From: Enterobacteria phage GEC-3S
Direction: 5' to 3' (one strand)
DNA: 64,000 nt
Sequence record: HE978309
Shown: in pieces, positions 1 to 64,000 of the stretch
Position numbering within the stretch: position 1 is the first letter of the stretch
How the letters are laid out: every line of letters starts with the position of its first letter
The notes under the pieces: model-generated
What the model was told of the DNA's origin: nothing
Seen by the model: only the letters and a program-made list of their open reading frames with translations
The model's database searches: none
Made by a program: the position numbers and the translations under genes

Positions 1-68
1 GTATGTTGAGCAAAGACAGCGTAGGTAAAAACGCATACTTCCGTCGTGTATGGGTTAAAGGTTGCTAA
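1..68 (+). CDS. 23: Major capsid protein gp23, C-terminal fragment (5' end outside window)
   Basis: Frame-3 translation ...SVGKNAYFRRVWVKGC* matches conserved T4 gp23 C-terminus (...GKNAYFRRVYVKGI); gene 24 follows as in T4. Confidence 0.8.
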   Translation, partial: MLSKDSVGKNAYFRRVWVKGC

Positions 69-153
69 TATAAGCCATTTCTGAAAAACTCCGGTCGGGT
101 GCAATACCCGACTTATCATAAACCTTATGACAGTGTAAAGTGTTAATTCCAAA

Positions 154-182
154 GGGAAGACTCGAAAGGGTCTTCCCTTTTT
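154..182 (+). terminator. Rho-independent terminator downstream of gene 23
   Basis: GGGAAGAC / GTCTTCCC stem with 8-nt loop followed by TTTTT. Confidence 0.7.
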
Positions 183-198
183 GCGTATTATATCCCGT

Positions 199-206
199 TA
201 TAAATA
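199..206 (+). promoter_or_regulatory. T4-type late promoter core TATAAATA
   Basis: Exact TATAAATA directly after gene 23 terminator; downstream target unclear (small ORF at 568 is about 360 nt away). Confidence 0.4.
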
Positions 207-567
207 AGGTTGCAAGCCTATATTCTATTGGGAGCGAAAATAGATACACACAACAAAGACGGAAGATGCAGAACATCGGTGGGTCGCGAGCCTAAATCCA
301 GTGGCTATGATATGTGTGATTGCTTTTGATGCTGGATTTATTAAAACACAACAAACAATTCCACCAATTTTCGTAGTAACCGCATGGCAAAGGACCAATG
401 AATGAAATGAGCGTTCATGTTGATATTGTGTCGGATAGATTTGGTAGATATACAGATCTGGTGTATGTCGACCTTGTTATGGCATTCCAGCGTGACGCTA
501 GCGGTAATTTTTGGTTTTGGTACGCTGTTCCCTGAATTAACCCAAAATTCTCCATAAGGAGGAATGC

Positions 568-720
568 ATGAGTAAGAAAGAAAACAGCTATGTTATGACT
601 CGTAAGGAATACAACGAATTGATGTTAGCATTAGCTTATGCAATTATTCGTTCTGATCATGCAATTAATCTGGTAAACAAAGTTAACCGTAGCGTTGATA
701 ATGTTTCTAGGAAGAAGTAA
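568..720 (+). CDS. Hypothetical small protein (50 aa) between genes 23 and 24
   Basis: ATG preceded by AAGGAGG at 5-nt spacing; MSKKENSYVMTRKEYNELMLALAYAIIRSDHAINLVNKVNRSVDNVSRKK; below ORF-track size cutoff. Confidence 0.35.
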   Translation: MSKKENSYVMTRKEYNELMLALAYAIIRSDHAINLVNKVNRSVDNVSRKK

Positions 721-729
721 GTTTATTTT

Positions 730-758
730 GGAATCCTTCGGATTCCTTTTTCTTTTTT
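730..758 (+). terminator. Hairpin plus T-run terminator upstream of gene 24 promoter
   Basis: GGAATCC-TTC-GGATTCC followed by TTTTTCTTTTTT. Confidence 0.5.
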
Positions 759-759
759 G

Positions 760-767
760 TATAAATA
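760..767 (+). promoter_or_regulatory. T4-type late promoter (TATAAATA) for gene 24
   Basis: Exact TATAAATA about 38 nt upstream of gene 24 ATG. Confidence 0.6.
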
Positions 768-804
768 TGATATATCCATTAAGGCAAATACAGGATTCAT
801 AAAC

Positions 805-2046
805 ATGACTCATATTTTTACTGAACTGTTGCGGGAATCTACTTCCTCAGTAGCTAACCAGACAGCGCGACCGCAACTATTATCATTAACTCGCGCGGTA
901 AACAACCTGATTTTCTCTGATCTGGTAGCAATCCAGCCAACGGATCAACCAGTATCTGCATTGTACGGCCTACGTTATCTTAATCATGATGGTCAGATGA
1001 CTTTCCGAACTGCTGCAACCTACGGTGGCGCGGTTGGTGATCGCACAGAGATTGAAGAGTTTTCAAAAGAAAAATCTTATGACGAAGGCGCACTATTCAA
1101 ATCAGGCGATGTTGTATACGAAGTTGTGACCGCTGGTACAGTCGGTGAAGATGCCGCAACTCCAGAAGCTGCGATCTTTAAAGGCGTAATGACAAACAAA
1201 ATTCGTTTCTATAGCGATTGTGCATCGGTAGAATACTTTGAAGATAAAAACACCGAAATTGCGTCTACCTCTATGCAGTTTGACAAGTGGCAAGTTAATG
1301 TAGGTTCTCGTAAACTGAAAACCTCGTTCACCACTGAATTAATGCAGGATCTTGAGGCAAGCCAAATCAACTCTGAAAACTCTGTAATTGATCTTCTGGC
1401 TACTGTTGCTTCCGAAGAGATCAACAAAGATATTATTCAGAAGTTGATCACTGTATCATCTCGCTATAAAATTAAAGGGATCACCCCTGATGGCGTACTT
1501 TCTCTCGTTAGCGTTCAGGATGCACCAACACAAGCGCGTGAACTTTACCGCTATGCTTGCGAGATGAGCAATCAAATGTTGCGGACTTCCTCCTTTGCTG
1601 GTACATACGTTTTGGCGTCTTCTCGCGTGGTTGGCCTCCTGCAATCTTCCGGTTGGATGGAAGAAACCGACAATGCTCTAAGCGAAGGTCGTCTACGTTG
1701 CGGTCTGGAAGTGTACGCAGACACGACAACACCTTTCGATTATATGCTCGTTGGTTGTAAGCACATGATCGGTGATATGGAGAGTGTAGGTTCTCTGTTC
1801 TACTCCCCATATACAGAAGCCGACGGCGCTGGCGCGTATAAGAGTGTAATTGACCCTAATAGCTTCCAGCATCATGTAGCTATTATGAATCGTTATTCAC
1901 TCTCTGTCAACCCATACACATCAAAAGTTGATCAGGAAGAACACCAGGTCATCAAGGGTGACGATTGGGGTAAAATGGCTGGACGTTCAGAAATGTCCTA
2001 CATTTTAGGAATCGAACTGCCACCGCTTGAGATTGACAACGCTTAA
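805..2046 (+). CDS. 24: Head vertex protein gp24 (gp23 paralog)
   Basis: MTHIFTELLREST... aligns with T4 gp24 (MAKINELLRESTT...; SRKLKT..ELAQDLEA; MAGRS); ORF-track ORF 757 starts at TTG, first ATG with AGGA at 805. Confidence 0.9.
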   Translation: MTHIFTELLRESTSSVANQTARPQLLSLTRAVNNLIFSDLVAIQPTDQPVSALYGLRYLNHDGQMTFRTAATYGGAVGDRTEIEEFSKEKSYDEGALFKSGDVVYEVVTAGTVGEDAATPEAAIFKGVMTNKIRFYSDCASVEYFEDKNTEIASTSMQFDKWQVNVGSRKLKTSFTTELMQDLEASQINSENSVIDLLATVASEEINKDIIQKLITVSSRYKIKGITPDGVLSLVSVQDAPTQARELYRYACEMSNQMLRTSSFAGTYVLASSRVVGLLQSSGWMEETDNALSEGRLRCGLEVYADTTTPFDYMLVGCKHMIGDMESVGSLFYSPYTEADGAGAYKSVIDPNSFQHHVAIMNRYSLSVNPYTSKVDQEEHQVIKGDDWGKMAGRSEMSYILGIELPPLEIDNA

Positions 2047-2634
2047 CTAAATATCTAACCAAGACAAGTCAGATCCGCCCAAGATTTTTTCGACGGCGGA
2101 TCTATTTTCTTGATGATATAAGTTAAAACATGGTATCCCATGTCTACGGGCAACATAAACAGCAATTCGAGTTCCTCCCGAAACGATTCCATTAACTTCT
2201 TTCGCCCAGAATATCACACAATCTACAGGATCATCAAGTGTCTCACCTAAGACTTGAGCAACATTTCTAGAAAACAGATTTTGCATGTATAACGGTATAG
2301 AACGAGGATTATCATAAACGTGTTCTAATTCATCCATCGCCAGATTTTTTTGTTCTAAGGTTTGCCATGCAATCACATCATGACCGTTATGCTTGTGGTC
2401 ATAAAACTTCCAATTTGGAATGAAAATTTTTCTATAATCTGGATCGTAATACTTCATGAAAGCATTGTCCATACCGTAAGCCCCTCCAGAATGCGCTACA
2501 ACGCGATTTTCTGACAATACCCTCCCAATGGTACTAGCCATTATCAAAATGTCGCTAGGCGCTTTTCTAGAGCCGATTAAAGCACATCTACGAAGTGGTT
2601 TTACTCCAAATAGATCTTGTAACTGGTCAAACAT
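2047..2634 (-). CDS. DprA/Smf-like Rossmann-fold protein
   Basis: Motifs IGSRK, SGGAYGMDNA, FSRN, GGTRIAVYVARRHGIPCF resemble DprA Rossmann domain; GGAGG RBS; function inferred. Confidence 0.6.
   Translation of the reverse strand: MFDQLQDLFGVKPLRRCALIGSRKAPSDILIMASTIGRVLSENRVVAHSGGAYGMDNAFMKYYDPDYRKIFIPNWKFYDHKHNGHDVIAWQTLEQKNLAMDELEHVYDNPRSIPLYMQNLFSRNVAQVLGETLDDPVDCVIFWAKEVNGIVSGGTRIAVYVARRHGIPCFNLYHQENRSAVEKILGGSDLSWLDI
2071..2111 (+). terminator. Possible terminator for gene 24 embedded in 3' end of convergent gene
   Basis: 9-bp stem AGATCCGCC/GGCGGATCT with long loop followed by T-rich run; weak. Confidence 0.3.
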
Positions 2635-2786
2635 AATATTTCCTCCATAGAAAGCAATATCATACTACAAGTTAATAACAAATACAAGTATCCGCGTAGC
2701 GGAAGCGAGCACAGCGAGCAATAAAACACTTCCAGTAATTGATTAATAAATGTTCGAAACAAATTTTTATTATTCTATAAGATAAG

Positions 2787-2812
2787 TCTTCGTTTTGATC
2801 ATAATTTAATCA
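2787..2812. repeat. 26-bp direct repeat, copy 1 (TCTTCGTTTTGATCATAATTTAATCA)
   Basis: Perfect 26-bp repeat in AT-rich intergenic region upstream of DprA-like gene. Confidence 0.8.
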
Positions 2813-2935
2813 TACATGTAAAAACTACACAAAAGGATATCGCTTCGCGAACTCCTACGGAGTATAACATTTGTGTTACAATATGTAGTGATTAATAATT
2901 AACCAAAGATACATTTTCTATGTTCTAAAGATCTT

Positions 2936-2961
2936 TCTTCGTTTTGATCATAATTTAATCA
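2936..2961. repeat. 26-bp direct repeat, copy 2
   Basis: Identical to copy at 2787-2812, 149 bp apart; nearby TGATTAATAA also duplicated. Confidence 0.8.
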
Positions 2962-3011
2962 AACAGTATTAATATTGTGCACATGTAAACTAAAATTATG
3001 TTAATAACAGA

Positions 3012-3040
3012 TACAAAAAAGCCGCCCCAAAGGACGGCTA
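3012..3040 (-). terminator. Terminator after minus-strand gene 3048..3485
   Basis: A-run / AGCCGCC..GACGGCT hairpin on plus strand (hairpin plus U-run on minus transcript). Confidence 0.5.
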
Positions 3041-3047
3041 ATGTTAA

Positions 3048-3485
3048 TTATTTGTTGATAACGATCTGATTTCGGCGAATGGTAACATTACTCTTAGAGA
3101 TGATCAGATCATCCGGCACTACGTTAGTTTTGTATGGTTGGAAGCGAACAAGCATCTGATTGCGTTTAGACCCTTCCTTAATCTTGATTTCCATCTGGAT
3201 ATTGTTGCCTACGTGAGCAACCGCAATTTCACCTTTATTCTCATAGACCCACTTGCTGGTAACGTCTCCAGCAAAAGCCTTAATAACTTGCAATGCTTCG
3301 TCGTATGCGGTAGAGCTGTGAACTTTCAGAAGGCCAGCCGTAGCAAGACGTGAGCAGGTGATCGCCGGAGATTGCCAAACATCAACATTAATTTGCTCAA
3401 TCAGAGTAACACCGCCCTGATCAACTGCTTTGAATGCTTCGAACATTGCCTTTTTCATTGCTACGTGGTTTTTACGGAATTTCAT
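3048..3485 (-). CDS. Hypothetical protein (145 aa)
   Basis: ORF with GAGGTG RBS; no recognised domain. Confidence 0.6.
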   Translation of the reverse strand: MKFRKNHVAMKKAMFEAFKAVDQGGVTLIEQINVDVWQSPAITCSRLATAGLLKVHSSTAYDEALQVIKAFAGDVTSKWVYENKGEIAVAHVGNNIQMEIKIKEGSKRNQMLVRFQPYKTNVVPDDLIISKSNVTIRRNQIVINK

Positions 3486-3531
3486 AATTAGTCACCTCTA
3501 TTGATTAGTTATTCAGAATATTAATTACAAA

Positions 3532-3807
3532 TCAGGACATTGCCCTTTTGAATGCGTCCATTATAACAGTGTTATTTGGCTTGTCAACACGTTTTTGAAC
3601 TTTATTTTTAAATTTTTTGTTGATGTGGTGTTTACGATAAACAACCTTTTCACGGTTGGCGTAAGCCTCGCGTGCGTCTTTTACCATCAACCATGCCTTA
3701 GCCGCATCTTGTCCGCTGATCCCGCCAATCTTCTTAGCAATATCAACAAAATTAAGACCGTGGTCTTCGCGTAGCATGTAAACCATTAACGCTGTTTTCT
3801 TGTCCAT
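3532..3807 (-). CDS. Hypothetical protein (91 aa), translationally coupled
   Basis: Internal ATG at 3807 overlaps stop of upstream gene (TGATG); ORF-track ORF extends to 3915. Confidence 0.45.
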   Translation of the reverse strand: MDKKTALMVYMLREDHGLNFVDIAKKIGGISGQDAAKAWLMVKDAREAYANREKVVYRKHHINKKFKNKVQKRVDKPNNTVIMDAFKRAMS

Positions 3808-4004
3808 CACTTCGCCCCATTGACGATTAACAGGATAGTGATTAGCACCGGAAACTGGATCATGATAGTGCCAATAAACCGGATAAATGCATTTTCTGAC
3901 TTCCACACATGACATGCGACTAGCTGATAGACCATTGTTGAAACCAGAACTAGGATATAAACCGAAAGCGGTGTAACTTCGATTAGTCGGGAAATCTCAT
4001 TCAT
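3807..4004 (-). CDS. Small membrane protein (65 aa, two hydrophobic segments)
   Basis: GAGGTG RBS; hydrophobic runs LSVYILVLVSTMVYQLV and IMIQFPVLITILLIV. Confidence 0.5.
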   Translation of the reverse strand: MNEISRLIEVTPLSVYILVLVSTMVYQLVACHVWKSENAFIRFIGTIMIQFPVLITILLIVNGAK

Positions 4005-4131
4005 ACTTCACCTCATACATTCATAAACACAACAACGAATAATACAGTAACAGTTATCAACGCCATTTTCAACCCCATATTCATAATATGTTCTTCGCCT
4101 CACTATGGACAGTAGCATGTCGATGCGTGCC

Positions 4132-4160
4132 ATTATAGACATCTAAATCGCTCTGTCAAG
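4132..4160 (-). promoter_or_regulatory. Sigma70-like early promoter (TTGACA-17-TATAAT) for 3807..4004 gene
   Basis: Minus strand TTGACA and TATAAT with 17-nt spacer, immediately after hoc terminator. Confidence 0.45.
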
Positions 4161-4164
4161 CACA

Positions 4165-4196
4165 AAAACAAAAAAGCCACCCCGAAGGATGGCTGA
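4165..4196 (-). terminator. Rho-independent terminator after hoc
   Basis: A-run then AGCCACCCC-GAA-GGATGGCT hairpin on plus strand (hairpin plus U-run on minus transcript). Confidence 0.6.
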
Positions 4197-4205
4197 TAGA
4201 TTTCA

Positions 4206-5420
4206 TTAAGCAGGATGCGTTTCACGAATGCGTAGAACTCGCTCTAACGTATCTCGGTCCAGTTTATGTAACTCTTTGGAATGATACATGAAACCATTGC
4301 GAGATTCCATGCAAGTGCAATCACTATATTTTTCTTCCGCTGCCGCGATTGTCTCCAGATCTTTGGCGTACTTGCTGGTTGAATAAACTTCTCGATCACG
4401 CCACTCTAACCCAGACTCATTGAATTTAACAATCTCGTCAAATACCCACCATCCAATGTAGATAAATGAAGTTTTGCGCCACGGGATCGGATGTACGTAA
4501 CGAAACATTTTAACAACTTCCATTGAACATTTTCGGCTTGTACTTGCTGCAACTTCTACTGTTTCATCTTCGATCTGTTGATATAGTTTAGCAACACACC
4601 AGAATTTGGCTGTGTCATCGTAAGTAGCACTCTCTTTGAACAGATGACCGTCTGGAGTGATAGAAAATCCTTCCAGTGCTTCGCCGACCTCACTACCGAT
4701 CAGAGTCGGTGACATTTGCCCTTCGCGCTGCAAATACCAGTTATATTTGATCGTCAAATTAGGCATACCGCTAGAATCGCCTACAATGTTCTCTGACACA
4801 ACATAATTAAGTAAGATCTCATTACCTAGTGCCACGGTCTTTGATTCCACCACATCCTGATCTACGTTCATTGTTGCCAGCATTATTTTAGTCGATGCGC
4901 TAGCGGCTGAATCTTCCGACTCGCCCCACACTTTTACAGTATACACGCCGTTTTTATCTGCTGTAAATTCTTGGATCGTAATATCCTTTTTTGTGTCTAT
5001 AACGTCATCGCCCTTACTCCAACTATAATGTAGTTCATAGTTGTCTGCTGGAGTCTTCCCACCAGAAAAATTTACTGTTGCATGTAATTCTACGTCTTTT
5101 TGTGATGATACGTAGAAATGCTGCGGTTCGGTGATATTTACGATTAATTCAGCTTCTTCCATGAGGAAAACTTCAGATTCTACTGATGTCATCGTATCGG
5201 TATCTTGTACCGTTACTTTATAGCTACCCGCATTTTCACTTGTTGCGTCTGCTACAGTTAGCGTAGCTGTGCTATTTTCATGCGGTTGGTCGTCTTTTGT
5301 CCATGTATATGTCAAATTGCTGGGTAATGGTTCGTCACCCGCTACAGTCGCCGTTAAGGTGAAACCATCTCCAGCAAGAAAACATCTTTTGTTAGATTGT
5401 ATTGATACTGTGAAAGCCAT
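4206..5420 (-). CDS. hoc: Hoc-like outer capsid decoration protein with Ig-like domains
   Basis: Repeated Ig-like segments (TYTWTKDDQ...GSYKVTV, YSWSKGDD...GVYTVKV), C-terminal capsid-binding-like region; T4 position between 24 and uvsW. Confidence 0.8.
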   Translation of the reverse strand: MAFTVSIQSNKRCFLAGDGFTLTATVAGDEPLPSNLTYTWTKDDQPHENSTATLTVADATSENAGSYKVTVQDTDTMTSVESEVFLMEEAELIVNITEPQHFYVSSQKDVELHATVNFSGGKTPADNYELHYSWSKGDDVIDTKKDITIQEFTADKNGVYTVKVWGESEDSAASASTKIMLATMNVDQDVVESKTVALGNEILLNYVVSENIVGDSSGMPNLTIKYNWYLQREGQMSPTLIGSEVGEALEGFSITPDGHLFKESATYDDTAKFWCVAKLYQQIEDETVEVAASTSRKCSMEVVKMFRYVHPIPWRKTSFIYIGWWVFDEIVKFNESGLEWRDREVYSTSKYAKDLETIAAAEEKYSDCTCMESRNGFMYHSKELHKLDRDTLERVLRIRETHPA

Positions 5421-5515
5421 ATAAAGCCACTCCCATCGAAAATCCGAATTTAATTAATTGAAATAGTTGATTGTCATCAACCAGATAACCATTGCGAGAT
5501 TCCAATACATGAGTA

Positions 5516-5680
5516 TTAGAATAGTGATGCAACGAGGCCGAAATAGTATCGATCTCGTCTGGGTATTTGTTCTGCTATAAAGTCTGCTGTACTAACAACA
5601 ATCTTTAACAGAAGTGGATGACCAACGGAGCCATAAACCGGATCTTCTGTTTGATGTAATACATTGATTTTGTTAGACAT
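5516..5680 (-). CDS. Hypothetical small protein (54 aa)
   Basis: Internal ATG with AGAGGA RBS; ORF-track ORF extends to 5704. Confidence 0.4.
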   Translation of the reverse strand: MSNKINVLHQTEDPVYGSVGHPLLLKIVVSTADFIAEQIPRRDRYYFGLVASLF

Positions 5681-5760
5681 GTAGTATCCTCTTTTTAATT
5701 GCATAACGGAACTACAATTAAAATTATAACAAATATTTCACAACTTTTATCACCCAAAAA

Positions 5761-6486
5761 TTACTTGAGTGTGTGGAATTGGCTATGTTTAGTCTCTCGC
5801 ACCTTGACAGACCCATCGCGTTTGATATAATAGATCAGTGACTTGAGGGTGTCGTGTACATACGCGTGCGGGAAACGCTCTGGATACTTCTTCCAATCTG
5901 GAGTATTAACGATCCAGTCGAAAATCCACCACGGGCAGGAGTAGTAACCACGACCGCCACCGATCAAACAAATGGTCGGACGGAAACCAGTAAGATCGCA
6001 AAATGAATCAGTGTCATGTGCAGGAGAACGATGCTCTGCTTCGTCAGAGAAAATGTTTGCTACCGGAGATTTCACTTTAACTTCCGGTGCTTCTTCAACA
6101 TCTGACTTAACTTCTTCGACCACTGGTTCAACTGCTGGAGATTCTTCTTTTGTTTCTTCAATGACGATCTCAGGTTCTTTCATTGCTTCAACCAGAGACG
6201 GATCAACTTCGTCGAATACTACTTTATCATCTGCGGTATCTGCTGCCAGAATAAGATCGTTAATACTGGTTCCTTCTGCCGGAGTTTCTTCTTCCATTTC
6301 GGAAGCCAGTTTAGTTAATTCGGTTTCTACGAACTCGATCATGTTCTCTAACGAGAGCGTCTTTTTGACCTTTATATCAAATTGTTTTGCGTAGTCCGCT
6401 AATTCTGTTTTAGCGGTTTTCTGTGCTTCTTTGTCGTCGGACGCCGCAATAGCGCGGAGTTCTTCGAAATATTCTTTATCAAACAT
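5761..6486 (-). CDS. Hypothetical acidic protein (positional equivalent of T4 inh; homology not verified)
   Basis: 241-aa ORF with AGGAGA RBS, acidic central region, Cys/Trp-rich C-terminus; sits between hoc and uvsW. Confidence 0.5.
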   Translation of the reverse strand: MFDKEYFEELRAIAASDDKEAQKTAKTELADYAKQFDIKVKKTLSLENMIEFVETELTKLASEMEEETPAEGTSINDLILAADTADDKVVFDEVDPSLVEAMKEPEIVIEETKEESPAVEPVVEEVKSDVEEAPEVKVKSPVANIFSDEAEHRSPAHDTDSFCDLTGFRPTICLIGGGRGYYSCPWWIFDWIVNTPDWKKYPERFPHAYVHDTLKSLIYYIKRDGSVKVRETKHSQFHTLK

Positions 6487-6512
6487 GTTATTCTCCTGAT
6501 TGGGGGTGTTTG

Positions 6513-6520
6513 TATAAATA
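6513..6520 (+). promoter_or_regulatory. T4-type late promoter (TATAAATA) for uvsW
   Basis: Exact TATAAATA 37 nt upstream of uvsW ATG. Confidence 0.6.
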
Positions 6521-6556
6521 TTTGTATACTGTATTTATTGAGTGAGGCTATTCGCT

Positions 6557-8059
6557 ATGCAAGATATTAAAATTCACTTTCTGAACTACTCCCATGTTCA
6601 AATTGAATGTAGCGATTCAATTTTATTAGAAATGCGAGATTATTTTAGTTTTGAAGTCGAGGGAGCAAGATTTCAAAAAAGATTTAAGTATGGTGGATGG
6701 GATGGGCGTATTCGTCTTTTAGATTACAACGGAAAGCTGCCAATCGGTCTAACTAAAACCGTGGGAATCTTCGCTAAAAATATGGGCTATAGCGTATGGG
6801 TAGATCCTCGCTTATTCGAAAAAGAACAAGTTACAGAAGAAGAAATTACAAAATGGTGTAATGACTTAGAATTATATTCCGGTGCTAACAGGATCACCCC
6901 TCATTGGTATCAATCAAAGGCCGTCTTTGAAGGTATTCATCATAAACGCCGTATGTTAGTTTTGCCTACGTCCGCTGGTAAATCTGCGATTGCTTGTATG
7001 TTGTCTCGTTGGTACTTAGAGAATTACGAAGGGAAAGTGTTGATCATCGTTCCTACCACGTCGCTAGTGCTGCAAATGCGTGATGACTTTGTTGATTATC
7101 GCCAGTTTCCTTATGAAGCAATTCATACTATCATGAGCGGTACTAGTAAACACGTAGGTGATCGCCTGATCGTTGTTAGTACGTGGCAATCTGCATGTAA
7201 ACAACCTAGTGAGTGGTTCCAACAATTCGGGATGGTTATTGTTGACGAATGTCACAAGGCTACTGCTAAAAACCTGCTAAACATCGTTACTGATATGGAT
7301 CATTGCCAATTTAAGATCGGCATGACTGGTTCCCCTCGTGACGGGAAAGCTAACATGATGCAGTATGTCGGGCTTTTTGGTGATATTTCTAAGATCGTGA
7401 GTATTGACCGCCTGATGGAAGAAGGTCAAGTGACAAAACTGAAAATTAACTGCCTTTTCCTTCGTTATACCGATGAGGAATGTAGCGCGGTTAAGGGGCG
7501 AGAATATGCGGAAGAGATCAAGTATATTACATCTAACCCACGACGAAATAAGTTTGCTTGCAATTTGGCGCTAAAACTCGCTAAGAAGGGCGAAAACGTA
7601 TTCCTGATGTTCCGCAATACTAAGCACGGAAAACTTATGTATGATGCGTTACAGAAGGTACACGACAAGGTTTATTATATTGACGGTGGAGTTAAGACAG
7701 AAGAACGTGATGAATTTAAGAAAATGGCGGAGGGTGACACCGGGATCATTTGTGTTGCGTCTTATGGTGTGTTCTCTACTGGTGTTTCAATTAAGAATTT
7801 GCACCATGTTATTTTCGGTCATCCAGTGAAGGAATCAACTATCGTTCGTCAGAGTATCGGTCGTGCATTGCGTAAACATGGTTCGAAAGACATTGCAACG
7901 GTCTGGGATCTTATAGATCATCTGGCGGTGAAGACAAAGAGCAAGAATGCTAAGAAACAGTTTAGTCACCTTAATTATGCTCTTAAACATGCCCTTGAAA
8001 GAATAAAAATTTACAATACCGACCGATTCGAATATGTCACGAAAACCATCGAGATTTAA
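6557..8059 (+). CDS. uvsW: UvsW DNA/RNA helicase
   Basis: Strong similarity to T4 UvsW (FSFE..RF..RF.YG.WDGRIRLLDYN; LPTSAGKS; VDECH; ATVWDLID); GAGG RBS. Confidence 0.93.
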   Translation: MQDIKIHFLNYSHVQIECSDSILLEMRDYFSFEVEGARFQKRFKYGGWDGRIRLLDYNGKLPIGLTKTVGIFAKNMGYSVWVDPRLFEKEQVTEEEITKWCNDLELYSGANRITPHWYQSKAVFEGIHHKRRMLVLPTSAGKSAIACMLSRWYLENYEGKVLIIVPTTSLVLQMRDDFVDYRQFPYEAIHTIMSGTSKHVGDRLIVVSTWQSACKQPSEWFQQFGMVIVDECHKATAKNLLNIVTDMDHCQFKIGMTGSPRDGKANMMQYVGLFGDISKIVSIDRLMEEGQVTKLKINCLFLRYTDEECSAVKGREYAEEIKYITSNPRRNKFACNLALKLAKKGENVFLMFRNTKHGKLMYDALQKVHDKVYYIDGGVKTEERDEFKKMAEGDTGIICVASYGVFSTGVSIKNLHHVIFGHPVKESTIVRQSIGRALRKHGSKDIATVWDLIDHLAVKTKSKNAKKQFSHLNYALKHALERIKIYNTDRFEYVTKTIEI

Positions 8060-8102
8060 TAAATAGGGGATTTAATGCCCCTTTATTCTACGGAGATTAA
8101 AA

Positions 8103-8339
8103 ATGATTAGCTTTAAACGTTTTTTGGTTGAGGCCGCTATTGACGGTTTCATGCGTAAGATTTATTCTTGTAATACTATCGAGGGATTAAATGAACTTGA
8201 GGCATATTATGAGAAGCGCAAGAAAGAAACAGAATTGAAACCTGCTGATGATATTTCGATCCGTGATGCCATCGCTGGACGCCGTAAGCAATTGGAAGCG
8301 GACAACGAGCCAGAAGAGGAGCCGGAAGAGGATTTTTAA
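8103..8339 (+). CDS. uvsW.1: UvsW.1-like small acidic protein
   Basis: 78-aa ORF immediately after uvsW, same position and size as T4 uvsW.1. Confidence 0.8.
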   Translation: MISFKRFLVEAAIDGFMRKIYSCNTIEGLNELEAYYEKRKKETELKPADDISIRDAIAGRRKQLEADNEPEEEPEEDF

Positions 8340-8344
8340 GATAT

Positions 8345-8370
8345 AAAAAAGCCCCATCAATGATGGGGCA
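8345..8370 (-). terminator. Hairpin terminator after uvsY operon
   Basis: AAAAAA then GCCCCATC-AAT-GATGGGGC on plus strand. Confidence 0.5.
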
Positions 8371-8402
8371 AAATAAACCAATTAAAATCGGTTATCAACA
8401 AA

Positions 8403-8579
8403 TTACATTAACAGCATTGTTTGCTCTACGAGTTGTTCTTGTTCTTCGCCGTTCGCATCTTCACTAATCGAACGTTCTGTTACTAGCTGTAAGCAGTAGC
8501 CAGTGTGAACAACGCCGTTTTCTGTCTGGACTGATAACGCATCCTCGACAGGTTGTTTACAACAAATACAGATTTTCAT
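8403..8579 (-). CDS. Small Cys-containing protein (58 aa), uvsY.-2-like position
   Basis: ATG with AGGAGG RBS 7 nt upstream; MKICICCKQPVEDALSVQTENGVVHTGYCLQLV...; below ORF-track cutoff. Confidence 0.45.
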   Translation of the reverse strand: MKICICCKQPVEDALSVQTENGVVHTGYCLQLVTERSISEDANGEEQEQLVEQTMLLM

Positions 8580-8600
8580 AAAAATTCCTCCTGCATGTAT

Positions 8601-9008
8601 TTAGCGACCAGATTCCAGCATACGCAATTCTATAGCATTCTTGATCGCAAATCCACGAGATTTAACGATATCAAGTGCGCGACCAGCAAAATCCATTACC
8701 ATCTGGTAATATGCAATTTTCGTATCAAGCGGTAAGATCTCGTCGTCTGCTGCCATGACAACTTTCAATTCTGATTTCTCATATTCAGCACGACACCAGT
8801 CATCACTACGGTTAGTGTAAAAGTCAAGACGATTTTTCATAGCCTTTTTCTTTTTAGCCTCAAGAGCAATCGTCTCTCTTTTCGCCTCGCTGTAAATCCT
8901 TAACCACTTTGAGTATACTACCGGATTATTCAGCGCCTCCCATTGCAACTTAGTCGCATCGATCTTCATGTCAGCTTCTAATTGTTCTTTCAAATCGTTT
9001 AGGTCCAT
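8601..9008 (-). CDS. uvsY: UvsY recombination mediator
   Basis: Aligns with T4 UvsY (KLQ.EA.NN...YSKWL; YEKSE.K.V; KSRGFAIK). Confidence 0.9.
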   Translation of the reverse strand: MDLNDLKEQLEADMKIDATKLQWEALNNPVVYSKWLRIYSEAKRETIALEAKKKKAMKNRLDFYTNRSDDWCRAEYEKSELKVVMAADDEILPLDTKIAYYQMVMDFAGRALDIVKSRGFAIKNAIELRMLESGR

Positions 9009-9055
9009 AATATCCCCTTATTCACACTAAGACCTATATCATATCACACACAAAA

Positions 9056-9442
9056 TCACTTTGCAAGTCTTATGCGTAGTTGTTCAAGATCATCTGGGTT
9101 ATCTATTACTGAAAAGTAGATTGATACTATGATTGAGTTATCGTCGTACTGCGGGGTTACTTCTACTGTCAGGTTTCGGACCCGTGGTTCATAGTTTCGG
9201 ATCGCCTCATTGATGTTTTTTGATAAGGTATCCACTGTCAGTGGGTTCATGTTCTCAAACAGTGATTTATTGAGATCGCATCCAAACAGTGGATCAAATG
9301 GACGAGATCCCTTGCGAGTAGTCACGATCAGTAGAATAGAATCTTTAACCGCTTTAATCCCTATGTTCTTTTTAACGTCGTTATTCCACGATCTGGATAT
9401 ATTGAGATCCAAATCAGTATACATCTGATTAATAGTTGCCAT
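9056..9442 (-). CDS. 25: Baseplate wedge subunit gp25
   Basis: Aligns with T4 gp25 (TTRKGSRPFDP.FGCDL; RNYEPR; FSVIDNPDD); ATG at 9442 with GAGG RBS. Confidence 0.9.
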   Translation of the reverse strand: MATINQMYTDLDLNISRSWNNDVKKNIGIKAVKDSILLIVTTRKGSRPFDPLFGCDLNKSLFENMNPLTVDTLSKNINEAIRNYEPRVRNLTVEVTPQYDDNSIIVSIYFSVIDNPDDLEQLRIRLAK

Positions 9443-9450
9443 GTTATACC

Positions 9451-10080
9451 TCAAAGAATTTTAAGGAAACTGGATAGACCTGATAATGAATATACACCAG
9501 ATTCCCCGCATTCGCACTTGATCGGTACTGCCAGCGTGATTTGATTTCTTGTTAGCTCGTCGATCACTTCTTCCACTTTATCCGTGGTAAGCATATCCAG
9601 CACGCGGTCAAAGTCCTGTGCGTTCAGGTCGTCTATATTGAATTGCTGATCGCCGATCACGATATATTCGATACATGCAATTACCATCTGCATAATATCA
9701 ACATCTTCTGTAAACTTAGGTTGACGAAACTTGATTTTTACTTGTCCTAAGTCCAGAATATACGGTTCAACTTCTGGTATCTGTGTGCGTGAAACATCAA
9801 GAGAGTATACTTTCTCTTTATTGCATACACCACACACCCAAGTAGCATCAATTTTCATCTTATTGAGGCTGTGACACCATAAGAGAAGAAAAATATATTC
9901 TGCTTCGCATTTCTCTAGCTCTAATGCATTGACCCCCGTACATTCATGTATGATCTCTATAACAACCTCTGACAGCTTGCCAGTCTCTTTTGCTGCTACC
10001 AGTTTTTGAAATTCGCCGAAGGTGAAAGCACGGGCGTGTATCAACTTTTCGCCTAATTGGATCTTGAAAAAGTATTGCAT
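9451..10080 (-). CDS. 26: Baseplate hub subunit gp26 (by position and size)
   Basis: 209 aa, directly upstream of gene 25, CxxC motifs; T4 gp26 is 208 aa. Confidence 0.75.
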   Translation of the reverse strand: MQYFFKIQLGEKLIHARAFTFGEFQKLVAAKETGKLSEVVIEIIHECTGVNALELEKCEAEYIFLLLWCHSLNKMKIDATWVCGVCNKEKVYSLDVSRTQIPEVEPYILDLGQVKIKFRQPKFTEDVDIMQMVIACIEYIVIGDQQFNIDDLNAQDFDRVLDMLTTDKVEEVIDELTRNQITLAVPIKCECGESGVYSLSGLSSFLKIL

Positions 10081-10122
10081 AATAAAACACCCTTTATAAA
10101 CACATAGAATTATTTAGTATTT

Positions 10123-10130
10123 TATAAATA
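10123..10130 (+). promoter_or_regulatory. T4-type late promoter (TATAAATA) for gene 51 operon
   Basis: Exact TATAAATA about 21 nt upstream of gene 51 ATG. Confidence 0.55.
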
Positions 10131-10150
10131 CCCGAAAGGGGGATTATACC

Positions 10151-10921
10151 ATGAATATTATCAGAATAAAACTACCGGAAGGTGTGCAGAGATTTAAACC
10201 ATTCACGGTAAAAGATTATAGAGATTTCCTTCTGGTGTCAACTGAAATTAAGATGAATCCAGAAGAAGAACAAACGATTCTTGATGAGCTATTAGAAGAA
10301 ATATATCCAGACGTAGATCCGGCATTTCGTGAATATATTTTCCTGAATGTCTTTACTAGTTCAATTGGTAAAACTAAGATACCGCTTTGTTTTACTTGCC
10401 CGACTTGCAACAAAGAAAGAAAAATGTTGCTTAACTTACAGATTGAAGCACTAAAACCAATCGTTCTAGAGGCCGCAGGGCTTAAAATAACTTTCCGGTA
10501 TGTTAAACCATCAACCGACTATGCAAAAACGTTTCTGGATGCGATAGAGCGTGTATCTGATGGTATTAATGATTATCTATGGACTGAATTACCGGAAGAA
10601 GTTAGAGAACAGGTTATCGATTCAATCTCATTTGCTGAATTTGAAGAAGTTGTCAAGCAGATGCACACAATCAAGATCGAACAAAAGATATCTTGTTGTG
10701 AAAGTCATGACCTGAAATACATAGGTCTTCTTCCATTATTCAAATTGTTGTTGAATCCAGATGAGTTATTCATCTTTTATCGAATAAACCATCTATTGGC
10801 AAAATCAAATTATTCTATCAGTGATCTTATGGATATGTTACCGGTCGAGAGAAACATTGCACTGACACTGGTCGAGAAAGACGTAAAAGAGGCAAATAAT
10901 GCAAAGAACGGGGTTTCCTAA
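10151..10921 (+). CDS. 51: Baseplate hub assembly protein gp51 (by position)
   Basis: 256 aa, first gene of coupled 51-27-28-29-48-54 operon; CPTCNKE motif similar to gp26. Confidence 0.7.
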   Translation: MNIIRIKLPEGVQRFKPFTVKDYRDFLLVSTEIKMNPEEEQTILDELLEEIYPDVDPAFREYIFLNVFTSSIGKTKIPLCFTCPTCNKERKMLLNLQIEALKPIVLEAAGLKITFRYVKPSTDYAKTFLDAIERVSDGINDYLWTELPEEVREQVIDSISFAEFEEVVKQMHTIKIEQKISCCESHDLKYIGLLPLFKLLLNPDELFIFYRINHLLAKSNYSISDLMDMLPVERNIALTLVEKDVKEANNAKNGVS

Positions 10922-11681
10922 TGTCTCAATAAAACTTTATGCTGTTAATAACGTAACTAGCATGATTGATGCCATCTATAAGGAAGTTCCTTTATGGAAA
11001 CCTACTATAAAGGGTGATAACGTTGTTATTCCTCGTTGTCCGTGGGTTAGTACCATAAATGACTATATGGATTTTGTGAGGGCATACGGGCAAAGCGTAG
11101 AAACAGAGTCTTTCGTGTATTGCTGGGAAGATTTTGATGGTATAACGATAGCTGGACACGATACAATATTAAAAAATGAGCCAATACCAGCTATAATCTG
11201 TGAGCCTAGACTCATGGGGCAATTTATTGATATGTCGCCTAATCTGATGGTTTTTAATTTCGAGTGGCAGACTAAGAGCAATGCTAAAGTTAAAAATTCA
11301 TTTAGCAATGTGACATACACAACTATTGATTTTGTTACTAAGCAGTATAATAAAATTATTGTTGGTAATGGGGATAACATTGCACACTTTGTTCATGGTG
11401 GCGCTTATGGCGATTTAACTTATAAGAATGCGTTTTTGGAAGGTTCTAAACTTGCCACAATAGAACAATATGATTCATATGCTACCGCCGTGTGTCACGG
11501 TAATTTTTCGTTGCGCCCCGGTATGGTTATTCGATTCTTTGATGAGAAGCAACAAGCACGCAATGATTTTATTGTTGACGAAGTGGTGCATGAAATTAGC
11601 CGAGAGCAATCATTAACTCACCTGTATATGATCGGTAACAGCGAAGAATTACAGGAAGTCAAATTTGAAGGTAAGATATAA
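10899..11681 (+). CDS. 27: Baseplate hub subunit gp27
   Basis: N-terminus (MQRTGFPNVSIKL) and C-terminal half align with T4 gp27 (GQFI; HGGAYGD.TYKN; QYD.YA; GNF.L.PG; VDEV.HE.S...THLYM); shorter than T4 (260 vs 391 aa). Confidence 0.8.
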   Translation: MQRTGFPNVSIKLYAVNNVTSMIDAIYKEVPLWKPTIKGDNVVIPRCPWVSTINDYMDFVRAYGQSVETESFVYCWEDFDGITIAGHDTILKNEPIPAIICEPRLMGQFIDMSPNLMVFNFEWQTKSNAKVKNSFSNVTYTTIDFVTKQYNKIIVGNGDNIAHFVHGGAYGDLTYKNAFLEGSKLATIEQYDSYATAVCHGNFSLRPGMVIRFFDEKQQARNDFIVDEVVHEISREQSLTHLYMIGNSEELQEVKFEGKI

Positions 11682-12199
11682 TGACAGAAACTAAACCTAT
11701 GTTAAAATTTGTTGTTCCTGTAAAAAAATTAGATATAAACGGGAAACATATCAAGATCCCAAAAATGGGGATTAAGCAACATCGATTATTAAAAGATGTT
11801 CGTAGCTGTGATGAAACATTAAAGATTCTTCTTGATTCAATCTGTCCTGGGTTAAACGCTGCCGAGTCTGAATTGGTTATGCTTAACCTTTGTGCGTTTA
11901 ATGGTAAGTGTCTGGAAGAAAAGGATGGTCTTAAGCTGTCTGATGTGTATATTTGTACAGAGACTGAATTTACTTTAAATGGTAAAGTCTTTAAATTTAA
12001 AAATCCAATGTATACTTCTGACCCCATTATCGATGACGCTGATTTCTTGAGTCATCATTATCACGATCCTAGTGTAGACTTCCATGATTTCCCAGCTTTT
12101 ATTATGGATTGGGCTACAGGATTAAGAAAAACTATTGCACTGGATACACCGGAAGGTACTATCTATGGTGGAATTAACATATTGGATCGCCTATCATGA
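11681..12199 (+). CDS. 28: Baseplate hub distal subunit gp28 (by position and size)
   Basis: 172 aa, TAATG coupling to gene 27; T4 gp28 is 177 aa. Confidence 0.7.
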   Translation: MTETKPMLKFVVPVKKLDINGKHIKIPKMGIKQHRLLKDVRSCDETLKILLDSICPGLNAAESELVMLNLCAFNGKCLEEKDGLKLSDVYICTETEFTLNGKVFKFKNPMYTSDPIIDDADFLSHHYHDPSVDFHDFPAFIMDWATGLRKTIALDTPEGTIYGGINILDRLS

Positions 12200-13929
12200 A
12201 TGACGCATTAACATCATTTCGCGGGATGCGCAAGGAAGCGGAAGAAAACCCGATTGATAAACTTAACAAATTAGATAAACTTGATTCTATTGATAATTTG
12301 CAAGCCGCTACCGAATTGGTGGCGGAGACAGTAGAACAAAAATCTAATGAAGTTGTTGGTGCGGTAGAGGATAACACCGCAGCCAATGAATTGACGGCAG
12401 AAAATACACAATCTACCGCTGGCAATACCAAAAAAACTTATGAAGAATTGCAAAAACTCAATAATTTCTCTTCTCAGATGAATGAGAAATTACGTGGTTT
12501 TGGTGTTATGATGGAACGTAGATTTGGTGTTGTCAGTAAAATGGCTAGCGGTATTGGTGCGATTGAAGAAGCACTGAAAAAACCGGAACAACCGCAAACA
12601 ATGCCATCACCTCAGCCAGTTTTGCCTACTGTGCCGGAACAGCCTAATAATGACAACTATCAAGGTCTTCCAAAGAAAAAACCAGATGTTGAGGAACGGA
12701 AGAAAAAGAACGCCACAGATAAGCGTAATGCCGATTCTATGGAAAATCTTCTTAAAGTTGTTCGTGGAGGATTTAAAGAAACCATAGGTATCTCTAATAA
12801 GGTCTTAGGGATGTTATTTAAGATCACCTTGACCGCTATGGCAGAAGCCGCAAAATGGGGCGCTATTTTGATGGGTATTGTTTTTGCCATTGATACCCTT
12901 ATGATTCATTTCAGATATTGGAGTGATTTATTCGAAACAAAATTTGATGAATTTATGGATAAAGCCGGAGAATGGGCTGGACCAATTAGTGATATTCTAA
13001 CAACTATTCGTCAAGTTCGAGATTATTGGTCTAAAGGCGAATATGGAGAGTTAATTAAATCTCTTGTTATGGGTATTGGTGATGCATTCTATAAAACCTT
13101 TATCCAACTTGATCGAATTATCACTACTGGTATTGCTAAAATTCTTCGCATGATCCCTGGTATGGGTGATTATGCCGATAAGTTAGAATACGGTGCTTTA
13201 AAGTCTGCTGTCGCTCAAGGCTATACTCCAAATGAAAGAGAACTCGAATTAATGGATAAGGTCGAGTCTGAACATGAAGAAGACAAATATGGAGAGCGTA
13301 CTGGTTGGACCGGAAAAGCCCGTGATATTGGCGAAGCTATTGGGGATTCTATTAAGGATAAAGTTAACGAAGGTCTTGTTAGTCTGGGCTGGCGAGATCA
13401 AAAGGATGTTGACGCAGAGAAACGACAAGAAGAATTAAAACGCGGGGAATATAAGTCTGTTTCTGCTGAACAACGATCTGCTAGTCGTAAACTTAGAATT
13501 AAAAGCGAGGGCGCGATCAATAATATTAATGAAGTTATGGAGAATTTGAGCGGTGACTATGACAAAGAAAGAATGGGAGAGTTGAAAAAGGATATTGATG
13601 TTTACCGTGAGCAAGTTCAAGATCCTACATTAGTTGAAAGTGATCGTTCTCAGTTAGAGCGTCTTATTGAAAAATTTGATGAGATGTATGCTGATAAAAC
13701 TAAGGGTGCGGTTCCAACTAATCCTGTTCCTGCAACTGAAACGGAAACAGCAAAACAAGCGGAACGTACTGAACAAATGCAGAAACAAGCTGCAATCCAG
13801 CAACAAACGACAAATCAGACCTCAAACGTAAATAATACACAAATTGTAACAAACAATAGAACTGTTAAACAGGGTGCACCAACAACTAGAATTGATGCCC
13901 CCGGTACAATTAATATGGGGAACTTTTAA
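12196..13929 (+). CDS. 29: Tail tube length determinator gp29 (by position and size)
   Basis: 577 aa, ATGA overlap with gene 28, coiled-coil-rich; T4 gp29 is 590 aa. Confidence 0.75.
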   Translation: MNDALTSFRGMRKEAEENPIDKLNKLDKLDSIDNLQAATELVAETVEQKSNEVVGAVEDNTAANELTAENTQSTAGNTKKTYEELQKLNNFSSQMNEKLRGFGVMMERRFGVVSKMASGIGAIEEALKKPEQPQTMPSPQPVLPTVPEQPNNDNYQGLPKKKPDVEERKKKNATDKRNADSMENLLKVVRGGFKETIGISNKVLGMLFKITLTAMAEAAKWGAILMGIVFAIDTLMIHFRYWSDLFETKFDEFMDKAGEWAGPISDILTTIRQVRDYWSKGEYGELIKSLVMGIGDAFYKTFIQLDRIITTGIAKILRMIPGMGDYADKLEYGALKSAVAQGYTPNERELELMDKVESEHEEDKYGERTGWTGKARDIGEAIGDSIKDKVNEGLVSLGWRDQKDVDAEKRQEELKRGEYKSVSAEQRSASRKLRIKSEGAINNINEVMENLSGDYDKERMGELKKDIDVYREQVQDPTLVESDRSQLERLIEKFDEMYADKTKGAVPTNPVPATETETAKQAERTEQMQKQAAIQQQTTNQTSNVNNTQIVTNNRTVKQGAPTTRIDAPGTINMGNF

Positions 13930-14987
13930 TGAAAATTAGTGTTATCAATGATGCCGTTGATAGCTTTAAAGCGGGGGTTAAAACCTCCGCTGGTTTTACC
14001 TCAAAAAATAAAGGAAAAACATTAACCGCTCAATTCCCCGCTGAACGTGCTAGCGGTAATGATGCTAGCGGTTATTATATCAACGACTTATATAATAATG
14101 GTCTGTTATTCACTGCATACGATTATACATCTCGTACTACTGGATCGTTGCGTGATTTCAGGAAAAAGAAAAATGTTGCTAGCGGTTTTGGCGGTAGCGT
14201 TAATATCGCTGGTTTTGATTTAAATTTGGGAGGGAGAAATGCTGCATTTGACCGCGAGGCAATTGCTAATATTCTTCTTCCTCGTAGTCAATCTGACGTT
14301 GACGCTGCTAGCCATAAGTTTAATGATGTTGGTGAATCTGTCATTTCTCGCGGCGGTGGTACTTTAGGCGGTGCTCTTTCTAATATGGCATCTACTGCCG
14401 TTTTTGGTGGTATCGAAAGTATTACTGGTGGATACCTTGCCGATCACGGTGAACAGATTTATAATACTGCGCGAAGCATGTATGCGGGTGCTGACGCACG
14501 AACTAAAAACTACGTATGGCATTTAACCCCACGTAGTATTGAAGACCTTCGCAATATTCTGATCATATACGAAACGTTTTTAGAATTGTCTTATGGATCT
14601 AGTGGTATTTCCAGCACCGCAAAAGAATTAAAAGCGGAAGTTGATGCGTGGTATAAAAATACACTATTGAGAAAATCCACCCCAGAGGAAGCGAAGAGAA
14701 ATGATACTCTGTTTGAAGGGATCACCGATTTTCTATCAAACGCAATTACTGTATCTAACCCGACAATATGGATGATCTCTAACTTCGGTAAGCGTACATC
14801 GTTTGAAGGGCGTAGCGATGCATTTGGTCCCGCTCAGATCTCAAGTGTACGTCTGGACAAGTCGCCGGATGGTAAGTTTAATGGCCTTGCTATTTCTCCT
14901 AACTTGCCGAGTACCTTTGTTCTGGAAGTATCATTTAGAGAGATCTTGACACTTTCCCGTGGTACTATATTTGGGAGTGCGGTATAA
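13929..14987 (+). CDS. 48: Baseplate tail tube cap gp48 (by position and size)
   Basis: 352 aa, TAATG coupling; T4 gp48 is 364 aa. Confidence 0.75.
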   Translation: MKISVINDAVDSFKAGVKTSAGFTSKNKGKTLTAQFPAERASGNDASGYYINDLYNNGLLFTAYDYTSRTTGSLRDFRKKKNVASGFGGSVNIAGFDLNLGGRNAAFDREAIANILLPRSQSDVDAASHKFNDVGESVISRGGGTLGGALSNMASTAVFGGIESITGGYLADHGEQIYNTARSMYAGADARTKNYVWHLTPRSIEDLRNILIIYETFLELSYGSSGISSTAKELKAEVDAWYKNTLLRKSTPEEAKRNDTLFEGITDFLSNAITVSNPTIWMISNFGKRTSFEGRSDAFGPAQISSVRLDKSPDGKFNGLAISPNLPSTFVLEVSFREILTLSRGTIFGSAV

Positions 14988-15919
14988 TGTTTGATTTAAA
15001 TGATTTTAACGAACAAGCCGCTAACCTTGACTTTCAGCGATCCAACTTATTCAGCGTGGCATTTGCCACCACTCCAAGTAATAAGACACAAGCGATCCTA
15101 GAAAGTATGGGCGGTGCGGTATATGATATTATACCAAATGCATTAAATGACTATTTCGGGATTACTCGTGGTGATTATACTGACGCATTAACAAATCTTG
15201 CTGTACAGGGTGTTAGGCGTGCTGTTGATTCATCCGGTGTCAAAAAGTATCTTTTAGGTGCAATGTCATCCCGCGTAGTTCAATCTCTTCTGGGGCAATT
15301 TGATGTTGGTACATATGCGCTTGACTGGTTCAATATGGCATATAAGACAAGCGGTCTTCTGGTGTATGCTGTTAAGGTTCCAGAAAACAGATTGAATTAT
15401 GAAATGGACCGTAACCACAATGCGCCAAACATTCGAATTACCGGACGTGATTTTGATCCGCTTGTGTTGAGCTTTAGAATGGACTCTAGCGCATCAAACT
15501 ATAGAGCAATGCAGGATTGGGTTAACTCAGTAGAAGACCCCGTCACAGGGCTTCGTGCGCTTCCTGTTGACGTTGAAGCGGATATTCAGGTCAACTTACA
15601 TAACCGAATGGGAGTCCCTCACACGATTATGATGTTTAATGGTTGTGTTCCTGTTGGTGTGAGTGCACCGGAATTAACCTATGAAAACAACAACGAAATT
15701 ACAACATTCGATGTTACTTTCGCATATCGTTCTATGCAAACTGGTGCTGTAGGAGAGCAAGCCGCGCGAGAATGGATTGAGGATAAGGCAATAAACGCAA
15801 TAACAAACACTTTCGGCAATAATTTACTTGATAGTGGGTTATCTGCTGCTGGTAATGCTTTATCGCGTCTAAATGGCGTTGGTGGGCGTGTGGTGAATAC
15901 TGTCACTAACTGGTTCTGA
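14987..15919 (+). CDS. 54: Baseplate tail tube initiator gp54 (by position and size)
   Basis: 310 aa, TAATG coupling; T4 gp54 is 320 aa. Confidence 0.75.
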   Translation: MFDLNDFNEQAANLDFQRSNLFSVAFATTPSNKTQAILESMGGAVYDIIPNALNDYFGITRGDYTDALTNLAVQGVRRAVDSSGVKKYLLGAMSSRVVQSLLGQFDVGTYALDWFNMAYKTSGLLVYAVKVPENRLNYEMDRNHNAPNIRITGRDFDPLVLSFRMDSSASNYRAMQDWVNSVEDPVTGLRALPVDVEADIQVNLHNRMGVPHTIMMFNGCVPVGVSAPELTYENNNEITTFDVTFAYRSMQTGAVGEQAAREWIEDKAINAITNTFGNNLLDSGLSAAGNALSRLNGVGGRVVNTVTNWF

Positions 15920-15925
15920 TAAGCG

Positions 15926-15955
15926 AAAGGCGGGGATTATCCCCGCCTTTTTATT
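15926..15955. terminator. Bidirectional rho-independent terminator between gene 54 and minus-strand alt cluster
   Basis: AAA-GGCGGGG-ATTAT-CCCCGCC-TTTTTATTTT. Confidence 0.7.
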
Positions 15956-16436
15956 TTGCTAAATCATTGCAATATTTTAGTGCCTTAGTTTGAAATTCTG
16001 CGCTGTTAAGTTCTTCATAACGGTCATAATCACCGTTTAATGCTGCCTTTCTTGCTTCTTGCTCTATCTGCATGTCAGACATGATAATACAGCGATCCCG
16101 TGCTTTCATCTTCTCAAGTTGTTTAGACTCTTCTTTCTGCTTGCGCAATTCTTCTTGACGCTTCTTTTCTTCTTGTTCTTTCTCTTCCCGCGCTTCTTTG
16201 ATTGCATCCTTGAACATCTGCGTTTGTGGTGCTAAACCAACTTTAACGCGATCCACGTCTCGACGTTCCATTTTAGAAATAAAGCATGATTCGATCTGGT
16301 CATCACTTGCATATGCTGCTTTACATTCACGAAGCAAGAAAACCGGATCTGATTTAGCATTCATCATAGCTTCCATGTTGGTACAACCAGTAAGCATGAA
16401 TGCAGCCGCAAGACCAATCAGTTTAATCATTTTCAT
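15951..16436 (-). CDS. Predicted lipoprotein with charged coiled-coil region
   Basis: N-terminal signal peptide with lipobox LTGC; KEAREEKEQEEKKRQEELRKQKEESK; GGTGAGGTGA RBS; coupled to upstream ART gene. Confidence 0.6.
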   Translation of the reverse strand: MKMIKLIGLAAAFMLTGCTNMEAMMNAKSDPVFLLRECKAAYASDDQIESCFISKMERRDVDRVKVGLAPQTQMFKDAIKEAREEKEQEEKKRQEELRKQKEESKQLEKMKARDRCIIMSDMQIEQEARKAALNGDYDRYEELNSAEFQTKALKYCNDLAK

Positions 16437-17257
16437 TTAGTCACCTCACCGAAAATTGTAAATTGTCTACGATTCTCATCGCCGAAAGATTCTACTACGT
16501 CGTTTACCTTGACGCAAGTCCCGCGCGGTAAAATTACTTCACATTCGCAAGGGTTCCATGCAATTGATCCAACAACAAAACCTTTATGATCTTTTACGTC
16601 AATTACCCATGATACATTACAAGAATGTTGCATCTTTCCGGTCATGGATTCATATCGATTCTCACAATAAAGGCTAGTGCTATTTGAAAGCCAGCCTCCA
16701 AAGATGATTGGTGTCATGCTGGTCGATACAAAGTTTTTAAAGGTAAACTCCTTATCTTCAATAATACGCTCTATTGTCTGAATGTCAAGATGTTGACCGC
16801 GATAAAGAGTACCGTTTAACTTTTCGGTTTTATCCATGACACAATCCATCAAATCAACAATCTCTGATATCTCATCGGTCATGTCTTCTTCCCCTAAGAG
16901 AGCACCATTTACCCATTCGTATTGTTCAGACACATAATCACAGATTGCATTATATTCTGCTGGGGTTATGTTGTTATGTTTGTAATGTTTGAATACATTA
17001 TCTCCAAAGTCTTCGGAGTGTACTTCATACATCACATTAATGATTTTCTTGACAAATCCATAATCTTGTGTCTCGCGCTCAAGGAAGCGGATAACCTTCA
17101 CATAATCATCAAAGTTAATCTGATCGCTGATCATCTCAGTGATCATGTAACCATTAATCCCCTCAATGTCATATGTTTCGATGTAATTATCCATACGTTC
17201 CATCATTGATTCGCGTGATTCTTCTGAAAGACGAAAATCCTGTAATTTCTTGAACAT
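16433..17257 (-). CDS. Alt-like ADP-ribosyltransferase paralog (R-S-E class)
   Basis: TLYRGQ (Arg), NFVSTSMTP (STS), ECEVILPRG (ExE) motifs, matching Alt C-terminal catalytic motifs. Confidence 0.7.
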   Translation of the reverse strand: MFKKLQDFRLSEESRESMMERMDNYIETYDIEGINGYMITEMISDQINFDDYVKVIRFLERETQDYGFVKKIINVMYEVHSEDFGDNVFKHYKHNNITPAEYNAICDYVSEQYEWVNGALLGEEDMTDEISEIVDLMDCVMDKTEKLNGTLYRGQHLDIQTIERIIEDKEFTFKNFVSTSMTPIIFGGWLSNSTSLYCENRYESMTGKMQHSCNVSWVIDVKDHKGFVVGSIAWNPCECEVILPRGTCVKVNDVVESFGDENRRQFTIFGEVTK

Positions 17258-17335
17258 TTTAAACCTCCCATATAACAGAAAACGGGGCTAGTATAAAACT
17301 AGTCCCCGTTTGAGTCAACCATTATTTCTTAAAAA

Positions 17336-19387
17336 TTACATTTTAAATTTATCTGGCATTGCGTCTACAGATACCAGATCAGCGATAAGCTGACGTAGAG
17401 TTGCCTTATCTGCTTTCTTACGTTCGGTTTTAGCTTCGCTAATGAAGCTGGAGAAAGACAGGTCAGAAGCAGGTTTAACAACACCCTCACGGATGAATGC
17501 ATCACCGTCCGCGATCATCTCGCCAGATTCTTGTAATGCTGCCAGTTCACTTTTGTTCATAATATGTGCCTCAATGTAATAAGTTTCTTGTGAATCCGTA
17601 GATGCCGTAGCACGAGTTACCGTATCAAAGGATAACACAACACCGCGAGGAAGTAAAATCTCGCATTCTTTGTAAGCAAATGCTTTGTTACCTACTGGCA
17701 ATACAGGGATGTTTTCCGCGCCAGCAATGGAGAAAGCAACATTAGCGCCACCTTCACCGCGAGATCCAGCCATAGAATCTACCCCAGCAACGGCACTAGC
17801 CACGTTTGCATTCCAGCCGCCAAAAATGTTAGGTGCAAGGGAAGTGCTCACGTAGTTTTTAAAGTAAAACGCTTTTTGCTTACGTGCAGTTTCCCACATT
17901 TGAGACCGGAAGTCCATACCACGATACAGAATAGTACCCGGATCAAGTTTAACGCCATAGTTAGAGAAGGCATTATCCAGTGCATCGCACATCTTGACCA
18001 ATTCTTCTGGATCTGCGATTCCCTCAAACTCTTCCAGCTTGCGATCAGTTAGGAAGTTGTTCATATTGATGTATGCTGCATCGGCATATTCGCTCAACAC
18101 AAAACCTTCCGCGCCCGGCAGATCAAGATCAATATCTGCCATCATTTCACCCATGTTGCTAGCAATTGCTTCAAACATACCGGAAGCAACATTACGAAGG
18201 GCATCGGTTTTAATCTGGGTGATATGACTACGCAGCATTTCAGCTTTTACATCTGCTGGCATAGACTGGTCTACTCGATCCATTGCCAGGGCGGTGATCT
18301 TGTTTTCGAATACTTCCTCGCTCATGATTTCTTTTAAGCGTTTGATTGATGCTGCGATAACTTCCGCAGACAACGGATCATATTGATCCTGAACTTTTAC
18401 CAGTTCGCTTACTGCGTATTTTGCATCGGCTTCGCTTTCAAAAATAGTACGCATGAAACCATAGCGAGTGATAATATCACTTGTCCAGTCATTCAGAGAA
18501 CGGGCGGTTGAACGTTCTAAGGCTTGACGGTCAATCAGAGTATTAAACTGTTTCTTAGGTTCTGCTTCGGTGATATCTTCTTCCGGTTTAAGATTAATTT
18601 TTTCTGGATGATTCACATAGTCGCTGTTATAGGTCGCTTGAGTTTTCAGCATTTCTTCTTTAGTCAAACGAGATTTAGCCGCTACGCGTTGTTCTGCTTC
18701 CGCGTTTCGTTCTTCTTCTGACACAAGACTAGCCGCATATGCCTCATCTTTAGTCAGAGATTCACCAGTAGCCTTAGATACCCAGCGATCACCTAAATCA
18801 CTTTCTACTTTAGTGAACAAGGATTCATCAAGTTTAATCCCTTTAATCTTATCAATCGCCATCCCGCGACGCTTGACAACAACTAAAGCGATCTTTTTGC
18901 TGGTCATTACTTCCTGCTGGAATACTTCAAACTTCGGTGTACGACGCACCAAACGCTCTATAACGCGCTTAACCAGTTCGGTCTTACCTTTCATGCGGGA
19001 TACGTTAAAACGGAACATAACAGCGTCTAATTGCGCTTTACGGGCTGTTTCCATAACCACATCAAACGCACTTGCCATAACTGCAATCGGGTTATCGCCT
19101 AGACCATTTTTAAGCTGTACAATACGACCGCTTTTGTTCATTTCGCACAGTACAACATGTGCGGTCTTGTCGCCCATACGAATGATTTTAGGTGTTTTGT
19201 TGGTGAAGTTACAAAGACGGACAATCACATCTTTATCGCGTGTCTGTACTGCAAAAAGCTGTTTAGGATTCTGCTTAGGCTTTAAGCACTGTACCGGAGC
19301 AATACTGCCAAAGTTTTCTTCCTCTTCCGTCAACAGCCATTTCTCGAAAGATTCAATCATTAGATCGTCGATTTCTAAGTTAAACAT
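17336..19387 (-). CDS. alt: Alt ADP-ribosyltransferase
   Basis: 683 aa (T4 Alt 682 aa), T4 position next to gene 54; ILYRGMDFR, NYVSTSLAP, YKECEILLPRG motifs. Confidence 0.85.
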   Translation of the reverse strand: MFNLEIDDLMIESFEKWLLTEEEENFGSIAPVQCLKPKQNPKQLFAVQTRDKDVIVRLCNFTNKTPKIIRMGDKTAHVVLCEMNKSGRIVQLKNGLGDNPIAVMASAFDVVMETARKAQLDAVMFRFNVSRMKGKTELVKRVIERLVRRTPKFEVFQQEVMTSKKIALVVVKRRGMAIDKIKGIKLDESLFTKVESDLGDRWVSKATGESLTKDEAYAASLVSEEERNAEAEQRVAAKSRLTKEEMLKTQATYNSDYVNHPEKINLKPEEDITEAEPKKQFNTLIDRQALERSTARSLNDWTSDIITRYGFMRTIFESEADAKYAVSELVKVQDQYDPLSAEVIAASIKRLKEIMSEEVFENKITALAMDRVDQSMPADVKAEMLRSHITQIKTDALRNVASGMFEAIASNMGEMMADIDLDLPGAEGFVLSEYADAAYINMNNFLTDRKLEEFEGIADPEELVKMCDALDNAFSNYGVKLDPGTILYRGMDFRSQMWETARKQKAFYFKNYVSTSLAPNIFGGWNANVASAVAGVDSMAGSRGEGGANVAFSIAGAENIPVLPVGNKAFAYKECEILLPRGVVLSFDTVTRATASTDSQETYYIEAHIMNKSELAALQESGEMIADGDAFIREGVVKPASDLSFSSFISEAKTERKKADKATLRQLIADLVSVDAMPDKFKM

Positions 19388-19427
19388 TTTATATCCTCTA
19401 GTTGATAACCTATAAACCTATATTTAT

Positions 19428-19455
19428 GAAAAAGGGGCTTAACGCCCCCTTTTAT
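19428..19455. terminator. Hairpin terminator between small early gene and alt
   Basis: AAAAA-GGGGC-TTAA-CGCCCC-TTTTA. Confidence 0.6.
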
Positions 19456-19667
19456 TATAATGCACCATCGAGCAATTGCTCTAAGGTGTATCCTGAATAG
19501 TCTTTTTCAATCAGGGTATATTTTCCTACTCGTTTAATACAACCGCGCATTTCCACGTATTCTGTGTAGTTGATGGTACGAGTTGTTCCATCTTCCAGTA
19601 ATGCAGTACCGATTTCGTTAATGCGGTCATAAGTTACGTCGGTAATGATGATTTCGATGTTAGCCAT
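19455..19667 (-). CDS. Hypothetical early protein (70 aa)
   Basis: ORF preceded by GGAG RBS and own sigma70-like promoter. Confidence 0.55.
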   Translation of the reverse strand: MANIEIIITDVTYDRINEIGTALLEDGTTRTINYTEYVEMRGCIKRVGKYTLIEKDYSGYTLEQLLDGAL

Positions 19668-19701
19668 TTGATACTCCTTAGTAGTTCGTTTCGGTATGGG
19701 T

Positions 19702-19733
19702 GTATTATGATATACACCCTCTGTTATGTCAAC
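19702..19733 (-). promoter_or_regulatory. Sigma70-like early promoter
   Basis: Minus strand AAAAAGTTGTTGACA ... CATAAT, conserved leader CCGAAACGAA plus GGAG RBS. Confidence 0.55.
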
Positions 19734-19739
19734 AACTTT

Positions 19740-19919
19740 TTAGAACATTTTTGAAATTAATTTTGCTTTGATTTCGCAGAGAACACCTAAAGATTTCTCG
19801 TCACCCGCTTTTGCTGCTTCTGATTGCATTTTTGAAATGGCTTCAATGTCAGTGCAATTATAAGCCGCTTGAACTTTAGCGATTGCGATGATTGCCGATT
19901 CGATGGTTAAGTGTTTCAT
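19740..19919 (-). CDS. Hypothetical early protein (59 aa)
   Basis: MKHLTIESAIIAIAKVQAAYNCTDIEAISKMQ...; RBS GGAGAATCAA; below ORF-track cutoff. Confidence 0.45.
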   Translation of the reverse strand: MKHLTIESAIIAIAKVQAAYNCTDIEAISKMQSEAAKAGDEKSLGVLCEIKAKLISKMF

Positions 19920-19951
19920 GTTTGATTCTCCTTTCGTTTCGGTATGTGTGC

Positions 19952-19981
19952 ATTATAGGGGATCACCGATCCCCTGTCAAC
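19952..19981 (-). promoter_or_regulatory. Sigma70-like early promoter with palindromic spacer
   Basis: TTGACA - GGGGATCGGTGATCCCC (17 nt) - TATAAT on minus strand. Confidence 0.6.
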
Positions 19982-19987
19982 AACTTT

Positions 19988-20506
19988 TTAGTTATTTTTT
20001 AATTGCTCATCTTGCAATAGGGAAATCACATGCTGGCGATGTTCTTCCGATTGAGGAACACCGAAAAAGTTTGTTTTGTAGAAATACTCTAATCGGTCTT
20101 CTCGTGTGCTCTCTTCCATCATGATCGCGGGTAGTCCGAGATTTCGGAAACGTCGCTTTTCTGCTGGCGTAAAATCACTGTAATACAACATAGAATCATC
20201 ATTACCCGCAATGCTAAATTCATCCTTCATAAAGGAGAATATTGCGTTTAAACGCTGTTTACCGTCCACGATTTCGATCTCATAGCGAGATCCATCATCA
20301 ATCTTAGCCATTGCGATAGCACCAACCGGAAAATCATTAATCAGGTTTTCGATAAACATACGTTTGTTTTCGGTGTCCCATACCAAAGGACGCTGATAAT
20401 CTGGGTTCATGTTGATATAGCCATCTTCTAACCACGCCTCATAAACAGAGATGACAAAGTTTTTAGTATTGGTATAGTAACGGCGTTTAGGCGTTAAACG
20501 GTTCAT
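19988..20506 (-). CDS. DUF262 / ParB-like nuclease-domain protein
   Basis: NPDYQRPLVWD ... IVDGKQRLNAI resembles DUF262 DGQQR-type motif; ATG at 20506 with GGAG RBS, adjacent to stop of upstream gene. Confidence 0.6.
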   Translation of the reverse strand: MNRLTPKRRYYTNTKNFVISVYEAWLEDGYINMNPDYQRPLVWDTENKRMFIENLINDFPVGAIAMAKIDDGSRYEIEIVDGKQRLNAIFSFMKDEFSIAGNDDSMLYYSDFTPAEKRRFRNLGLPAIMMEESTREDRLEYFYKTNFFGVPQSEEHRQHVISLLQDEQLKNN

Positions 20507-20507
20507 G

Positions 20508-20840
20508 TTATAGTCTCCTGAATGGATCATCACGTAAATCAATATCTTTTAAGAACTCATCCCATGAATGGCGGATATTGTTCTTAATTCTCCAGATAAG
20601 CGCAGGGATTGAACGCTCTCCCATCTGGAAGTAGGGATCATATGATCCGTATGCCCAATATGCTACTACAATTCCACAATCAGCGCAATAGTATTCTATT
20701 TCACTTGCTGGCGACCAAATTCCATCAATATGATCGGTGATCCTGCTTTCGATGTTATGGCTATGGCAATCAGGGCAACGGATGCAATGACCTTGTTTAT
20801 CGTAATTTGACGTTAGCGAATACTTAAACAATCTCATCAT
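20508..20840 (-). CDS. Cys/His zinc-ribbon-like protein (110 aa)
   Basis: CIRCPDCHSH ... CADCG; ATGA overlap with upstream methyltransferase-like gene. Confidence 0.55.
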   Translation of the reverse strand: MMRLFKYSLTSNYDKQGHCIRCPDCHSHNIESRITDHIDGIWSPASEIEYYCADCGIVVAYWAYGSYDPYFQMGERSIPALIWRIKNNIRHSWDEFLKDIDLRDDPFRRL

Positions 20841-21553
20841 AGATCCTTATTGGCTTCAAATACTGCCTTTGCGAATCCTCGCGGGGTAAGTGACCTGATA
20901 GTCTTTGTTCTGGTTCCTTTCCCGCCTAGCTTAGAATGCTGTTTACTGTACCCTTTATTAATATGCAACGGTTTCTTTTCTGGCATTATAAAGCCTTGTC
21001 CGGTCCATAAGCAAGTCTTTTTCGGGTACATATCACGGGCGGCGATATACTCAGGAAACGTAGGATGTTTATCATCTTCCGGCAAATAACCGCCATATTC
21101 CCACGGATGGAACATGTAATCAGGCTTACGCCACATACTAGAGATAACGCTTACAGGATTCTCTATCATGTAGGGAACTCCTAGCCATTCACCCAAATAA
21201 GCGGTTATTTTAGCTGCCCGTACATCATGAACTTGAATCAACGGTCCTTGTTCTCGTTTCTTTCGTTCAAAGTGTGCAGCGCCACTAACAGCTAAATTGG
21301 TACACGGTGGGAATGCAAAGATAATATCCGGTTTCCCCCATTCAAGGTCCATTGCTCTTTCCAGCCAGTTCAAATCAATCCAGGTGTTTACATAGGTAAT
21401 GTTTGGATGTTCAAATCTGGTATTATACTTTTTGTATGTACCGTGGTCGGCGTCATCCGCATTAAAGCAGACTACCTTATGACCTGCTTTAGCCCATTCT
21501 AGACCCATTATCCCCGATCCATCAAAGTTGCAGAATATTAATTTTTGTTTCAT
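20837..21553 (-). CDS. Compact DNA (cytosine-5)-methyltransferase-like protein
   Basis: Motif I FCNFDGSGIMG, motif IV FPPCTNLAVSG, motif VI MIENP, C-terminal RSLTPRGFAKA in canonical C5-MTase order; only 238 aa. Confidence 0.6.
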   Translation of the reverse strand: MKQKLIFCNFDGSGIMGLEWAKAGHKVVCFNADDADHGTYKKYNTRFEHPNITYVNTWIDLNWLERAMDLEWGKPDIIFAFPPCTNLAVSGAAHFERKKREQGPLIQVHDVRAAKITAYLGEWLGVPYMIENPVSVISSMWRKPDYMFHPWEYGGYLPEDDKHPTFPEYIAARDMYPKKTCLWTGQGFIMPEKKPLHINKGYSKQHSKLGGKGTRTKTIRSLTPRGFAKAVFEANKDL

Positions 21554-21795
21554 ATACGACCCTTTAACCCAGCACAGATTTTAGTCGGTTCTTTACCGTG
21601 CCACATTAAGTAAAGTCCGTTAATGCGACCTTGTTTTGTGTGTGATTCTTTTCTGATCTTCTTATAGTGTCGTGCTTCCTCAACTGATTGTTTAGAATAC
21701 CAATCATAAAGGAAGAGGCACAAAGGCCAACCATTAGCGGCCTTAATGCAGTTATTAAGAAATTCCTTATTGCGTTTAATTAATTTTCTTTTCAC
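21550..21795 (-). CDS. Hypothetical basic protein (81 aa), GTG start
   Basis: GTGA overlap with upstream gene and ATGA overlap with downstream gene. Confidence 0.45.
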   Translation of the reverse strand: MKRKLIKRNKEFLNNCIKAANGWPLCLFLYDWYSKQSVEEARHYKKIRKESHTKQGRINGLYLMWHGKEPTKICAGLKGRI

Positions 21796-22043
21796 GCTGC
21801 CCCCGTTGGTTTGATAGTAACAGAATCTAAAAGACCTTTGTTAGCCAGTTCGCGGCAAGTTTTCAGATCCGCAACTTCCCAGCCAGCCGCAATCAGGTTA
21901 TCAATCAGGCTGTTAGCAACTTCTTCGCTCATGAAAGAGCACTGTTTGCCGATGGTGTAGCGTACACGCTGTAATTTCAGTTTACGGAAGCCTTTAACGT
22001 TCAGGTCTTTAGCGATTTTCTTTGCGGTTTCGATGTTAGCCAT
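21792..22043 (-). CDS. Hypothetical protein (83 aa), first gene of five-gene operon
   Basis: Own sigma70-like promoter and GGAGAATCAA RBS. Confidence 0.55.
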   Translation of the reverse strand: MANIETAKKIAKDLNVKGFRKLKLQRVRYTIGKQCSFMSEEVANSLIDNLIAAGWEVADLKTCRELANKGLLDSVTIKPTGAA

Positions 22044-22083
22044 TGTTTGATTCTCCTAAGTGGTATCTCGTCTTGATGGTTGT

Positions 22084-22113
22084 ATTGTAGGGGAGTTATC
22101 CTCCCCTGTCAAC
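22084..22113 (-). promoter_or_regulatory. Sigma70-like early promoter with palindromic spacer
   Basis: TTGACA - GGGGAGGATAACTCCCC - TACAAT on minus strand. Confidence 0.6.
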
Positions 22114-22126
22114 ACTTTTTATAAAA

Positions 22127-22294
22127 TTATTTGTTAATTTCTGGTGCGTTGCTAGGATAGTAACCTTCTTTAACTCCGAGGTATTTCGCAACCATCCCTA
22201 CAATCTTCTGTGCTACTACAATGTCAAATTTCAGATAATCTTCGCCGTAGGTTTCAATGATATATGCTTCACATGCTGCTTTAGTCTCGAACAT
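22127..22294 (-). CDS. Hypothetical early protein (55 aa); paralog of 25403..25570
   Basis: MFETKAACEAYIIETYGEDYLKFDIVVAQKIVGMVAKYLGVKEGYYPSNAPEINK; near-identical C-terminus to 25403..25570. Confidence 0.45.
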   Translation of the reverse strand: MFETKAACEAYIIETYGEDYLKFDIVVAQKIVGMVAKYLGVKEGYYPSNAPEINK

Positions 22295-22329
22295 TTTGAT
22301 TCTCCTATATTTCGTTTCGGTATGGGTGT

Positions 22330-22359
22330 ATTATAGGGGATCTCCCGATCCCCGTCAAC
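22330..22359 (-). promoter_or_regulatory. Sigma70-like early promoter with palindromic spacer
   Basis: TTGACG - GGGGATCGGGAGATCCCC - TATAAT on minus strand. Confidence 0.6.
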
Positions 22360-22372
22360 AACTTTTTTAAAA

Positions 22373-22654
22373 TTATTCGTGATTAGTTTCGATGTTGTGC
22401 ATTTTGCACCAGTTCAGCCAATCGACCAGGTCTTGATAGTTGATGCTTTTATCTGCTGCCATCGTTTTTGTCTTGATACCCATATGTGCGTTATGAGTAA
22501 GCATTTTTACAGTGAACTCAATTTTATCGCCTTTAGCTTTAACATCAACCAGTTTGGTCCACTGGCTACCAGCGCCGCGAATGTTCATGCCAACGATGTT
22601 TCCGATGTATGCTTCTTTGTTTTTCAGGATTTCGGTTGCTTTGATGAATTTCAT
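22373..22654 (-). CDS. Hypothetical early protein (93 aa)
   Basis: ORF with own promoter and GGAGAATCAAA RBS. Confidence 0.55.
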   Translation of the reverse strand: MKFIKATEILKNKEAYIGNIVGMNIRGAGSQWTKLVDVKAKGDKIEFTVKMLTHNAHMGIKTKTMAADKSINYQDLVDWLNWCKMHNIETNHE

Positions 22655-22687
22655 TTTTGATTCTCCAGTTCGTTTCGGTATGGGTGT

Positions 22688-22717
22688 ATTATGCTATGTT
22701 CTTACTTTGGTGTCAAC
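22688..22717 (-). promoter_or_regulatory. Sigma70-like early promoter
   Basis: TTGACA - 17 nt - CATAAT on minus strand. Confidence 0.55.
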
Positions 22718-22724
22718 AACTTTT

Positions 22725-22994
22725 TTAGATATTTTCAGAAATAAATTTTAAAACTTGACGTAAATGTTTCTCATCTTTGATAGTCGCCGGAAGTTCTTCT
22801 TTTACTTCCTGTGCAAGATAGATATTTCCGTTCCAAGTGAAAGATCCGTCTTCGTTTACGCGATAGCTGAACATCCACTCGCAATCATTTTCGATTTCAT
22901 ATACACATAGAAGAGTATAATCTTCAAAGCTATTGATTTCAAGGTCGAAGCCGTGACGTTTTGCAAAGTTGGTAGTGGTTTTAGTCAGTGCCAT
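22725..22994 (-). CDS. Hypothetical early protein (89 aa)
   Basis: ORF with own promoter and GGAGAATCAAA RBS. Confidence 0.55.
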   Translation of the reverse strand: MALTKTTTNFAKRHGFDLEINSFEDYTLLCVYEIENDCEWMFSYRVNEDGSFTWNGNIYLAQEVKEELPATIKDEKHLRQVLKFISENI

Positions 22995-23034
22995 TGTTTG
23001 ATTCTCCTAAGTGGTATCTCGTTTCGATGGGTGT

Positions 23035-23065
23035 ATTATGCTATAGGCGTGATCTGGTGTCAATT
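23035..23065 (-). promoter_or_regulatory. Sigma70-like early promoter
   Basis: TTGACA - 18 nt - CATAAT on minus strand. Confidence 0.5.
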
Positions 23066-23086
23066 CTTTTTTTAAATTTTATGCAA

Positions 23087-23116
23087 TAAAAAAGCCGACG
23101 CTATGGTCGGCTAATA
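23087..23116 (-). terminator. Hairpin terminator after 23120..23428
   Basis: A-run then GCCGAC-GCTATG-GTCGGC on plus strand. Confidence 0.5.
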
Positions 23117-23119
23117 AAA

Positions 23120-23428
23120 TCATTTAGACAAATAATCATTCAGTGCAATCCGGTCGGCGTATGCTGGTGTTACGTCAATCGCAATCACTTTAACGCGTGC
23201 TTTCTTGCGACCTGGGTTTTCACGTAACCAGTGCTCATGACCGTGAACATTTTTATACTGCGATGCTTCTTCGAAGGTACGGATCGGACCTGGGTAATCA
23301 GCGTAAAGGATCTCTAGATCTTCGGTGATGTAAAAATATACATCGTAATTGCTGTTCTCTAGCTTAAGCAGAGACTTTCGGAACATTGGGAGATTTTCGC
23401 GGGTAAATTCAAAGATATTATCTTTCAT
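23120..23428 (-). CDS. HxHW-motif family protein (paralog 1 of 6)
   Basis: VHGHEHWL...VKVIAIDVTPAYADRIA shared pattern with five other ORFs. Confidence 0.55.
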   Translation of the reverse strand: MKDNIFEFTRENLPMFRKSLLKLENSNYDVYFYITEDLEILYADYPGPIRTFEEASQYKNVHGHEHWLRENPGRKKARVKVIAIDVTPAYADRIALNDYLSK

Positions 23429-23452
23429 AGTATTATCCTCAATAGTTGGATG

Positions 23453-23472
23453 AAAAGGGGCGTTAACGCCCC
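23453..23472 (-). terminator. Hairpin after 23479..23766
   Basis: AAAA-GGGGCG-TTAA-CGCCCC on plus strand. Confidence 0.45.
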
Positions 23473-23478
23473 CATATA

Positions 23479-23766
23479 TTAAAACAGTCCTTCCTGTACA
23501 CCGTAGTAGAGTTCGTCGCTGATAATTTCATTAATGCGACGGTGTGCATATTCCTGATTTGCGAAGTTGTCAGCAAGTTCTATTTTAGTTTCGCCGTCAT
23601 GAGTCCATTTAGTGATAACTTTACCATCTGCAAATTTGAAGTTGAACTCTTTAGCTACTGCATCGCGTACCAGACGTGCAAACTTATTGTTGCGGATTGC
23701 ATTGTCGGTTTCGTGTGCAGCGTGAGCAAATTTGTTAACTTTCAGAGTGATAGTGATGTATGCCAT
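23479..23766 (-). CDS. Hypothetical early protein (95 aa); shares AKEFN motif with 26806..27117
   Basis: ORF with own promoter and GGAGAATCAAA RBS. Confidence 0.55.
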   Translation of the reverse strand: MAYITITLKVNKFAHAAHETDNAIRNNKFARLVRDAVAKEFNFKFADGKVITKWTHDGETKIELADNFANQEYAHRRINEIISDELYYGVQEGLF

Positions 23767-23812
23767 AATTTGATTCTCCTAGTTAGAAAGTGTATCTCGT
23801 TTCGATGGGGAT

Positions 23813-23842
23813 ATTATGCTATATCCCCGATCCGGTGTCAAC
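23813..23842 (-). promoter_or_regulatory. Sigma70-like early promoter, palindrome spanning -10
   Basis: TTGACA ... GGGGATAT-AGCATA-ATATCCCC containing CATAAT. Confidence 0.55.
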
Positions 23843-23847
23843 ACTTT

Positions 23848-24126
23848 TTATAAAATAATTTTTTGATATTTTTCTATGATGTTCGTGTAAGTCACATCAA
23901 CCGCTAGCACTGTTGCTTCGAATCCACCGTTTAGCCAATGGCTATGATCATGGTCGTGAAAGAAACCTAGACCAGTACGAAGACCTTCTTTATATTCTGC
24001 GCGTACATTCAGTTTGTCGTCGATAAACAGATAAAACCATGAATTTTTACTAGGATTGATGATACAACCTTTCAGATTAGGGAGAATATCACGACTAAGA
24101 ATAAACTTATCACCTACTTTGAACAT
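23848..24126 (-). CDS. HxHW-motif family protein (paralog 2)
   Basis: FHDHDHSHWL...TVLAVDVT; internal ATG at 24126 with GAGGA RBS. Confidence 0.55.
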   Translation of the reverse strand: MFKVGDKFILSRDILPNLKGCIINPSKNSWFYLFIDDKLNVRAEYKEGLRTGLGFFHDHDHSHWLNGGFEATVLAVDVTYTNIIEKYQKIIL

Positions 24127-24130
24127 AATA

Positions 24131-24451
24131 TTAGTCCTCACTTATAAGGTCAAACCAATTGTTTTTCGCATAATGCTTAATGCGTGCTTGATCTGCTTCC
24201 GCTGGTGATAGATTCCATGCAACCACTACAACTTCTGACGCATCGTCATCAGTTTCCGATACCCAATGATTGTGATTCATACAGTTATTTGCTATCGAGT
24301 GAGCAAATGATTTCATCACTGGAGACGTATAATCATAGTAACGGATTTTCAGATTTTCATCAACATACAAATAGATCGTATAAGGTTTATATTCAGTAAC
24401 AAGTAACAGACAGTTACGCAATTCTGGGAAAATCTTTTTAGTTAATTTCAT
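24131..24451 (-). CDS. HxHW-motif family protein (paralog 3)
   Basis: MNHNHWVSE...VVVVAWNLSPAEADQA. Confidence 0.55.
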   Translation of the reverse strand: MKLTKKIFPELRNCLLLVTEYKPYTIYLYVDENLKIRYYDYTSPVMKSFAHSIANNCMNHNHWVSETDDDASEVVVVAWNLSPAEADQARIKHYAKNNWFDLISED

Positions 24452-24653
24452 ATTCTAGTTCTCCGTAATACACGGTAATCCATTTTTCTTCATATTTTGT
24501 ATCTTTCCAGCACACAATACCGTTTACTGTGCAATCTTTGGAATTGACGAATGATTCATATTGTTCCGCATCTTCCATCATTTCATGAGCGGTCTTTTCA
24601 TCGAATATATCGCAGATCGCTTTATATGCTCGATAATCTTTAAATTTGCTCAT
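24438..24653 (-). CDS. Hypothetical small protein (71 aa); tandem paralog of 24656..24865
   Basis: Both start MSKFKDY[RK]AY; internal ATG at 24653. Confidence 0.45.
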   Translation of the reverse strand: MSKFKDYRAYKAICDIFDEKTAHEMMEDAEQYESFVNSKDCTVNGIVCWKDTKYEEKWITVYYGELEYEIN

Positions 24654-24655
24654 AA

Positions 24656-24865
24656 TTAACACCACTCAAGAGTTTTTGAAAACACATCTATCCATTGTTG
24701 AGTATATGCGGTTTCTTTCCATGATACAATACCAGTCGAATAATGGTTTTTGTTTCCAGAAAAGGACGGGCATTTTGATGCATCTTCCATCATCTTTTCG
24801 GCGAACTCTGGTTCGTATACTCGCAAGATCTGTTGATATGCTTTATAATCTTTAAACTTACTCAT
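24656..24865 (-). CDS. Hypothetical small protein (69 aa); tandem paralog of 24438..24653
   Basis: ATGA overlap with upstream gene. Confidence 0.5.
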   Translation of the reverse strand: MSKFKDYKAYQQILRVYEPEFAEKMMEDASKCPSFSGNKNHYSTGIVSWKETAYTQQWIDVFSKTLEWC

Positions 24866-25146
24866 AACAACACCACCGATACATCGTAATCATTCGCGAC
24901 CTTATCGGCTTCTTCAACCGACATAATACCTTCTGCGACAATTGGCATAGGGTGATCGTGATTCCACCAATGGTCATGTATATCAATTTCAGTTTTGCCG
25001 GAAAATGAATCATGTTTGACGTTTTTCACTTTATACCCGATGTGACCGTCGTGGTCAATAAAGATATAGTTTCCGAAAATCGGTGTCTGTAAAATCATAC
25101 CGAAAAATTTTTCTTTGTTGTTCGGGTCGAGTGTAATCATTTTCAT
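24862..25146 (-). CDS. HxHW-motif family protein (paralog 4)
   Basis: IDIHDHWWNHDH...AEGIMSVEEADKVA; AAGAGG RBS. Confidence 0.55.
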   Translation of the reverse strand: MKMITLDPNNKEKFFGMILQTPIFGNYIFIDHDGHIGYKVKNVKHDSFSGKTEIDIHDHWWNHDHPMPIVAEGIMSVEEADKVANDYDVSVVLL

Positions 25147-25158
25147 AATATATTCCTC

Positions 25159-25338
25159 TTAGAAAGGGATGGTCATTTCTTGAGCTTGTACATTCTCGTT
25201 AGGATTAAACTTCATCCAACCGATATTGTCTACCAGCATATGCACATTTTTATCATATCCTACGTGAGTAGTCAACACTAAATGTGCTTTACATTCAACG
25301 ATGATTTCCATGTACTTCTGAACTTCGATAGCTTTCAT
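25159..25338 (-). CDS. Hypothetical early protein (59 aa)
   Basis: MKAIEVQKYMEIIVECKAHLVLTTHVGYDKNVHMLVDNIGWMKF...; GGAGAATCAAA RBS; below ORF-track cutoff. Confidence 0.45.
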   Translation of the reverse strand: MKAIEVQKYMEIIVECKAHLVLTTHVGYDKNVHMLVDNIGWMKFNPNENVQAQEMTIPF

Positions 25339-25370
25339 TTTGATTCTCCGTTTGTTGTCTTGATGGGAGT

Positions 25371-25400
25371 ATCTTACTACTCCCTTTAATCATTGTCAAC
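25371..25400 (-). promoter_or_regulatory. Sigma70-like early promoter (GGGAGTA...TACTCCC palindrome around -10)
   Basis: TTGACA - 17 nt - TAAGAT; palindrome identical to copies near 35.02 and 61.85 kb. Confidence 0.5.
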
Positions 25401-25402
25401 GA

Positions 25403-25570
25403 TTATTTGTTAATTTCTGGTGCGTTGCTCGGATAGTAACCTTCTTTAACACCCAGATATTTTGCAACCATTCCGGTGATCTTCTGTGCTACTACGATAT
25501 CGAATTTCAGGTAGTCTTCACCGTGGTTTGCTACAATGTATGCTTCGCATTCTGCTTTAGTCTGGAACAT
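25403..25570 (-). CDS. Hypothetical early protein (55 aa); paralog of 22127..22294
   Basis: MFQTKAECEAYIVANHGEDYLKFDIVVAQKITGMVAKYLGVKEGYYPSNAPEINK; internal ATG of ORF-track ORF 25403..25636. Confidence 0.5.
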   Translation of the reverse strand: MFQTKAECEAYIVANHGEDYLKFDIVVAQKITGMVAKYLGVKEGYYPSNAPEINK

Positions 25571-25604
25571 TTTTGATTCTCCTATATCTCGTTGGTATGT
25601 GTGT

Positions 25605-25634
25605 AGTATAGGGGATCGGTGATCCCCTGTCAAC
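25605..25634 (-). promoter_or_regulatory. Sigma70-like early promoter with palindromic spacer
   Basis: TTGACA - GGGGATCACCGATCCCC - TATACT on minus strand. Confidence 0.6.
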
Positions 25635-25641
25635 AACTTTT

Positions 25642-25950
25642 TTATTCTTCATCTTCATTTTTATCTTTATATGCGTACTTCATAAATTTGTCTGCTACTT
25701 TGTCCGCGTTTTCAGGTTCTACGTCTGACGCTAGGACAACAGCTAGTTCGGTTTTGTCGTTTCCGTCATACCAATGATTATGAGTGTCGTTTTCTTCGAT
25801 ATAAAACGAATCATTTGGAGTTGTTCGACAATATACGTCTAAATTCCCATCGATATAAAAGATCCAATCCGAATACAAAATGATTGCTTTAGCCAGATTT
25901 TTATTGTCTCTTACAAAAGGTTCCGCGACAAATAGCTTAGTTTGTTCCAT
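25642..25950 (-). CDS. HxHW-motif family protein (paralog 5)
   Basis: NDTHNHWYDG...ELAVVLASDVEPENADKVA; ATG at 25950 with GAGGAA RBS. Confidence 0.55.
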   Translation of the reverse strand: MEQTKLFVAEPFVRDNKNLAKAIILYSDWIFYIDGNLDVYCRTTPNDSFYIEENDTHNHWYDGNDKTELAVVLASDVEPENADKVADKFMKYAYKDKNEDEE

Positions 25951-25966
25951 AATATTTTCCTCAAAA

Positions 25967-26158
25967 TTATACAGCTTCGTAAACTTCCCAATGTTCAGCG
26001 CCAACACGCTTAACGAAAAGGTTTTCTTTGATGTTATTCATAAACGTCTGGATAGATTTAATGCGGTTGGAAGGTTTCCAGTCTTCGTTGGCATTGCGGC
26101 GATACATAATAACATTACCAGTTCGCTTATATTCAGCAACCATTTTAAGATCACACAT
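25967..26158 (-). CDS. Hypothetical small protein (63 aa)
   Basis: ORF with GAGGA RBS. Confidence 0.45.
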   Translation of the reverse strand: MCDLKMVAEYKRTGNVIMYRRNANEDWKPSNRIKSIQTFMNNIKENLFVKRVGAEHWEVYEAV

Positions 26159-26215
26159 AATATTATCCTCAATTTGTGGGAGAGTATTACCCCTCCCAAT
26201 GATTGTTATGTTATA

Positions 26216-26536
26216 TCACACAAAATGGCGTGTCAATGCTTCTTTTGCGGTTCCGCTAAGACTTTCGATCTCGCCTGGCATAACATCAACCGCCAGAACT
26301 TCGACAACATCCTCGGACCCTAACCAGTGAGTATGGCCTTTGTAGAACTTGATAACCAGACTACCTTCCTCATCCCATTTAACGCTATCGCTAGCCCACC
26401 ACACATCACCGTCGATAAAGTTGATGTAAAGCACACTACGCCACATTGAATTAATTACTTTCAATACTGCGCCTTTCATCTCTTCCACGGTATGGTCTTC
26501 CATTTTGAAGACCTCACCTACCTGAACTTTTGCCAT
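26216..26536 (-). CDS. HxHW-motif family protein (paralog 6)
   Basis: YKGHTHWLGSEDVVEVLAVDVMP; GAGAGGTGA RBS. Confidence 0.55.
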   Translation of the reverse strand: MAKVQVGEVFKMEDHTVEEMKGAVLKVINSMWRSVLYINFIDGDVWWASDSVKWDEEGSLVIKFYKGHTHWLGSEDVVEVLAVDVMPGEIESLSGTAKEALTRHFV

Positions 26537-26553
26537 TTAGTCACCTCTCTTTA

Positions 26554-26733
26554 TTACATAACAATCACGCCAGCCGTTGAAAGTTGATGTTTCAACTGAG
26601 CATTTTCTGCTACCGTCAAATCAATGATTTCTTGTGACGCTGCAATCATATATCCATTGGTGATATTGTTTTGCATCAGTTCAATGGTTTCTTCGTTGTA
26701 GCGGATTTTAGCGATGATTTCGTTGAAGTTCAT
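26554..26733 (-). CDS. Hypothetical early protein (59 aa)
   Basis: MNFNEIIAKIRYNEETIELMQNNITNGYMIAASQEIIDLTVAENAQLKHQ...; GGAGAATCAATC RBS; below ORF-track cutoff. Confidence 0.45.
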   Translation of the reverse strand: MNFNEIIAKIRYNEETIELMQNNITNGYMIAASQEIIDLTVAENAQLKHQLSTAGVIVM

Positions 26734-26767
26734 GATTGATTCTCCTAGTTCGTTTCGGTATGTGTGT

Positions 26768-26798
26768 ATTATAGGGGATCTCCCGATCCCCTGTCAAC
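26768..26798 (-). promoter_or_regulatory. Sigma70-like early promoter with palindromic spacer
   Basis: TTGACA - GGGGATCGGGAGATCCCC - TATAAT on minus strand. Confidence 0.6.
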
Positions 26799-26805
26799 AA
26801 CTTTT

Positions 26806-27117
26806 TTAAAGTTTTTCCATGATAACGGTCATAATTACATCTTCTGCGCGAGCGGTCAGATTATCAGCGTCAGCATGTGGGCGGTTGGTTGTTACAGAGA
26901 TAGCACCGTTGCGCACTGGTTTGATATTGATATCAAGATGATCCGCGAAACGTTCGCCAGTTACAGAATGAATTTTGGTGTTAAATTCTTTTGCCAGTGC
27001 CTTGCGAACTTCACGAATCAGGGTAGCGTTTTTCAGTTGGTTCTCCGCGCTCATGGTCTTCTGGGTGTTCATGGTTCCGTCGAAGTCAATCATTGGCAGC
27101 GTTACGATGTATTTCAT
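26806..27117 (-). CDS. Hypothetical early protein (103 aa)
   Basis: ORF with own promoter and GGAGAATCAAA RBS. Confidence 0.55.
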   Translation of the reverse strand: MKYIVTLPMIDFDGTMNTQKTMSAENQLKNATLIREVRKALAKEFNTKIHSVTGERFADHLDINIKPVRNGAISVTTNRPHADADNLTARAEDVIMTVIMEKL

Positions 27118-27162
27118 TTTTGATTCTCCGTTTAAGAAAGTGTGTTTCGTTTTGATGTGTGT

Positions 27163-27193
27163 ATTATAAGGGGATCACCGATCCCCTGTCAAC
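27163..27193 (-). promoter_or_regulatory. Sigma70-like early promoter with palindromic spacer
   Basis: TTGACA - GGGGATCGGTGATCCCC - TATAAT on minus strand. Confidence 0.6.
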
Positions 27194-27204
27194 AACTTTT
27201 TGAA

Positions 27205-27681
27205 TTATTTTTCTTGATGCTCGCGCTCGTACTTTTCGAAATAAAATTCTACTGGCTGATCGTGGATTGAAAGCAAGCCAAAGCGTTTAGCCGCTCGCAA
27301 TCCCATATTGCGCTGAATGTACTTCTGGAAGTTCTCGCGTATACACTTACGCCAGTATTCTAAGCCCATACAGCTTTTATAAAGATTGCATTGCACACAC
27401 GCCGGATTCATGTTATCAAGTATATCATGTTCCGGTTTATGCATTCCTACAACCTTATACTTCCACGATCCATCATCATTACGGGCAATTCGTCCATTTT
27501 CATCATAGACTACCTTTGAGCGTCGCAATACTGGTTTGATATGGTCTGCGTGCCAGCGATCCCCTAGTTCCTCGCCACAATAGGCACAACGCCCACCGTA
27601 TTTCATTTTCAGGATCTGGCGTTGCTCTTTCTTTGACAATTTTTTAGGTTTAGGGGCTTTCGCCCCTTCATTATCACACAT
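27205..27681 (-). CDS. HNH homing-endonuclease-like protein
   Basis: CAYCG ... WHADHIKP ... CVQCN (HNH-type Cys/His motifs); overlaps 3' end of ligase gene by 8 nt. Confidence 0.7.
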   Translation of the reverse strand: MCDNEGAKAPKPKKLSKKEQRQILKMKYGGRCAYCGEELGDRWHADHIKPVLRRSKVVYDENGRIARNDDGSWKYKVVGMHKPEHDILDNMNPACVQCNLYKSCMGLEYWRKCIRENFQKYIQRNMGLRAAKRFGLLSIHDQPVEFYFEKYEREHQEK

Positions 27682-29170
27682 CGAATACCTCTTTTACTGT
27701 ATTTGCCGTGGTCTTGTCGTAGCGAATACGTTTGATGATCGGGAGAAATAAAGAGAACTCCGGTTCATCTTCTTTACGTGATTTGCTGCGAATGTACCCG
27801 TTGCATGTCATCTCAATGACTTTTCCGACCAGGTTATGCCGTTCAGCCCATAACATTTCTCGGTCAAGTTCATTTCGACGATCGAACGGAATTACACGTT
27901 CAGTACCATCATCACCTTTTTCGGTTGTAGTGTCGGTTAATCCCGATCCGGTGTTAGTCATCATTCGTCCGCACGCACTACGGACAGTAAAACCGCCTAC
28001 CTTATTGGGGTCTTTACTATGCGGATATACATCAACAATTTCCGCGTCGAAGTCAATAACTTCTTTAAATTTAACCTGATCTTTACTGCGACGATCTTCA
28101 AATACACCATGTAAATTTTTAAGGATAATACCTTCTAAGCCCATGTTTACATAGCGATGATATACTTCGCGAGCTTCATCGATATTGTTAACTACGGTAT
28201 TTTCGATTATCTGAACACGAGGATCGTTAAGTTCTTCAACAATCTGTTTTAGTTCTTCGAATCGATCTTTATATTGCTTCGTTGCTTTCTCGTTTCCGTA
28301 ATACACATCACGGTCGATAACATCCCAGACAGTGTAAACAATACATTGGGCTTCTTCTTTTGGAATAGTTCCTTTCAGTGATTTGTTGAGGATACCATTT
28401 CCGGTCTGACGATCTGCAACAACGGATTCTTTCACCGCTTCCGCTACTGGCGTTAATGGCATTTCCTCTTCTTCAAATATCCATGACAGAGTACCATCAT
28501 AAACGCTCTCAACGAAGTTCTGCGCTGGTGTTTGCGAAAGGGTAGGCATATATACCAATTCGCCATCTAGAACAATTCCACGGCCTCGTAGACGCTCTAA
28601 AACCGCAAACAAATCATCAAGCCCTTGATAGGTATTACCTGAGCGGGTATAGATTGCTAATGTTTCCCCGTCAATATCAGCCATACCACGAGCGCCATCG
28701 CTTTTAAGTTGTGCATACGCCGGATACTTGATATTAGAAATAGTCTTATCAGAACATGACGATGCAAGGTGGCACGGTTGCTGAGGGATCAGTTTCTTCC
28801 ATACCTTGTTTGCAGTGGTAGCGGAACAACCGCATTCCAGGTCACGATTCAGGACCATCATTGCAACTTTAGCATCATCCTCTGACAAGCAAGTCAGAGT
28901 ATCGGTAACTAGCTGTAATGCTGCGTTGCCAGTTACTTGACGCGTGGCAAGTTTATTTTTAAAGACCTGTAATGCACCGGATAAAGACAATACAGACGAA
29001 TAGCGAGATGGTTTATCGTATTTCTTTACGCCAAACGTAACCTGTTTGCAATATGCCAGATAAAAGCATTCTTTCAGCGTTTCATTGCTCGCGGATTCTT
29101 TCAGAATCTTTTCTTTCAGCGATGTTTTGTCTGTTGCTGCAAGCTGATTAATGATATTAAGAATTGACAT
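27674..29170 (-). CDS. 30: ATP-dependent DNA ligase gp30
   Basis: Aligns with T4 DNA ligase (AQLKSDGAR KxDG site; TRQVTGNAA; NRDLECG; ANKSLKGTI.KEEAQC; EGIILKN); ATG at 29170 with GAGGTG RBS. Confidence 0.93.
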   Translation of the reverse strand: MSILNIINQLAATDKTSLKEKILKESASNETLKECFYLAYCKQVTFGVKKYDKPSRYSSVLSLSGALQVFKNKLATRQVTGNAALQLVTDTLTCLSEDDAKVAMMVLNRDLECGCSATTANKVWKKLIPQQPCHLASSCSDKTISNIKYPAYAQLKSDGARGMADIDGETLAIYTRSGNTYQGLDDLFAVLERLRGRGIVLDGELVYMPTLSQTPAQNFVESVYDGTLSWIFEEEEMPLTPVAEAVKESVVADRQTGNGILNKSLKGTIPKEEAQCIVYTVWDVIDRDVYYGNEKATKQYKDRFEELKQIVEELNDPRVQIIENTVVNNIDEAREVYHRYVNMGLEGIILKNLHGVFEDRRSKDQVKFKEVIDFDAEIVDVYPHSKDPNKVGGFTVRSACGRMMTNTGSGLTDTTTEKGDDGTERVIPFDRRNELDREMLWAERHNLVGKVIEMTCNGYIRSKSRKEDEPEFSLFLPIIKRIRYDKTTANTVKEVFDV

Positions 29171-29636
29171 TTTCACCTCGTTTTGTTAAACGTTCACGAA
29201 TATCATTGAGGATACTACAAAATTCCGATTCAGTCAATATAGTCTTTAACGGATCTGTTCCACCTATACTATGACGCAATTTCTTATTTCCGGTAGCGAG
29301 TAATGCTTTACAAAATTCTGGGTTATTCCGTGCCATCGTAACAAATGCCAGATGTACCAGTCTGTAATAATGCTCACTCATTCGATGAATCGGGCGACCC
29401 TGAAAATATAGCATGTGATTCTCTATCTTTTCAGTCCTTCCGGTTCTTTTTGCTTTGCCACCGTGCATCAAAAAGATTTCTCTTTGTCTCTGGGGGTTCT
29501 TGAATCTTAATCCCTGTAAAAATCCTTCTGTGCTGTTAATATCGCAACCAAATAGACGGAATGGTCTTTTATTGAAATTACTCAATTCACCCGATGGATA
29601 AGGTCCACCCGCATAGATATCAATTTCATAAGTCAT
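29157..29636 (-). CDS. NADAR (YbiA-like) domain protein
   Basis: SNFNKRPF, STEGFLQGLRF, KALLATGNKKL...GG resemble NADAR family motifs; function inferred. Confidence 0.5.
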   Translation of the reverse strand: MTYEIDIYAGGPYPSGELSNFNKRPFRLFGCDINSTEGFLQGLRFKNPQRQREIFLMHGGKAKRTGRTEKIENHMLYFQGRPIHRMSEHYYRLVHLAFVTMARNNPEFCKALLATGNKKLRHSIGGTDPLKTILTESEFCSILNDIRERLTKRGENVNS

Positions 29637-29790
29637 TGAAACTAATCTCGCTAATCAGAGAGAACGGATCATAATCGTCATTAGGAATATCGATAGTAAT
29701 CGAATGAGGATTTACCCATACACCAAACTGGTCTTCTTCGGTGAATACTTCGGTATGGATTTCGTGGATGTTTACATTCATAGTTTTCAT
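29626..29790 (-). CDS. Hypothetical small protein (54 aa)
   Basis: ATG with AAGGAA RBS; stop overlaps NADAR start; below ORF-track cutoff. Confidence 0.4.
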   Translation of the reverse strand: MKTMNVNIHEIHTEVFTEEDQFGVWVNPHSITIDIPNDDYDPFSLISEISFNDL

Positions 29791-29839
29791 AATAAAATTC
29801 CTTAATAATCAATAACTTACAAAATCATATAGCCAAAAT

Positions 29840-29866
29840 ATAGGCGGGATTATTTCCCGCCGTTTA
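29840..29866 (-). terminator. Hairpin terminator after gene 31
   Basis: GGCGGGA-TTATTT-CCCGCC followed on minus strand by U-rich tract. Confidence 0.5.
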
Positions 29867-29873
29867 AAAATCA

Positions 29874-30197
29874 TTAACCGTAAACTACCACAATATTCTG
29901 TTTGTGCGTTACAGTCCATTTCAGGTCGATCTCTTCTTCCTTCTTAACGCCGTTAATAACGTCTGGATGAGGAACTTTATTCATCTTTCCGTGTGGCAGT
30001 AGAACAGTTTTACCCAGCAATTCTTTATCTACAGTTTCACCAATATCAATAATCTTACCTACCAGCGGAATCTCGCCCATAGTGCGCTTTTGCTCAATAA
30101 TGATCCCCATAGAGCTTTTTACTTCGGTCCCTGCGCTTTCTGCTTTAGCTTCGATAATTACATAATCACCAAGTGCTTTAGGAGTTTTAACGGTCAT
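29874..30197 (-). CDS. 31: Co-chaperonin gp31 (GroES-like)
   Basis: 107 aa; GEYVI/GDYVII, SGLIIG-like, VPHP motifs shared with T4 gp31; T4 position. Confidence 0.7.
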   Translation of the reverse strand: MTVKTPKALGDYVIIEAKAESAGTEVKSSMGIIIEQKRTMGEIPLVGKIIDIGETVDKELLGKTVLLPHGKMNKVPHPDVINGVKKEEEIDLKWTVTHKQNIVVVYG

Positions 30198-30238
30198 AAT
30201 TTTATTACCTCTTCAAATCAATACAGTTTAATGATGAA

Positions 30239-30553
30239 TTATTTATAAATTTCGACGATCTGTGCTGGAGTCAGCCCGTCTACATTAATCAGACTATCAA
30301 GCCCAAAACTACGGAAACCTTCAACTGCAATTTCATATACGGGCAAAGATGTTTCTGATTCTTTACGCGGTTTTTCTACATTAGGAACTAACCACTTTTC
30401 GTATGTTTCAAACGGCATCAGTGCCGGATCTCGCGTGGCGATCATCTCGCGGACAGTACCATCTTTCTTAGTAAACTGCAAAGAGTGAGTACCGACCGAA
30501 AACATTTTCTTTAGTGCTTCACGAATTGCGATATTATCAATTTGTTCAGTCAT
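30239..30553 (-). CDS. Hypothetical protein (104 aa)
   Basis: ORF; ATG at 30553 (ORF-track start at 30559 is TTG). Confidence 0.5.
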   Translation of the reverse strand: MTEQIDNIAIREALKKMFSVGTHSLQFTKKDGTVREMIATRDPALMPFETYEKWLVPNVEKPRKESETSLPVYEIAVEGFRSFGLDSLINVDGLTPAQIVEIYK

Positions 30554-31052
30554 TATCAATACCCTTCAAATCAGTCAATAATGCTTTTGGAATACGCGTA
30601 ACCGTAATGTCGGCTTTATCCAAAATATCAGCCCAATCACGCCCACCATTTCGATCATATGTGTCGCAATAATATAGATGTTTAATTCCACTGTTTGCAA
30701 TTGCTTTAGCGCAATCTGGACATGGTGAAGCAGTACACCACATACTAGCGCCTTCAATCGATACACCGCTACGGGCAGCAAACAAAATAGCATTTAATTC
30801 AGCGTGGATCTCGTTTTTCTGTGACCATGCACTATGCTCTGACCGTTTTTCAGGGATCATTTTACCTTCATCATCCAGCCAACCGCTTTTATGTGCATGA
30901 CAGCTACAATTTACTTGCCCTGCTGGAGTTCCATTAAATCCAGTAGAAATGATTCGCCCGTCTTTTTCAATTAGTGCGCCTACCTTCCACGAAACGCATT
31001 TAGAGTTCTTTGCGATTAGATAGGCGATCTGCATGTAAGTTTGTGACAACAT
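30546..31052 (-). CDS. cd: dCMP deaminase
   Basis: Zinc-binding motifs HAELNAI and PCPDC; GTGAGG RBS; T4 position. Confidence 0.9.
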   Translation of the reverse strand: MLSQTYMQIAYLIAKNSKCVSWKVGALIEKDGRIISTGFNGTPAGQVNCSCHAHKSGWLDDEGKMIPEKRSEHSAWSQKNEIHAELNAILFAARSGVSIEGASMWCTASPCPDCAKAIANSGIKHLYYCDTYDRNGGRDWADILDKADITVTRIPKALLTDLKGIDND

Positions 31053-31073
31053 AATATAATCCTCACATATTAA

Positions 31074-31277
31074 TTAACCGTATACGCGAAAGTATTCTAC
31101 TGATCCGTCGCTATACTGTTTTACATTGAATGTATTCACACCATGATTATTGCTCATAATGACATATACACTACGACGCTCATCGCTAAACGGGTTAACT
31201 GGTGCGGGTTCAATTTCAACATTAAAACCACGTTTAGCAAGTGCTTCGCCTAATTGCTTGAGTTTATCGGTAAACAT
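31074..31277 (-). CDS. Hypothetical small protein (67 aa)
   Basis: ORF with GGAGAC RBS; TAATG coupling to pseT. Confidence 0.5.
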   Translation of the reverse strand: MFTDKLKQLGEALAKRGFNVEIEPAPVNPFSDERRSVYVIMSNNHGVNTFNVKQYSDGSVEYFRVYG

Positions 31278-32155
31278 TAAAAGTCTCCGTAGTTAACCTG
31301 AAAACATTCTACACCAATTGCGCGGTACATGTCAACCACTTGATCACGGTCATCTACTGCCAACACAACATGATAACGCGGTGCAATTTCAGAGAAGAAA
31401 ATCTCTTTCTTCACTTCATGGTCAGGACGACGATCATTAGTTTCACGTTGAAAGTGATCACTAGGTTCAATACCCTGTTCACGCAGCCATTGCAGAGTAT
31501 CTTCTTCGCAAACATCCTCACGCCCTGAGCATGTAATGATACGATAACCATTATCACGATACAGTTTAAGCATTTCGATCACTTGCGGACGCGGTTTATC
31601 TTCTTTGACCTTTGTCCAGTCAAACGGATGACGACCGCCCTTATCCGCTAATGTCCCATCAATATCAAAGATCACTGCTTTCGGCAGCATGGTATTCGGT
31701 TTGTATACTTCTTGACCCATATATTCCTGCATCAGATAAAATTGGTTGCGCAAATGAGAAAGTGGAATTGCTTTCTCTCCGCGATAGAAATTACGTTTCT
31801 TTAGTGTCTCAAATGATTCATTGAACACTTGTTCAGTATACACCGCGTTAAATTCTTTTGCAAGTTTTTTGTAGAATACACGATGTTTTTCTTTCAGGTT
31901 AGTATCAGAGATAATGATACTTAATCCGCGTGATAGAGTCTCACGAGCAATCATTCTCTGAATAGACTCTACCAGCTTTTCTTTTTCCTTAGTATACTTG
32001 TATTTCAAATGTGAGTCAACACCAAACAACATAAGACGAAGGTCATCACGATTCACATTACGATAATTACTAAACCGTTTACATGTCTCCATAGCCCATG
32101 TAGTTTTACCGGACCCAGAACAACCAACGGTTAAAATCACTTCACATTTCGGCAT
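31277..32155 (-). CDS. pseT: Polynucleotide 5'-kinase / 3'-phosphatase
   Basis: P-loop GCSGSGKTT and HAD motif DIDGTL in same order as T4 Pnk; ATG at 32155 with AAGGAG. Confidence 0.9.
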   Translation of the reverse strand: MPKCEVILTVGCSGSGKTTWAMETCKRFSNYRNVNRDDLRLMLFGVDSHLKYKYTKEKEKLVESIQRMIARETLSRGLSIIISDTNLKEKHRVFYKKLAKEFNAVYTEQVFNESFETLKKRNFYRGEKAIPLSHLRNQFYLMQEYMGQEVYKPNTMLPKAVIFDIDGTLADKGGRHPFDWTKVKEDKPRPQVIEMLKLYRDNGYRIITCSGREDVCEEDTLQWLREQGIEPSDHFQRETNDRRPDHEVKKEIFFSEIAPRYHVVLAVDDRDQVVDMYRAIGVECFQVNYGDF

Positions 32156-32607
32156 TATTTCTCCTTCGGTTTGCACCGTTCCTCATTAAGTTCTTTGCGA
32201 TAATAACACATGATCAACTTACTTTCAAGTGTATATCTCTTAATATCCGCAAGCCAGACTCTGAATTTTTGGGAGTCCTCCCACGACATAGAAACTCTAG
32301 GTTTACCGTCTATTGTATCCACTTTCAGGTCAATGTCAACTTTTTCTATTGGTGCTGGTAGTGGAGGATGTAATTTCGGTTCTTGTGAATAATGGTCCAT
32401 TGTACACGAAGAAAGCACAAATACAATAGGCACAGCGAAGACATGGATTATGGAGGTCTGAAAATTCTTGTGTACTTTCTTAAACATCCAGTGTATCACG
32501 AAAATTGAAAACACCATCAGAATAATAATGCTTGCACCTATCCACAAATAATCAACCAGATTAAAATTGCTTATCTGCTCTTGCGTAGGCAATATTTCTA
32601 TGCTCAT
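32155..32607 (-). CDS. o-spanin candidate (lipobox, Pro-rich); N-terminal extent uncertain
   Basis: Lipoprotein signal MFKKVHKNFQTSIIHVFAVPIVFVLSSC then PPLPAP; full ORF has AAGGAGG RBS and ATGA coupling at 32607; possible internal start at 32487. Confidence 0.5.
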   Translation of the reverse strand: MSIEILPTQEQISNFNLVDYLWIGASIIILMVFSIFVIHWMFKKVHKNFQTSIIHVFAVPIVFVLSSCTMDHYSQEPKLHPPLPAPIEKVDIDLKVDTIDGKPRVSMSWEDSQKFRVWLADIKRYTLESKLIMCYYRKELNEERCKPKEK

Positions 32608-32927
32608 TTAGTAGCCTCCTTTAATTCTTCGGTAAACTCCTTAAATGAGTCATTAAGCTGTTTCTCTACCAACTTGGGTTTTTGTGCTACTACATAGCCT
32701 CGTGTAGCGTCTTTCATTGCTTTGTTTTGTTCTTCTGCAAACTTAGTTCTTATTCCGTACATCTCCTTTTGCAGCGAGTCTACAATCTTCATCTTTTCAT
32801 CTGTCTTTTTCTTATACTCTGTAAATTCCTGATTCAGTCGATCTACCTCCTTTTTATTTTCCCACCACATATTTCCACCTACCCCCAGCAACACAGAGAT
32901 GATAACAATGTATATCAGCTTTGACAT
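32604..32927 (-). CDS. i-spanin candidate (N-terminal TM plus coiled coil)
   Basis: MSKLIYIVIISVLLGVGG TM segment followed by charged coiled-coil region; next to lipoprotein ORF and pseT as T4 pseT.3/pseT.2. Confidence 0.55.
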   Translation of the reverse strand: MSKLIYIVIISVLLGVGGNMWWENKKEVDRLNQEFTEYKKKTDEKMKIVDSLQKEMYGIRTKFAEEQNKAMKDATRGYVVAQKPKLVEKQLNDSFKEFTEELKEATK

Positions 32928-32940
32928 ATTACCCCCAACG

Positions 32941-32970
32941 ACAAAAGGCGGGGAACTAGCCCCGCTTATT
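32941..32970 (-). terminator. Hairpin terminator after rnlA
   Basis: GGCGGGG-AACTAG-CCCCGC; U-run on minus transcript. Confidence 0.55.
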
Positions 32971-32971
32971 A

Positions 32972-34141
32972 TTACCAATCAATCTTATCTGCCGGAATCA
33001 GTTTCTTATAATTCCGTAGATAGTAAGTTTTCATTGAATCCAGAATACGGTCATAATCAAGACCATCGAATGCAATCATCAGACACATGAAAATATATGC
33101 TTGTGCATCACCATGTTTACGCGATTCGATAGTCGCATTGGATGCATATGTCTTTCTGTCTTCTCCCGCGTGTTCGTTATAAAACTCTGTTGCTGTCGTA
33201 AAGGCATTGCGAAGAATAGACCTGAATGCTTCCTCGAATAACTCGATTCGTTCCAGTGCTTCCGGTTCGCCTTCATATGCAGCACGCAAATCATCGGTTT
33301 CGCTTTCTACGACATAGTAGATCAGGTTATTAGGAAACATCGATGTGTTTTTAATGTTATGCACACCAATATACCATTCACTCTTCACTTTGAACAGTTG
33401 ACCGTCTTTAGTGCGTGCAACAATTCCTTCGATACCTTCTGCGGTCCGAACTTCATCAAGAATATTGCTAAAACGCGCTGAATCAACCTGTAACGCATTT
33501 ACCAGATGAGGACGTAGGATTGAATCGGCGAATAGCATTTGATGCGGTACATACTCTCCTGTGACGTTATGGCGTACATTCAGAAGTGTTAGCGACGGTT
33601 CAGAATATTCTACAACAATTCGGTTGCTGGGTGCTGTATATTCAAAGTTGAAAGTATAATCAGACCCAATATCGGCGATCTTAGCGCGTAGATCCGCATA
33701 CTTCTCGGAATACAGAAGACCGTTTGCTCTCTCTGCCTGGCTTGAGTATAAGGCCGCTTTAGACTTCAACTGAACATAGCCGTTATCAATGTATGTGCTT
33801 ACTAGACTACCGTCCATTTTGTCCATGACCATTTCCACATCTTCCGGCTTAAAGCGAGCGCGATCATTCTCACCTAAATTAAAAAACTTCTCCATAGGAC
33901 GAGATGCAATGCGGACCGGACTACCTTTATCGTCAATTTCAAACATGATCCCGCGACACTCTAACGCATCTGGTTTATTCCACATTTCCGGTTTGCTCAA
34001 GTACAGATAACTAAAAATGCGCATACGGGTTTGCATCGCCGTAATTTCATCTTTGTAATAGAACGTATCAGATCCGTCACATAGTGCCATCAGATTTTTG
34101 AACAATGCTAAAACTTTTTTGTTGTTTTCTTTTGTTGACAT
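32972..34141 (-). CDS. rnlA: RNA ligase 1
   Basis: Aligns with T4 Rnl1 (LF.NLM.LC; PDALECRGIMFE; VRIASRPMEKFFNL; KMDGSLVSTY KxDG). Confidence 0.85.
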   Translation of the reverse strand: MSTKENNKKVLALFKNLMALCDGSDTFYYKDEITAMQTRMRIFSYLYLSKPEMWNKPDALECRGIMFEIDDKGSPVRIASRPMEKFFNLGENDRARFKPEDVEMVMDKMDGSLVSTYIDNGYVQLKSKAALYSSQAERANGLLYSEKYADLRAKIADIGSDYTFNFEYTAPSNRIVVEYSEPSLTLLNVRHNVTGEYVPHQMLFADSILRPHLVNALQVDSARFSNILDEVRTAEGIEGIVARTKDGQLFKVKSEWYIGVHNIKNTSMFPNNLIYYVVESETDDLRAAYEGEPEALERIELFEEAFRSILRNAFTTATEFYNEHAGEDRKTYASNATIESRKHGDAQAYIFMCLMIAFDGLDYDRILDSMKTYYLRNYKKLIPADKIDW

Positions 34142-34538
34142 AATTTGTGTTCCATTCTGGTTTAAATTTGGTGATCAAAACAGGTTCTTCGATATCGGCA
34201 GTGCTTATAATATCCTTACCCGTTGGATTCTCAATATATAACTCAAAGCACTGGCGGTAATAGAATGTTACTGTCTTACCTTCCTCTAGCGCCTTATGAA
34301 TATTCTTACTCTTGCGAGTATCCGCTGTTGGTGTTTGTCTGTTAATGCTAGTCCGGTAATAATTGATCCGCTTTCTGAGATTGACAGTCTGACCAATGTA
34401 TACCAGTTCATTATCAACCGCAATAGCGTAAAGAACATTTAAACGGTTCTTCTGAGGCGGTAGAATAACGTCACCATCTTTACACTCTAAACATGAATAT
34501 TTAACGAATCCATAGTTTTCTATTAGCTCATTAATCAT
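34077..34538 (-). CDS. GIY-YIG endonuclease-like protein
   Basis: LYAIAVDNELVYIGQTVNLRKR matches GIY-x10-YIG...R pattern; 3' end overlaps rnlA start by 65 nt. Confidence 0.6.
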   Translation of the reverse strand: MINELIENYGFVKYSCLECKDGDVILPPQKNRLNVLYAIAVDNELVYIGQTVNLRKRINYYRTSINRQTPTADTRKSKNIHKALEEGKTVTFYYRQCFELYIENPTGKDIISTADIEEPVLITKFKPEWNTNYVNKRKQQKSFSIVQKSDGTM

Positions 34539-34588
34539 TATCCTTTCCTCACGTCACAACAAAGGCGGGATTTCTCCCGCCCACCTTA

Positions 34589-34987
34589 TTAACTTTCCAG
34601 AATATCGCGAGCTTCGTTACGCTCCTTGATGATTTTCAGGACAAATTCCAGTTTTTCTTTGTTTAGTGTTCCGTTTTCCATTGCTTCTTTGACGGTAAAC
34701 ACTCCGCCACCTTGCCCGTATACAGTGACAGTGATTTCACCTAACATCGTGGTATGAAAACCGCCAATTTTCGGTGATTCGAAAGAAACAATTACCTCGC
34801 GGACAGTATTACCGTCGTTGATTTCTGAGAGGGTAATGTCGTTTTTGTAGGCGGTTGCTTTAACCATACGGATCAGCATAGTCTGATCTGGGGAGATGGT
34901 CATTTTGTCCATTGCATGTTGCAATGCAGCGTAACCGAAAACTTTAACGAAGTCCAGAACGTCTTTGCGAGTTTGAAATTTAATCAT
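34589..34987 (-). CDS. Hypothetical protein (132 aa)
   Basis: ORF with own promoter and AAGGAGTATCAAG RBS. Confidence 0.55.
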   Translation of the reverse strand: MIKFQTRKDVLDFVKVFGYAALQHAMDKMTISPDQTMLIRMVKATAYKNDITLSEINDGNTVREVIVSFESPKIGGFHTTMLGEITVTVYGQGGGVFTVKEAMENGTLNKEKLEFVLKIIKERNEARDILES

Positions 34988-35020
34988 CTTGATACTCCTT
35001 AGTTGTTTTAGTATTGGAGT

Positions 35021-35050
35021 ATCTTACTACTCCCGTGATATGCTGTCAAC
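35021..35050 (-). promoter_or_regulatory. Sigma70-like early promoter (GGGAGTA...TACTCCC palindrome around -10)
   Basis: TTGACA - 17 nt - TAAGAT. Confidence 0.5.
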
Positions 35051-35057
35051 TGCTTTT

Positions 35058-35207
35058 TTATGCAACCGCAAACATCAACATTTGAACATTCTTGGCTGTC
35101 TGGCTTTCAAAGTTCTGACATTCTTTGATAATGTCCTCTACTTTCTCTCCGGAGATCTCCGCGTAAGTTTCGATTGCCATTTTCAGTACCGCGTCAAAGT
35201 TGTTCAT
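35058..35207 (-). CDS. Hypothetical early protein (49 aa)
   Basis: MNNFDAVLKMAIETYAEISGEKVEDIIKECQNFESQTAKNVQMLMFAVA; GGAGAATCAAATG; below ORF-track cutoff. Confidence 0.45.
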   Translation of the reverse strand: MNNFDAVLKMAIETYAEISGEKVEDIIKECQNFESQTAKNVQMLMFAVA

Positions 35208-35245
35208 TTGATTCTCCTTAAAGTGTATTTCGTTTCGATGGGGGT

Positions 35246-35275
35246 ATATTAATACCCCCGTTATTCAGTGTCAAC
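35246..35275 (-). promoter_or_regulatory. Sigma70-like early promoter with GGGGGTAT...ATACCCCC palindrome
   Basis: TTGACA - 17 nt - TAATAT. Confidence 0.5.
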
Positions 35276-35493
35276 TACTTTTTAATGACAAGTTCGAATT
35301 TTGCTACCTTGCGTCCGCGTTTATTGAAAGCAACCCACGGACGGTTTTCAATGTAGAACAATTCTTCGCCAATAATGAATACTGGCTGATTGTAAAGTCG
35401 ACCCATCAGGTCACGTTGACGAATAGTAGTAGATTCGTATACTTCGCCCACTACAAAGTGTTTGTTGATAGAGTCGGTGCAAATAAATTTCAT
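35275..35493 (-). CDS. Hypothetical early protein (72 aa)
   Basis: ORF with own promoter and GGAGAATCAAAATG. Confidence 0.55.
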   Translation of the reverse strand: MKFICTDSINKHFVVGEVYESTTIRQRDLMGRLYNQPVFIIGEELFYIENRPWVAFNKRGRKVAKFELVIKK

Positions 35494-35522
35494 TTTGATT
35501 CTCCTTTGTTTCTTGGTGGGGT

Positions 35523-35552
35523 ATATTACTACCCCCGTTATTCAGTGTAAAC
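35523..35552 (-). promoter_or_regulatory. Sigma70-like early promoter (GTTTACA -35)
   Basis: GTTTACA - 17 nt - TAATAT with GGGGGTAGTAATATACCCC palindrome. Confidence 0.5.
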
Positions 35553-35558
35553 TACTTT

Positions 35559-35777
35559 TTACTTGTTGTATTCATTCCACCATTGGGTGAGCTTATCAAT
35601 TATTTTTGTGTTTCTATCCAACTTATCCCACCGTTTTCGAGGGTTTATCAACCGGAATAGGTAAGGTGTACTTGTTAAGTGAACTCGGTCAATATAGTGA
35701 TTGATGTACTGCTTTTCGATTCTAAGTTTCATCTTTTTACGATGAAAATATGCAATAACTTGTTCTTCTGTTTCCAT
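35559..35777 (-). CDS. Hypothetical early protein (72 aa)
   Basis: ORF with GGAGGAA RBS and own promoter. Confidence 0.55.
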   Translation of the reverse strand: METEEQVIAYFHRKKMKLRIEKQYINHYIDRVHLTSTPYLFRLINPRKRWDKLDRNTKIIDKLTQWWNEYNK

Positions 35778-35801
35778 ATGTTCCTCCGTCTCGATGTGCG
35801 T

Positions 35802-35831
35802 ATTATGCTATGGTAAGATCCGATTGTCAAC
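35802..35831 (-). promoter_or_regulatory. Sigma70-like early promoter
   Basis: TTGACA - 17 nt - CATAAT. Confidence 0.55.
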
Positions 35832-35841
35832 ACCCAATAAC

Positions 35842-35872
35842 AAAAAAGTCGCCACTATGGGCGACTTTGAAC
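35842..35872 (-). terminator. Hairpin terminator after HAD-like gene
   Basis: A-run then GTCGCC-ACTATGG-GCGAC on plus strand. Confidence 0.5.
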
Positions 35873-35877
35873 AAACA

Positions 35878-36354
35878 TTAATCATGACCGTGATTTGCAA
35901 TATCCGCTCGCGTCTTATCTTTGTGATTTCCTACGTCAAAAACACGATAACCATTTTCACGCAAAACTTTAATCACTTCTGGGTTATCCTCAAAGACTCC
36001 GACAACTTCATCTTTATCAAAGGATTTAATTACCTCTAATTTGATGTGATAGTCTTTACGGGAGTCTGTGCGGCCTCTCATAAAGATTTTATCAAAACAC
36101 ACCCCGTTAGAAATTAACCAATCAATTGTTTCCATGTAAGCATGTGAACTTCGTCCGGTGAGGATGTAAATCAAATGCCCGTTATCGGAAAGAGCATTAA
36201 TAACACGAATTACATCGTAAATGGGGGAATCTCCCCCACATGCCTTGTTATATTCGATCCATGACTCAACTTTATCAAGATTTTCGGTTGGCATCTTTGT
36301 TAGTCGATGTGTTGGATCTGTGATCGTAAAATCTAAATCGACAAAATATATCAT
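35878..36354 (-). CDS. HAD-superfamily phosphatase-like protein
   Basis: N-terminal FVDLDFTITD (DxDxT motif I); overlaps nrdB stop. Confidence 0.6.
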   Translation of the reverse strand: MIYFVDLDFTITDPTHRLTKMPTENLDKVESWIEYNKACGGDSPIYDVIRVINALSDNGHLIYILTGRSSHAYMETIDWLISNGVCFDKIFMRGRTDSRKDYHIKLEVIKSFDKDEVVGVFEDNPEVIKVLRENGYRVFDVGNHKDKTRADIANHGHD

Positions 36355-37511
36355 AGATATTTCCCGAATCGGTTGTAGTCATCGTCTGTTAAATCGGTAT
36401 TAACCTGAGATACCAGATACATAATCTCTACTTCCTGCGCTGCATTCTGTACTTCGTCAGAGTTCAACCATTTACGCATCCACGGTAACGGATGACGACG
36501 AACACTAAACGGGCTTTTCAGTCCGGCAGCACGCATACGGGAATCTGCCAGGTATTCTACATAGGTTTTCAGAATTTCCGGTGACAGGTTAGGAATTGCC
36601 CCCATTGCGAATAGGTGGTCTACCCATTCTTTTTCTTGCTCGACAACATCCAGAAAGATTTTCGTTGCTTCGCCTTCAAGTTCTTCCGCAATCTGTTTCC
36701 ACTCATCACCATCAACCCCCGTTTGCCATTGACGAATAATGTATTGTGTGCCTTTTAAGTGAAGTTGTTCATCACGCGCAATAAATTTCATGATCTTCGC
36801 GTTACCTTCCAGTAAACCACGTTCGGCAAAGCTGAAAGTACATGCAAAGGACACATAAAAACGAATTGCTTCCAGTGCATTGACGCAGTGTGCACACAGA
36901 TAAATCGAAGCCATCAGATCTCGTTTTGTATCTTCAAAAAATCTTCTTGCATCATCTAATGCTGTCTGGTCGTCTCGTTCTTCCCAATAGCGGAGATCTT
37001 CTTTTGCATTCTCATACTTACGAATCCAATAAAGAACATCATCATAATATTTCCCGATAGATTCCGCTCGCTTCATGATAGCAGGGTTATCGATGATCTG
37101 GTCGAACTCACTAGCCGGATCAATGAAACAGTTACGCATAATGTGTGTATAGCTTCGGCTATGAATCGTTTCGCTGAATGTCCATGTTTGCAACCATGTA
37201 TCGAGAGTTGGATCAGATACAATTGGACCAAATGCTGCGGACGGTGCGCGTCCTTGAATAGAATCAAGTAATGTCTGATACTTCAAATTTTCGGTAAAGA
37301 AACGCTTTTCAACGTCACCCATATTAAGATATTGAATGCGGTCGGTTGCAAGTGAAATTTCTTCGGGGCGCCAAAAAAATGACAATTGCTTTTCGATCAG
37401 TTCTTCAAATACTTGATGACGCTGAATATCATAGCGAGCGATACCCAACCCACTACCCAGAAACATTGGTTCGTTCATAATATCAACATGTTCGCGGTTA
37501 AATACGCTCAT
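36351..37511 (-). CDS. nrdB: Ribonucleotide reductase beta subunit
   Basis: Class Ia R2 features (FSFAERGLLEGNAKIMKFIARDEQLH; di-iron ligand pattern); 386 aa; T4 order. Confidence 0.93.
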   Translation of the reverse strand: MSVFNREHVDIMNEPMFLGSGLGIARYDIQRHQVFEELIEKQLSFFWRPEEISLATDRIQYLNMGDVEKRFFTENLKYQTLLDSIQGRAPSAAFGPIVSDPTLDTWLQTWTFSETIHSRSYTHIMRNCFIDPASEFDQIIDNPAIMKRAESIGKYYDDVLYWIRKYENAKEDLRYWEERDDQTALDDARRFFEDTKRDLMASIYLCAHCVNALEAIRFYVSFACTFSFAERGLLEGNAKIMKFIARDEQLHLKGTQYIIRQWQTGVDGDEWKQIAEELEGEATKIFLDVVEQEKEWVDHLFAMGAIPNLSPEILKTYVEYLADSRMRAAGLKSPFSVRRHPLPWMRKWLNSDEVQNAAQEVEIMYLVSQVNTDLTDDDYNRFGKYL

Positions 37512-37526
37512 TAATTCACCTCACTA

Positions 37527-37694
37527 TCACTTTTTAACACAAAAGAACTTAGTATTTCTGTTAACTTCGCTATCCTGCTGCAATTCCTGCACAGCTTCAA
37601 AACAATTTTGATATGATGAAAACTCTACGCTGGTAACAGTTCCTTTATTATATACGCCTACGCTAACGGAAAGCAATAACCATAATGTAGCCAT
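37527..37694 (-). CDS. Small protein with N-terminal hydrophobic segment (55 aa); tandem paralog
   Basis: MATLWLLLSVSVGVYNKGTVTSVEFSSYQNCFEAVQELQQDSEVNRNTKFFCVKK; TAATG coupling. Confidence 0.4.
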   Translation of the reverse strand: MATLWLLLSVSVGVYNKGTVTSVEFSSYQNCFEAVQELQQDSEVNRNTKFFCVKK

Positions 37695-37867
37695 TAGTTC
37701 ACCTTTTGTTTTTCAACGCAATATAGATTCATAAAGCGTTTATTGTCTTCGCGGATAATCTCGCGAGCTTTAACGCAATCCTGCTTTGTTGCAAATTCAA
37801 TGCTTGACATATTTCCGTAATTATACATTGAATTGCTGATTGCAATCAATAACCATACAGTAGCCAT
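37694..37867 (-). CDS. Small protein with N-terminal hydrophobic segment (57 aa); tandem paralog
   Basis: MATVWLLIAISNSMYNYGNMSSIEFATKQDCVKAREIIREDNKRFMNLYCVEKQKVN; TAATG coupling. Confidence 0.4.
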   Translation of the reverse strand: MATVWLLIAISNSMYNYGNMSSIEFATKQDCVKAREIIREDNKRFMNLYCVEKQKVN

Positions 37868-38055
37868 TATTCGACAACCTCAAAGCATTTATCATCAGGA
37901 AGAATAGCCCATTCTATGCCGTATTCATCCTCAACGTAGTAGCAAGCCCCATCATGTCGAGCATCATATTCATCACGTCGAGCATCATATACATCACCGA
38001 CAACAAAGCTATCAGCTAGCTCAAAATCTACAGCAACACATTTTAATTTGGTCAT
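37867..38055 (-). CDS. Hypothetical acidic small protein (62 aa)
   Basis: Internal ATG at 38055 with GAGGA RBS; ORF-track ORF extends to 38118. Confidence 0.45.
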   Translation of the reverse strand: MTKLKCVAVDFELADSFVVGDVYDARRDEYDARHDGACYYVEDEYGIEWAILPDDKCFEVVE

Positions 38056-38084
38056 AATAAAATCCTCACTTGTTTTTGATGGTT

Positions 38085-38118
38085 GAATTATAGCGGGGAT
38101 TTCTCCCCGCGTCAACAC
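38085..38118 (-). promoter_or_regulatory. Sigma70-like promoter with embedded terminator-like hairpin after nrdA
   Basis: TTGACG - GCGGGGAGAAATCCCCGC - TATAAT on minus strand. Confidence 0.45.
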
Positions 38119-38123
38119 TTATT

Positions 38124-40367
38124 TTACAGCTTGCAAGATGAGCACTCGCTAGAGTCTTCCGTACCATCTGCACCGTCGCGAACGTTCGCATAATACAGGG
38201 TTTTCAGACCGTAATATTGAGCAAACAACATATCATCTAAAACATCAGCAATATCGACTTTACCCGTCTTATAAGTGCTTGGGTCGTAGGATGTATTGGA
38301 ACTAATCGCCTGGTCTACAAACTTCTGCATGATCGCTGCCAGTGTCAGATAAGGCTTGTTACCTTTCTTGATCAGTGTCCAAAGCAGGTCAATAACATCA
38401 GCATTATTCTCTACGTTCGGAATAACCTGATTAAATTGCCCTTCTTTCGATCCTTTAACCGATACAATCCCGCGAGGCGGTTCAATACCGTTTGTGCTGT
38501 TAGACACCTGAGAAGACGACTCACAAGGCATCAGCGCCGAAAGCGTACTGTTACGAATGCCATATTTTTTCAGGTCTTCGCGCAGTTCTTCCCAATCCAT
38601 CTCATACACCGGATCAACCAGTTCATCTACTGTCTTTTTGTACCAGTCGATAGGAAGTTCACCGCGACCATAGCGTGTTTCGTGCATCAGTTCGCAAGCA
38701 CCCTTCTCTTTTGCTAGCTGCACACTAGCTTTAATCAGAGCATATTGCAAGCGTTCAAACGTTTTATGCGTAAACTCGTTAGCGTCTTCATATGTGAAGA
38801 AATTATCTGCTAGATATGATGCAAAGTTAGTCACACCAACACCCAGAGAGCGACGTTTTTTGGCTGTCAGAGCTTGTTCTACAGGATAATCCTGGTAATC
38901 TAACAGGTTGTCAAGTGCACGCACCATAACCATAGCAATGCGTTCTACTTCTTCCATATTTTCGATATCAAAGTTTCCTAAAACATATGCTGCCAAAGTG
39001 CATAGGCTGATCTCTGAATCATCACGACCCATCGGTTTTGTAGGCAGAGCAATTTCACAACACAGGTTGGATTGTTTAATCGGTGCTACATTACGAATAA
39101 ACGCCCCGTGATTGTTCATGTTGTCTGTGAACGTTGGGTAGATTCGACCAGTGTTAAAACGTTCAATTGCCACCGCTAAAAACAGGTCTTCGGCTTTAAC
39201 ACGAGTTTTACGAACACTCGGATCTTTTTCCAGTTTTTCGTAAAGCTGGCGGAAACCTTCCTCATCTCGGAAGTATAGATCCCACAACAAGCCACCTGCA
39301 ACATCTGGACTAAACAGAGTAATGTAATCCCGTTTAAGGAATCGCTCTACCATCAGGTTATTAATCTGTACGCCGTAGTCAAGATGGCGAATGCGGTTAT
39401 CTTCCACGCCCTTATTGTTCTTTAACACAATCAGACTTTCAAACTCTAAATGCCACATTGGGTAATAGAGAGTCGCCGCCCCGCCACGAATACCGCCTTG
39501 TGAGCATGACTTAACGGCAGTCTGAAAATGTTTCCAGAATGGGATAACGCCAGTATGACGAACTTCACCATGCCCGATCTTAGATCCTTCCGCGCGAATC
39601 ATGCCAGCGTTGATACCGATACCCGCACGCTTGCTAATATACTTGATGATTGCATTTGCTGTTTCGTTGATGCCCTGCAATGAGTCATCACTTTCAATCA
39701 CCACACACGAACTAAATTGGCGTGTTGGGGTACGCACACCAGCCATAATCGGAGTAGGCAGAGAGATTTGCTTATTCGAAACAGCATTATAAAAATCAAT
39801 CACATGTTCAAGTCGATTTTCTGTCTCTTCTTGATGCAAGCACATACCGATCAGCATATACGCAAATTGCGGTGTTTCGATGATTTTCTTAGTGCTGCGA
39901 TCCTGAACAAGATATTTCTCTTTTAACTGCATCGCACCAGCATAGGTCATTTTAAAATCAAGTTTATGGTCGATGAATTTCTCCAGATATTCCACTTCTT
40001 CACGGGAATACTTTTGCAGAATTTCACGATCATATTTTCCGGTTGCAATATTACGCTCAATATGGCTGTAAAAATCAATCGGTTGGAATTGACCGTATAC
40101 TGATTTGCGAAGCGCGAACATTGCAAGGTTACTTGCTACATATTGATAATCGGGTGTTTCTACAGTAATGTTATCTGCTGCGACCTTAATCAATACTTTC
40201 TGGATATCATTGGTAGACATACCTTCTGTCAGAAGTGGTTCAACCATATCAAACAATTCATATGGATCAACGTTATGACCTTCGGCTGCCGCTTCCAGAA
40301 TTTTCATTACTTTTTCTTTTTCAAACGGAACAGTCAGACCGGAAGACTTAACAACATTTTTAATCAT
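38124..40367 (-). CDS. nrdA: Ribonucleotide reductase alpha subunit
   Basis: 747 aa; class Ia R1 features (ATP-cone N-terminus, NLCCEI, C-terminal CSSC); GTGAGG RBS. Confidence 0.95.
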   Translation of the reverse strand: MIKNVVKSSGLTVPFEKEKVMKILEAAAEGHNVDPYELFDMVEPLLTEGMSTNDIQKVLIKVAADNITVETPDYQYVASNLAMFALRKSVYGQFQPIDFYSHIERNIATGKYDREILQKYSREEVEYLEKFIDHKLDFKMTYAGAMQLKEKYLVQDRSTKKIIETPQFAYMLIGMCLHQEETENRLEHVIDFYNAVSNKQISLPTPIMAGVRTPTRQFSSCVVIESDDSLQGINETANAIIKYISKRAGIGINAGMIRAEGSKIGHGEVRHTGVIPFWKHFQTAVKSCSQGGIRGGAATLYYPMWHLEFESLIVLKNNKGVEDNRIRHLDYGVQINNLMVERFLKRDYITLFSPDVAGGLLWDLYFRDEEGFRQLYEKLEKDPSVRKTRVKAEDLFLAVAIERFNTGRIYPTFTDNMNNHGAFIRNVAPIKQSNLCCEIALPTKPMGRDDSEISLCTLAAYVLGNFDIENMEEVERIAMVMVRALDNLLDYQDYPVEQALTAKKRRSLGVGVTNFASYLADNFFTYEDANEFTHKTFERLQYALIKASVQLAKEKGACELMHETRYGRGELPIDWYKKTVDELVDPVYEMDWEELREDLKKYGIRNSTLSALMPCESSSQVSNSTNGIEPPRGIVSVKGSKEGQFNQVIPNVENNADVIDLLWTLIKKGNKPYLTLAAIMQKFVDQAISSNTSYDPSTYKTGKVDIADVLDDMLFAQYYGLKTLYYANVRDGADGTEDSSECSSCKL

Positions 40368-40413
40368 ATTACCTCACTTCATATTTTAGCAGGAACAAGT
40401 TTATCCTCCATAT

Positions 40414-40429
40414 TGGGGGCTTTCGCCCC
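40414..40429 (-). other. GC-rich stem-loop between td and nrdA (GGGGGC-TTTC-GCCCCC)
   Basis: Perfect 6-bp GC stem with tetraloop; same motif near 27652 and 52063. Confidence 0.4.
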
Positions 40430-40435
40430 CTTTGT

Positions 40436-41659
40436 TTATACTGCCATTTGAGCGGTGATCGCTGGATGGCTTTGATAGTTGTGAATTTTAAAATCTTTCG
40501 GAGTCTTTGTCAATACCTCATCTAAAGATTTAAATTCCGGCAACTCAATTGTTGGTTTATCAAACGGAACACGGCTTAACTGTTCCATAACTTGATCAAA
40601 ATGGTTTTTGTAAATGTGGCAATCCCCACACTGATAAACCAGTTCGCCAACTTCTAACCCGCAAATCTTCGCGATGATATGCGTTAACAGTGCATAGCTC
40701 GCTACGTTGAACGGATTCCCTAAAAAGAGATCATTCGAACGCATGAAAAATAAACAACTCAATTTGTTGTCGTTGGAAACATAAAACTGTACCATCGGAT
40801 GACATACACCTAACACAGCATTATGCGTTTCCTGTACGTTCCATGAATCAATGATAATACGACGACTATACGGATCATTCTTGATCATGTCAATAACTTT
40901 TTGTAACTGGTCTTCCCAAATCTTCGGGCGATAGACATATTCTTCATCGTCTTTAGTGCTTGATGTGTCTACGTCCATACTAACAAACATCGTGGTATCC
41001 GGTGCTATAATATCCCCACCCAGATAATCACTATCAAGCAGATAACCGAAATAACCATCATCTACCCATTCCTGGAATCCCCACAAGCAATATGCATCAT
41101 TAACAAAATTAGATTGAGTCTTCCAGTGGTCTGCTACCAGAATATAATCAAACTCTTCATAACGCATACCACGCCAGATAGCACATAAACGGTCTTCTGT
41201 GTCATTGGTTGGCGTAAAGTCTTCTACCCACGGGTGCTTAAATGTATGTGTATATTTGCTCTTAACGCGCTTAATTTTGATTTCACCATGTGGATGAATC
41301 GGTTTGCGTCGCCACGCCATACCATACATATTGCCGACATTATAACCATTGAATCGCAAGGGATTCTTTTCTTTCATATCAAGACAGTTGCCGCGCCAAA
41401 TATCAAAGGCTTCCTCGTCAAACTTGCCGCGTGTAATTTCCTGTAAGCGACGGCGGTCAAGTGATCCCTCCATAAACCATAGCAATTCGCCAATCACAGA
41501 GGCTGTAGCCATCTTTTTAGTGGTCAGTAATGGGAAACCCTTGCTTAAATCAATTCGCATCTCTGCGCCGAATTTAGAGAGCGTACCTACCCCCGTGCGG
41601 TCTTCACGAGGACAGCCATTATCAAGAACATCACGCAACAGTTTCAAATATTCTTTCAT
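40436..41659 (-). CDS. td: Thymidylate synthase with large internal insertion
   Basis: ThyA motifs (REDRTGVGT; FPLLTTKK; ELLWF; DPYSRRIII; CHPMVQFYV; FMRSNDLFLGNPFNVASYALL) in one 407-aa ORF; about 120 extra residues mid-protein. Confidence 0.9.
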   Translation of the reverse strand: MKEYLKLLRDVLDNGCPREDRTGVGTLSKFGAEMRIDLSKGFPLLTTKKMATASVIGELLWFMEGSLDRRRLQEITRGKFDEEAFDIWRGNCLDMKEKNPLRFNGYNVGNMYGMAWRRKPIHPHGEIKIKRVKSKYTHTFKHPWVEDFTPTNDTEDRLCAIWRGMRYEEFDYILVADHWKTQSNFVNDAYCLWGFQEWVDDGYFGYLLDSDYLGGDIIAPDTTMFVSMDVDTSSTKDDEEYVYRPKIWEDQLQKVIDMIKNDPYSRRIIIDSWNVQETHNAVLGVCHPMVQFYVSNDNKLSCLFFMRSNDLFLGNPFNVASYALLTHIIAKICGLEVGELVYQCGDCHIYKNHFDQVMEQLSRVPFDKPTIELPEFKSLDEVLTKTPKDFKIHNYQSHPAITAQMAV

Positions 41660-41900
41660 CCCACATCACCTTTTTCTTGTTGATTGCTTTCTTACGCAGT
41701 TTTGCTACTGTCTCGTCAATATCGATAAAGACAACGCCACGGTCGAATATAGTAGCAGGTCTTGAGATATCGCTATTTTCTTGCACAGGAAGCCATGATG
41801 CGCTCGCTTCATCATAGAGATATTGTAAACCGTAATAATCTACGGCTACTGCGTAGTTTTCACTGGTAGCCGTCCATAATTGAATAATACCGACTTTCAT
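41631..41900 (-). CDS. Hypothetical protein (89 aa)
   Basis: Internal ATG at 41900; 3' end overlaps td start. Confidence 0.45.
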   Translation of the reverse strand: MKVGIIQLWTATSENYAVAVDYYGLQYLYDEASASWLPVQENSDISRPATIFDRGVVFIDIDETVAKLRKKAINKKKVMWDERIFETVA

Positions 41901-41992
41901 TATTGTTCCCGTCCGCAATGTAAGCACCGACTACCAGCAAACATCAAAGATTCACCACAATGTTTGCACTCATAATCTGTAAGAATTTTCAT
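41900..41992 (-). CDS. Possible 30-aa zinc-ribbon peptide
   Basis: MKILTDYECKHCGESLMFAGSRCLHCGREQ; TAATG coupling to downstream gene; very short. Confidence 0.3.
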   Translation of the reverse strand: MKILTDYECKHCGESLMFAGSRCLHCGREQ

Positions 41993-41993
41993 G

Positions 41994-42563
41994 TTACGCC
42001 TTCTTACGTTCTAAAATTTGTTCGCTGATCAGGTAATTATCAAGGAAGTAATTATGTTCTTCTTTGGTTACAAAGTCAAAATACAATTCCTGAATCATTT
42101 CCTTAGAGATACCAACATCATATTCAAATGGATCGTTGATCCCTGAACGTTGAACATACGTTAACACAATACGGTCCGCAAAGTCAACCGCTTTTTCAAT
42201 CAGGGAAGGTCCGCCGATAACACTTACCAAACCTTGCGTTTTCTCCAGGACTTTTAACAGATCCTTTAATTCAATTCCAGTATACACATTAGGCTGGTCG
42301 CCGTTTTTGGCTTTCGGTGTCGGCTTGCTGGCATCGGTACTAATAACCACATTAAGACGACCTTCCAGTGCTTTAGGGAGACTTTCAAAGGTATTACGTC
42401 CCATTACAACCGCCGCAAGATCAACATCTCCCATAGTGCGCATTTTAAAGTTTTCCATGTCCTTTTTAATTGGACGCCCCCACGGTAAACCGCCTTTAAA
42501 ACCAAAAGACCATTTTTCATCTGACATTTTAGTGTCACCAATAGCAAATACACATTGAATCAT
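41994..42563 (-). CDS. frd: Dihydrofolate reductase
   Basis: 189 aa; DHFR-like pattern (GGLPW; VVMGRNTFESLP; VIGG); T4 position. Confidence 0.9.
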   Translation of the reverse strand: MIQCVFAIGDTKMSDEKWSFGFKGGLPWGRPIKKDMENFKMRTMGDVDLAAVVMGRNTFESLPKALEGRLNVVISTDASKPTPKAKNGDQPNVYTGIELKDLLKVLEKTQGLVSVIGGPSLIEKAVDFADRIVLTYVQRSGINDPFEYDVGISKEMIQELYFDFVTKEEHNYFLDNYLISEQILERKKA

Positions 42564-42578
42564 AATATAAATCTCCCA

Positions 42579-42908
42579 TCAAATCAGTTTGAAATAGTTT
42601 TCGTTTACATTTTCTTCTGTGATTGCTGTCTTAAATTCTTGACCGTTATCCGGTGTGATGAAATAACGGTCAGAATAATCACGAAAACGTTTTAAGTGAG
42701 ATACCCCAACATTAACACCATTTTCCCAAAAACGAAAGGTAATCATTTTTGGTTCATATCGATAGTCGCTGGTTAACACAGTACCATCACCGCGACGGGC
42801 TTCATAAACCGTAATACATTCACGATTAGCGGCTTTAAGGCATTCTTCAATAGTGCCGCATGAGATAATACTTACTTTTTCATCTACGATTTGTTCTACA
42901 GTCCACAT
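42579..42908 (-). CDS. Hypothetical protein (109 aa)
   Basis: Internal ATG at 42908 with GAGAGGA RBS downstream of own promoter. Confidence 0.5.
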   Translation of the reverse strand: MWTVEQIVDEKVSIISCGTIEECLKAANRECITVYEARRGDGTVLTSDYRYEPKMITFRFWENGVNVGVSHLKRFRDYSDRYFITPDNGQEFKTAITEENVNENYFKLI

Positions 42909-42939
42909 AATATAATCCTCTCTTTGTTTCGATATGTGC

Positions 42940-42968
42940 ATTATACACTATTGCGTTACGCTGTCAAC
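42940..42968 (-). promoter_or_regulatory. Sigma70-like early promoter
   Basis: TTGACA - 16 nt - TATAAT. Confidence 0.5.
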
Positions 42969-44134
42969 TCTTTTTCAAAAGATTTTACGATATACATGAT
43001 GGTGCTCAATTCGGACGGCGCTACTGTCTCTGTGTAGCCATCCGGCATATCTTCTTTCGAGATATAGGAAGTTTTACCTTTCATTGCTTCCTTGATTTTG
43101 TTCTCTAATTCTAAGATCTTTTGACCGTCTTGTAAAGTCAATTCATAAAAGATCTCATGATCGAACTTTGAAACACGAGATTGGTTTCTCATGCGCTCAT
43201 GTGTTTCTTTGTTTGTTATTCCAAATTTCACGCCAACAAAGGAATCATTGTTGGTTAATTTCTGTATATAAAGAGTTCCTGTCTTTAATGCCTGATAACC
43301 ATGCTTAGAACACAACGGGCAGCGTGTTCCGCGATTAACAAAATTATCAATAGTTACATCCCATTCATGGTTACGTTCGCATGTCAGAAGTATTCTTGTT
43401 AATGCACCTTTCCACTTTCCTGAAATCCCAATAAATTTTAGTCTGTTGGTTTCGCATATTTTTTCAATTTGTTTTAATCGGTCACTTTTTGTTATTGGTG
43501 CTGTTCCGCTACATTTGCGACACCGACGACCTAGTTTGAACTTATCATAACTTTGTTCGTAAATGTGATTATTAGGACACTCAAATTTAAGTTTAGTTTT
43601 TGTTCCTCTCCATTCCCCAATTATACCCAAAAATTTATAATCTCCTTTATTTTCATTTATATAAGATAAGGAATCTTCTTTATCATGCATCTTGCCCCCG
43701 TTACATAAAGGACATCTTGTTTTTTGATGAATGAAATCTGTATATGTTGGTTGGTATGTGTGTCCGTTTGTACAGTTCATAATGAGTCTTGTTCTGCTAT
43801 TTTTATACTCCCCACCAACAAAACCAACAAATACATCGTTTGTTTCTTGTTTTATTCTTTCTATCACATTGTTTGGGTTTAATCTTTGAGAATCAACCAC
43901 ACATTTCTTACACGAAACTTTTTTCCTGATATTTGCTAGAGTTGATGTGTATTCATGCTTGTTATTACATAATATAAGAGCTTTTGTTTTGAGACCAGAC
44001 CATTCTCCAACAAACCCCATGAAAGAATAACCAACTTCCAAACATGATTTTTTTACAACATTTTCCCAATAGAAGGGAGTTTTCGTGTTTCCTTTTATTT
44101 CTATACGAATCTCATGTGCTTGACGTACTAACAT
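42956..44134 (-). CDS. Four tandem Cys/His zinc-ribbon repeats plus C-terminal T5orf172/GIY-YIG-like domain
   Basis: Four ~45-aa repeats each with C..H...CxxC, then LYIQKL...FVGVKFGIT...R; ATG at 44134 with GGAGGAT RBS. Confidence 0.6.
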   Translation of the reverse strand: MLVRQAHEIRIEIKGNTKTPFYWENVVKKSCLEVGYSFMGFVGEWSGLKTKALILCNNKHEYTSTLANIRKKVSCKKCVVDSQRLNPNNVIERIKQETNDVFVGFVGGEYKNSRTRLIMNCTNGHTYQPTYTDFIHQKTRCPLCNGGKMHDKEDSLSYINENKGDYKFLGIIGEWRGTKTKLKFECPNNHIYEQSYDKFKLGRRCRKCSGTAPITKSDRLKQIEKICETNRLKFIGISGKWKGALTRILLTCERNHEWDVTIDNFVNRGTRCPLCSKHGYQALKTGTLYIQKLTNNDSFVGVKFGITNKETHERMRNQSRVSKFDHEIFYELTLQDGQKILELENKIKEAMKGKTSYISKEDMPDGYTETVAPSELSTIMYIVKSFEKELTA

Positions 44135-44164
44135 ATTTTTATCCTCCGTTGTTTCGATGATTGT

Positions 44165-44193
44165 ATTATACATTACCACATCAGCATGTCAAT
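44165..44193 (-). promoter_or_regulatory. Sigma70-like early promoter
   Basis: TTGACA - 16 nt - TATAAT. Confidence 0.5.
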
Positions 44194-44217
44194 ACATTTT
44201 CATAAAATTTTAGGCAA

Positions 44218-44246
44218 TAAAAAAGCCTTCCCGAAGGAAGGCTTTA
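44218..44246 (-). terminator. Rho-independent terminator after gene 32
   Basis: AAAAAA-GCCTTCC-CGAA-GGAAGGC on plus strand. Confidence 0.6.
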
Positions 44247-44253
44247 AAATTCA

Positions 44254-45222
44254 TTACATCGCTAACAGAGAGTCAAGGTCATCCAGATCAGAAGCGGAGG
44301 AAGTACCGCCACCCAGGTCCAGAGATGCCATCAGGTCATCAGCGGAAGAATCTAACGCCGTGCTAGCTGCGTTAATACCAACTACAGTGCTAGCTGCGGT
44401 AATACCAGAGTCGAATGCATTCATCTGTGCGTCAAAATCGTCAAGCTGACTGTTAATCGCTGCCGCAGCACTGGAAGCCGCAGCACCCGCTACCATAGAA
44501 ACGCCCATAGTTTTCTTAAATTTGGTTTCCAGTTCATCGAACGGTTTAAACTGGCTAGGCGCTACAATCTCACTCAGATCAACCATGTTTTCCATCAGAT
44601 ATTTCTGATATGCTTCGTCTTCAATCTTCGGAAGCTGTGATTGCTGCATGAAACGAGAATCATCATAGTTCTGGTGTTTATCAACCTTCTTAGCTTTCAG
44701 GAGGAAGTTAGCACCGGAGAACACACAAGTTACATCTACCGGAACTTCGCCCATGTCGGTATTCACGTTCACCATTGCAACGATCTTATCATAAATTTTC
44801 TGACCGAATCGGAATTTGAATACTTTACCTTCATTTTCTGGTGCTTGAGGATCTTTCAGTACAAGAATGTTTGCGTAGTAAGACGCTTTACGCTTAATCA
44901 GTTGCCATTCGGTTTTATCGGTATTGTATAGGTCTTTTTCGTTAATATATTTGCACACAGGGCAAGAATCAAAATCACCGTGGGTGCTGGAGCAGTTTTC
45001 CCAATACCATTTACCATTAACTTTGAAGGAATGGTTTACCAGTTTCACAATCGGCAGACCGTCTTCTGTCTTAGACGGCAGGAAGCGAATCAGGGCTTCA
45101 CCGTTACCTGCTGCATCAGTCTTAATCTTCCACTCTTTCGGATCTTCTTTTGAGAAACCGTTGCCACCTTTCAGTGCGGCCAGTTGAGCTTGCAGTTTGG
45201 AAGAATCTTGGCGTTTAAACAT
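44254..45222 (-). CDS. 32: Single-stranded DNA-binding protein gp32
   Basis: Aligns with T4 gp32 (MFKR; [13 protein letters not shown]; [22 protein letters not shown]; [12 protein letters not shown]; DLDSLLAM); ATG at 45222. Confidence 0.93.
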
Positions 45223-45282
45223 ATTCACTATTCCTTCTTTTGATTAATTTACTAGACTATTATACAGATTTAAATTTACTTG

Positions 45283-45963
45283 TCAACTATTTGTTTCGGC
45301 TTTTAATTGAGATATTTCTTTACACTCTTTAACTACTTTAACAAATAATGCTCTTGCTTTTGCGGCGTCAATAACAAGTAGTTTCTTGTACGCCTTCATT
45401 TTAACACTATAAGTTTGCCAAATCAAGTCTTTGGCTACCTTGTCGTGTTCGTCGATTATATTTAGAAAGCTATCTAACAACATAAACGACTCAAACGATA
45501 TAATCCGATTTTGCAGTAGTTTAAAGATACCGCTAGTTTCGGTTGCGGGATTGTATGTAATTAGCTCTTTAAGAGTAACCCCGCGTTTCTCGGAGAAGTA
45601 TACCAGACTTTTAATGTCATCGTCAAATCTTGTTGCTGCATCGGTTATCTTTCCTATGTATTCCATATAAAAGCCGTATGCGTCAACATCAGTGATTTCA
45701 CCTACCCATGCATCGGTATTAGCTACCAGATTGCTTAGGAATAAGAAGTATAATTCTCTTAGATTGTACTTTTCCGCTAATTTTGCGAAATAATACTTAT
45801 CTCTGCGTTTATTGAATGCGGCATCAGACAACCGCATCCTCCAATTGTATTTTACGCAATCATAACGCCCGTTCATATGAGCTTTCATCATGCAATATAA
45901 CATATACACAGATTTAGCATTAATTCGCATATCTGGATCTGGAGGAAGACGGTTTCTGATCAT
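45283..45963 (-). CDS. 59: Helicase loader gp59
   Basis: Aligns with T4 gp59 (KSVY.LY.M.K.HMNG.YD..KYNW.MR.SDAA; FLSNLVAN.DAW; ISFE.F.LLDSFLNIID). Confidence 0.9.
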   Translation of the reverse strand: MIRNRLPPDPDMRINAKSVYMLYCMMKAHMNGRYDCVKYNWRMRLSDAAFNKRRDKYYFAKLAEKYNLRELYFLFLSNLVANTDAWVGEITDVDAYGFYMEYIGKITDAATRFDDDIKSLVYFSEKRGVTLKELITYNPATETSGIFKLLQNRIISFESFMLLDSFLNIIDEHDKVAKDLIWQTYSVKMKAYKKLLVIDAAKARALFVKVVKECKEISQLKAETNS

Positions 45964-45972
45964 ACATACCCC

Positions 45973-46242
45973 TTAAATATCGAGAGTGTTGGTCGGTTCG
46001 TCGATCACTCCCTTCCTGAGCGTTCTATTTACTATACATTCTTGTGTGATCTTGTCAATAATGGACACCGGAATATACTTCTGATAGTGACCATATTCTA
46101 TAGAGTTTTCCTCGACAAACTGAGTTGTCGCTTCAAGATAAGTCAATCCCTCTTCAACAACCAGTTTTTCGATTGCAAGACCGTTTGCTGTTTTATTCGC
46201 GGCTTTTACCGCATGTTCATTAAGCATTGAACACCCGATCAT
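45973..46242 (-). CDS. 33: Late-transcription co-activator gp33
   Basis: IEKLVVEEGLTYLEATTQFVEENSI ... NTLDI aligns with T4 gp33 C-terminal region; N-terminus shorter than T4. Confidence 0.75.
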   Translation of the reverse strand: MIGCSMLNEHAVKAANKTANGLAIEKLVVEEGLTYLEATTQFVEENSIEYGHYQKYIPVSIIDKITQECIVNRTLRKGVIDEPTNTLDI

Positions 46243-46495
46243 AGAGTTCTACCGCTTCATCGCGTTCTGCTTCGAAGGTTTCGCGCTGTTGCTGGTGATA
46301 CAGTTTAAACAGAATGCCCCACATTTTACCATCTACACCTAATTCTTCTTTAGCACGCTGTTTGATCTCTTTGATCTTATCGCCATATGCTTCTTGAATG
46401 GTTTTCTGATCGCTGGCTTCTTTAATCAGTTGTGCCAGGGTATTTCCGTGCGCTGCTTCGTCAAATACTACTTTTTCTTTTTTCTGTTCAGTCAT
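46220..46495 (-). CDS. dsbA: dsDNA-binding protein DsbA
   Basis: Aligns with T4 DsbA (FDEA.HG..LA..IKEASD; RAKDELGVDGKM; FEAE..E.VELYD.VF). Confidence 0.85.
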   Translation of the reverse strand: MTEQKKEKVVFDEAAHGNTLAQLIKEASDQKTIQEAYGDKIKEIKQRAKEELGVDGKMWGILFKLYHQQQRETFEAERDEAVELYDRVFNA

Positions 46496-46499
46496 AATA

Positions 46500-47096
46500 T
46501 TAACCCTCTTTCGTCATTAATTGAAAACCACGTTCAGCTTTTGAAATTTCGCTAGGACTTAAATCGTCACCCACATATTCTAGCATCATTTCTCGGATAA
46601 TGTCAAGTGCTTTTTCATCGCCTGATTTTAACTCAAACTCAAGTTCATAGTGAGCATCTCCCATTACTTCGCCGACTTTGCAATAATAGAAAGTGTCTCT
46701 GCACATTTCCACTATACCACAACCCATATCTAGAGTCAATGACTTGCGGTATGTCATTACTTGAAGTAAAGGAACGATAAGGTCGGAGTTTACGCCTAGA
46801 CTATCAACATAGTGATAGAAATCATCCATTGTTGAAAAAGTAATTTCTTCTCGGTTGAATAGTCCAGATTCACCATCACCTATTTTGACCATGATCAATG
46901 ATCTATTAACGTCAAGTCGTGCATAAATTCCTTTTTGACGTAGAGCATGATCTTTGGTATCATAATAAAATTCGTGTTTTATAATGTTATCTCGGTCTAC
47001 GAGATTGTACCCGTCATACATTGCTACCCACAAATCACAGATTGTTTCGACGCCAATTTGTGAGTGTGCATAGTATTTTAATTCAAGTTCTTTCAT
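46500..47096 (-). CDS. CYTH-like (triphosphate tunnel metalloenzyme) domain protein
   Basis: N-terminal ELELKY (ExExK) and C-terminal YELEFELK, basic residues between, consistent with CYTH signature; function inferred. Confidence 0.55.
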   Translation of the reverse strand: MKELELKYYAHSQIGVETICDLWVAMYDGYNLVDRDNIIKHEFYYDTKDHALRQKGIYARLDVNRSLIMVKIGDGESGLFNREEITFSTMDDFYHYVDSLGVNSDLIVPLLQVMTYRKSLTLDMGCGIVEMCRDTFYYCKVGEVMGDAHYELEFELKSGDEKALDIIREMMLEYVGDDLSPSEISKAERGFQLMTKEG

Positions 47097-47106
47097 GTGT
47101 CAACCC

Positions 47107-48054
47107 TTAGAACTCACCAATTTTCTGCAACATTTTAACTAACGCATTTGTTACAAAATAGTTATAAATTTTACCGCGTGGTGCTGGTTTAGATTTTTCC
47201 CATGACTCCAGAATCTGAGTCTTAATATTGTCTGGGATGTAATCGAAATCAATAAGTTCGCGGTTTTCGTCAAAGCGTCGTGCTTCTTCCTCTGTCATTA
47301 AAGACTTTGGATCTTCGGCATCGAAAATTTGCTCTAACCATTTGGTTGCAACCGGTTTAGCTCGTTCCCCTTCCAGTCGAGAGATAATGAAATCACTACG
47401 ACACTTGACAGAAGCCACACCGTCTTTTGCGTCACCCTTAACACATTTTACCATAAGGTCTTTGTAAGGGCTACCATATTTGCATTTCTTCCATGCTTTC
47501 TGTACTGGCGCCCACTGTTTCACGTTTTTGTATTTGTGCAACTGCGTGTAGTCACCATCACCGGAGTTGATCAGCACCTGGCGACCTTCTACAGAAAACT
47601 TTTTAGTTAATACAGCGATTATATCATCCGCTTCAACTTTGTCAACCTTAATAACGTGATAAGGCATATTCTCTTTAAACTCTTCGGTGATCTTATTGAT
47701 CGCAGCAAAGATCATCTCCCAATCACGCGGATCTGCGTCTCGCTTTTCCTTACGGTTGCGTTTATAGTAAGGGGCGATATCACGTCGCCAGTAACCTTTG
47801 CTTGAATCAAAAGCAAGTACCGTAATAGGGTATTGCTCTTTGAATTTTGTCATATTATAACGCATGGTGTCAAGAATAAGATGACGGATCATGCCTTCAT
47901 TAATAGGATCTTCCGGTTTAAATGTATGCGAGATAGTAGCAATCATAAGCTGTGACATATCAATCAAATGCACACCTTCCGGCAGTTTATCTTCTGGATC
48001 ATCGAAGAAATCATTAAGTGTAGCGGTAGTTTTTGTAAACGGGTTATATGTCAT
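47107..48054 (-). CDS. rnh: RNase H / 5'-3' exonuclease (FEN-like)
   Basis: Aligns with T4 RNase H (GYWRRD.A.YYK.NR; HKYKNVKQW; DFDYIPDNI; PRGKIY.YFV). Confidence 0.9.
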   Translation of the reverse strand: MTYNPFTKTTATLNDFFDDPEDKLPEGVHLIDMSQLMIATISHTFKPEDPINEGMIRHLILDTMRYNMTKFKEQYPITVLAFDSSKGYWRRDIAPYYKRNRKEKRDADPRDWEMIFAAINKITEEFKENMPYHVIKVDKVEADDIIAVLTKKFSVEGRQVLINSGDGDYTQLHKYKNVKQWAPVQKAWKKCKYGSPYKDLMVKCVKGDAKDGVASVKCRSDFIISRLEGERAKPVATKWLEQIFDAEDPKSLMTEEEARRFDENRELIDFDYIPDNIKTQILESWEKSKPAPRGKIYNYFVTNALVKMLQKIGEF

Positions 48055-48056
48055 AA

Positions 48057-48242
48057 TTAAGTTCTCTCCACTCTCACAACAACATATTCGCCAAACGAGT
48101 TAGATACTTCACGATCATAACCGTACTTCTCCATAACTCGCAGAATTGCATTGTTTAATTCGGCGCGGAAATAATTGTAATCCTTATCAGGGATTCTGTC
48201 AACTACCCATTTTGCACCGTCTGACAAATCAACTTTAACCAT
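48057..48242 (-). CDS. Hypothetical small protein (61 aa)
   Basis: ORF with AAGAGGAT RBS; stop abuts rnh start. Confidence 0.5.
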   Translation of the reverse strand: MVKVDLSDGAKWVVDRIPDKDYNYFRAELNNAILRVMEKYGYDREVSNSFGEYVVVRVERT

Positions 48243-48280
48243 AATATATCATCCTCTTTTGTTTCTATCAAGCCTTATTT

Positions 48281-48288
48281 TATAAATA
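48281..48288 (+). promoter_or_regulatory. T4-type late promoter (TATAAATA) for gene 34
   Basis: Exact TATAAATA 29 nt upstream of gene 34 ATG; AAGGAG RBS. Confidence 0.6.
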
Positions 48289-48316
48289 TGATCATACTAT
48301 AAAAGGAGACCCAATA

Positions 48317-51300
48317 ATGGCAGATTTTTCTCAACATTTCAAGGCCACATTTGGCTTTGACGCTGGTAATGAAAAGGTCGTCAATGTAGCATTGGCTGAT
48401 AAGAATGTCAACACCGATGCGGTCAACGTTGAATTTTTCAATTACCATAATGGTATTACTCAGTATGACACAACTCGCGGTTATGATCAATACGGAACTA
48501 CAATCTATCAAAACCGTCCGTATTATGCAAAAGAAGATATCACAAAACCAGCAGGTGATTTTGACCCGACTAAATGGCAAGCACTGCGCACGGACCCACG
48601 TTGGGATTATATTGCAGCAACTTCCGGTGATACTCCTTTACAGTCTGGTGATTATATCGCAGCAGATGGTCAATTTGCAAACTTGACTTTCTCTATGCCA
48701 ACTAAACCAGCAGAGGGAGACACTATAACAGTAAAAGATATCGGTGGCAAGTGTGGTGTTAACGAATTATCGTTCTTGAGTTCAGGACATGAGTTTTACC
48801 ATAACGGTAATGTGTATAACCGAAAATGGTATTGCACTACCCCGTATGCAATGAACTATTTCATCTTTGTTCGTAATCGTTGGCATGTTTATCAGACAGG
48901 AACAGAGCCACGCGGTGTGTACGCACAGCCAGCGATTGATGCTATTCAAATGCAGAATGGTGATCAGGTCTTTCGTCGTAGTTCGTTGGGTAATATTACC
49001 TTAGTGCTTCCTAAGTTTGCCAACAATGGCGACATGATCCAGACTACAGACCTTGACGGATTAACCGCAACCAACCACGTTACGGTTAAAGTTCATGAGC
49101 ACGCAGAAGAACAATCAATTGGCACGTCCGGTCTAAAAGAGATTATCGGTAAGCGTAGCGGTCATGGTGTATTCATCTTTGACAAGACGGAAAACTTATG
49201 GCGTTTGTGGGATGGTGATCAGTCTGTTCGTCTTAAACCGATCATCGATGACACTCGCTTGCAACCTAATAGCTATGTTGCCGTATTTGGTGATCGTGAT
49301 GTTACTCTGACGCTGCCGACCAATGTCGAGCCGGGTGATCGTATTCAAGTTTCTATGCAGTATATGCACGGAAACCAGAATTGCCGTATTATCACCGCCA
49401 CAGAGGATACAAAAATCCTTATGCAGAAAAACATGGTTCAGTTTCCTAAGCGTAGCGAGTACCCATTCAATGGGACCGATACATGGACGGGAGTTTCTGA
49501 ATTGTCTTTCAACGCTGCAAATGATTATGTACCTTATCTGGAGTTCTCTTATTCAGAAGGTGATGATGGTAAGAAATACTGGTTGGTGGCACATGCTCAC
49601 CCGATTGTAGAACGAGTAGATCCGACTCGTAAAGACCGTGTTGGTGTAATTGCACTGGCTACCCAGGATGAAACAAACAAAAACCATGAAGATAATCCTA
49701 GCGACGAAGTTGCGGTGACTCCAAAGGTTCTGGCTAATAAAACAGCCAACGAAACTCGACGCGGTATTGCTCGCATTGCGACTCAAGCGGAAACGCATCA
49801 AGATACTGGTTCTAACTTCCTGGATGATGTTATCGTTACGCCTAAAAAGTTAAATGACTGTGTTGCTACCGAAGCCCGTCGTGGTGTGATGGAAATTGCA
49901 ACCCAGCACGAAACCAATGAAGGTTTAGACGATACCCGCGCTATTACTCCTAAGAAATTAGAAGAACGTCGCGCTTCCGAAGATCTCGCTGGTATTGCTG
50001 AAATTGTTCAGGTTGGCGGTAGTGCTGCCGCTCGACGTGGCGAAGCTGGTACAGGGATCTATAACATCAATGACCATGCTAAAATTGTTACGCCAAAAAA
50101 CATCAACGAAGTCAAGGCGACCGAAACTTCCCGTGGTGTTGGCTATCTGGCAACTGACGCGGAAGTGCAAGGGGCTACAGAATCAACCCCGCAAGATGCT
50201 TTACTAATCACTACTCGCACGCTAACTAAACGTACTGCTACCGAATCGCGCACTGGTATCGCTGAAATTGCAACTCAGGAAGAAACAAACTTAGGTCAAA
50301 GTGATAACCATATCATCACGCCTAAAAAGCTGCATACTCGCCGCGCAACGGAAACTTTACATGGTTTAGCAGAAATTGCAACTCAACCGGAGTTTGACGC
50401 AGGTCTTGACGATGCTCGCATTTCTACCCCATTGAAGATTAAAACCTTCTTTGAGAATGCACAGCGTTTGAAAGTAGATCCGACTCAGGGGCTTAACCTT
50501 ACTGGTGATTTGTGGCAAGGTATCATGATCAGCGGTCTGGATGCAACCGAAGACACAAAAGGTGTCGCTAAAGTTGCTACTACTCAGCTTACGGATGCTG
50601 GTCAAGATGATACTACAATCATCACGCCTAAAAAGCTGCAAGGCAAAAAAGCCACCGAAGGTAAAGAAGGTATTATCCGCGTTGGTACTCAAGCCGAAAC
50701 CGTGGCTGGTACACTGGCTAATGTAGCAATTTCTCCGAAGAACTTCAAATATGTTGTTCAGACAGAGGATACATGGAAAGCAACCGAAGCGCGTCGTGGA
50801 TTCTTGAAAGTTGCTACTCAGGAAAACTGTTTTGTTGGTGACAATCTGCAAGGTTCTACTCAAGAACTAGGAAACTACCAGCATGACGGAATTGCTGTTA
50901 CCCCGAAAGGATTAAACTATGCACTTGCTAATTTCTTACCTAAGATGGCAACCGCTCAGAATAGTTTGAAATTGGGTAACGTAGAGGCCGCTAAATGGGC
51001 GCGTAGAGACATTGACCAGACCATAGAGAGCAATTACACGTTTAATAAAAACGTTAACGTGAAGGGCGATTTAGGGTGCTTAAAATCTGGTTCCTTTGAA
51101 ACTCTTTCTGTGACTAAGAACTCTACTGATGTTCCGAGTAATGGTCATCTGGTGTTGGGTAAGCGTGGAGTTGACGGTCACACCGGAATTACTCTGCATG
51201 GTACAACCGCATCGGAAGGCATGAAAAACTCGTGGTCTATTATCGTTGGTGGTACTGGAACAGCGCAAGTTGTTGATAGTGATGCTATCGCTTTCGGTCA

Positions 51301-52057
51301 AATCAATGATGGTGGAGTCGTCGAGCATTACGCCTTTGCTGTGGAACACAATGGCGACGCGACAGCATATAGAGACTTTATTGCAGGTCGTAACCTGTAT
51401 GCGAAACAAGGCGGTTTATACATTGTTGACCAGTCTAATCCGGCAATGACTCGTTCCCAAGATGGTATGCTGAATATCGGTCACGGTGGAAGTGTTAACA
51501 TCAAGGCAGGTTCTCAAAAGTTAACTACAGAGATCGCCGGACAGAAATATCAGATCGTACACGCAGGAAACGCCGACGAAGTTCTTAACCGTCAGTTTGT
51601 TAAGAATGCTGGCGATACAATGGTCGGTAAGCTGACTATGGATAATGCGCCTATTGTTTCTGTTAAGCATGAAGCTAGCGCGGCAACCGCTCCGGCAATC
51701 GGTAACATCGGTTTCTGGAATATGCGAGTTACTACCCAGAACATCAAAGAAACTTATCCAGAGAAGAAAAACGGTACTCTGATGCAATGGGGTACTGACG
51801 CGGACGGGCTTACCCAGCTTTGGTCCCCTGATGGTACTCATAAACATTATATCCGTTCCGGTACTGGTGGTCAATGGACCGCATGGGGTGAAATTTACAC
51901 CAAACAGAATAAGCCTACCGCTCAGGAAATCGGGGCAGTAGTTGCAGAAGGTGGTTTAATGAACTCTATGACGGTTCGTGATTGGATCAAAGTTGGTAAT
52001 GTTAAAATCATCGCCAATAATCTGACTCGTACCGTAGACTTTATCTGGGAAGACTAA
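48317..52057 (+). CDS. 34: Long tail fibre proximal subunit gp34
   Basis: 1246 aa (T4 1289 aa); N-terminus similar to T4 gp34; internal repeats (ETRRGIARIATQAETH / TEARRGVMEIATQHETN ...). Confidence 0.9.
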   Translation: MADFSQHFKATFGFDAGNEKVVNVALADKNVNTDAVNVEFFNYHNGITQYDTTRGYDQYGTTIYQNRPYYAKEDITKPAGDFDPTKWQALRTDPRWDYIAATSGDTPLQSGDYIAADGQFANLTFSMPTKPAEGDTITVKDIGGKCGVNELSFLSSGHEFYHNGNVYNRKWYCTTPYAMNYFIFVRNRWHVYQTGTEPRGVYAQPAIDAIQMQNGDQVFRRSSLGNITLVLPKFANNGDMIQTTDLDGLTATNHVTVKVHEHAEEQSIGTSGLKEIIGKRSGHGVFIFDKTENLWRLWDGDQSVRLKPIIDDTRLQPNSYVAVFGDRDVTLTLPTNVEPGDRIQVSMQYMHGNQNCRIITATEDTKILMQKNMVQFPKRSEYPFNGTDTWTGVSELSFNAANDYVPYLEFSYSEGDDGKKYWLVAHAHPIVERVDPTRKDRVGVIALATQDETNKNHEDNPSDEVAVTPKVLANKTANETRRGIARIATQAETHQDTGSNFLDDVIVTPKKLNDCVATEARRGVMEIATQHETNEGLDDTRAITPKKLEERRASEDLAGIAEIVQVGGSAAARRGEAGTGIYNINDHAKIVTPKNINEVKATETSRGVGYLATDAEVQGATESTPQDALLITTRTLTKRTATESRTGIAEIATQEETNLGQSDNHIITPKKLHTRRATETLHGLAEIATQPEFDAGLDDARISTPLKIKTFFENAQRLKVDPTQGLNLTGDLWQGIMISGLDATEDTKGVAKVATTQLTDAGQDDTTIITPKKLQGKKATEGKEGIIRVGTQAETVAGTLANVAISPKNFKYVVQTEDTWKATEARRGFLKVATQENCFVGDNLQGSTQELGNYQHDGIAVTPKGLNYALANFLPKMATAQNSLKLGNVEAAKWARRDIDQTIESNYTFNKNVNVKGDLGCLKSGSFETLSVTKNSTDVPSNGHLVLGKRGVDGHTGITLHGTTASEGMKNSWSIIVGGTGTAQVVDSDAIAFGQINDGGVVEHYAFAVEHNGDATAYRDFIAGRNLYAKQGGLYIVDQSNPAMTRSQDGMLNIGHGGSVNIKAGSQKLTTEIAGQKYQIVHAGNADEVLNRQFVKNAGDTMVGKLTMDNAPIVSVKHEASAATAPAIGNIGFWNMRVTTQNIKETYPEKKNGTLMQWGTDADGLTQLWSPDGTHKHYIRSGTGGQWTAWGEIYTKQNKPTAQEIGAVVAEGGLMNSMTVRDWIKVGNVKIIANNLTRTVDFIWED

Positions 52058-52060
52058 TTA

Positions 52061-52080
52061 AAGGGGGCGAAAGCCCCCTA
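52061..52080 (+). other. GC-rich stem-loop between genes 34 and 35 (GGGGGC-GAAA-GCCCCC)
   Basis: Perfect 6-bp GC stem with GAAA tetraloop, no following T-run. Confidence 0.4.
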
Positions 52081-52090
52081 TGGGGTTATT

Positions 52091-53230
52091 ATGACACAAG
52101 AGATAGAATTACGCAACACTGGAATTAGGTTTGCGCATTTCGACGAAGACTCTGCGACATTTACCAGCATTTCAGAAAATAACTCTGTGATGTATAAGCT
52201 GGAAGTGCGCGGATCTAATGCGGATTCTACCAAACCAGCAAGGATTAGATTTAATGGAGTGGAGATCGTTGGCACTGGCTATGAAAATGGCCTAAATTTT
52301 AAAGTTCTTACTCCAACTGGACAATTACACGAAGAAAAGGTATTCTATGGTCGCGGTGCTGTTTTGGCAATGCGTGATTATCTTTCTTTGCTGAAAGGTG
52401 ACTATATCATTGCGATGGCAACGCATGGAGAATTGTTTGCAGATCCGGTAAGTGATGTTGTATTTTCTAAGCTGGGATCTGTATCATTCCCGAATCACAT
52501 TTTGTTACAGCAAATGCCTCGTGTATCATATGCAGCAATTTATTCTACGAAAATGGGTAAAATTGTGTGCGAAGGGATGCAAGCAACTCACGGGGAAGGA
52601 CAAGATTCATCTATACAAATTGAGAAAGTCTATGATACTATAGATGATCTTGCTATAACAGGAACACCGCAACGATTTTTAGATTATCCGGTTGAGTATG
52701 TTAGCGAAGATGCCGAACATTTCGAGCTAATACAATGGCCTCACGATGAGATCAGCGCCCCACTTGAGGATTTTAACATAAAGGCAGGTGACAAACTATC
52801 AATATCCTTTGAATTGTTCCGTGATAGTGCCGCAGCCGCAGCCAACGTAACAGCGCGTTTCTATCACAACTACTTCACCGATGGACAATATCAAACTGGT
52901 GTTCGATACAATGCCAGCAAAAAAGATCAATGGGAAAAGTTTGAAGCAGTCTATACCGTACCGGAAGGTGTCGATAGTGTAGTAACTGGTTGTATCAGAT
53001 ATCCAACCAACTCAAGTGAAGGTATTGTTAAAATTAGAAACATACTAATAACGCCGATCAGTGGAGTCGTCAAAACTACTGGTCCTACTTCATTTGGTGT
53101 TAATGGTGTTAGAACAACTCATATTCAGGATAACGGTGATTTTACTAACCCTGTAATGAGTCTTCTTAAGCTGCCTAGAGACAATAAACATATCACATCC
53201 AACAACTTTAAAGAGTTCGATGTTGATTAA
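52091..53230 (+). CDS. 35: Long tail fibre hinge connector gp35 (by position and size)
   Basis: 379 aa (T4 gp35 372 aa), directly downstream of gene 34. Confidence 0.75.
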   Translation: MTQEIELRNTGIRFAHFDEDSATFTSISENNSVMYKLEVRGSNADSTKPARIRFNGVEIVGTGYENGLNFKVLTPTGQLHEEKVFYGRGAVLAMRDYLSLLKGDYIIAMATHGELFADPVSDVVFSKLGSVSFPNHILLQQMPRVSYAAIYSTKMGKIVCEGMQATHGEGQDSSIQIEKVYDTIDDLAITGTPQRFLDYPVEYVSEDAEHFELIQWPHDEISAPLEDFNIKAGDKLSISFELFRDSAAAAANVTARFYHNYFTDGQYQTGVRYNASKKDQWEKFEAVYTVPEGVDSVVTGCIRYPTNSSEGIVKIRNILITPISGVVKTTGPTSFGVNGVRTTHIQDNGDFTNPVMSLLKLPRDNKHITSNNFKEFDVD

Positions 53231-53241
53231 CATTTTTAACA

Positions 53242-53270
53242 AGCCGATCCATGTGGTCGGCTTTATTTTT
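53242..53270 (+). terminator. Rho-independent terminator after gene 35
   Basis: AAGCCGATCCA-TG-TGGTCGGCTT followed by TTATTTTT. Confidence 0.65.
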
Positions 53271-53392
53271 ATACAGTTGGTTAAAATGTAACCAAAACGA
53301 AGAAAGATCTTTAGAATAATAGAAAATTTGTTTCGGTTAAAAATTAGTCAGTGCCTCCGGCACGTCGCGAAGCGATATTTTTGTTAACATTC

Positions 53393-53400
53393 TATAAATA
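53393..53400 (+). promoter_or_regulatory. T4-type late promoter (TATAAATA) for gene 36
   Basis: Exact TATAAATA about 34 nt upstream of gene 36 ATG. Confidence 0.6.
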
Positions 53401-53433
53401 CTCGGAACTATAACTAATTTTTGAGGTTACTTT

Positions 53434-54924
53434 ATGGCAGATTTGAAATATGGATCTACTGTAGGTGGATCTCCCATTTGGACGCAAGGAAACTTGACGA
53501 TCCAGCCAGCGGGGGATCAGCTTTTCTACAAAGGTCATAAAATCTATACCGCTTTTGATAGACCTTCGGCTACCGATTTTGATGCTGTTAGTGCATCCGA
53601 AGGTGGCACATTTCAAAAGCAAGTTCATTTCGAGGAAGGTTTAAGCGTAGGTAGCGCATCGGCTGGAGAAACTAAAAAGAATGGTATCTTTAAAGGTCAG
53701 AGTGACGCTGCTAATTTTGACGGTGTAAGCTGGGGTTTGCATTCATGGAAGTCAATCGGCTTTGTTAATGCCCGTGATGGCGTTATTATGGCGTATATTG
53801 ACACCACAACTGGCGAATTTAAGTCTAAAGGGACTATCGAAGGGACAACCATTAAAGACACAGGTCAACGCGTCTATAGCCCTGTTAATAAACCAACGAA
53901 TAATGATTTAGATTTGGTGTCTCGTCGCGGTGATACTCTCACAGGAACATATAATTTAAACACCGTCACTGTTAAACTATCGGTTGATTCGAAATTAATT
54001 GCAAGGGAACGTGATTTAATTAATTTTGATGCGACTAAGATCTATTATGGTAACGTTCTTGATACGTTGGTCTTCCGAAGTAAAGATGAGCCTACCATTT
54101 TTGTTAATGGCAAAGAAGGTCGTTTTTATCACACCAACAATAAACCAACTAAAGCCGATGTTGGACTAGGCAATGTCACCAATGATGCACAGGTTAAACG
54201 TGCTGGTGATATTATGGAAGGTAACTTGCAAGCGCCTAGAATGTTGGCGACAAACGATCCTGCTGGTCCTAATGAATTGGTTCGTTTGAGCTACTTTGAG
54301 AGAAAATCAATGGTAGCAAATCCAACCATCATTGGAAACGTTGATTGGAACACTCTTATTAATCGCGGTATCTATCGTGTGGAAAATGCTGGATCAGGTA
54401 CTAATAAACCGTCTGATAGCTATTATAACGGCGTTTTGATGGTATATCGCCCAGAAGATGCGGTCGGTACTCGTCGAATTGTTCAGGTGTATTATCCTGA
54501 ATCTATTGACCATCCGATGTGCTGGCGTTCTTGTTCTAATGAATCATGGACTGCATGGAACTATGTAGATCACCGTAAATTAGCCGATATTCGCTATGTT
54601 AACGTAACTGGCGATACCATGACAGGACCGTTAACTGTTCCGGCTGCAAACGGTGTTAGAACAGCTAAAACTAACTATAACGGGGATAACTGTTATGCGG
54701 CGTTAAGCGGTGCTGATGGTACTGCTATGATTCACCGCATTAGTGATATTAAAGGGACCGAAAAGCTGGGGATCACCCACGACTCAAAGGTCGTGTTTTT
54801 CCGTTCTAGAAACAATACTCAAACCGTGGATCGCTATCAGCTTTATCATGAAGGTAATAAACCTACTCCGGCTGATGTTGGAGCGGTTCCACTTAATGCG
54901 GTGATTGATTTTGGTACTTTCTAA
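53434..54924 (+). CDS. 36: Long tail fibre distal connector gp36-like (enlarged)
   Basis: Position between 35 and 37; 496 aa vs 221 aa in T4; N-terminus (MADLKYG...) related to gp34/gp37 N-termini. Confidence 0.65.
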   Translation: MADLKYGSTVGGSPIWTQGNLTIQPAGDQLFYKGHKIYTAFDRPSATDFDAVSASEGGTFQKQVHFEEGLSVGSASAGETKKNGIFKGQSDAANFDGVSWGLHSWKSIGFVNARDGVIMAYIDTTTGEFKSKGTIEGTTIKDTGQRVYSPVNKPTNNDLDLVSRRGDTLTGTYNLNTVTVKLSVDSKLIARERDLINFDATKIYYGNVLDTLVFRSKDEPTIFVNGKEGRFYHTNNKPTKADVGLGNVTNDAQVKRAGDIMEGNLQAPRMLATNDPAGPNELVRLSYFERKSMVANPTIIGNVDWNTLINRGIYRVENAGSGTNKPSDSYYNGVLMVYRPEDAVGTRRIVQVYYPESIDHPMCWRSCSNESWTAWNYVDHRKLADIRYVNVTGDTMTGPLTVPAANGVRTAKTNYNGDNCYAALSGADGTAMIHRISDIKGTEKLGITHDSKVVFFRSRNNTQTVDRYQLYHEGNKPTPADVGAVPLNAVIDFGTF

Positions 54925-54928
54925 TTTT

Positions 54929-54953
54929 AGCGGGGATTATCTCCCCGCTTTTC
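54929..54953 (+). terminator. Rho-independent terminator after gene 36
   Basis: GCGGGGA-TTATC-TCCCCGC followed by TTTT. Confidence 0.65.
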
Positions 54954-54994
54954 TAAATAATATTATTCTAATAACCGTTTAAGGATTTTATAAA

Positions 54995-57763
54995 ATGGCA
55001 GATTTAAGCAGAATCCAATTTAAACGCACTAGCACTAAAGGTCGTAAACCTGATGCTAGTACGATGAATCCGGGGGAATTGGCAATCAACCTTGCGGATC
55101 AATATCTTCTTACTAAAAATGATTCCGGTGCTATTATCAATTTAAGTTGCCCTCCGGTGTATGACCGTGATGTTACAATGGCGGGTAAGGTTAAAGGTAA
55201 TAATTATATCTTAGGTAAAACCGCCAACTATCTGGAAGATCAGACAGCGCGAGATCTTAACTACTTTGGTGCTTTCCGTACCAATGGTCTTGATGGTTTT
55301 CTCGAACTCACGCTAAACGTTCCTCATTCTTCTGGTGTTCAGCATGGTCGAGGATTTACTTTCCAGTATGGACACACAGGAAACCGTGTAGAAACTTATG
55401 GTTATAATAAAGAAGGACAAAAAGCATTTAGCTATAAAATGTATCACGAAGGTGATAAACCAACACCCTCAGAATTGAACGTTTACAGCAAACAAGAAGT
55501 TGACCGTATGTTTGTTAAAAACGTTAAACTTGCTACAGTTCCTGGTGATATAGTTGACGGTTATTTTAAATTAGCAACTGCAATGATTCCGCAAAGCGGT
55601 CGTAGTGTATTTTTCCGTATTCATGGTGGTAACGGATATAACGTTACTGCATACGATCAAGTTGATATTGTAGAAATTGTTATTCGCAGTGGAAATAATC
55701 GTCCTAAAGGTGTTAACGTTATTGCATATCGCCGAAATACAAACAAAGCATTTGATGTTTTGGCTGTTAATACTTCTGGTGATAACTATGATATCTACGT
55801 GAAATATCAGCGTTATACTGATAACGTTATTGTTGAATTTGGTAAAAGTGTTGATGTTAATCTGGTAGTCCATGACGTTCCAGACTTTGTTGTTGATCGT
55901 CCTGCTGGCGATAATGTTATTGGCGGTCGCGCGGTAACTCTTTTTAACACCGAAAACAAACGAGGTGTGTTGAGTTTTGACGATAACACACAAAATAGTT
56001 ATGATATTGTTCACTTGAGTAATGATAGGGGTACTGGACGAAAATATATTCGTAAATTCCGTAGTAACTATAATGAAATGATCTGGCACGAGACGGTTCA
56101 AGGCGCCAGCTATCGTCTGGCTACTGGTGCAACTGATGTTCAGGAGATTCTAACCGTTGAATCTGTTAGCTCAATTGCTGGAACTCATAAAGGTAATATT
56201 ACTTCTGGCCGTATGCTGTTAAATGGTGGTAGTAATGTTATTACCTTGCGGCGTCCTGCTGGTCAATCCAACCATATTGCGTTTCAAGATAATCGTACTG
56301 GAGATATTACCCGTCAAGGATGGATCGGTTATGCCAATGCTGATACTAACGTTTTTGAATGGTATAGTGATGTAGGTGGCAGTTCTATTCGTCAACATAT
56401 CGACGGACAGATCGAATTTCAGACAGGTAGCATGAAGCGAGTTTATACTAACGGACAATTCATTTCATTATATGCCGATGGCTTCCGTACAGTATATGGA
56501 AACTATGGTTCATGGTGGCGAAATGACGGTAGTAACGTTTATCTGATGAGCACAAAATCAGGCGACACTATGGGTCCGTGGAATACCTTTAGGCCGTTCA
56601 TATACAGTCTCGCCAATGGAAACGTTACTCTAGGTGGTAGCGATGCTGGCAACCATTTAATGCGTCTCAATAATGAAAATCGTCAAGTAGAAATAAATGC
56701 AACAACACATTTAGGGTCTCGATTATATTGGGAACGTAGCGAAGGATCGGCATCTAGATTTTTTATTAAGAATTGGGGTAATGGATCTTCTCGCGCTCAA
56801 GTGTGGGAACTTGCTGACGAGACAGGTTATCATGTATATTCTCAGCGAAACGACGCGGGTGTTCTTCAATTCCGTACTGCTGGTAATTTTGAGACTGGTG
56901 GTGATGCTCAAGTAAACGGGACTTTACGTGTCACCAATGTTCTTCGAACAGATAACCAAATTCAGATTTATCGCGATAACAACAAAGAACTCTGGTTTAA
57001 GGATGCTAATGGTACTAACCGTGGTGTTATCTGGGGTGATAGCACAGGTCAAATGCGCATTCGAAACTATAACAGCGGAGAATTTGACCATGTTTTCCAG
57101 ACTGGTATGATTCGCTTAGAACGTGGGTATGCAAACGGTAGCGACCGTGGTTTGATTCGCGGAGAAGTACAAGGTGGTGCTTGGTCAGAATGGAAAACTC
57201 GCGCTGCTGGCTTATTGGTTGACTGTCCAGCTGCTCAAACTTCCGCATATAACGTATGGAAAGCGACCAAATGGGGTTTAGACCACATCGCGGCAATGGG
57301 CGTTCATGTTCCTAGTGGCGTTATTACTAATGCTATGGCACGTCTTCATATTCATACCACAAACTTTGACTTTAACGCCTCCGGTGATTTCCAAGCAGGT
57401 CGTAACGGTAATTTTAACGATGTGTATATTCGTTCTGATGCTCGCCTTAAAATCAATAAGGAAGAGTATAAGGAGAATGCCACCGATAAAGTTAATCGCT
57501 TGACGGTATACACCTATGACAAGGTTAAATCTTTAACCGACCGTACTGTCATTGCTCATGAAGTTGGTATTATTGCTCAGGATCTTGAGAAAGAATTGCC
57601 GGAAGCCGTAACAACTTCTAAGGTCGGCGATCCTGATAAGCCAGAAGAGATCTTAACAATTTCTAACTCTGCTGTCAACGCTCTTTTAATTAAGGCGTTT
57701 CAGGAAATGAGCGAAGAACTTAAAGCCGTTAAAGCTGAACTAGCGGAACTTAAAAAGAATTAA
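54995..57763 (+). CDS. 37: Long tail fibre distal subunit gp37-like with C-terminal intramolecular chaperone (S74-like) domain
   Basis: 922 aa; C-terminal YIRSDARLKINK ... resembles auto-cleaving IMC domains of phage fibres; position upstream of holin t. Confidence 0.8.
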   Translation: MADLSRIQFKRTSTKGRKPDASTMNPGELAINLADQYLLTKNDSGAIINLSCPPVYDRDVTMAGKVKGNNYILGKTANYLEDQTARDLNYFGAFRTNGLDGFLELTLNVPHSSGVQHGRGFTFQYGHTGNRVETYGYNKEGQKAFSYKMYHEGDKPTPSELNVYSKQEVDRMFVKNVKLATVPGDIVDGYFKLATAMIPQSGRSVFFRIHGGNGYNVTAYDQVDIVEIVIRSGNNRPKGVNVIAYRRNTNKAFDVLAVNTSGDNYDIYVKYQRYTDNVIVEFGKSVDVNLVVHDVPDFVVDRPAGDNVIGGRAVTLFNTENKRGVLSFDDNTQNSYDIVHLSNDRGTGRKYIRKFRSNYNEMIWHETVQGASYRLATGATDVQEILTVESVSSIAGTHKGNITSGRMLLNGGSNVITLRRPAGQSNHIAFQDNRTGDITRQGWIGYANADTNVFEWYSDVGGSSIRQHIDGQIEFQTGSMKRVYTNGQFISLYADGFRTVYGNYGSWWRNDGSNVYLMSTKSGDTMGPWNTFRPFIYSLANGNVTLGGSDAGNHLMRLNNENRQVEINATTHLGSRLYWERSEGSASRFFIKNWGNGSSRAQVWELADETGYHVYSQRNDAGVLQFRTAGNFETGGDAQVNGTLRVTNVLRTDNQIQIYRDNNKELWFKDANGTNRGVIWGDSTGQMRIRNYNSGEFDHVFQTGMIRLERGYANGSDRGLIRGEVQGGAWSEWKTRAAGLLVDCPAAQTSAYNVWKATKWGLDHIAAMGVHVPSGVITNAMARLHIHTTNFDFNASGDFQAGRNGNFNDVYIRSDARLKINKEEYKENATDKVNRLTVYTYDKVKSLTDRTVIAHEVGIIAQDLEKELPEAVTTSKVGDPDKPEEILTISNSAVNALLIKAFQEMSEELKAVKAELAELKKN

Positions 57764-57805
57764 GGAAAACTCCCAGGGAAGGGAAACTACTAAGGAGAAA
57801 CGGCT

Positions 57806-58045
57806 ATGGTCTATAATATCGTCATTGGTGCTTTGTCTAGTTTCGGAATGAAATTATTGTCAAAGTTAATTAGTGAAAAGATGCTCACTAAAATTTTCTT
57901 CTATTGCGCTCGTCGTCTTGCGGCTTATACCAATACGCCAATTGATGATCGTTTTGTGGAAGAACTTTATAAGGAGTTTAATAAAGATCAGTCAGAAGAT
58001 AGTAACGAGCAAGAGAAACCTAGTGATAGTCAACTACCTAAATAA
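57806..58045 (+). CDS. Hypothetical small protein with N-terminal hydrophobic segment (79 aa)
   Basis: ORF between gene 37 and t, where T4 has gene 38; no similarity to gp38 recognised. Confidence 0.45.
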   Translation: MVYNIVIGALSSFGMKLLSKLISEKMLTKIFFYCARRLAAYTNTPIDDRFVEELYKEFNKDQSEDSNEQEKPSDSQLPK

Positions 58046-58078
58046 GAGTACACTGTCATAGTTATCTTAGGGCATTAT

Positions 58079-58735
58079 ATGCAAGTTTCTGAAAAAGGGA
58101 AAGACTTTGCTATCTCAAATGTCCTGCGCGCTATTTTCACAACTAAAAGCACGGAGTTGCTCGTACTTCGTGTTTTTGCTGCCGTCGTGTTGTCCATATT
58201 GGCATTTGTCGTTTATAGTAAAAACGAGTTGTTTGCGCTTTATAAAGAGACTCGTTATGAGACTTATGCTCACATTCTCCAGGTAGAGAAAGACCGCAAT
58301 TTTGATAATGCAGCACAGGAGCAGTTACAGATAGTTCATGTGTCGGCTGATGCCGATTTTTCTGCTGTTTTTAGTTTTCGTCCGAAAAACCTAAACTATT
58401 TTGTTGATTTGGTGGCATATGAAGGAAAGTTGCCGCATACAATCGATGAAAAAAATTTAGGCGGATTCCCTATCAATAAAACGAGTGAAGAATATCGTAG
58501 GCATCTTTTAGGTAAATCATATTTTACCGATAAAGATTTCCAGTATATTCCATCAAGAGAAAAGAAATTAGAGAATATCGATATAGGTTTCATGTATTCT
58601 TGTCCTATATTCAATCTCGATAATGTCTATTCTGGTAGTATCGCCATTTCATGGAAGAATAAACCGGATATTGACATTGAGAATTTAGATACTCTTTGCA
58701 ATCAATCTGCCAGAATCCTCGGAAGGATTAGATAA
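58079..58735 (+). CDS. t: Holin T
   Basis: 218 aa; aligns with T4 holin (YETY; EQLQIVH.S.DADFSAV.SFRPKNLNYFVD..AYEGKLP; MYSCP.FNLDN.Y.G.I; ARILGR). Confidence 0.9.
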   Translation: MQVSEKGKDFAISNVLRAIFTTKSTELLVLRVFAAVVLSILAFVVYSKNELFALYKETRYETYAHILQVEKDRNFDNAAQEQLQIVHVSADADFSAVFSFRPKNLNYFVDLVAYEGKLPHTIDEKNLGGFPINKTSEEYRRHLLGKSYFTDKDFQYIPSREKKLENIDIGFMYSCPIFNLDNVYSGSIAISWKNKPDIDIENLDTLCNQSARILGRIR

Positions 58736-58740
58736 CTTAA

Positions 58741-58772
58741 AGGGGAAGCCTTTCGGCCTCCCCTTCTTTTTA
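58741..58772. terminator. Bidirectional terminator between holin t and convergent minus-strand gene
   Basis: AAA-GGGGAAGCC-TTTC-GGCCTCCCC-TTCTTTTTATT. Confidence 0.65.
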
Positions 58773-59018
58773 TTGGCGCATAGAAGCCCCTGAATCACAT
58801 TTTGACGCTGTATGATGAAAACAGGTAGCGTACCAGTCATCGGCTTGTTTGTCTTCGTCAGAAAACGCGTAATTGCGTTGTATGCCGTTTTCTACTTTGA
58901 CCAGTGCAATAGCTGTTTCTGGAAGATCAATCAATCGGACAAAATCACCATCTTCCCACTCTACACGAGCAATATCATAGCCCATCTCAAAGTATACAAT
59001 CGCTTGTTCTAATTTCAT
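58770..59018 (-). CDS. DUF2829/Tad2-like small protein (candidate anti-Thoeris sponge)
   Basis: 82 aa; N-terminal A..Y....G....R.EW and C-terminal acidic DDWY resemble DUF2829 as recalled; low-certainty motif call. Confidence 0.4.
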   Translation of the reverse strand: MKLEQAIVYFEMGYDIARVEWEDGDFVRLIDLPETAIALVKVENGIQRNYAFSDEDKQADDWYATCFHHTASKCDSGASMRQ

Positions 59019-59344
59019 TCTGGAAACTTCCCGTAAACATTCTCTGCCAGCTTACGTGCATCTTTTACAATATCTTTCATGTAGTGACTATAATTTTTAG
59101 CTAGATCAATGATGCAATCAACAAAGAAGTAATAGCGTCGCAGTGCTACCAGCTCAACATCTTCAAGATGACCATTTTCTCCAATCGCTGAAATATGTTT
59201 AAATTCCTTTCGGATCGCATCCATCGCTACATTAACTTCTTTTATAATATCTTTCGTATTATATGCACCTCGACTAATCAAAATTTTGGTTAGGTCTTCT
59301 GCTTTTTCGTGAAAGTTGTCAATTTCAAACTCGATCATAATCAC
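59015..59344 (-). CDS. Hypothetical protein (109 aa); paralog of 59453..59785
   Basis: C-terminal ...ENVYGKFPE vs ...ENIFGKF; ATGA coupling. Confidence 0.5.
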   Translation of the reverse strand: MIMIEFEIDNFHEKAEDLTKILISRGAYNTKDIIKEVNVAMDAIRKEFKHISAIGENGHLEDVELVALRRYYFFVDCIIDLAKNYSHYMKDIVKDARKLAENVYGKFPE

Positions 59345-59452
59345 CTCTCATAATTTCACGCTGTTGTTTCAACATTTTTTCGTGGTTTGCTAATTCTATA
59401 CCTTGTAATAGCATAACCAGTGCAATTTTCAATGATTCATCATCTTTCATAA

Positions 59453-59785
59453 TCAAAATTTACCGAAAATATTCTCTGTCATAATTCTTGCTTCGTCGAT
59501 TATTTTCGTCATGTTCATGGTGTAGTTATGATCATTTAATGCCTTAATGACAACGAGCAAGGAATCTAAAAACACTCGATACCGGGTATATTCTACGCTA
59601 TTTGTGAATACCGATGTTTTCTCTACTTTATCGATCAGATAGCCTAAAACCGATAGCGCCTCGTTTACTTCCCTTGTTACTTTATCGGCGCTAAACAACA
59701 CCGGATAAAGACGCGGTGTGATTAACCGCGCTGCCTCTTTCAATTCGGTCGCTTTCCATGATTCATATTTGTCATAGTTAAACAA
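59453..59785 (-). CDS. Hypothetical protein (110 aa); paralog of 59015..59344
   Basis: Similar length and C-terminal motif. Confidence 0.5.
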   Translation of the reverse strand: MFNYDKYESWKATELKEAARLITPRLYPVLFSADKVTREVNEALSVLGYLIDKVEKTSVFTNSVEYTRYRVFLDSLLVVIKALNDHNYTMNMTKIIDEARIMTENIFGKF

Positions 59786-59797
59786 TGTATAATCTCC

Positions 59798-60130
59798 TTA
59801 CAGATGAAAACCTGTTACAATCACCGCATCGATCATACCGCTAGGAATAAACGGTTCGCCCTCTTTTATTTCAACTTTGAATTGATGCCATTTCGCTAAT
59901 ACTTCTTCCGGTACACCCAGCGATTCGGCGTCTGCTTTAGTTTCATCCATAATCCAACTAGGCTGCATGAGAGCATAGTTTACATAGTCCATTTCTGGGG
60001 TCATGTCATCAATGTTAATATATTTGCAGTTGACGCGTTTCAGAATTTCAAATTCTTTATTGTCAACCTGTACCATGTATAATTCAGTAGTTTCTGGAAT
60101 CAGTTCCCACACAATCAGTACATTTTTCAT
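59798..60130 (-). CDS. Hypothetical protein (110 aa)
   Basis: ORF in tightly packed minus-strand early cluster. Confidence 0.5.
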   Translation of the reverse strand: MKNVLIVWELIPETTELYMVQVDNKEFEILKRVNCKYINIDDMTPEMDYVNYALMQPSWIMDETKADAESLGVPEEVLAKWHQFKVEIKEGEPFIPSGMIDAVIVTGFHL

Positions 60131-60138
60131 AGTTCACC

Positions 60139-60507
60139 TCACTTAACAAAGATTTTCTTTAATGCTTTCAGGATCGTTGCTTCCGGCGCTTCTTCCGGTG
60201 GAGGAAGCAATTCTACCACTTCCTCTTCCAACTCGATATAGTCTACCAGATATTCTACATAGAATGCAAGTGCTTCCATGAAATTAGATGCTACATCCGA
60301 TTCGCCACACGCGCCCACATGCATTGTATAAACATCACTGCGATCAAGTTTGTGGATGCTCCCCAGATAGTTTCGGTTATACCAGACTTCCCACACTTTC
60401 AACTTTCCGGTTTTGGTTGCTGTTTTATAATCGGTTTCGTAATGATGCAATTGACGTTGCAGATCATTGATAATAACACATTTTTCGTAATTGTTTTGAA
60501 TTTCCAT
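60139..60507 (-). CDS. Hypothetical protein (122 aa), acidic C-terminus
   Basis: ORF with GAGGAT RBS. Confidence 0.5.
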   Translation of the reverse strand: MEIQNNYEKCVIINDLQRQLHHYETDYKTATKTGKLKVWEVWYNRNYLGSIHKLDRSDVYTMHVGACGESDVASNFMEALAFYVEYLVDYIELEEEVVELLPPPEEAPEATILKALKKIFVK

Positions 60508-60517
60508 GATGTAATCC

Positions 60518-60709
60518 TCACTTATCGTTAAGAAGTTCTAAAACTTTCTGTCGTACTTTGTCAATATTAGTTGATTCAAAAACTGTACGGTATCCCCAAC
60601 CTTGACCGTATGATCGCGAGCAATCCCCATATCCCCATTGTTCAACCTGATAGTATTCAAGGAATTGGTGCTGCCGAACTATGATACCATCGCGATTAAA
60701 AATTACCAT
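60518..60709 (-). CDS. Hypothetical small protein (63 aa)
   Basis: ORF with GAGGAT RBS. Confidence 0.4.
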   Translation of the reverse strand: MVIFNRDGIIVRQHQFLEYYQVEQWGYGDCSRSYGQGWGYRTVFESTNIDKVRQKVLELLNDK

Positions 60710-60732
60710 AATATAATCCTCACGTCAACAAC

Positions 60733-61014
60733 TTATTTTCGGTTGTAATTCTGCCACTTTCGGTAATACTGCTTGTAATATTGTTTAATGTTTGGTGGTT
60801 CGTCACTATACATGTTATCAACCATCATGTCAATAAGACCTTCCGGTGTTTGATAGTTACCCGCTCGAATGAGTTCCTTAATCAAAAGATCTTGTGTCGC
60901 TTTATACTTGACAATAACAACTGTCTTTTCTGCCTTTCCAATTCCGATCCGGTCGTTAGCTCTCATAGCATCCCACCAATCTTTTTTAAACTTCATGTTG
61001 TTAAATTTCATCAT
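60733..61014 (-). CDS. Hypothetical protein (93 aa)
   Basis: ORF abutting upstream secreted-protein gene. Confidence 0.45.
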   Translation of the reverse strand: MMKFNNMKFKKDWWDAMRANDRIGIGKAEKTVVIVKYKATQDLLIKELIRAGNYQTPEGLIDMMVDNMYSDEPPNIKQYYKQYYRKWQNYNRK

Positions 61015-61815
61015 TTAACCCTTCTTATATTCGCAAACATATTGAGTACCATAATCATAGCTAATGCGACCTTTCTCGATGACTTCAAAGCGGATTTCAT
61101 CGTTTTCCCCTACCCACATTTTGTACTCGTTGAAGTATCCTGCTACATCCGGTTTGCTCATACCAACAACCATATTTTTATATTGTTTGCTGCGTGTCAG
61201 ATTTGATTTAAACACTTCGCGCTCATCAACATATACGAAAGAAGACAATTCACCTTCGGTCATGGTCATTTTCAGCTTGCCGCCCTTGTTGCCATAAGTA
61301 GAGTTGCCATACAATGGATCTTTGCGGCTGTCTGTTTCAATACCATCAATGATTTTCCATGTAAATTTTGCAATGCACTGATAAGTGATAGATCCAGAGA
61401 TTTTCTCTTCTTTCTTCTGTTCTTCCACCACTTTTTCTTCCTGTTTCGGCTGTTCTTCTTCAACCTTCACGGAAGTCTCTGAATCGATTTCTGACGCGGT
61501 TTCTTCTTTAGGTAATACATTCATCAAGTTTTGGATTTGAGCGTTATATACAGCCTCCAGTGGCTGGATCTGCCCGATATTGATCATTGTATCACGAACA
61601 GTTTTATTCCAGTTGCGTTGCTCTTGTTTAAGAGACGGATCAATCTTAACAGCCTTAACATATACTTCATGAAGTTTCGAATCCAGTGCGGAGATTGACT
61701 CATTAGCACAAATAAACTTCTCTGATTTGGTAGTAGCTTTAGCGCAATCAAAGGACGCAGCATTAGCACCGAAAGCAGTAGCAGAAAGAACGATAGCAGC
61801 GATAATGTTTTTCAT
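61015..61815 (-). CDS. Secreted protein with DUF1311/LprI-like N-terminal domain
   Basis: Signal peptide MKNIIAAIVLSATAFGANA; FDCAKATTKSEKFICANESISALDSKL pattern; own promoter. Confidence 0.6.
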   Translation of the reverse strand: MKNIIAAIVLSATAFGANAASFDCAKATTKSEKFICANESISALDSKLHEVYVKAVKIDPSLKQEQRNWNKTVRDTMINIGQIQPLEAVYNAQIQNLMNVLPKEETASEIDSETSVKVEEEQPKQEEKVVEEQKKEEKISGSITYQCIAKFTWKIIDGIETDSRKDPLYGNSTYGNKGGKLKMTMTEGELSSFVYVDEREVFKSNLTRSKQYKNMVVGMSKPDVAGYFNEYKMWVGENDEIRFEVIEKGRISYDYGTQYVCEYKKG

Positions 61816-61848
61816 AATATATTCCTCAATGTTTTTCTTGATGGGAGT

Positions 61849-61878
61849 ATCTTACTACTCCCTTAATCCGGTGTCAAC
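61849..61878 (-). promoter_or_regulatory. Sigma70-like early promoter (GGGAGTA...TACTCCC palindrome around -10)
   Basis: TTGACA - 17 nt - TAAGAT; same palindrome as near 25.37 and 35.02 kb. Confidence 0.5.
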
Positions 61879-61884
61879 TACTTT

Positions 61885-62097
61885 TTAATTTTTACCCACT
61901 CGTGCATTAATGCGCATTTTCTGCATAGCCATGATCTGGTTTACTGCTTCTTCTTTACGTTCTTGCGTGATAACGTGACCAGATTCCGCAAACTCTCCAG
62001 CAACTTCTTCTACGATCTCGCGAACTTGAGAACGTCCAAAGATGCGGTTTCCTTCGTAGCTCATAAATTCAGTCACTACTTGCTCAATAGATTTCAT
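61885..62097 (-). CDS. Hypothetical small protein (70 aa)
   Basis: ORF with GGAGAATCACATG RBS. Confidence 0.5.
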   Translation of the reverse strand: MKSIEQVVTEFMSYEGNRIFGRSQVREIVEEVAGEFAESGHVITQERKEEAVNQIMAMQKMRINARVGKN

Positions 62098-62129
62098 GTG
62101 ATTCTCCTTCTTTCGTTTCGGTGTGGTAG

Positions 62130-62160
62130 TATGTTAATACTCCCATTTCTTTACGTCAAC
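62130..62160 (-). promoter_or_regulatory. Weak sigma70-like promoter (TTGACG -35, poor -10)
   Basis: -35 TTGACG with conserved leader CCGAAACGAA; -10 hexamer not clearly matched. Confidence 0.3.
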
Positions 62161-62166
62161 CAGTTT

Positions 62167-62409
62167 TTAGAAATTTTTCGCTTCTTCTTCGGTCATCATC
62201 ACCGCGCATTCGTGCATAACTTTGAAAACCGGGTCAATCATATCGAATGCTTCGCGGGACAGTTTACGAGAAGCGATTTTGACTGCTTCAACGTCTTCTA
62301 CTACAGGAACAAAAACAGTTTTCAGTTCGTCGAGCATGGCAGCTTCTTTTTCATTCAGGAAGATTCCAGCGTCGTACAATGCAACTTCGATAACATTAAC
62401 TTTAACCAT
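62167..62409 (-). CDS. Hypothetical small protein (80 aa)
   Basis: Internal ATG at 62409 downstream of promoter; ORF-track ORF (to 62472) would overlap the promoter. Confidence 0.5.
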   Translation of the reverse strand: MVKVNVIEVALYDAGIFLNEKEAAMLDELKTVFVPVVEDVEAVKIASRKLSREAFDMIDPVFKVMHECAVMMTEEEAKNF

Positions 62410-62443
62410 TTTTATTTCCTCCAGTTCGTTTCGGTATGGGAGT

Positions 62444-62473
62444 ATAATACTACCGATGACCTTTGGCGTCAAC
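62444..62473 (-). promoter_or_regulatory. Sigma70-like early promoter
   Basis: TTGACG - 17 nt - TATTAT with conserved leader and GGAGGAA RBS. Confidence 0.45.
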
Positions 62474-62673
62474 TAGTTTTTGTTATTTTCGTGAAAATTT
62501 TTCGTCGCCTCATGTGCTTTTCTCTGGGCTTCTTGTTGTGCTTGCTGGCGTGCTGCCTCTTGCGATGTCATAACGGAAGCATTTGCAGCAGTTACAGCCG
62601 CGACCATCGCTGCGGTATTAGCATTTACAGTACATGCACTAGCCAGCAAAGCAATTGCAATCATTTTCTTCAT
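62473..62673 (-). CDS. Small secreted protein (66 aa, signal peptide)
   Basis: MKKMIAIALLASACTVNA signal-peptide-like N-terminus; ATGA coupling. Confidence 0.45.
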   Translation of the reverse strand: MKKMIAIALLASACTVNANTAAMVAAVTAANASVMTSQEAARQQAQQEAQRKAHEATKNFHENNKN

Positions 62674-62840
62674 AGTTTCCCCTTTAGGTTATCTTCGACC
62701 TTCATCCATTCCGCGTATTCTTGCGCGGCTACTTTCGGATTTAGTCCGTCTTCGTACATTGCTTCAAGTAATTCTTCGTCGGTGGGCTTATACCCTAGAT
62801 AAGCCTCCACCTGATTTTTCCAAATTTTATACCAGTTCAT
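62670..62840 (-). CDS. Hypothetical small protein (56 aa; alternative start 62909)
   Basis: Internal ATG at 62840 avoids 65-nt overlap with upstream gene; RBS weak, start uncertain. Confidence 0.35.
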   Translation of the reverse strand: MNWYKIWKNQVEAYLGYKPTDEELLEAMYEDGLNPKVAAQEYAEWMKVEDNLKGKL

Positions 62841-62844
62841 ATTA

Positions 62845-63117
62845 TCACCAGTCAAGAGCGCGTGTCTCTGCGTCTTCCCATGCTTGATCCATAACAGCCT
62901 TGAAAACATATTCTAAAGTATCATCTTTAGAGAATCCGAAGACCTTAGACGGGATATCTTCAATTGCTACTCCCGCAACTTCTGCATTACGCGCTTGGCA
63001 ATAATGCAACTCTAAGTTATCGAGATAGCGACCGCCTAATTTCTCCATATCATCCCAGCATTTCCAGTAACCTACTTTATCTGCAATTGCTAACACTTTG
63101 CTGTTTTTGTTGCTCAT
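62845..63117 (-). CDS. Hypothetical protein (90 aa)
   Basis: Internal ATG at 63117 with GGAGAATCAAAG RBS directly downstream of promoter. Confidence 0.5.
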   Translation of the reverse strand: MSNKNSKVLAIADKVGYWKCWDDMEKLGGRYLDNLELHYCQARNAEVAGVAIEDIPSKVFGFSKDDTLEYVFKAVMDQAWEDAETRALDW

Positions 63118-63148
63118 CTTTGATTCTCCTTTTGTTTGGTATGGGTGT

Positions 63149-63178
63149 ATTATGCAATGCTGGATTTGTGAAGTCAAC
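63149..63178 (-). promoter_or_regulatory. Sigma70-like early promoter
   Basis: TTGACT - 17 nt - CATAAT. Confidence 0.5.
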
Positions 63179-63197
63179 AACTTTTTAAAATAAAAAA

Positions 63198-63222
63198 AGC
63201 CGACCACAAGGATCGGCTTAAT
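63198..63222 (-). terminator. Hairpin terminator after 63229..63624
   Basis: A-run then AGCCGA-CCACAAGGA-TCGGCT on plus strand. Confidence 0.5.
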
Positions 63223-63228
63223 AATCAG

Positions 63229-63624
63229 TTACTTACTAAATTTCTTTTTGGCTTCGTCTACTGCATGAGATGCCAGTACCGCAGCCGCATGTGCACTTTT
63301 ATCTGTGTTGCAGAGAACACCCAGATAAACATCACGCCAAAGTTTAATCATCTCGTAGATCATATCAATATCATTTTCTTGTTTGTTGGCGATGCTATTC
63401 GTCGTTATCTGGTAAGGCAACGGCTTGATCTGTACTGGTTCCGCCATCGGGCTAATCGGTTTCGGATCAGTCATAATAGGTGCTGTTGTGGGCGGTGTTT
63501 TCCATACGCCATTATTCCACGGTTTAATTGTTGTATCGTAAAGTTTATAAGGGTTTTTGTCTGGGTCAACCATCCATGCATGATGAGTACCCAAACCATT
63601 TGAAGTGATGCGTCGTTCAGTCAT
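63229..63624 (-). CDS. Hypothetical protein (131 aa)
   Basis: ORF; no recognised domain. Confidence 0.5.
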   Translation of the reverse strand: MTERRITSNGLGTHHAWMVDPDKNPYKLYDTTIKPWNNGVWKTPPTTAPIMTDPKPISPMAEPVQIKPLPYQITTNSIANKQENDIDMIYEMIKLWRDVYLGVLCNTDKSAHAAAVLASHAVDEAKKKFSK

Positions 63625-63639
63625 AATTTATTTCCCCTC

Positions 63640-63831
63640 TTAAAATTCTTTCATCAAGCTATCGATCTTTGCTCTGTGTTCTGGCGTGTTTGTCATCTCT
63701 GCTAATTTGCTCAGAGATTCACTGGTGATCCGGTTGGATTCTTCCAGTGTTTCAACGACCATTGGCACAATCTTTTTATTGTTGTACAGAAATGCAATAT
63801 AACCGCCTTCTGGATATTCTTTCATAATCAA
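63640..63831 (-). CDS. Hypothetical small protein (63 aa; TTG start in ORF track, ATG 2 codons in)
   Basis: ORF; start uncertain. Confidence 0.4.
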   Translation of the reverse strand: MIMKEYPEGGYIAFLYNNKKIVPMVVETLEESNRITSESLSKLAEMTNTPEHRAKIDSLMKEF

Positions 63832-64000
63832 CCCTTCTTAAGTTCTTTAAGATCTTTCTTATATTCCTTCATTGCGGTCGTCTTTGTCCAATACTCATAT
63901 TCACTATGATGTTTATCGGCATCTTTGACCAGTCGATCATACTCTTCTTGAGTAACGCTATACAATGGCATAGAAACTAGCTTATCGGCGTATGAACGTA

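Follow-up and report, generated by a model that had tools for sequence, protein, structure and literature searches.

T4-type late promoters, which depend on gp55, gp33 and gp45, carry a consensus octamer at positions -13 to -6; we use the definition as quoted from PMC1524935. For RB49, a relative of the phage studied here, the late promoters Pl:94970 and Pl:95534 were predicted in 2006 by Nolan et al. (Additional file 5; PMC1524935). In T4 itself, the gap between genes 23 and 24 holds segD, which encodes an antisense GIY-YIG endonuclease (PMC2988022).

The window analyzed here, the whole stretch of 64,000 nucleotides, belongs to a Krischvirus (an RB49-like phage) and not to T4. It is 98.9% identical to ECD7, and its nucleotide identity to 58 Krischvirus records is 96-99%. 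As in T4, the intergenic site between the capsid and the vertex genes of this phage contains lineage-specific extra DNA. The content differs, however: segD is an antisense gene for a homing endonuclease, whereas the DNA in the window is on the sense strand, appears to be driven by a late promoter and is without an endonuclease domain. A search of the two annotated plus-strand ORFs (398-535 and 568-720) with Pfam and PHROG profiles gave no match to a GIY-YIG or HNH domain. The first-pass annotation had recognized no coding gene at this position in T4; this overlooks segD, and for a Krischvirus genome the comparison with T4 was misplaced.

Our reading of the interval, to which we assign a probability of roughly 80%, is that it comprises a late transcription unit, a deletion scar and a real small gene. 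The finding is real but largely ordinary: the promoters and the ORF are not new, the scar is the added result, and the understanding of T4-like late transcription and capsid assembly is unchanged. The features are, by position in the window:

3-68, plus strand: 3' end of gene 23 (major capsid protein), stop codon at 66-68, from the ORF list
151-183, plus strand: intrinsic terminator of gene 23, with a 13-bp stem, a GAAA loop and a U tract
199-206, plus strand: predicted T4-type late promoter octamer TATAAATA, exact match, 3' of the gene 23 terminator
207-262, plus strand: putative leader and first-codon remnant of a lost 102-aa gene, compared side by side with five intact relatives and aligned pairwise to metagenomic locus L015
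265-414, plus strand: putative pseudogene fragment of a ~570-aa fibre-like gene, covering residues ~398-446 of the complete protein, with changes of frame inside the fragment
398-535, plus strand: 45-aa ORF (Phi1 ORF161.1, phrog_20809), the probable open remainder of the 309-aa gene fragment, annotated in many relatives
404-557, plus strand: putative pseudogene fragment of a ~309-aa gene, the C-terminal 50 codons, with a +1 frameshift in the T run at 508-512
556-562, plus strand: Shine-Dalgarno site AAGGAGG of the 50-aa gene, with a 5-nt spacer to the ATG
568-720, plus strand: 50-aa gene (RB49p162, Phi1 ORF162, phrog_16600) for a basic 5.8-kDa protein, predicted to be a single helix
730-758, plus strand: intrinsic terminator after the 50-aa gene, from a terminator scan; hairpin at 730-746 with a 7-bp stem, a 3-nt loop and a T run
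760-767, plus strand: predicted late promoter of gene 24, TATAAATA, exact match, predicted start near 773
805-2046, plus strand: gene 24 (capsid vertex protein), ATG at 805, annotated in relatives

Promoters and terminators between genes 23 and 24

The product of gene 23 is annotated as the major capsid protein in every matching record, and gene 24 matches PF07068 at E = 2e-88 as well as phrog_138. The hairpin behind gene 23 (151-180) has a folding energy of -20.9 kcal/mol (z = -5.4), and none of 200 shuffled sequences folded equally well. The records of Makalu_001, G2494 and G2248 list it as a terminator, and it is conserved among divergent relatives. The terminator behind the 50-aa gene has an energy of -9.2 kcal/mol (z = -3.9). 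Its stem is kept in relatives through two-sided changes, with GGAATCC/GGATTCC in one case and GGGGATTCC/GGAATCCC or GGGGAGCC/GGTTCCC in the others. The gap between genes 23 and 24 has the features of intrinsic termination, namely a GC-containing stem-loop, a U run and a stem preserved by changes on both sides.

The octamers at 199-206 and 760-767 correspond to Pl:94970 and Pl:95534, respectively. This independent RB49 prediction (PMC1524935) agrees with the first-pass annotation, which had put a late promoter directly after the gene 23 terminator; its placement of a small ORF between this promoter and that of gene 24 is also borne out. The frequency of TATAAATA in the window is not raised, with 7 copies in 64 kb where 5.9 are expected; 7 copies were reached in 41 of 100 shuffles. 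This count alone is uninformative, and the first octamer is judged not to be a chance occurrence because its position is kept in divergent relatives. Six of them, with different flanking intergenic sequence, have it in this place behind the gene 23 terminator, and the position is common to the loci L006, L007, L010, L011 and L015. The octamer 5' of gene 24 was present in all seven relatives checked. Exact octamers on the same strand as the late genes and 5' of them, in conserved positions and at both published RB49 places, suggest that the two elements are late promoters of the T4 type. Taking the first octamer as -13 to -6, the predicted start of its transcript is near 212. In one respect this promoter departs from the T4 type: no gene stands directly behind it, since the cistron at this place seems to be dead, and 356 nt separate the promoter from the first gene that can be translated.

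The octamer at 199 could also be a relic, in which case most expression of the 50-aa gene would come from the very strong late transcript of gene 23, by read-through of that gene's terminator. The frequency of the octamer, which is not above chance, would fit this, as would the fact that the cistron it originally served now has no start codon. The octamer and the Shine-Dalgarno site of the 50-aa gene are invariant in 15 close relatives, but for an 8-nt octamer at about 10% site variability this invariance is not significant by itself and is also compatible with a relic. On the other hand, the gene 23 terminator that would have to be passed is strong, with its long hairpin and U tract, and the octamer is exact, is placed as in all relatives that bear the gene cassette described below and was scored as a late promoter by a model trained on RB49. 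We consider it unlikely that the octamer is a mere relic, and the two routes of expression are not mutually exclusive.

The interval between the first promoter and the 50-aa gene

The first-pass annotation had passed over the ~360 nt between the first promoter and the 50-aa ORF. Comparison with relatives indicates that they are the deletion scar of a larger late operon, with fragments of three of its genes. A cassette of genes for a 102-aa protein, a fibre-like protein of ~570 aa and a protein of ~309 aa is present in G2248, JK32 and Brandy; it also occurs in the metagenomic loci L008-L013, L015 and L016, and in relatives it sometimes includes an additional coiled-coil gene. A scan of IMG/VR gave no more than three loci. 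Positions 1-252, 257-389 and 434-900 of the window align to three separate stretches of the G2248 locus, and the same pattern was obtained with L015, which is close to the window and carries the cassette.

Each of the three fragments has lesions of its own. In the remnant of the 102-aa gene, the Shine-Dalgarno sequence AAGGGGAG is degraded to ATTGGGAG (228-235) and the start codon is changed from ATG to ATA (244-246). The fragment of the 570-aa gene was found by tblastn with intact ~570-aa proteins against the window (E = 5e-10 and 2e-11); its motif PKSSGYDM is in frame 3 and the flanks of this motif are in frame 1. It contains 39 indel columns and 11% variable sites across 15 close relatives. 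Its identity by blastn to L007, L015 and L006 is 70-74%. The divergence from intact alleles (71-75%) was considered as a sign of long decay and the idea was dropped, because in this segment intact alleles differ from each other to the same extent (69-80%). The fragment of the 309-aa gene was detected by tblastn in frame 2 (E = 1e-15), while its last 15 residues follow in frame 3 with 93% identity. The TAA that originally ended the gene (555-557) shares nucleotides with the Shine-Dalgarno site of the 50-aa gene.

The scar also varies far more than the gene behind it. Among the 15 close relatives, 32 of 301 sites are variable in the scar (10-11%) and there are 45 indel columns, versus 3 of 153 sites (2%) and no indels in the 50-aa gene (Fisher p = 6e-4). 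Homology to internal parts of intact genes, disabling lesions and relaxed constraint together argue for pseudogene remnants.

An alternative is that positions 207-567 are functional themselves, either through the 45-aa protein of ORF161.1 or at the RNA level, as a non-coding RNA or a structured leader with a regulatory role. Many genome annotations include the 45-aa ORF, and it has a PHROG family of its own, 20809. This family, however, matches the intact 309-aa protein of G2248 at residues 261-302 (2e-20), in line with an origin of the ORF from the C-terminal end of the 309-aa gene by frameshift. Insertions break the ORF in RB49 (4 nt) and in kaaroe (1 nt), and in E26 and JSE it ends differently. 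In 57 records its amino-acid identity is 53-98%, with no identical copy and with several matches split in two. It also has no well-placed Shine-Dalgarno site: the nearest AGGA (391-394) precedes the first ATG by 3 nt and the second by 12 nt. These comparisons mark the 45-aa ORF as a fragment of a pseudogene rather than a gene in its own right, and the widely copied "hypothetical protein" should be dropped from gene annotations.

With regard to RNA structure, a UUCUCC upstream of the Shine-Dalgarno site of the 50-aa gene is able to pair with it. Sequestration of the site by such a hairpin, which is predicted for the window and loosely for relatives, was dropped with z values of -0.3 to -1.7 relative to shuffled sequence. 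The leader of ~355 nt as a whole folds no better than shuffled sequence (z = -0.01), and an Rfam scan of positions 1-3000 at E <= 1 gave no match. Neither folding energy nor Rfam identifies the leader as a structured non-coding RNA or a riboswitch-like element. A function of 207-567 in its own right is very unlikely.

The direction of change could also have been the opposite, with the short arrangement ancestral and the cassette a later insertion between genes 23 and 24 in phages such as G2248 and JK32. This gap is a known insertion site, which is variable among T4-like phages and occupied by segD in T4, and presence or absence of the cassette varies between closely related genomes. Insertion cannot, however, produce an out-of-frame internal piece of the 570-aa gene, an out-of-frame C-terminus of the 309-aa gene and a leader of the first gene with a mutated start codon; moreover, every divergent metagenomic lineage of the 50-aa family that was examined carries the cassette. 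We regard insertion as highly improbable.

Under the deletion reading, the interval would be an RB49-like late transcription unit that has lost most of its genes. Ancestrally, a gp55-type late promoter after the gene 23 terminator would have driven an operon with the 102-aa gene, the ~570-aa fibre- or receptor-binding-like gene, the ~309-aa coiled-coil gene, sometimes a long coiled-coil paralogue and, as the last cistron, the 50-aa gene; the operon would have ended with the terminator directly 5' of the gene 24 late promoter. In the lineage of the window, two deletions would have removed about 2.7 kb. What would be left is the promoter, a leader of ~356 nt composed of three decaying gene fragments, and the intact last cistron with its own strong ribosome-binding site. 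We infer from this layout that the promoter at 199 probably still fires late, giving a transcript from ~212 to ~750 with the 50-aa protein as its only translated product. Read-through from gene 23 may add to this transcript.

The 50-aa gene and its product

The first-pass annotation had noticed a 50-aa ORF with a strong AAGGAGG at 568. The ORF and the site are both present, but 568 is the position of the ATG and the site lies upstream at 556-562. The ORF had further been taken as unrecognized, while in fact it is already known: it is the gene annotated as RB49p162 in RB49 and as ORF162 in Phi1, and it is annotated in Makalu and in essentially every Krischvirus record. The protein is 100% identical in amino acids to that of RB49, the gene occupies the same position before gene 24, and PHROG family 16600 matches over residues 1-50 of 50 (E = 1.5e-38). 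None of the papers searched mentions the gene or its locus tags.

Conservation in relatives, which had been proposed as a check on the ORF, is clear. The ORF is intact in all 57 GenBank relatives, 40 of which have an identical protein, and all homologues are 48-51 aa long, a length that remains fixed down to about 50% identity. Against divergent relatives the dN/dS ratio is 0.08-0.35, with synonymous sites saturated; one example of the differences by codon position is 15, 6 and 34. The Shine-Dalgarno site is unchanged in close relatives except for an adjacent one-base insertion in GoldenSnicker, and all divergent relatives have a purine-rich site (GGAG, GGGG or AGGAG) 5-8 nt 5' of the ATG. Within the clade that suffered the deletion, the gene has only three substitutions, one synonymous and two nonsynonymous. 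The argument for selection after the deletion therefore comes mainly from the contrast with the scar and from the lack of indels.

It could be argued that the ORF is not a gene and that what is conserved is an element of the DNA or RNA close to gene 24, given the very small size of the ORF and the lack of homologues beyond the lineage. Such an element would not account for the distribution of differences over the codon positions, the low dN/dS, the constant length or the conserved Shine-Dalgarno site, and we give this explanation next to no credence. On the sequence comparisons, the 50-aa ORF can be regarded as a real protein-coding gene; purifying selection on it is seen between lineages and, with weaker evidence, inside the deleted clade. 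It would be a true lineage-restricted small late gene that has outlived its operon partners, and it offers a clean knockout target in RB49.

Searches for relatives of the protein gave no homologue outside the phage lineage by tblastn at E <= 10, in a search of 5.8 billion proteins, in a profile search of 1.84 billion representative proteins, in Pfam, in NCBIfam or among PDB sequences. Together they recovered only the 50-aa family and one spurious repetitive protein. BLASTP revealed no similarity to the cassette proteins, to gp24 or to the DprA-like protein. The AlphaFold2 model has a helix at residues 12-49 (pLDDT 88.8); this helix is basic and has a coiled-coil heptad pattern.

T4 gp57A is a small helical phage fibre-assembly factor. 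The 50-aa protein resembles it by analogy in being short, all-helical, presumably late-expressed and of coiled-coil heptad pattern, and in relatives its gene is the last in an operon of fibre-like and coiled-coil proteins. In contrast to what is expected of a dedicated chaperone, however, the 50-aa gene is retained where the fibre-like genes are deleted. No match to chaperone families of the gp57A-like or Tfa-like type was found in Pfam, function-assigned PHROGs, NCBIfam or PDB sequences. Since phages without the fibre-like genes still have the 50-aa protein, its role would extend beyond the cassette. That the basic helix takes part in virion morphogenesis as a factor for assembly or attachment is a tentative suggestion that we hold to be possible but not probable.

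The cassette in relatives

The predicted structure of the 570-aa protein matches tail-fibre, receptor-binding, C1q and TNF-like structures, albeit with low TM-scores and a pLDDT of 61, and there are weak matches to PHROG tail-fibre families. From this model we tentatively call the protein fibre-like.

Multiple receptor-binding proteins have never been found in Krischviruses (PMC9569957). The sole phage with the cassette in that study, Brandy49, had the broadest host range and was OmpA-independent. The deposited 570-aa gene of Brandy49 carries a 1-nt frameshift, and its gp38 also differs. The lost cassette might have been an accessory fibre or second receptor-binding system, with the 50-aa helix as an anchoring or assembly subunit kept indispensable by a second role at the head or vertex; we consider this doubtful and offer it as speculation. 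If it were true, therapeutic phages that are otherwise nearly identical would owe part of their differences in host range to whether they have the cassette. Among the RB49-like phages in therapeutic use, a fibre-like late-gene cassette of 3-5 kb located among the head genes is a point of difference, one that may merit adsorption testing; there is apparently no discussion of this cassette in the literature.

The 570-aa and 309-aa proteins gave no match among PDB sequences, and homologues of the two occur only within this phage lineage. PF27308 is precomputed on some of the 570-aa homologues. The 309-aa protein and the coiled-coil protein have an N-terminal domain in common.

Signals between genes 23 and 24

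Window 1-900 is 96-99% identical to 58 records of Krischvirus phages (the RB49-like 'pseudo-T-even' phages), with ECD7 as the best match (98.9%); beyond Krischvirus only the final 50-60 bases of gene 23 have matches. This is therefore not a T4 genome, and the gene content of T4 is not directly comparable. The first-pass annotation had described a late promoter behind the gene 23 terminator and, ahead of the gene 24 promoter, a 50-aa ORF with an AAGGAGG site at 568. This observation is real and the signals were read correctly, except that AAGGAGG itself lies at 556-562 and position 568 is the ATG. The remark that T4 has no recognised gene at this position was misplaced; T4 carries segD, an antisense GIY-YIG endonuclease, between genes 23 and 24 (PMC2988022).

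Features between genes 23 and 24 (window coordinates, strand, description)
66-68, +, end of gene 23 (sequence)
151-180, +, gene 23 terminator, a 13-bp hairpin followed by a U tract (-20.9 kcal/mol, z = -5.4)
199-206, +, late promoter octamer TATAAATA (exact sequence)
556-562, +, AAGGAGG, 5 bases 5' of the ATG (sequence)
568-720, +, 50-codon ORF, ATG at 568 (sequence)
730-746, +, 7-bp hairpin, then a T run (z = -3.9)
760-767, +, second TATAAATA (exact sequence)
805, +, start of gene 24 (sequence)

The octamer is the T4 late consensus, located at -13 to -6 (Nolan et al. 2006, PMC1524935). It is not enriched in the window (7 copies observed vs 5.9 expected), so its significance comes from position and not from count. 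The first copy occupies the same place 3' of the gene 23 terminator in 6 relatives with otherwise diverged intergenic sequence; the second precedes gene 24 in 7/7 relatives checked. Among the 17 late promoters predicted for RB49 are Pl:94970 and Pl:95534 (Nolan et al. 2006, PMC1524935), and conversion of RB49 to window coordinates showed that these intervals contain the two octamers. Both predicted late promoters and the 50-aa ORF are already annotated or published for RB49.

A separate 20-nt hairpin, GGTCGGGTGCAATACCCGAC (93-112), lies 25 nt 3' of the gene 23 stop codon and is nearly invariant across all divergent relatives despite differing flanks. It occurs once in the window; it lacks a U tract on the + strand and is followed by a T run on the - strand. 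It may serve to stabilise the mRNA 3' end or as a processing site.

Conservation of the 50-aa ORF

The 50-aa ORF is a gene, as its pattern of conservation shows. It is annotated as RB49p162 (RB49 RefSeq), as ORF162 (Phi1) and as a hypothetical protein in nearly all other records, and PHROG 16600 matches the protein end to end (E = 1.5e-38). A tblastn search found it at full length in 57 phage records, 40 of them identical in protein sequence and 15 with one residue changed; identity was 92% in G2248 and 60% in JK32. A search of 5.8 billion proteins gave 16 clusters of homologues, all of 49-51 aa and down to 52% identity, and just three additions (48-49 aa) came from a profile search of 1.84 billion representatives. 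One further profile match, a repeat protein, was judged spurious. Against divergent homologues the third codon positions were the most changed (for example 15, 6 and 34), and dN/dS was 0.08-0.35 (Nei-Gojobori) with synonymous sites near saturation. Every divergent relative has a purine-rich ribosome-binding site 5-8 nt upstream, and each has the order 50-aa ORF, hairpin, TATAAATA, gene 24; the stem of this hairpin is kept despite changes on both sides.

The protein is small and basic (5.8 kDa, pI 9.9). AlphaFold2 models it as a single helix (residues 12-49, mean pLDDT 88.8) for which a heptad register is plausible; none of its segments is hydrophobic enough to span a membrane. Sequence searches of Pfam, NCBIfam and PDB gave no matches. 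The Shine-Dalgarno site can pair with a UUCUCC just upstream (548-563, 6 bp, -6.8 kcal/mol); in the window and its relatives no pairing of this type was better than shuffled controls.

A deletion scar upstream of the 50-aa gene

An operon occupies the gene 23-24 gap in G2248, JK32, Brandy, the IMG/VR contig L015 and every divergent metagenomic lineage examined, with the order 102-aa, ~570-aa, ~309-aa, sometimes a 437-656-aa coiled-coil gene, and the 50-aa gene. The window aligned to these loci in three separate pieces. The first (1-252) spans the gene 23 end and stops in the opening codons of the 102-aa gene; the second (257-401) falls inside the ~570-aa gene (~74% identity); the third (397-900) opens with the 50 C-terminal codons of the ~309-aa gene, continues beyond it and is 96% identical to L015. 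At the protein level, 265-414 matches residues 398-446 of the ~570-aa protein (E = 5e-10). Residues 260-306 of the ~309-aa protein correspond to 404-544 (E = 1e-15), and its C-terminal 15 residues (510-554) match in another frame because of an extra T in the run 508-512. In the ~570-aa fragment PKSSGYDM is in frame 3 and its flanks are in frame 1. The leader of the 102-aa gene is still recognisable; its Shine-Dalgarno site has changed from AAGGGGAG to ATTGGGAG and its start from ATG to ATA (244-246).

Given these frameshifted fragments and the lost start, 207-567 is the scar of two deletions, ~2.7 kb in total relative to L015. The opposite course, with the short form original and the cassette inserted in the other phages, cannot account for the out-of-frame internal gene fragments of the window. 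What is newly added is that the 'empty' part of the gene 23-24 interval is a gene-loss scar.

The alignment of 15 scar-type genomes distinguishes the fragments from the 50-aa gene (Fisher's test on variable sites, p = 6e-4).

Constraint in 15 scar-type genomes (region, variable sites, indel columns)
~570-aa fragment, 17/150, 39
~309-aa fragment, 15/151, 6
50-aa gene, 3/153, 0

In the ~570-aa fragment the indels measure 22, 13, 2 and 1 nt; one of those affecting the ~309-aa fragment is a 4-nt insertion in RB49. The 50-aa gene appears to be still under selection after the loss of its operon partners.

Many records annotate a 45-aa ORF at 398-535 (family phrog_20809). This ORF is what remains open of the ~309-aa fragment and is a pseudogene fragment, which for a commonly annotated ORF is new information. 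In the intact G2248 protein the phrog_20809 profile aligns with residues 261-302 (2e-20). Across 57 genomes the ORF has 53-98% amino-acid identity with no identical copy, and frameshifts divide several of the matches; it has no well-placed ribosome-binding site. The leader RNA has no excess of structure over shuffled sequences (z = -0.01) and no Rfam match.

The cassette proteins and a possible role

No homologues of the cassette proteins were found outside this phage lineage. The ~570-aa protein has a short collagen-like Gly-X-Y stretch and weak PHROG matches to tail-fibre families. Confidence in its AlphaFold2 model is moderate (pLDDT 61) and rises in the C-terminal beta domains; with low TM-scores the model matches phage baseplate and fibre proteins, a pyocin fibre, a lactococcal phage receptor-binding protein and C1q/TNF-type jelly rolls in the PDB, and tail-fibre, BppU and C1q-domain viral proteins in BFVD. 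These structural matches are suggestive only. The ~309-aa and the variable coiled-coil proteins have a common N-terminal domain (E = 3e-19, 9e-14), resembling fibre proteins in which the anchor is common and the distal parts differ. Because of this domain and the ~570-aa matches we regard the cassette, with moderate confidence, as a set of fibre-like late proteins. Three homologues of the ~570-aa protein (P0023-P0025) have a precomputed Pfam match, PF27308.

The extra coiled-coil gene ('tropomyosin-like', 437-656 aa) lies between the ~309-aa and 50-aa genes in some relatives (L006 7422-9263; L010 6017-7987; L011 6659-7969), and over its first ~60-120 residues it is a paralogue of the ~309-aa protein N-terminus. 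In the metagenomic relative L010 (3306-5019) the ~570-aa gene is a 467-aa plus a 92-aa ORF; such a split or truncation suggests cassette decay in other lineages too.

Golomidova and colleagues (PMC9569957) reported a dependence on OmpA or O antigen for RB49, Cognac49 and Whisky49, and infection of every strain tested, by a route left unexplained, for their close relative Brandy49. The cassette is present in Brandy, RB49 and Cognac have the scar, and the matches of Whisky follow the pattern of the scar-type JSE group. A link between cassette and Brandy49 host range is speculative, since Brandy gp38 is also divergent and the deposited ~570-aa gene is split. In Brandy (L027, MZ504876, 2812-4541) this gene is annotated as two overlapping CDSs because of a 1-nt deletion in the A run TTTAAATGG relative to L015, either a sequencing error or a real inactivation.

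From the promoter sequence, transcription would start near 212 and cross the dead leader, ribosomes would bind the strong Shine-Dalgarno site (556-562) and synthesise the 50-aa protein, and transcription would stop at the hairpin 730-746, leaving gene 24 to its own promoter. Gene 23 transcripts that read through may contribute as well. The 50-aa gene is predicted to be expressed together with head and fibre-like genes. This co-expression, the basic helix with its coiled-coil pattern and the selection after partner loss lead us to a tentative and rather doubtful guess, that the protein is a small morphogenetic factor and has a partner other than, or in addition to, a cassette protein.

Downstream, gene 24 and a convergent DprA-like gene (2047-2634, minus strand) abut directly. 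Within the 3' end of the DprA-like ORF an inverted repeat, AGATCCGCC...GGCGGATCT, leads into T-rich sequence (2044-2110); it looks like a bidirectional terminator common to both genes. In L010 (11676-15506) and L011 (12566-16153), two large Ig-domain-rich proteins (~410 and 847 aa, minus strand) are encoded downstream of gene 24, adjoining an Inh-like gene, and resemble capsid decoration proteins of the Hoc type.

What the first reader, a model, noticed from the sequence alone, without database searches (positions are those of the whole stretch)
2047..2634. DprA/Smf-like protein convergent with head gene 24
The 195-aa ORF carries DprA Rossmann-domain motifs (GSRK; SGGAYGMDNA; FSRN; GGTRIAVYVARRHG). 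In T4 this position holds rnlB and small ORFs, not a DprA homolog. A phage DprA-like protein could load the UvsX/RecA recombinase, or act as a SLOG-type nucleotide-binding domain.
Basis: partly seen in the sequence, partly recalled or inferred. Interest (0 to 1): 0.5.

Follow-up and report, generated by a model that had tools for sequence, protein, structure and literature searches.

The report
Phage mini-DprA (SLOG) nucleotide-pocket protein
The 195-residue gene next to head gene 24 is a real, already annotated member of a large phage family of stripped-down DprA-like (SLOG) nucleotide-binding domains. Its recurrent fusions to ADP-ribose-removing enzymes suggest it helps the phage cope with host ADP-ribose-based defences rather than acting as a classical recombinase loader, but no experiment has tested this.

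Summary
The ORF (2047-2634, minus strand, 195 aa) and all four quoted motifs are present. The window is a Krischvirus (RB49/Phi1/ECD7-like). RefSeq already labels this gene "DprA-like DNA recombination-mediator protein" (RB49p164), and it matches PHROG 768 at E 1e-60. Homologues occur in 1,353 of 50,697 phage records and in about 4,300 protein clusters.

By sequence and by fold, the closest solved relative is the DprA Rossmann domain. Both published DprA ssDNA-pocket motifs (G-S-R and L-x-x-R-N) are family-wide invariants. However, it fails the Pfam and TIGRFAM DprA cut-offs. It lacks the SAM and C-terminal domains, and the ends of the DprA Rossmann domain also appear to be missing. It is best described as a minimal SLOG domain of the YpsA/DprA clade.

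The family is fused, in both domain orders, to NADAR domains in at least 23 protein clusters. It is also fused to DUF4326, Macro, RecJ and a PD-(D/E)XK nuclease. It often lies near NAD-salvage, Macro or NADAR genes. This window carries a separate gp30.3/AdfN-type NADAR.

My best reading is a nucleotide/ssDNA-pocket protein coupled to ADP-ribose processing as counter-defence. A role as a classical UvsX/RecA loader is less likely. The identification is already known; the function is untested.

The parts
2047..2634 (-). Coding sequence of the 195-aa minimal DprA-clade SLOG protein (equivalent to RB49p164, PHROG 768). The stop codon is at 2047-2049.
2642..2646 (-). GGAGG ribosome-binding site, 7 nt upstream of the ATG at 2634-2632.
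   Evidence: Read directly from the reverse-strand sequence.
2566..2574 (-). [quoted passage not shown] This is DprA motif 1, 'G-S/T/A-R'. R23 aligns with H. pylori DprA R52.
   Evidence: Across 140 family members: G 139, S 124, R 137. Alignment to HpDprA. Motif definition in PMC3950713.
2467..2490 (-). Codons for S49-G-G-A-Y-G-M-D56, the glycine-rich loop after strand 2. It carries the G-x-D signature of the YpsA/DprA clade.
   Evidence: G50, G54 and D56 are invariant; S49 and A52 are >=96% conserved. GxD/E signature from PMC6459960. The spacing from GSR to this motif (26 residues) equals that in E. coli Smf.
2254..2277 (-). Codons for L120-F-S-R123-N124-V-A-Q127, in helix 115-129. This is DprA motif 2, 'F/L/Y-x-x-R-N/D', plus a family-specific Gln.
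   Evidence: Across 140 members: R123 139, N124 135, Q127 135, L120 114. The helix is in the AF2 model. Motif definition.
2170..2178 (-). Codons for G153-G154-T155, the loop before helix 155-164. It corresponds positionally to 'SGS' in DprA and 'GGxGT' in LOG. The LOG catalytic Glu is absent.
   Evidence: 139/140 for each residue. LOG motif P-G-G-x-G-T-x-x-E as quoted in PMC3950713.
2122..2124 (-). Codon for N171, a family-specific near-invariant Asn at the end of the last core strand.
   Evidence: 136/140. Strand 169-171 in the AF2 model.
2060..2112 (+). Stable hairpin followed by AUUUUCUU, directly after the gene 24 stop. It is probably the gene 24 transcript terminator and is embedded in the last ~20 codons of the minus-strand ORF.
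   Evidence: strand folding: -28.1 kcal/mol, z = -6.3, 0 of 200 shuffles as stable. Its role as a terminator is inferred.
3020..3039 (-). Terminator-like hairpin plus T-run ending the upstream ORF (3048..3485). It implies the DprA-like gene has its own promoter in the 370-nt spacer.
   Evidence: No promoter was identified, so this is an inference.
29157..29636 (-). gp30.3/AdfN-type NADAR gene next to DNA ligase gp30. It is a candidate functional partner. The link is inferred from domain fusions in other phages and has not been shown for this phage.
   Evidence: PF08010 at 132.5 bits. NADAR-SLOG fusions. NADAR activity and its anti-DarTG1 role are described in PMC11825919 and PMC11543638.

Best explanation
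The ORF encodes a stand-alone, minimal SLOG-superfamily domain of the YpsA/DprA clade. It is essentially the core of the DprA Rossmann domain without DprA's SAM domain, C-terminal domain or sheet extensions.

Its near-invariant residues are the GSR loop, SGGAxGxD loop, LxxRNxxQ helix, GGT loop and N171. By homology with DprA they form the single nucleotide-binding pocket at the C-terminal edge of the sheet. In H. pylori DprA that pocket holds one nucleotide of ssDNA.

I infer that the phage protein uses this pocket to bind, and possibly to hydrolyse at the N-glycosidic bond, a nucleotide moiety. That moiety could sit on ssDNA or on an ADP-ribose derivative. I also infer that it works in the same pathway as ADP-ribose-processing enzymes (NADAR, Macro, DUF4326). 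This would be a counter-measure to host NAD+/ADP-ribose-based defences, such as DarT-type ADP-ribosylation of ssDNA or ADPr-derived signals. In this phage the likely partner is the separately encoded gp30.3/AdfN-type NADAR.

Shown here: homology, fold, motif conservation, fusions and gene neighbourhoods. Inferred: the ligand, any catalysis, the partnership with gp30.3 and the counter-defence role.
For: Family and fold:
- PHROG 768 at E 1e-60.
- AF2 model pLDDT 84.
- Foldseek: the top nine hits are HpDprA.

Pocket:
- Family-wide invariants across 140 and 62 diverse members.
- Both DprA ssDNA-pocket motifs are present, as is the GxD clade signature.

Coupling to ADP-ribose enzymes:
- Pfam finds NADAR fused to the domain in P0047, P0123, P0154 and in the polyvalent proteins P0017 and P0019. 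It finds DUF4326 in P0137.
- Further fusions: DUF4326 in L075, DUF488-N3a+NADAR in L153, and a sub-threshold Macro hit in L162.
- Of 117 relatives of P0047, 23 carry both domains: 13 in the order NADAR-SLOG and 10 in the order SLOG-NADAR. Both orders imply independent fusion events.
- All fused copies keep the pocket motifs.
- The SLOG domain of P0047 is 36% identical to the query, within the range of stand-alone members.

Neighbourhood:
- About 12 of 63 lineages, by my own count from the table, have Nampt, Prs-like, Macro or NADAR genes within 6 kb, often within 1.3 kb.

This phage:
- It encodes a gp30.3-type NADAR.

Literature:
- NADAR, including T4 gp30.3/AdfN, removes ADP-ribose from guanine in DNA and defeats DarTG1 (PMC11543638, PMC11825919).
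- Iyer et al. 2022 independently predicted ADPr-related roles for viral SLOG domains fused to Macro, NADAR and DUF4326 (PMC9503650).
Against: - There is no biochemical or genetic evidence for any member of this family.
- In this window the gene is stand-alone and about 27 kb from the NADAR gene.
- NAD/ADPr-related neighbours occur in only about one fifth of lineages. The enrichment was not tested against whole-genome backgrounds.
- Other fusions (RecJ, PD-(D/E)XK nuclease), an adjacent SSB in 3 bacterial loci, DNA ligase neighbours and the mostly basic pI (median 8.6) fit plain DNA metabolism equally well.
- The LOG catalytic Glu is absent, so hydrolysis is speculative.
- T4 AdfN works without such a partner, and T4 lacks this gene.
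- In T4-like genera the conserved neighbour is Rnl2, not an ADPr enzyme.
Confidence: 0.42

Rival explanations
1. Classical DprA-like recombination mediator or ssDNA-protecting protein. It binds phage ssDNA (replication or recombination intermediates, or injected DNA ends) through the DprA pocket, and either loads UvsX or host RecA or acts as an accessory ssDNA-binding protein.
For: - DprA is the closest solved relative by sequence and fold.
- Both ssDNA-binding motifs are conserved.
- The family's median pI is 8.6.
- There are fusions to RecJ and to a PD-(D/E)XK nuclease.
- SSB is adjacent in three bacterial loci, and DNA ligase neighbours occur in 4 lineages.
- The DprA-like ShosA binds ssDNA and RecA (PMC12961424).
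- Iyer et al. 2021 suggested this role for jumbo phages.
Against: - It scores below the DprA family cut-offs.
- It lacks the SAM domain and the C-terminal region. To my recollection, the pneumococcal DprA dimer and RecA interface lies in that C-terminal region.
- The phage already has UvsY, the dedicated UvsX mediator.
- The query itself is slightly acidic (pI 6.4).
- No recombinase gene is a recurrent neighbour.
- The dominant fusions are to ADP-ribose enzymes.
Confidence: 0.25
2. Soluble-signal sponge or hydrolase. The pocket sequesters or cleaves ADPr-derived immune signals, such as the cADPR isomers of Thoeris, without involving DNA. This is what Iyer et al. 2022 proposed for viral SLOG domains.
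For: - Neighbours include NAD-salvage, Macro and NADAR genes.
- The prediction is published (PMC9503650).
Against: - The family is closer to DprA than to ThsA or LOG.
- NADAR's demonstrated substrates are ADP-ribosylated nucleic-acid bases.
- The LOG catalytic Glu is absent.
- No sponge or hydrolase of this fold turned up in the anti-defence literature I searched.
Confidence: 0.15
3. Antitoxin mimic. The phage protein substitutes for the labile DprA-like antitoxin of ShosTA or PsyrTA-type systems during host shut-off.
For: - Weak PADLOC hits to PsyrA (E 4e-5) and ShosA (E 3.5e-4).
- ShosA is unstable, and its loss triggers ShosT toxicity.
Against: - The hits cover only the 45-residue GSR-to-GxD segment shared by all DprA-like domains.
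- The SAM domain, which ShosA needs for stability, is absent.
- ShosA's antitoxin activity requires dimerisation and RecA binding. Neither can be assessed for this protein.
Confidence: 0.06
4. RNA-repair accessory acting with RNA ligase 2, for example by handling nucleotide or ADPr by-products of tRNA or RNA repair.
For: - The gene directly follows rnlB in Jiaodavirus and Karamvirus, where the rnlB stop overlaps its start.
- It lies 1-2 small ORFs downstream of rnlB in Slopekvirus and Gualtarvirus.
- T4 has rnlB in the same slot.
Against: - This is a single inherited synteny within one phage family, not independent evidence.
- This Krischvirus keeps the gene although no Rnl2 is found in the window.
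- Outside the Straboviridae, Rnl2 is not a recurrent neighbour.
Confidence: 0.06

Closest known systems
DprA/Smf Rossmann-fold domain (PF02481; H. pylori DprA 4LJK/4LJR, R. palustris 3MAJ, S. pneumoniae 3UQZ)
   Same: - The motifs run in the same order: GSR, SGxAxGxD, (F/L)xxRN, (S/G)G(S/T).
- The GSR-to-glycine-loop spacing is identical to E. coli Smf.
- The ssDNA-pocket residues R52, R143 and N144 of HpDprA have counterparts in R23, R123 and N124.
   Different: - It scores below the Pfam and TIGRFAM cut-offs, and only ~45 residues align by HMM.
- By motif mapping it lacks the first ~45 and last ~25 positions of the domain.
- It has no SAM or C-terminal winged-helix domain.
- It has family-specific invariants (Q127, N171 and the LPWxGFN loop).
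- It is encoded mainly by phages and is fused to NADAR, DUF4326 and Macro rather than standing in competence or recombination contexts.
Viral SLOG domains of the YpsA-like clade described by Iyer, Burroughs, Anantharaman & Aravind 2022 (PMC9503650), which correspond to PHROG 768
   Same: - Stand-alone phage proteins enriched in larger phages.
- They carry the GxD signature.
- They are fused to NADAR, Macro and DUF4326, and sporadically to nucleic-acid enzymes.
- This is almost certainly the same family.
   Different: That paper does not single out the DprA-type ssDNA-pocket motifs. It predicts action on soluble ADPr signals. I did not verify accession by accession that the two sets are identical.
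ShosA and PsyrA (DprA-like components of the ShosTA and PsyrTA defence systems)
   Same: - Weak PADLOC hits over the GSR-to-GxD segment.
   Different: - ShosA has a SAM domain, a nine-stranded sheet, a dimer interface and RecA binding.
- PsyrA carries a PRTase domain.
- Both are bacterial and paired with a toxin or partner gene. None of this applies here.
LOG / PpnN phosphoribohydrolases (PF03641) and the ThsA SLOG sensor domain
   Same: - Glycine-rich loops in equivalent positions.
- The LOG chemistry (cleaving a base-to-ribose-5-phosphate N-glycosidic bond) is what removal of ADP-ribose from a base would require.
   Different: - The PGGxGTxxE motif with its catalytic Glu is not present.
- The GSR and RN motifs are of the DprA type.

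Membership tests
DprA/Smf (Pfam PF02481) | Score at or above the Pfam gathering threshold (29.6 bits) over the ~212-position domain | tested here: not met
   22.3 bits, E 8e-5, covering only residues 15-60 against profile positions 45-90. The same pattern holds in 20 other family members.
DprA/Smf (NCBIfam TIGR00732 equivalog) | Score at or above the curated cut-off (191 bits) | tested here: not met
   14.4 bits.
DprA/Smf | ssDNA-pocket motif 1, 'G-S/T/A-R', in the loop after the first core strand (Wang et al. 2014) | tested here: met
   G21-S22-R23 follow strand 16-20. Family-wide counts out of 140: 139, 124 and 137. R23 aligns to HpDprA R52.
DprA/Smf | ssDNA-pocket motif 2, 'F/L/Y-x-x-R-N/D', in a helix (Wang et al. 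2014) | tested here: met
   L120-F-S-R123-N124 lie in helix 115-129. R is 139/140 and N is 135/140. Equivalence to HpDprA F140, R143 and N144 rests on motif order and spacing, not on a residue-level structural alignment.
DprA/Smf | Fold similarity to solved DprA Rossmann domains | tested here: met
   [not shown]
DprA/Smf | Full architecture: extended Rossmann sheet plus an N-terminal SAM domain and/or a C-terminal winged-helix domain | tested here: not met
   The protein is 195 aa. The model has a five-strand core plus a small hairpin. HMM alignments start at profile position ~45. No other Pfam domain is detected.
DprA/Smf | Dimerisation and direct RecA (or UvsX) binding, with loading of the recombinase on ssDNA | not testable with these tools
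   This needs biochemistry. The region that I recall forms the pneumococcal DprA dimer and RecA interface appears to be absent.
DprA/Smf | ssDNA binding | not testable with these tools
   Only the motif conservation and the basic pI of most members (median 8.6; query 6.4) bear on this.
SLOG superfamily, YpsA/DprA-like clade | Rossmannoid SLOG fold with a glycine-rich loop after strand 2 carrying the G-x-D/E signature | tested here: met
   G54-x-D56 is invariant. Signature from PMC6459960. All top fold hits are SLOG members.
PHROG 768 ('DprA-like DNA recombination-mediator protein') | Significant full-length match to the PHROG profile | tested here: met
   E 1.2e-60, 205 bits, residues 15-187 against profile positions 4-181 of 191.
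LOG / lysine-decarboxylase-like (PF03641) | P-G-G-x-G-T-x-x-E motif with the catalytic Glu | tested here: not met
   The sequence is V-S-G-G-T-R-I-A-V, with no Pro and no Glu. Family-wide, GGT is followed by R, A, G or N. There is no Pfam hit to PF03641.
ShosTA / PsyrTA antitoxin or partner (PADLOC) | Full-length match plus an adjacent ShosT or PsyrT partner gene | tested here: not met
   The hits cover only 45 residues, at E 4e-5 and 3.5e-4. The neighbours are gene 24 and small phage ORFs.
NADAR-coupled viral SLOG module | Physical fusion or adjacency to a NADAR, Macro or DUF4326 domain | tested here: inconclusive
   The feature is met for the family: 23 fusions in both domain orders, plus neighbourhoods. 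In this phage the protein is stand-alone, and the gp30.3 NADAR gene lies ~27 kb away.

The most novel reading that the evidence does not exclude
The minimal DprA-like SLOG domain is the ssDNA- or adduct-recognising partner of the phage NADAR (AdfN), or is itself a third class of ADP-ribosyl-base N-glycosidase. Under this reading it uses DprA's nucleotide-flipping pocket to find ADP-ribosylated bases on single-stranded phage DNA. That would extend anti-DarT counter-defence to substrates or hosts that NADAR alone cannot handle.
Probability: 0.15. Interest if true: 0.7.

Novelty: already known. Interest (0 to 1): 0.33.

Why it matters
Identifying the gene adds nothing new. It is annotated in RefSeq, it forms PHROG 768, and viral SLOG domains have been surveyed computationally.

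What does matter is that the standard label, "DNA recombination-mediator protein", is probably misleading for about 1,350 phage genomes. The family is an abundant and experimentally untouched phage protein. Its strongest functional signal is a repeated, bidirectional fusion to NADAR, an enzyme now known to strip ADP-ribose from DNA bases and to defeat DarTG1.

That signal turns the annotation into a concrete, testable hypothesis about phage counter-defence against nucleic-acid ADP-ribosylation or ADPr signalling. Krischvirus phages, which are easy to grow on E. coli K-12 and carry both genes separately, would be a convenient test system.

Tried and rejected
1. HMM and profile alignment of the family to E. 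coli Smf and to PDB DprA chains gave significant alignment only over the first ~50-60 residues. Equivalence of the later motifs therefore rests on order and spacing, not on a residue-level alignment.
2. The search for related loci with the 62-sequence alignment failed because no conserved 7-10 column stretch was available. A 13-sequence alignment worked.
3. The bacterial-genome scan found only 94 confirmed loci in 185,579 species with the two patterns used. Their contexts were heterogeneous, mostly prophage-like or MAG contigs, with no conserved operon partner. It gave no functional lead beyond an adjacent SSB in 3 loci.
4. A sigma-70 promoter scan of the upstream spacer found no convincing promoter for the gene, so expression timing stays unknown.
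5. No Rnl2, Nampt or Macro gene was found in the window. tblastn with an IMG/VR NADAR query missed the gp30.3 gene, which only an HMM and then Pfam recovered.
6. Literature searches for experimental work on phage DprA-like or SLOG proteins found none. This covered NARP3, Thoeris sponges, Migulavirinae immune evasion and DUF4326.
7. I rejected a LOG-type cytokinin/NMP phosphoribohydrolase identity because the catalytic motif is absent.
Clustering of the invariant residues into one pocket is therefore inferred from their secondary-structure positions and from DprA, not measured.

Full report
**Observation.** The ORF is present as described: 2047..2634 on the minus strand, ATG start, 195 aa. A GGAGG site lies 7 nt upstream of the ATG. 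The four quoted motifs are all in the translation: GSRK 21-24, SGGAYGMDNA 49-58, FSRN 121-124 and GGTRIAVYVARRHG 153-166. The ORF is tail-to-tail with the gp24 gene, with no spacer. The first 6 kb of the window are 98-99% identical to Krischvirus genomes such as ECD7, Phi1 and RB49. In RefSeq the orthologue RB49p164 is already named "DprA-like DNA recombination-mediator protein".

**What family it is.**
- The protein matches PHROG 768 almost end to end (E 1.2e-60).
- Against Pfam, DprA (PF02481) is the only hit. It scores 22.3 bits against a 29.6-bit cut-off and covers only residues 15-60. TIGR00732 scores 14.4 against 191.
- PADLOC gives weak hits to the DprA-like PsyrA and ShosA over the same short segment.
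- tblastn finds homologues in 1,353 of 50,697 phage records, infecting Klebsiella, Pseudomonas, Escherichia, Aeromonas, Vibrio, Acinetobacter and others.
- An exhaustive profile search finds 4,319 clusters at 50% identity, mostly stand-alone proteins of about 180 aa.
- A scan of 185,579 bacterial and archaeal species genomes confirmed only 94 loci with the two patterns used. Their contexts were heterogeneous and often phage-like. The same patterns gave 457 confirmed hits in IMG/VR. The family is therefore essentially viral.

**Structure.**
- An AlphaFold2 model (pLDDT 84, pTM 0.84) shows an alpha/beta Rossmann-like core.
- In Foldseek against the PDB, the top nine hits are H. pylori DprA (E 3e-5).
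- PDB sequence-profile searches also return DprA first.
- No phage homologue has a solved structure.

**Conserved residues.**
- Across 140 diverse members the near-invariant positions are G21, S22, R23, P26; S49, G50, A52, G54, D56; P73, F77; L120, R123, N124, Q127; G153, G154, T155; and N171.
- Wang et al. (PMC3950713) showed that H. pylori DprA binds ssDNA through a small pocket. They proposed 'G-S/T/A-R' and 'F/L/Y-x-x-R-N/D' as signatures of the ssDNA-binding DprA domain, in contrast to the 'PGGxGTxxE' motif of LOG.
- The phage family has both DprA motifs, in the corresponding loop and helix, and lacks the LOG motif.
- G-x-D is the substrate-binding signature of the YpsA clade of SLOG (PMC6459960).
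- The order of the motifs, and the 26-residue spacing from GSR to the glycine loop, match E. coli Smf.
- HMM alignments always begin at about position 45 of the 212-position DprA profile. By motif mapping the protein also ends about 25 positions early. It has no SAM or C-terminal domain.
- It is thus a minimal DprA-clade SLOG core. It does not pass as a member of the DprA family as curated.

**Context and fusions.** These give the main functional signal.
- Pfam shows the domain fused to NADAR in P0047, P0123 and P0154, and in the ~1,480-aa polyvalent proteins P0017 and P0019. The two polyvalent proteins also carry YAcAr and SLOG-cluster-4 domains. The domain is fused to DUF4326 in P0137 and to RecJ in P0138.
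- The fetched loci add further fusions: DUF4326-SLOG; DUF488-N3a-NADAR-SLOG; SLOG-Macro, where the Macro hit is below Pfam's cut-off; and SLOG-PD-(D/E)XK nuclease.
- Searching with the fusion protein P0047 returned 117 relatives. Of these, 23 carry both domains: 13 as NADAR-SLOG and 10 as SLOG-NADAR. Both orders imply independent fusion events.
- Every fused copy keeps the GSR, SGGAxGxD, LxxRNxxQ and GGT motifs.
- The SLOG domain of P0047 is 36% identical to the query, like typical stand-alone members.
- In 88 phage loci, grouped into 63 lineages at 70% identity, the recurrent neighbours are NAPRTase/Nampt-family genes (8 lineages), dCMP deaminase (8), Macro (5), PhoH (5), Prs-like (4), NADAR (4) and DNA ligase (4). 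By my count from the table, about 12 lineages have at least one NAD/ADPr-related neighbour, often within 1.3 kb (examples).
- In the T4-like genera Jiaodavirus, Karamvirus, Slopekvirus and Gualtarvirus the gene lies just downstream of rnlB, beside gene 24. This is a single inherited arrangement, not independent evidence.
- The present window has no Rnl2, Nampt or Macro. It does encode a gp30.3-type NADAR at 29157..29636, next to DNA ligase.

**Relation to the literature.**
- Iyer et al. 2021 noted DprA/Smf homologues in jumbo phages as possible extra ssDNA-binding proteins.
- Iyer et al. 2022 described viral SLOG domains of the YpsA-like clade as stand-alone or fused to Macro, NADAR and DUF4326. 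They predicted that these domains sense or degrade ADPr derivatives. That description fits this family.
- Since then NADAR has been shown to remove ADP-ribose from guanine in DNA. T4 gp30.3 (AdfN) has been shown to neutralise DarTG1, whose toxin, as I recall, acts on ssDNA (PMC11543638, PMC11125620, PMC11825919).
- ShosA, a bacterial DprA-like antitoxin, binds ssDNA and RecA.
- I found no experiment on any phage member of this family.

**Interpretation.** What is shown is a conserved nucleotide pocket of the DprA type in a stripped-down domain, and a repeated evolutionary coupling to ADP-ribose-processing enzymes. I therefore favour, at about 0.4, a role in the ADP-ribose branch of phage counter-defence. 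The pocket would bind a nucleotide moiety on ssDNA or on an ADPr derivative. This could reconcile the two published views, because the validated substrate of NADAR is ADP-ribosylated DNA.

The rivals, with my estimates:
- Classical recombination mediator or ssDNA protector, about 0.25. It is supported by the motifs, the basic pI of most members and the RecJ, nuclease and SSB associations. It is weakened by the missing DprA interface regions, the presence of UvsY, and the lack of recombinase neighbours.
- Soluble-signal sponge or hydrolase, about 0.15.
- ShosA-type antitoxin mimic, about 0.06.
- Rnl2 accessory, about 0.06.

None of these can be decided without biochemistry or genetics.

**Verdict.** The identification is already known. 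Interest is modest and lies in an abundant, probably mislabelled, untested family with a concrete and testable link to NADAR.

Noticed in passing
window 29157-29636 (-), with 27674-29176 (-) and 27205-27681 (-): A gp30.3/AdfN-type NADAR gene (PF08010, 132.5 bits) sits directly upstream of the ATP-dependent DNA ligase gp30. An HNH endonuclease ORF lies just downstream of the ligase. T4 AdfN is a proven anti-DarTG1 factor, so this Krischvirus probably has that counter-defence.
   Followed up: partly
window 2060-2112 (+): A very stable hairpin (-28.1 kcal/mol, z -6.3) followed by AUUUUCUU starts 14 nt after the gene 24 stop. It lies inside the last ~20 codons of the convergent DprA-like ORF. It looks like a late-transcript terminator embedded in the opposite-strand coding sequence. 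The simple terminator scan missed it because of its long loop.
   Followed up: partly
window 2647-3039: The 370-nt spacer upstream of the gene begins with a strong terminator-like hairpin (3039-3020, minus strand). It contains two direct repeats: 38 nt at 89% identity (2779-2816 and 2928-2965) and 17 nt (2671-2687 and 3000-3016). In both 17-nt copies the repeat follows a hairpin. These may be duplicated promoter or regulatory modules; no sigma-70 consensus promoter was found.
   Followed up: partly
window 1-64000; 31277-32176 (-): No RNA ligase 2 homologue is detectable in the window, although T4 and four other T4-like genera carry rnlB in the slot beside gene 24. A polynucleotide kinase/phosphatase (PseT-like) is present. 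Whether Krischvirus carries rnlB elsewhere in the genome was not checked.
   Followed up: partly
window 3048-3485 (-) and 3532-3915 (-): The 145-aa ORF immediately upstream of the DprA-like gene has no Pfam match. In RB49 it is RB49p165, annotated 'similar to RC0835, UPF0192'. The next ORF is a DUF2774 (gp24.3-like) protein. The ORF listing starts that ORF at 3915, whereas the RB49 CDS is 108 nt shorter.
   Followed up: no
proteins P0017 (1475 aa) and P0019 (1488 aa); locus L147 4621-8298: These are giant polyvalent proteins. P0017 and P0019 contain two copies of this SLOG domain, a YAcAr SLOG, a SLOG-cluster-4 match and a C-terminal NADAR. The L147 ORF shows one copy of the domain and, by eye, a C-terminal NADAR. 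Large regions of all three have no annotation. They look like injected multi-enzyme anti-defence proteins.
   Followed up: partly
loci L020, L062, L066, L067 (DUF7831 neighbours); L111 4767-5813: A small DUF7831 protein recurs next to the family in 3 lineages. In one bacterial MAG a region with a similar motif (FVFGSNLAGRHGKGAA... versus FVFGDNLKAFGKGGQA...) is fused N-terminally to the SLOG domain, but Pfam did not detect DUF7831 in that fusion. The function of DUF7831 is unknown.
   Followed up: no
GenBank records MW748999 (Skers) and others: Some records label this gene 'putative RNA ligase', apparently by positional transfer from T4 rnlB. One record calls its homologue 'YspA SLOG family protein'. 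Annotation of the family is inconsistent.
   Followed up: no

Follow-up and report, generated by a model that had tools for sequence, protein, structure and literature searches.

The 26-bp repeats of a Krischvirus spacer as the conserved part of a putative portable, hairpin-rich non-coding cassette

Why should an ORF-free spacer in a phage genome carry two perfect copies of a 26-bp sequence, and are these copies a private local duplication or part of something that recurs elsewhere? The spacer lies in a stretch of 64,000 nucleotides from Enterobacteria phage GEC-3S (HE978309; the whole stretch is referred to as the window), which belongs to Krischvirus (RB49/Phi1 group). It spans 2635..3047 between ORF165 (3048-3485, minus strand, stop at 3048) and ORF164 (2047-2634, minus strand, ATG at 2634-2632), and is itself read on the minus strand. 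As described in the initial annotation, the 26-mer TCTTCGTTTTGATCATAATTTAATCA occurs in two perfect copies 149 bp apart (2787-2812 and 2936-2961, plus strand), a nearby motif, TGATTAATAA, is also duplicated, and the region is AT-rich. The copies of TGATTAATAA (2740 and 2889) are in the same 149-bp register, and G+C is 30% in the spacer as compared to 40% in the window. The similarity between the repeats reaches 38 nt at 89% identity (2779-2816 versus 2928-2965), and the number of 26-mer matches expected by chance is 0.00 (100 dinucleotide shuffles). The downstream gene had been called DprA-like, which agrees with the RefSeq name of ORF164, but the match to Pfam DNA_processg_A is sub-threshold (22.3 bits, cut-off 29.6), and the gene is better described as weakly DprA-like.

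Within the spacer, the intrinsic terminator of ORF165 (3020..3039, minus strand; AGCCGTCCTTTGGGGCGGCT and then a T run) lies directly upstream of the first repeat-bearing unit, called B below; it is annotated as a terminator in G37-3, and terminators resembling it are found elsewhere in Phi1. At the other end, ORF164 has a weak sigma-70-like promoter candidate at 2659..2687 on the minus strand (TTGTAT at 2687-2682, 17 nt, TATGAT at 2664-2659), which agrees with the consensus at 8 of 12 positions and is under the threshold of the scanner, and a Shine-Dalgarno sequence GGAGG (2646-2642, minus strand) that was read from the sequence. The 17-mer TTGTATTTGTTATTAAC is found at 2687-2671 and again at 3016-3000, after the ORF165 terminator. 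Some annotators place small CDSs in the unit-bearing spacers, and these calls differ between records.

The 26-mer consists of a palindrome (H1) and the conserved CAAAACGAAGA, and is the best-conserved segment of a longer non-coding and hairpin-rich unit of about 130 nt (110-150 nt); TGATTAATAA is part of the second palindrome of this unit, 56 bp from H1 in each copy. Two units (B and then A) are arranged head to tail in the spacer, with both duplicated motifs as their homologous parts, so the tandem duplication of a unit that had been suggested holds to this extent. It is not a simple recent local duplication, because A and B, which share 80% identity over the common module, are no closer to each other than either is to two further copies (C and D) or to a homologue in prophages (75-81% identity), and all are members of a dispersed family with four copies. 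The exact 26-mer has two copies only, and no further match with up to 3 mismatches was found in the 64-kb window, but the genome has diverged copies of the unit at other places: exactly four copies were recovered in Phi1 by self-BLAST and also by a profile search, and all 57 Krischvirus records (57/57) contain exactly four at the same three loci, with B and A in the ORF165/ORF164 spacer and with C and D upstream of late genes 3 and 36, respectively. A, B and D are inside the window and C is outside. All four copies are oriented as the gene downstream of them. Mini-ORFs starting from an ATG within the 26-mer (MIKTKKDL and MIKTKTYLIE, each followed by a stop) were rejected because they are missing in units C and D.

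None of the 57 records has lost a copy or has A and B collapsed to one, and the spacer 2635-3047 is unbroken, full length and 95-100% identical in 57/57 of them; conservation over these genomes alone is weak evidence of selection because the diversity of the genus is low. There is no sister genus in which a diverged unit could be compared at gene 36, because gp36 identity drops from at least 80% straight to less than 45%. Outside the genus, a search with a degenerate H1-plus-core pattern returned non-Krischvirus matches that have the pattern alone in common, and the unit had no matches in plasmids and none in E. coli chromosomes outside the prophage. Tandem Repeats Finder did not call the 149-bp array in the window, and the spacer holds two copies, about 80% alike, as compared to the three or more regular head-to-tail copies that define an iteron or tandem array.

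A four-way alignment gives a common layout of H1, H2 (AAGA-N4-TCTT), an AT-rich stretch, the second palindrome (site 2, 56 bp after H1), two GC mini-hairpins (5-bp GC stems with 3-nt loops) and a T-rich tail. Unit B (2836..2964, minus strand; nhmmer E 9e-27) has H1 at 2944-2962 with the second 26-mer (2936-2961), H2 as AAGA-N4-TCTT, site 2 at 2889-2905 including TGATTAATAA, an insertion of about 25 nt after site 2 and before the mini-hairpins, and mini-hairpins ACTCC-GTA-GGAGT (2851-2863) and TCGC-GAA-GCGA (2840-2850), all on the minus strand. Unit A (2688..2815, minus strand; nhmmer E 5e-32), with a terminator-like 3' end, has H1 at 2796-2812 with the first 26-mer (2787-2812), a core of 23 nt identical to copy C, a degenerate site 2 at 2741-2755 (TGATTAATAA at 2740-2749), and a mini-hairpin TCCGC-TAC-GCGGA (2691-2703) that is followed by the T-rich tail, again on the minus strand. 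Unit D (53277..53376, plus strand; nhmmer E 4e-36) lies between the gene 35 terminator (53241-53263, upstream of the unit) and the T4-type late promoter of gene 36, and on the plus strand comprises H1 (53277-53295), site 2 (53335-53349), and mini-hairpins GTGCC-TCC-GGCAC (53351-53363) and GTCGC-GAA-GCGAT (53364-53376), the latter followed by a T run. The gene 36 promoter, TATAAATA (53393..53400, plus strand), is 16 nt downstream of unit D, and the ATG of gene 36 is at 53434. Two divergent AATAAATA late promoters flank copy C, which lies exactly between them. Three GenBank records open at one identical nucleotide adjoining copy C; of these, kvi is a de novo assembly of Nextera reads whose description mentions no reorientation, and for pEJ01 the authors ran PhageTerm and reported no result.

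GC hairpins with 5-bp stems and 3-nt loops number 40 in the Phi1 genome, and five of them fall in the unit-bearing spacers (643 nt), where 0.16 are expected (P about 7e-7). Their stem sequences are wholly different among A, B, C/D and the prophage homologue, with the geometry kept. Natural variants in C and D change loops and not stems; in H1 of A and B, three substitutions (LF73P4, G2248) break pairs and are uncompensated. In a simple scan of the sense strand, the last mini-hairpin and T tail passed as terminator-like in units A, C and D, with B failing and the stems being only 5 bp long.

A homologous module of about 85 nt with the same hairpin layout is found in an unrelated family of E. 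coli prophages, in their control region (nhmmer E 8e-16), and reciprocal BLAST led back to Krischvirus units only. Its identity to the phage units is 75-80%. Among the prophages the module is nearly invariant, and the adjacent 154-aa gene goes down to 56-60% amino-acid identity. The prophage neighbours and Krischvirus have no protein in common, i.e. no co-travelling partner protein was found, and Pfam and PHROGs searches with the neighbours were uninformative except for one terminase small subunit, whose gene is 3 kb away. Some 500 bp separate the homologue from an array of TTCAGGGGCAAAAAT iterons (roughly 9) in an ORF-free region of 1.4 kb. Four copies per Krischvirus genome together with this homologue indicate a portable cis-acting element and not a private local duplication, and by these comparisons the 26-bp repeats are the most conserved part of tandem copies of a portable, non-coding, hairpin-rich cassette.

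What the cassette might do can be approached through the signals it contains. T4-type late promoters (consensus WATAAATA, about 20-40 nt before the start codon; PMC1524935) are absent from all units and from 2635-3047, and are found just outside units C and D. Phi1 has 206 sigma-70 sites of at least 10/12 in total, none of them in the three unit-bearing spacers on either strand, where the best candidates reach 8/12; simple promoter scans of the gene strand gave nothing there either. A sense-strand promoter within the unit (TNAYCA-17/18-TAGAAT) was rejected at 8/12 at best, with TAGAAC in B, and no copy has a conserved sense-strand promoter upstream of H1; an antisense promoter through H1 was likewise rejected, at 8/12 and with a -10-like hexamer that is not kept in the prophage family. 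With no strong sigma-70 or late promoter inside the spacer, the regulatory unit or paired binding sites suggested in the initial annotation would be a role that we can only infer. No DnaA, IHF, FNR, CRP or MotA-box motifs were found in the phage spacers, and ARAGORN found no tRNA or tmRNA in the window. Rfam 15 gave no gathering-score match in the window and none overlapping the units even at E <=10; weak hits were seen at 3006-3100 only and are terminator-driven.

PeSLs are defined by a near-perfect TTGACA-N17-TATAAT early promoter (PMC4122927), and classical PeSL membership is ruled out, since the units have no consensus sigma-70 promoter. A PeSL also has a stable stem-loop, typically G(n)-loop-C(n), that is placed in or beside the promoter and works as a terminator; the units have 5-bp GC mini-hairpins without G or C tracts, and the G-rich terminators before B and D belong to the upstream genes. 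As for position, PeSLs are intergenic and directly precede an ORF with SD and ATG, by preference an ORFan of a hyperplastic region; every unit copy is intergenic and precedes a gene, with C and D before the conserved late genes 3 and 36, which are not ORFans, and unit B before another unit. PeSLs also mediate recombination between their copies (indels, mini-circles). A decayed early-promoter cassette, now read antisense, would be a very improbable origin of the units. What speaks for it is an antisense AT-rich tract with a -35-like TTGRTN inside H1 and TATNNN 16-17 nt on, arranged as TTGATC-17-TATTAA in B, TTGGTT-17-TATATT in C (towards ORF130), TTGGTT-16-TATAAA in D, and TTGATG-16/17-TATGAA in the prophage (towards the 154-aa gene); a stem-loop over the -35 box or spacer is also allowed in PeSLs (PMC2839356). 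However, every antisense candidate scores only 8/12, below 10/12, A, B and D have no gene downstream in the antisense direction, and several prophage contigs have lost the -10-like hexamer (CATGAA) or have the spacing reduced to 15 nt.

The likeliest role, which we propose tentatively and at somewhat less than an even chance from position and anatomy, is that of a structured boundary cassette that also provides recombination homology. The cassette would mark the boundaries of transcription units, after a terminator or divergent promoter and before the next promoter, its mini-hairpins and T tail would reduce sense-strand read-through, and its sequence-conserved 5' module could be recognised by a host component common to both phage types. 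The copies would at the same time be homology patches of 80-110 nt, substrates for gene conversion and rearrangement as with PeSL cassettes. Consistent with a boundary, B is found behind the ORF165 terminator, and D behind the gene 35 terminator and ahead of TATAAATA; in the ORF165/ORF164 spacer the cassette is doubled and no late promoter follows it. Consistent with recombination homology, identical patches are arranged in a mosaic among the paralogues, and the LF73P4 record has both reciprocal C/D hybrid junctions (mis-assembly is possible), with a further exchange at a classical PeSL pair. On the other side, the LF73P4 rearrangement may be an artefact of assembly, in which 80-nt identical repeats led to a mis-resolved graph. 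Measured against intrinsic terminators, the mini-hairpins are both short and weak, B and D are already behind strong terminators, and termination leaves the sequence-level conservation of CAAAACGAAGA...ATCTTTAGAA unexplained. The three uncompensated pair-breaking substitutions in H1 of A and B also count against it, as does the varying distance from unit to promoter (by arithmetic on the coordinates, the second palindrome has its centre about 55 nt before the predicted start in C, 65 nt in D and 96 nt in A).

In a DNA-binding explanation, which we regard as unlikely, H1 and the second palindrome would be paired sites for a dimeric host DNA-bending protein, E. coli Fis being the best candidate, that bends or loops promoter-upstream DNA. 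The Fis consensus is a 15-bp motif, GNTYAAAWTTTRANC (PMC6907758, Table 2). Three of the four 12/13-position sites in Phi1 are H1 of A, B and D, 6 of the 24 sites scoring at least 11/13 fall in units (at 11/13: H1 of C, site 2 of B and site 2 of D), and each unit has two candidate sites exactly 56 bp apart, with conserved arms and variable centres. Of the three substitutions in H1 of A and B, two hit a position that the motif leaves unspecified (N). Units C, D and B are in places with little predicted transcription, either flanked by divergent promoters or behind terminators, and the module travels without a partner protein, which makes a host factor plausible. Against this, genome-wide site counts are not above chance (4 as compared to 2.5 +/- 1.4, and 24 as compared to 35 +/- 5), the four paralogues are not independent, the prophage sites are weaker by our own count (H1 about 10/13, second site about 9/13), and the central AT tract is interrupted by a C in copy C and in many D variants. 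The Fis-like sites do not include the best-conserved block, CAAAACGAAGA...ATCTTTAGAA, the position relative to promoters varies, and the mini-hairpins with their unrelated stems are left unexplained; T4-type late promoters are not known to need an upstream element, which also counts against Fis. If the element acted instead as sense-strand RNA, it would be a small RNA of about 100-150 nt or a cis-acting segment of read-through transcripts for processing, stability or attenuation, which we consider rather unlikely. Several stem positions in H1 (A and B), site 2 (B and D) and H4 (D) pair as G-U on the sense strand, where the opposite strand would have C-A. These pairs and wobble-to-Watson-Crick changes in site 2 fit an RNA, as do GAA loops mostly on the sense strand, a terminator-like sense-strand 3' end, single-sequence folds with z of -2.2 to -2.9 against shuffles for B, C and D, and an alternative long-range helix with 2 covarying pairs that is better than 500/500 shuffles. 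Yet antisense strands fold about equally well, the consensus fold over both phage families consists of two short helices (about -3 kcal/mol) with no strand preference, one recurrent variant, ATCAA to ACCAA, gives a mismatch when the sense strand folds and a wobble pair when the antisense strand does, and neither a promoter conserved upstream of H1 in any copy nor an Rfam match (E <=10) supports it. Copy C, between divergent promoters, would be transcribed from neither, which also counts against an RNA.

A role in replication is improbable in our view: the units would be cis-acting replication or priming (ssi-like) elements whose hairpin strand and AT-rich core mark MotA-independent Krischvirus origins. 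One strand of the units repeatedly carries mini-hairpins of the GCGAAGC type whose loops are GAA; as DNA, d(GCGAAGC) folds into an exceptionally stable hairpin and occurs at the origins of ssDNA phages. The iteron array near the prophage homologue points the same way. The three loci are 1-6 kb from genes 5, uvsY and 34, the sites of oriE, oriF and oriG in T4. Origins of T4 are near strand-switch and late-gene regions and have no common motif (PMC3016281). This synteny is loose and could be chance, the phage spacers have no iterons, DnaA boxes or IHF sites, and the prophage array could equally be a packaging or operator region, given the nearby terminase small subunit gene. Similarly improbable is a neutral repeat, i.e. 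spacer DNA spread by active phage recombination and kept alike by gene conversion. The mosaic of identical patches, the uncompensated stem-breaking substitutions in A and B, and the low diversity of the genus, which makes retention in 57/57 genomes weak evidence of selection, are all compatible with neutrality. What argues against it is the persistence of the module at 75-80% identity in unrelated prophages, where its conservation far exceeds that of the neighbouring gene, the hairpin geometry kept with unrelated stems and the mini-hairpin enrichment, and the absence of any genome with a lost copy or an A+B collapse.

Returning to the boundary cassette with recombination homology, its closest parallels are the PeSL cassettes of RB49 and phi1 (Arbiol et al. 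2010, PMC2839356; Comeau et al. 2014, PMC4122927), which are short repeated intergenic stem-loop cassettes of the same phages, placed at gene boundaries just upstream of genes and acting as homology patches for recombination. The units differ from them in having no near-consensus sigma-70 promoter and no G(n)-loop-C(n) stem, in number (four copies as compared to about 50 PeSLs) and in belonging to an unrelated sequence family; two unit copies precede late promoters, and a homologue exists outside T4-like phages. As dispersed intergenic mosaics of imperfect palindromes with intervening motifs, the units are also like the REP/BIME elements of E. coli, without sequence similarity and with other palindrome sizes, an AT-rich core, four copies in a phage, and no RAYT-type transposase. 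REP/BIME elements can bind nucleoid proteins, are often found at the 3' ends of transcription units, and are thought to be read-through barriers and recombination sites. The GC stems with 3-nt GAA/GNA loops in series on one strand bear a resemblance to d(GCGAAGC) hairpins and to the ssi signals at origins of ssDNA phages and plasmids, and the prophage hairpins adjoin an iteron array, whereas T4-type phages bring their own primase-helicase. The two putative sites of the unit (15 bp, G...C, AT-rich in the centre), which keep a fixed spacing and precede promoters, would be like the Fis-bound UAS of rrnB P1 and the Hin/Gin enhancer; the unit, however, has a 56-bp spacing, a variable distance to promoters and no invertase. 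Fis sites are 48 bp apart in the recombinational enhancer, and 31 and 41 bp apart at rrnB.

The accepted view of T4-like phages is that PeSLs drive their gene shuffling, and the unit would be a second, structurally different class, built on palindromes and 3-nt-loop hairpins instead of an early promoter and tied to late-gene boundaries. A host-dependent function is to be expected because a non-coding module is 75-80% identical across two unrelated phage types, with conservation above that of the coding neighbours. Should the units bind Fis, terminate transcription or prime replication, they would give a handle on the organisation of transcription units or the start of replication in RB49-type phages, which are without MotA and middle promoters; if the replication reading is true, the module would be a horizontally shared origin or ssi module that uses host replication proteins and also serves a prophage control region. 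Copies C and D form an inverted repeat, 87 kb apart, that is able to invert more than half of the genome, and this matters for the assembly and engineering of therapeutic Krischvirus phages.

By megablast, the window belongs to the genus Krischvirus, in the RB49/Phi1/JSE group of T4-like coliphages, and window 2000–3600 shares 99.9% identity with the reference genome Phi1 (window 2000 is equivalent to Phi1 98130). The ORF-free spacer between ORF165 (3048–3485, minus strand, upstream) and ORF164 (2047–2634, minus strand, downstream; gene 24 is convergent with it, from the left) covers exactly 2635–3047. Its G+C content is 30% as compared to 40% for the window, and it contains neither a late promoter nor a strong sigma-70 promoter. 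The initial annotation placed the spacer upstream of a DprA-like gene; the location is right, but the label is the RefSeq name of ORF164, whose Pfam match is weak and partial (residues 15–60, 22.3 bits, under the cut-off of 29.6). ORF164 is named putative RNA ligase in one record and 'DprA-like DNA recombination-mediator' elsewhere, and neither name is more than a tentative label. ORF165 has no family match in Pfam. No tRNA genes, and no Rfam families at gathering score, were found in the 64-kb window; RB49-type phages are reported to lack tRNAs, with which the absence of tRNAs here is consistent.

Two copies of a 26-bp direct repeat (2787 and 2936) and a second duplicated motif had been noticed in this spacer. 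Both pairs are present as described, the second being TGATTAATAA at 2740 and 2889, with the 149-bp spacing of the 26-mer. Similarity around the 26-mer pair stretches to 38 nt, the two 149-bp segments align poorly outside these blocks, and Tandem Repeats Finder reported no array in the spacer. No further 26-mer match with up to three mismatches was found in the window (none is expected by chance). When the spacer was compared with the complete Phi1 genome by sensitive self-BLAST, the 26-mer proved to be a segment of a longer unit with two more diverged copies (C and D, besides A and B in the spacer), and a profile built from the four copies matched those four in Phi1 and nothing else. The finding is a tandem pair from a family of four copies of a portable, structured non-coding cassette located at transcription-unit boundaries. 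The tandem duplication proposed earlier stands insofar as units B and A lie in tandem in spacer 2635–3047 (minus strand), yet they are members of a dispersed family and are 80% identical over the shared module.

Unit C lies between gene 3 and ORF130, upstream of gene 3 (Phi1 ~62480–62584), and unit D between genes 35 and 36, upstream of gene 36 (Phi1 ~149926–150035, window 53277–53376). All four units have the direction of the next gene downstream, and all three loci are present in 57 of the 57 Krischvirus records in the phage collection. C and D are the sole close pair (94% identity); A/B versus C/D identities are 76–81%. Read on the strand of the downstream gene, each unit contains a palindrome H1 (TTGGTTA-N5-TAACCAA in C and D, TTGATTA-N5-TGATCAA in A and B); the 26-mer is the reverse complement of H1 plus the invariant CAAAACGAAGA after it. 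There follow a small palindrome H2 (AAGA-N4-TCTT, with variable centre), the AT-rich stretch TAGAATAATAAAAATTTGTTTCG and, exactly 56 bp past H1, a second palindrome, site 2, which includes TGATTAATAA in A and B. Next to each other after site 2 are two GC mini-hairpins, each with a stem of 5 bp and a loop of 3 nt (GTGCC-TAC/TCC-GGCAC then GTCGC-GAA/AAA-GCGAY in C and D; ACTCC-GTA-GGAGT then TCGC-GAA-GCGA in B; a single TCCGC-TAC-GCGGA in A), and the unit ends 3' in a T-rich tail.

Unit B begins directly past the strong ORF165 terminator (3039–3020). Unit D begins directly past the gene 35 terminator and ends 16 nt ahead of the gene 36 late promoter TATAAATA, and C is placed exactly between a AATAAATA late-promoter match for ORF130 and a divergent one for gene 3; A or T is tolerated at the first position of RB49 late promoters (PMC1524935). 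Downstream of A there are only a weak sigma-70-like candidate (TTGTAT-17-TATGAT, 8/12) and the ORF164 Shine-Dalgarno.

The ORF165 terminator (AAAAAAGCCGCCCCAAAGGACGGCT, window 3015–3043) is one of a small family of near-identical Phi1 terminators (76052–76080, 100298–100324, 119548–119575 and 140872–140890). GTTAATAACA[G/A]ATACAA occurs twice, 329 bp apart (window 3000–3016 and 2671–2687); on the gene strand each TTGTATYTGTTATTAAC is preceded by a hairpin, the ORF165 terminator in one case and the unit A mini-hairpin in the other, and a -10-like TATGAT comes after it only at the ORF164-proximal copy. Three genomes (AV108, OR352938; phiS, PP449093; IMGVR_UViG_3300045988_033703) carry a homing-endonuclease gene of ~590 bp between copy C, past the late-promoter region, and the gene 3 Shine-Dalgarno. 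Phi1 62603/62604, 20 nt from H1 of C, is the exact start or end of three independent GenBank records (kvi, MN850615; pEJ01, OP114734; Skers, MW748999); kvi is a de novo assembly of Nextera reads, and PhageTerm was run by the pEJ01 authors. These record ends could have arisen where assembly broke off at the repeat, or could mark a site at which the DNA preferentially ends or is nicked.

A homologue was found in an unrelated prophage family. A BLAST search of unit D against 5426 complete E. coli genomes gave an ~84-nt match of ~75% identity in 45 genomes, located in a 1.4-kb ORF-free divergent region and matching the four-copy profile with E = 8e-16; the module is also found in ~23 more viral contigs. 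In the reciprocal BLAST of the whole prophage region against 50,697 phage records, the Krischvirus units were the sole matches. The prophage version retains H1, the CAAAACGAAGA...ATCTTTAGAA block and H2, and behind them a neighbouring pair of GC mini-hairpins whose loops have 3 nt and whose stems are unrelated to those of the phage units (GCAACC-GAA-GGTTGC then ATCCC-GAA-GGGAT; in one contig GACGCTC-CCT-GAGCGTC then TGC-GAA-GCA). Over the shared module its identity to each phage copy is 75–80%, which puts it as far from them as A is from B or A/B from C/D. The module always lies 110–150 nt upstream of a divergent gene for a 154-aa protein, and is almost invariant while the protein falls to 56–60% identity. 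No proteins are common to the prophage neighborhood and Krischvirus, and the neighbor genes are uninformative except for a terminase small subunit 3 kb off. Other elements of the region are AAGTGATT repeats and about nine TTCAGGGGCAAAAAT iterons. In E. coli ES2 (NZ_CM184352.1 ~2896310–2897696) there are several GCGAAGC/GCGTAGC-type mini-hairpins, repeated AAGTGATT and TCTAGAATCA motifs and a consensus TTGACA-17-TATACT promoter. In this uncharacterised prophage family (45/5426 E. coli genomes), the ES2-type region is probably a control region of the origin, packaging or immunity kind.

Three lines of evidence point to constraint on the units, i.e. this homologue outside the genus, mini-hairpin enrichment and the pattern of variants. 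Perfect hairpins with a 5-bp stem (at least three GC pairs) and a 3-nt loop number 40 in the Phi1 genome, including 5 in the 643 nt of unit-bearing spacers versus 0.16 expected (P ~7e-7); an adjacent pair of this type is found genome-wide at copy C only. The mini-hairpin stems are unrelated in sequence between copies, while their geometry is identical. A comparison of 12 genomes shows invariant H1 arms in C and D around a variable 5-nt centre, mini-hairpin variation confined to loops, and site 2 variants that preserve pairing (G-U to A-U). H1 of A and B has three substitutions (LF73P4 and G2248) that each disrupt a pair without being compensated, which counts against strict structural constraint. 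Counting covarying pairs over about four independent lineages, H1 has only one and an alternative long-range helix two, a score reached by 0 of 500 shuffles. The consensus fold of the 5' module in both phage families has only two short helices (about -3 kcal/mol, no strand preference), so the 5' module looks to be kept as sequence and the 3' hairpins as structure.

The paralogues are a mosaic of identical patches: A and B have 30 nt around H1 in common, A equals C over a 23-nt core, AAACGAAGAAAGATCTTTAGAA of B is identical in C and D, and TCGCGAAGCGATAT of B is identical in D. C and D have opposite orientations and are separated by 87 kb. LF73P4 (OZ035795.1) departs from Phi1 through reciprocal exchanges at two repeat pairs and no others. 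At C/D both hybrid junctions are found (56743–56851 and 141390–141499), and the identical stretch is 80 nt long, versus 33 nt in Phi1. The second pair consists of textbook promoter-early stem-loop (PeSL) cassettes (TTGACA, GGGGATC...GATCCCC, TATACT; record ~37.6 kb and ~83 kb, Phi1 ~42.6 kb and ~123.67 kb). Either the LF73P4 isolate is genuinely rearranged, or its assembly graph was mis-resolved at these repeats. The 13-mer TATTTTTATACAG adjoins H1 at both C and D (Phi1 62591–62603, window 53265–53276) and is directly repeated on the genome plus strand, in contrast to the inverted units. This arrangement suggests that the H1 palindrome was once the centre of an exchange or inversion. Brandy (MZ504876) has a 7-nt TGTGTAG duplication at the B–A junction, and copy D of ECD7 has an A/B-type H1 loop (AATTA), consistent with conversion between loci.

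Several other readings were weighed. A Fis-type binding platform is doubtful: H1 and site 2 each have a 15-bp core similar to the Fis consensus (PMC6907758), and H1 copies account for three of the four best Fis-like sites in the genome, but such sites number at chance level genome-wide and the prophage versions of H1 and site 2 fit the consensus worse. That the units act as a sense-strand RNA element is unlikely. The unit loci lie 1–6 kb from genes 5, uvsY and 34 and the prophage copy adjoins iterons, which speaks for an origin or priming element, a reading that we consider quite improbable; in T4, the origins have no motif in common and are found close to strand-switch regions of late genes (PMC3016281). 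We give an equally small chance to neutral repeat DNA. No sigma-70 sites of at least 10/12 were found in the three unit-bearing spacers, as compared to 206 in the Phi1 genome, and a decayed promoter cassette is very improbable.

The units have no match among Rfam families or tRNAs. Among known elements, the units come closest to the PeSL cassette of the same phages (PMC2839356, PMC4122927), which is defined by a near-consensus sigma-70 promoter and typically has a G(n)/C(n) stem. The promoter is missing from the units, and on this ground we rejected their assignment as PeSLs; their 5-bp GC mini-hairpins also have no G or C tracts. Our preferred proposal, held tentatively and at somewhat less than even confidence, has three parts: the mini-hairpins and T tail would damp sense-strand read-through ahead of the next promoter, a host component common to both phage types would recognise the conserved 5' module, and the copies would serve as homology for gene conversion and rearrangement. 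The unit may act in a PeSL-like way, as a portable boundary and recombination cassette.
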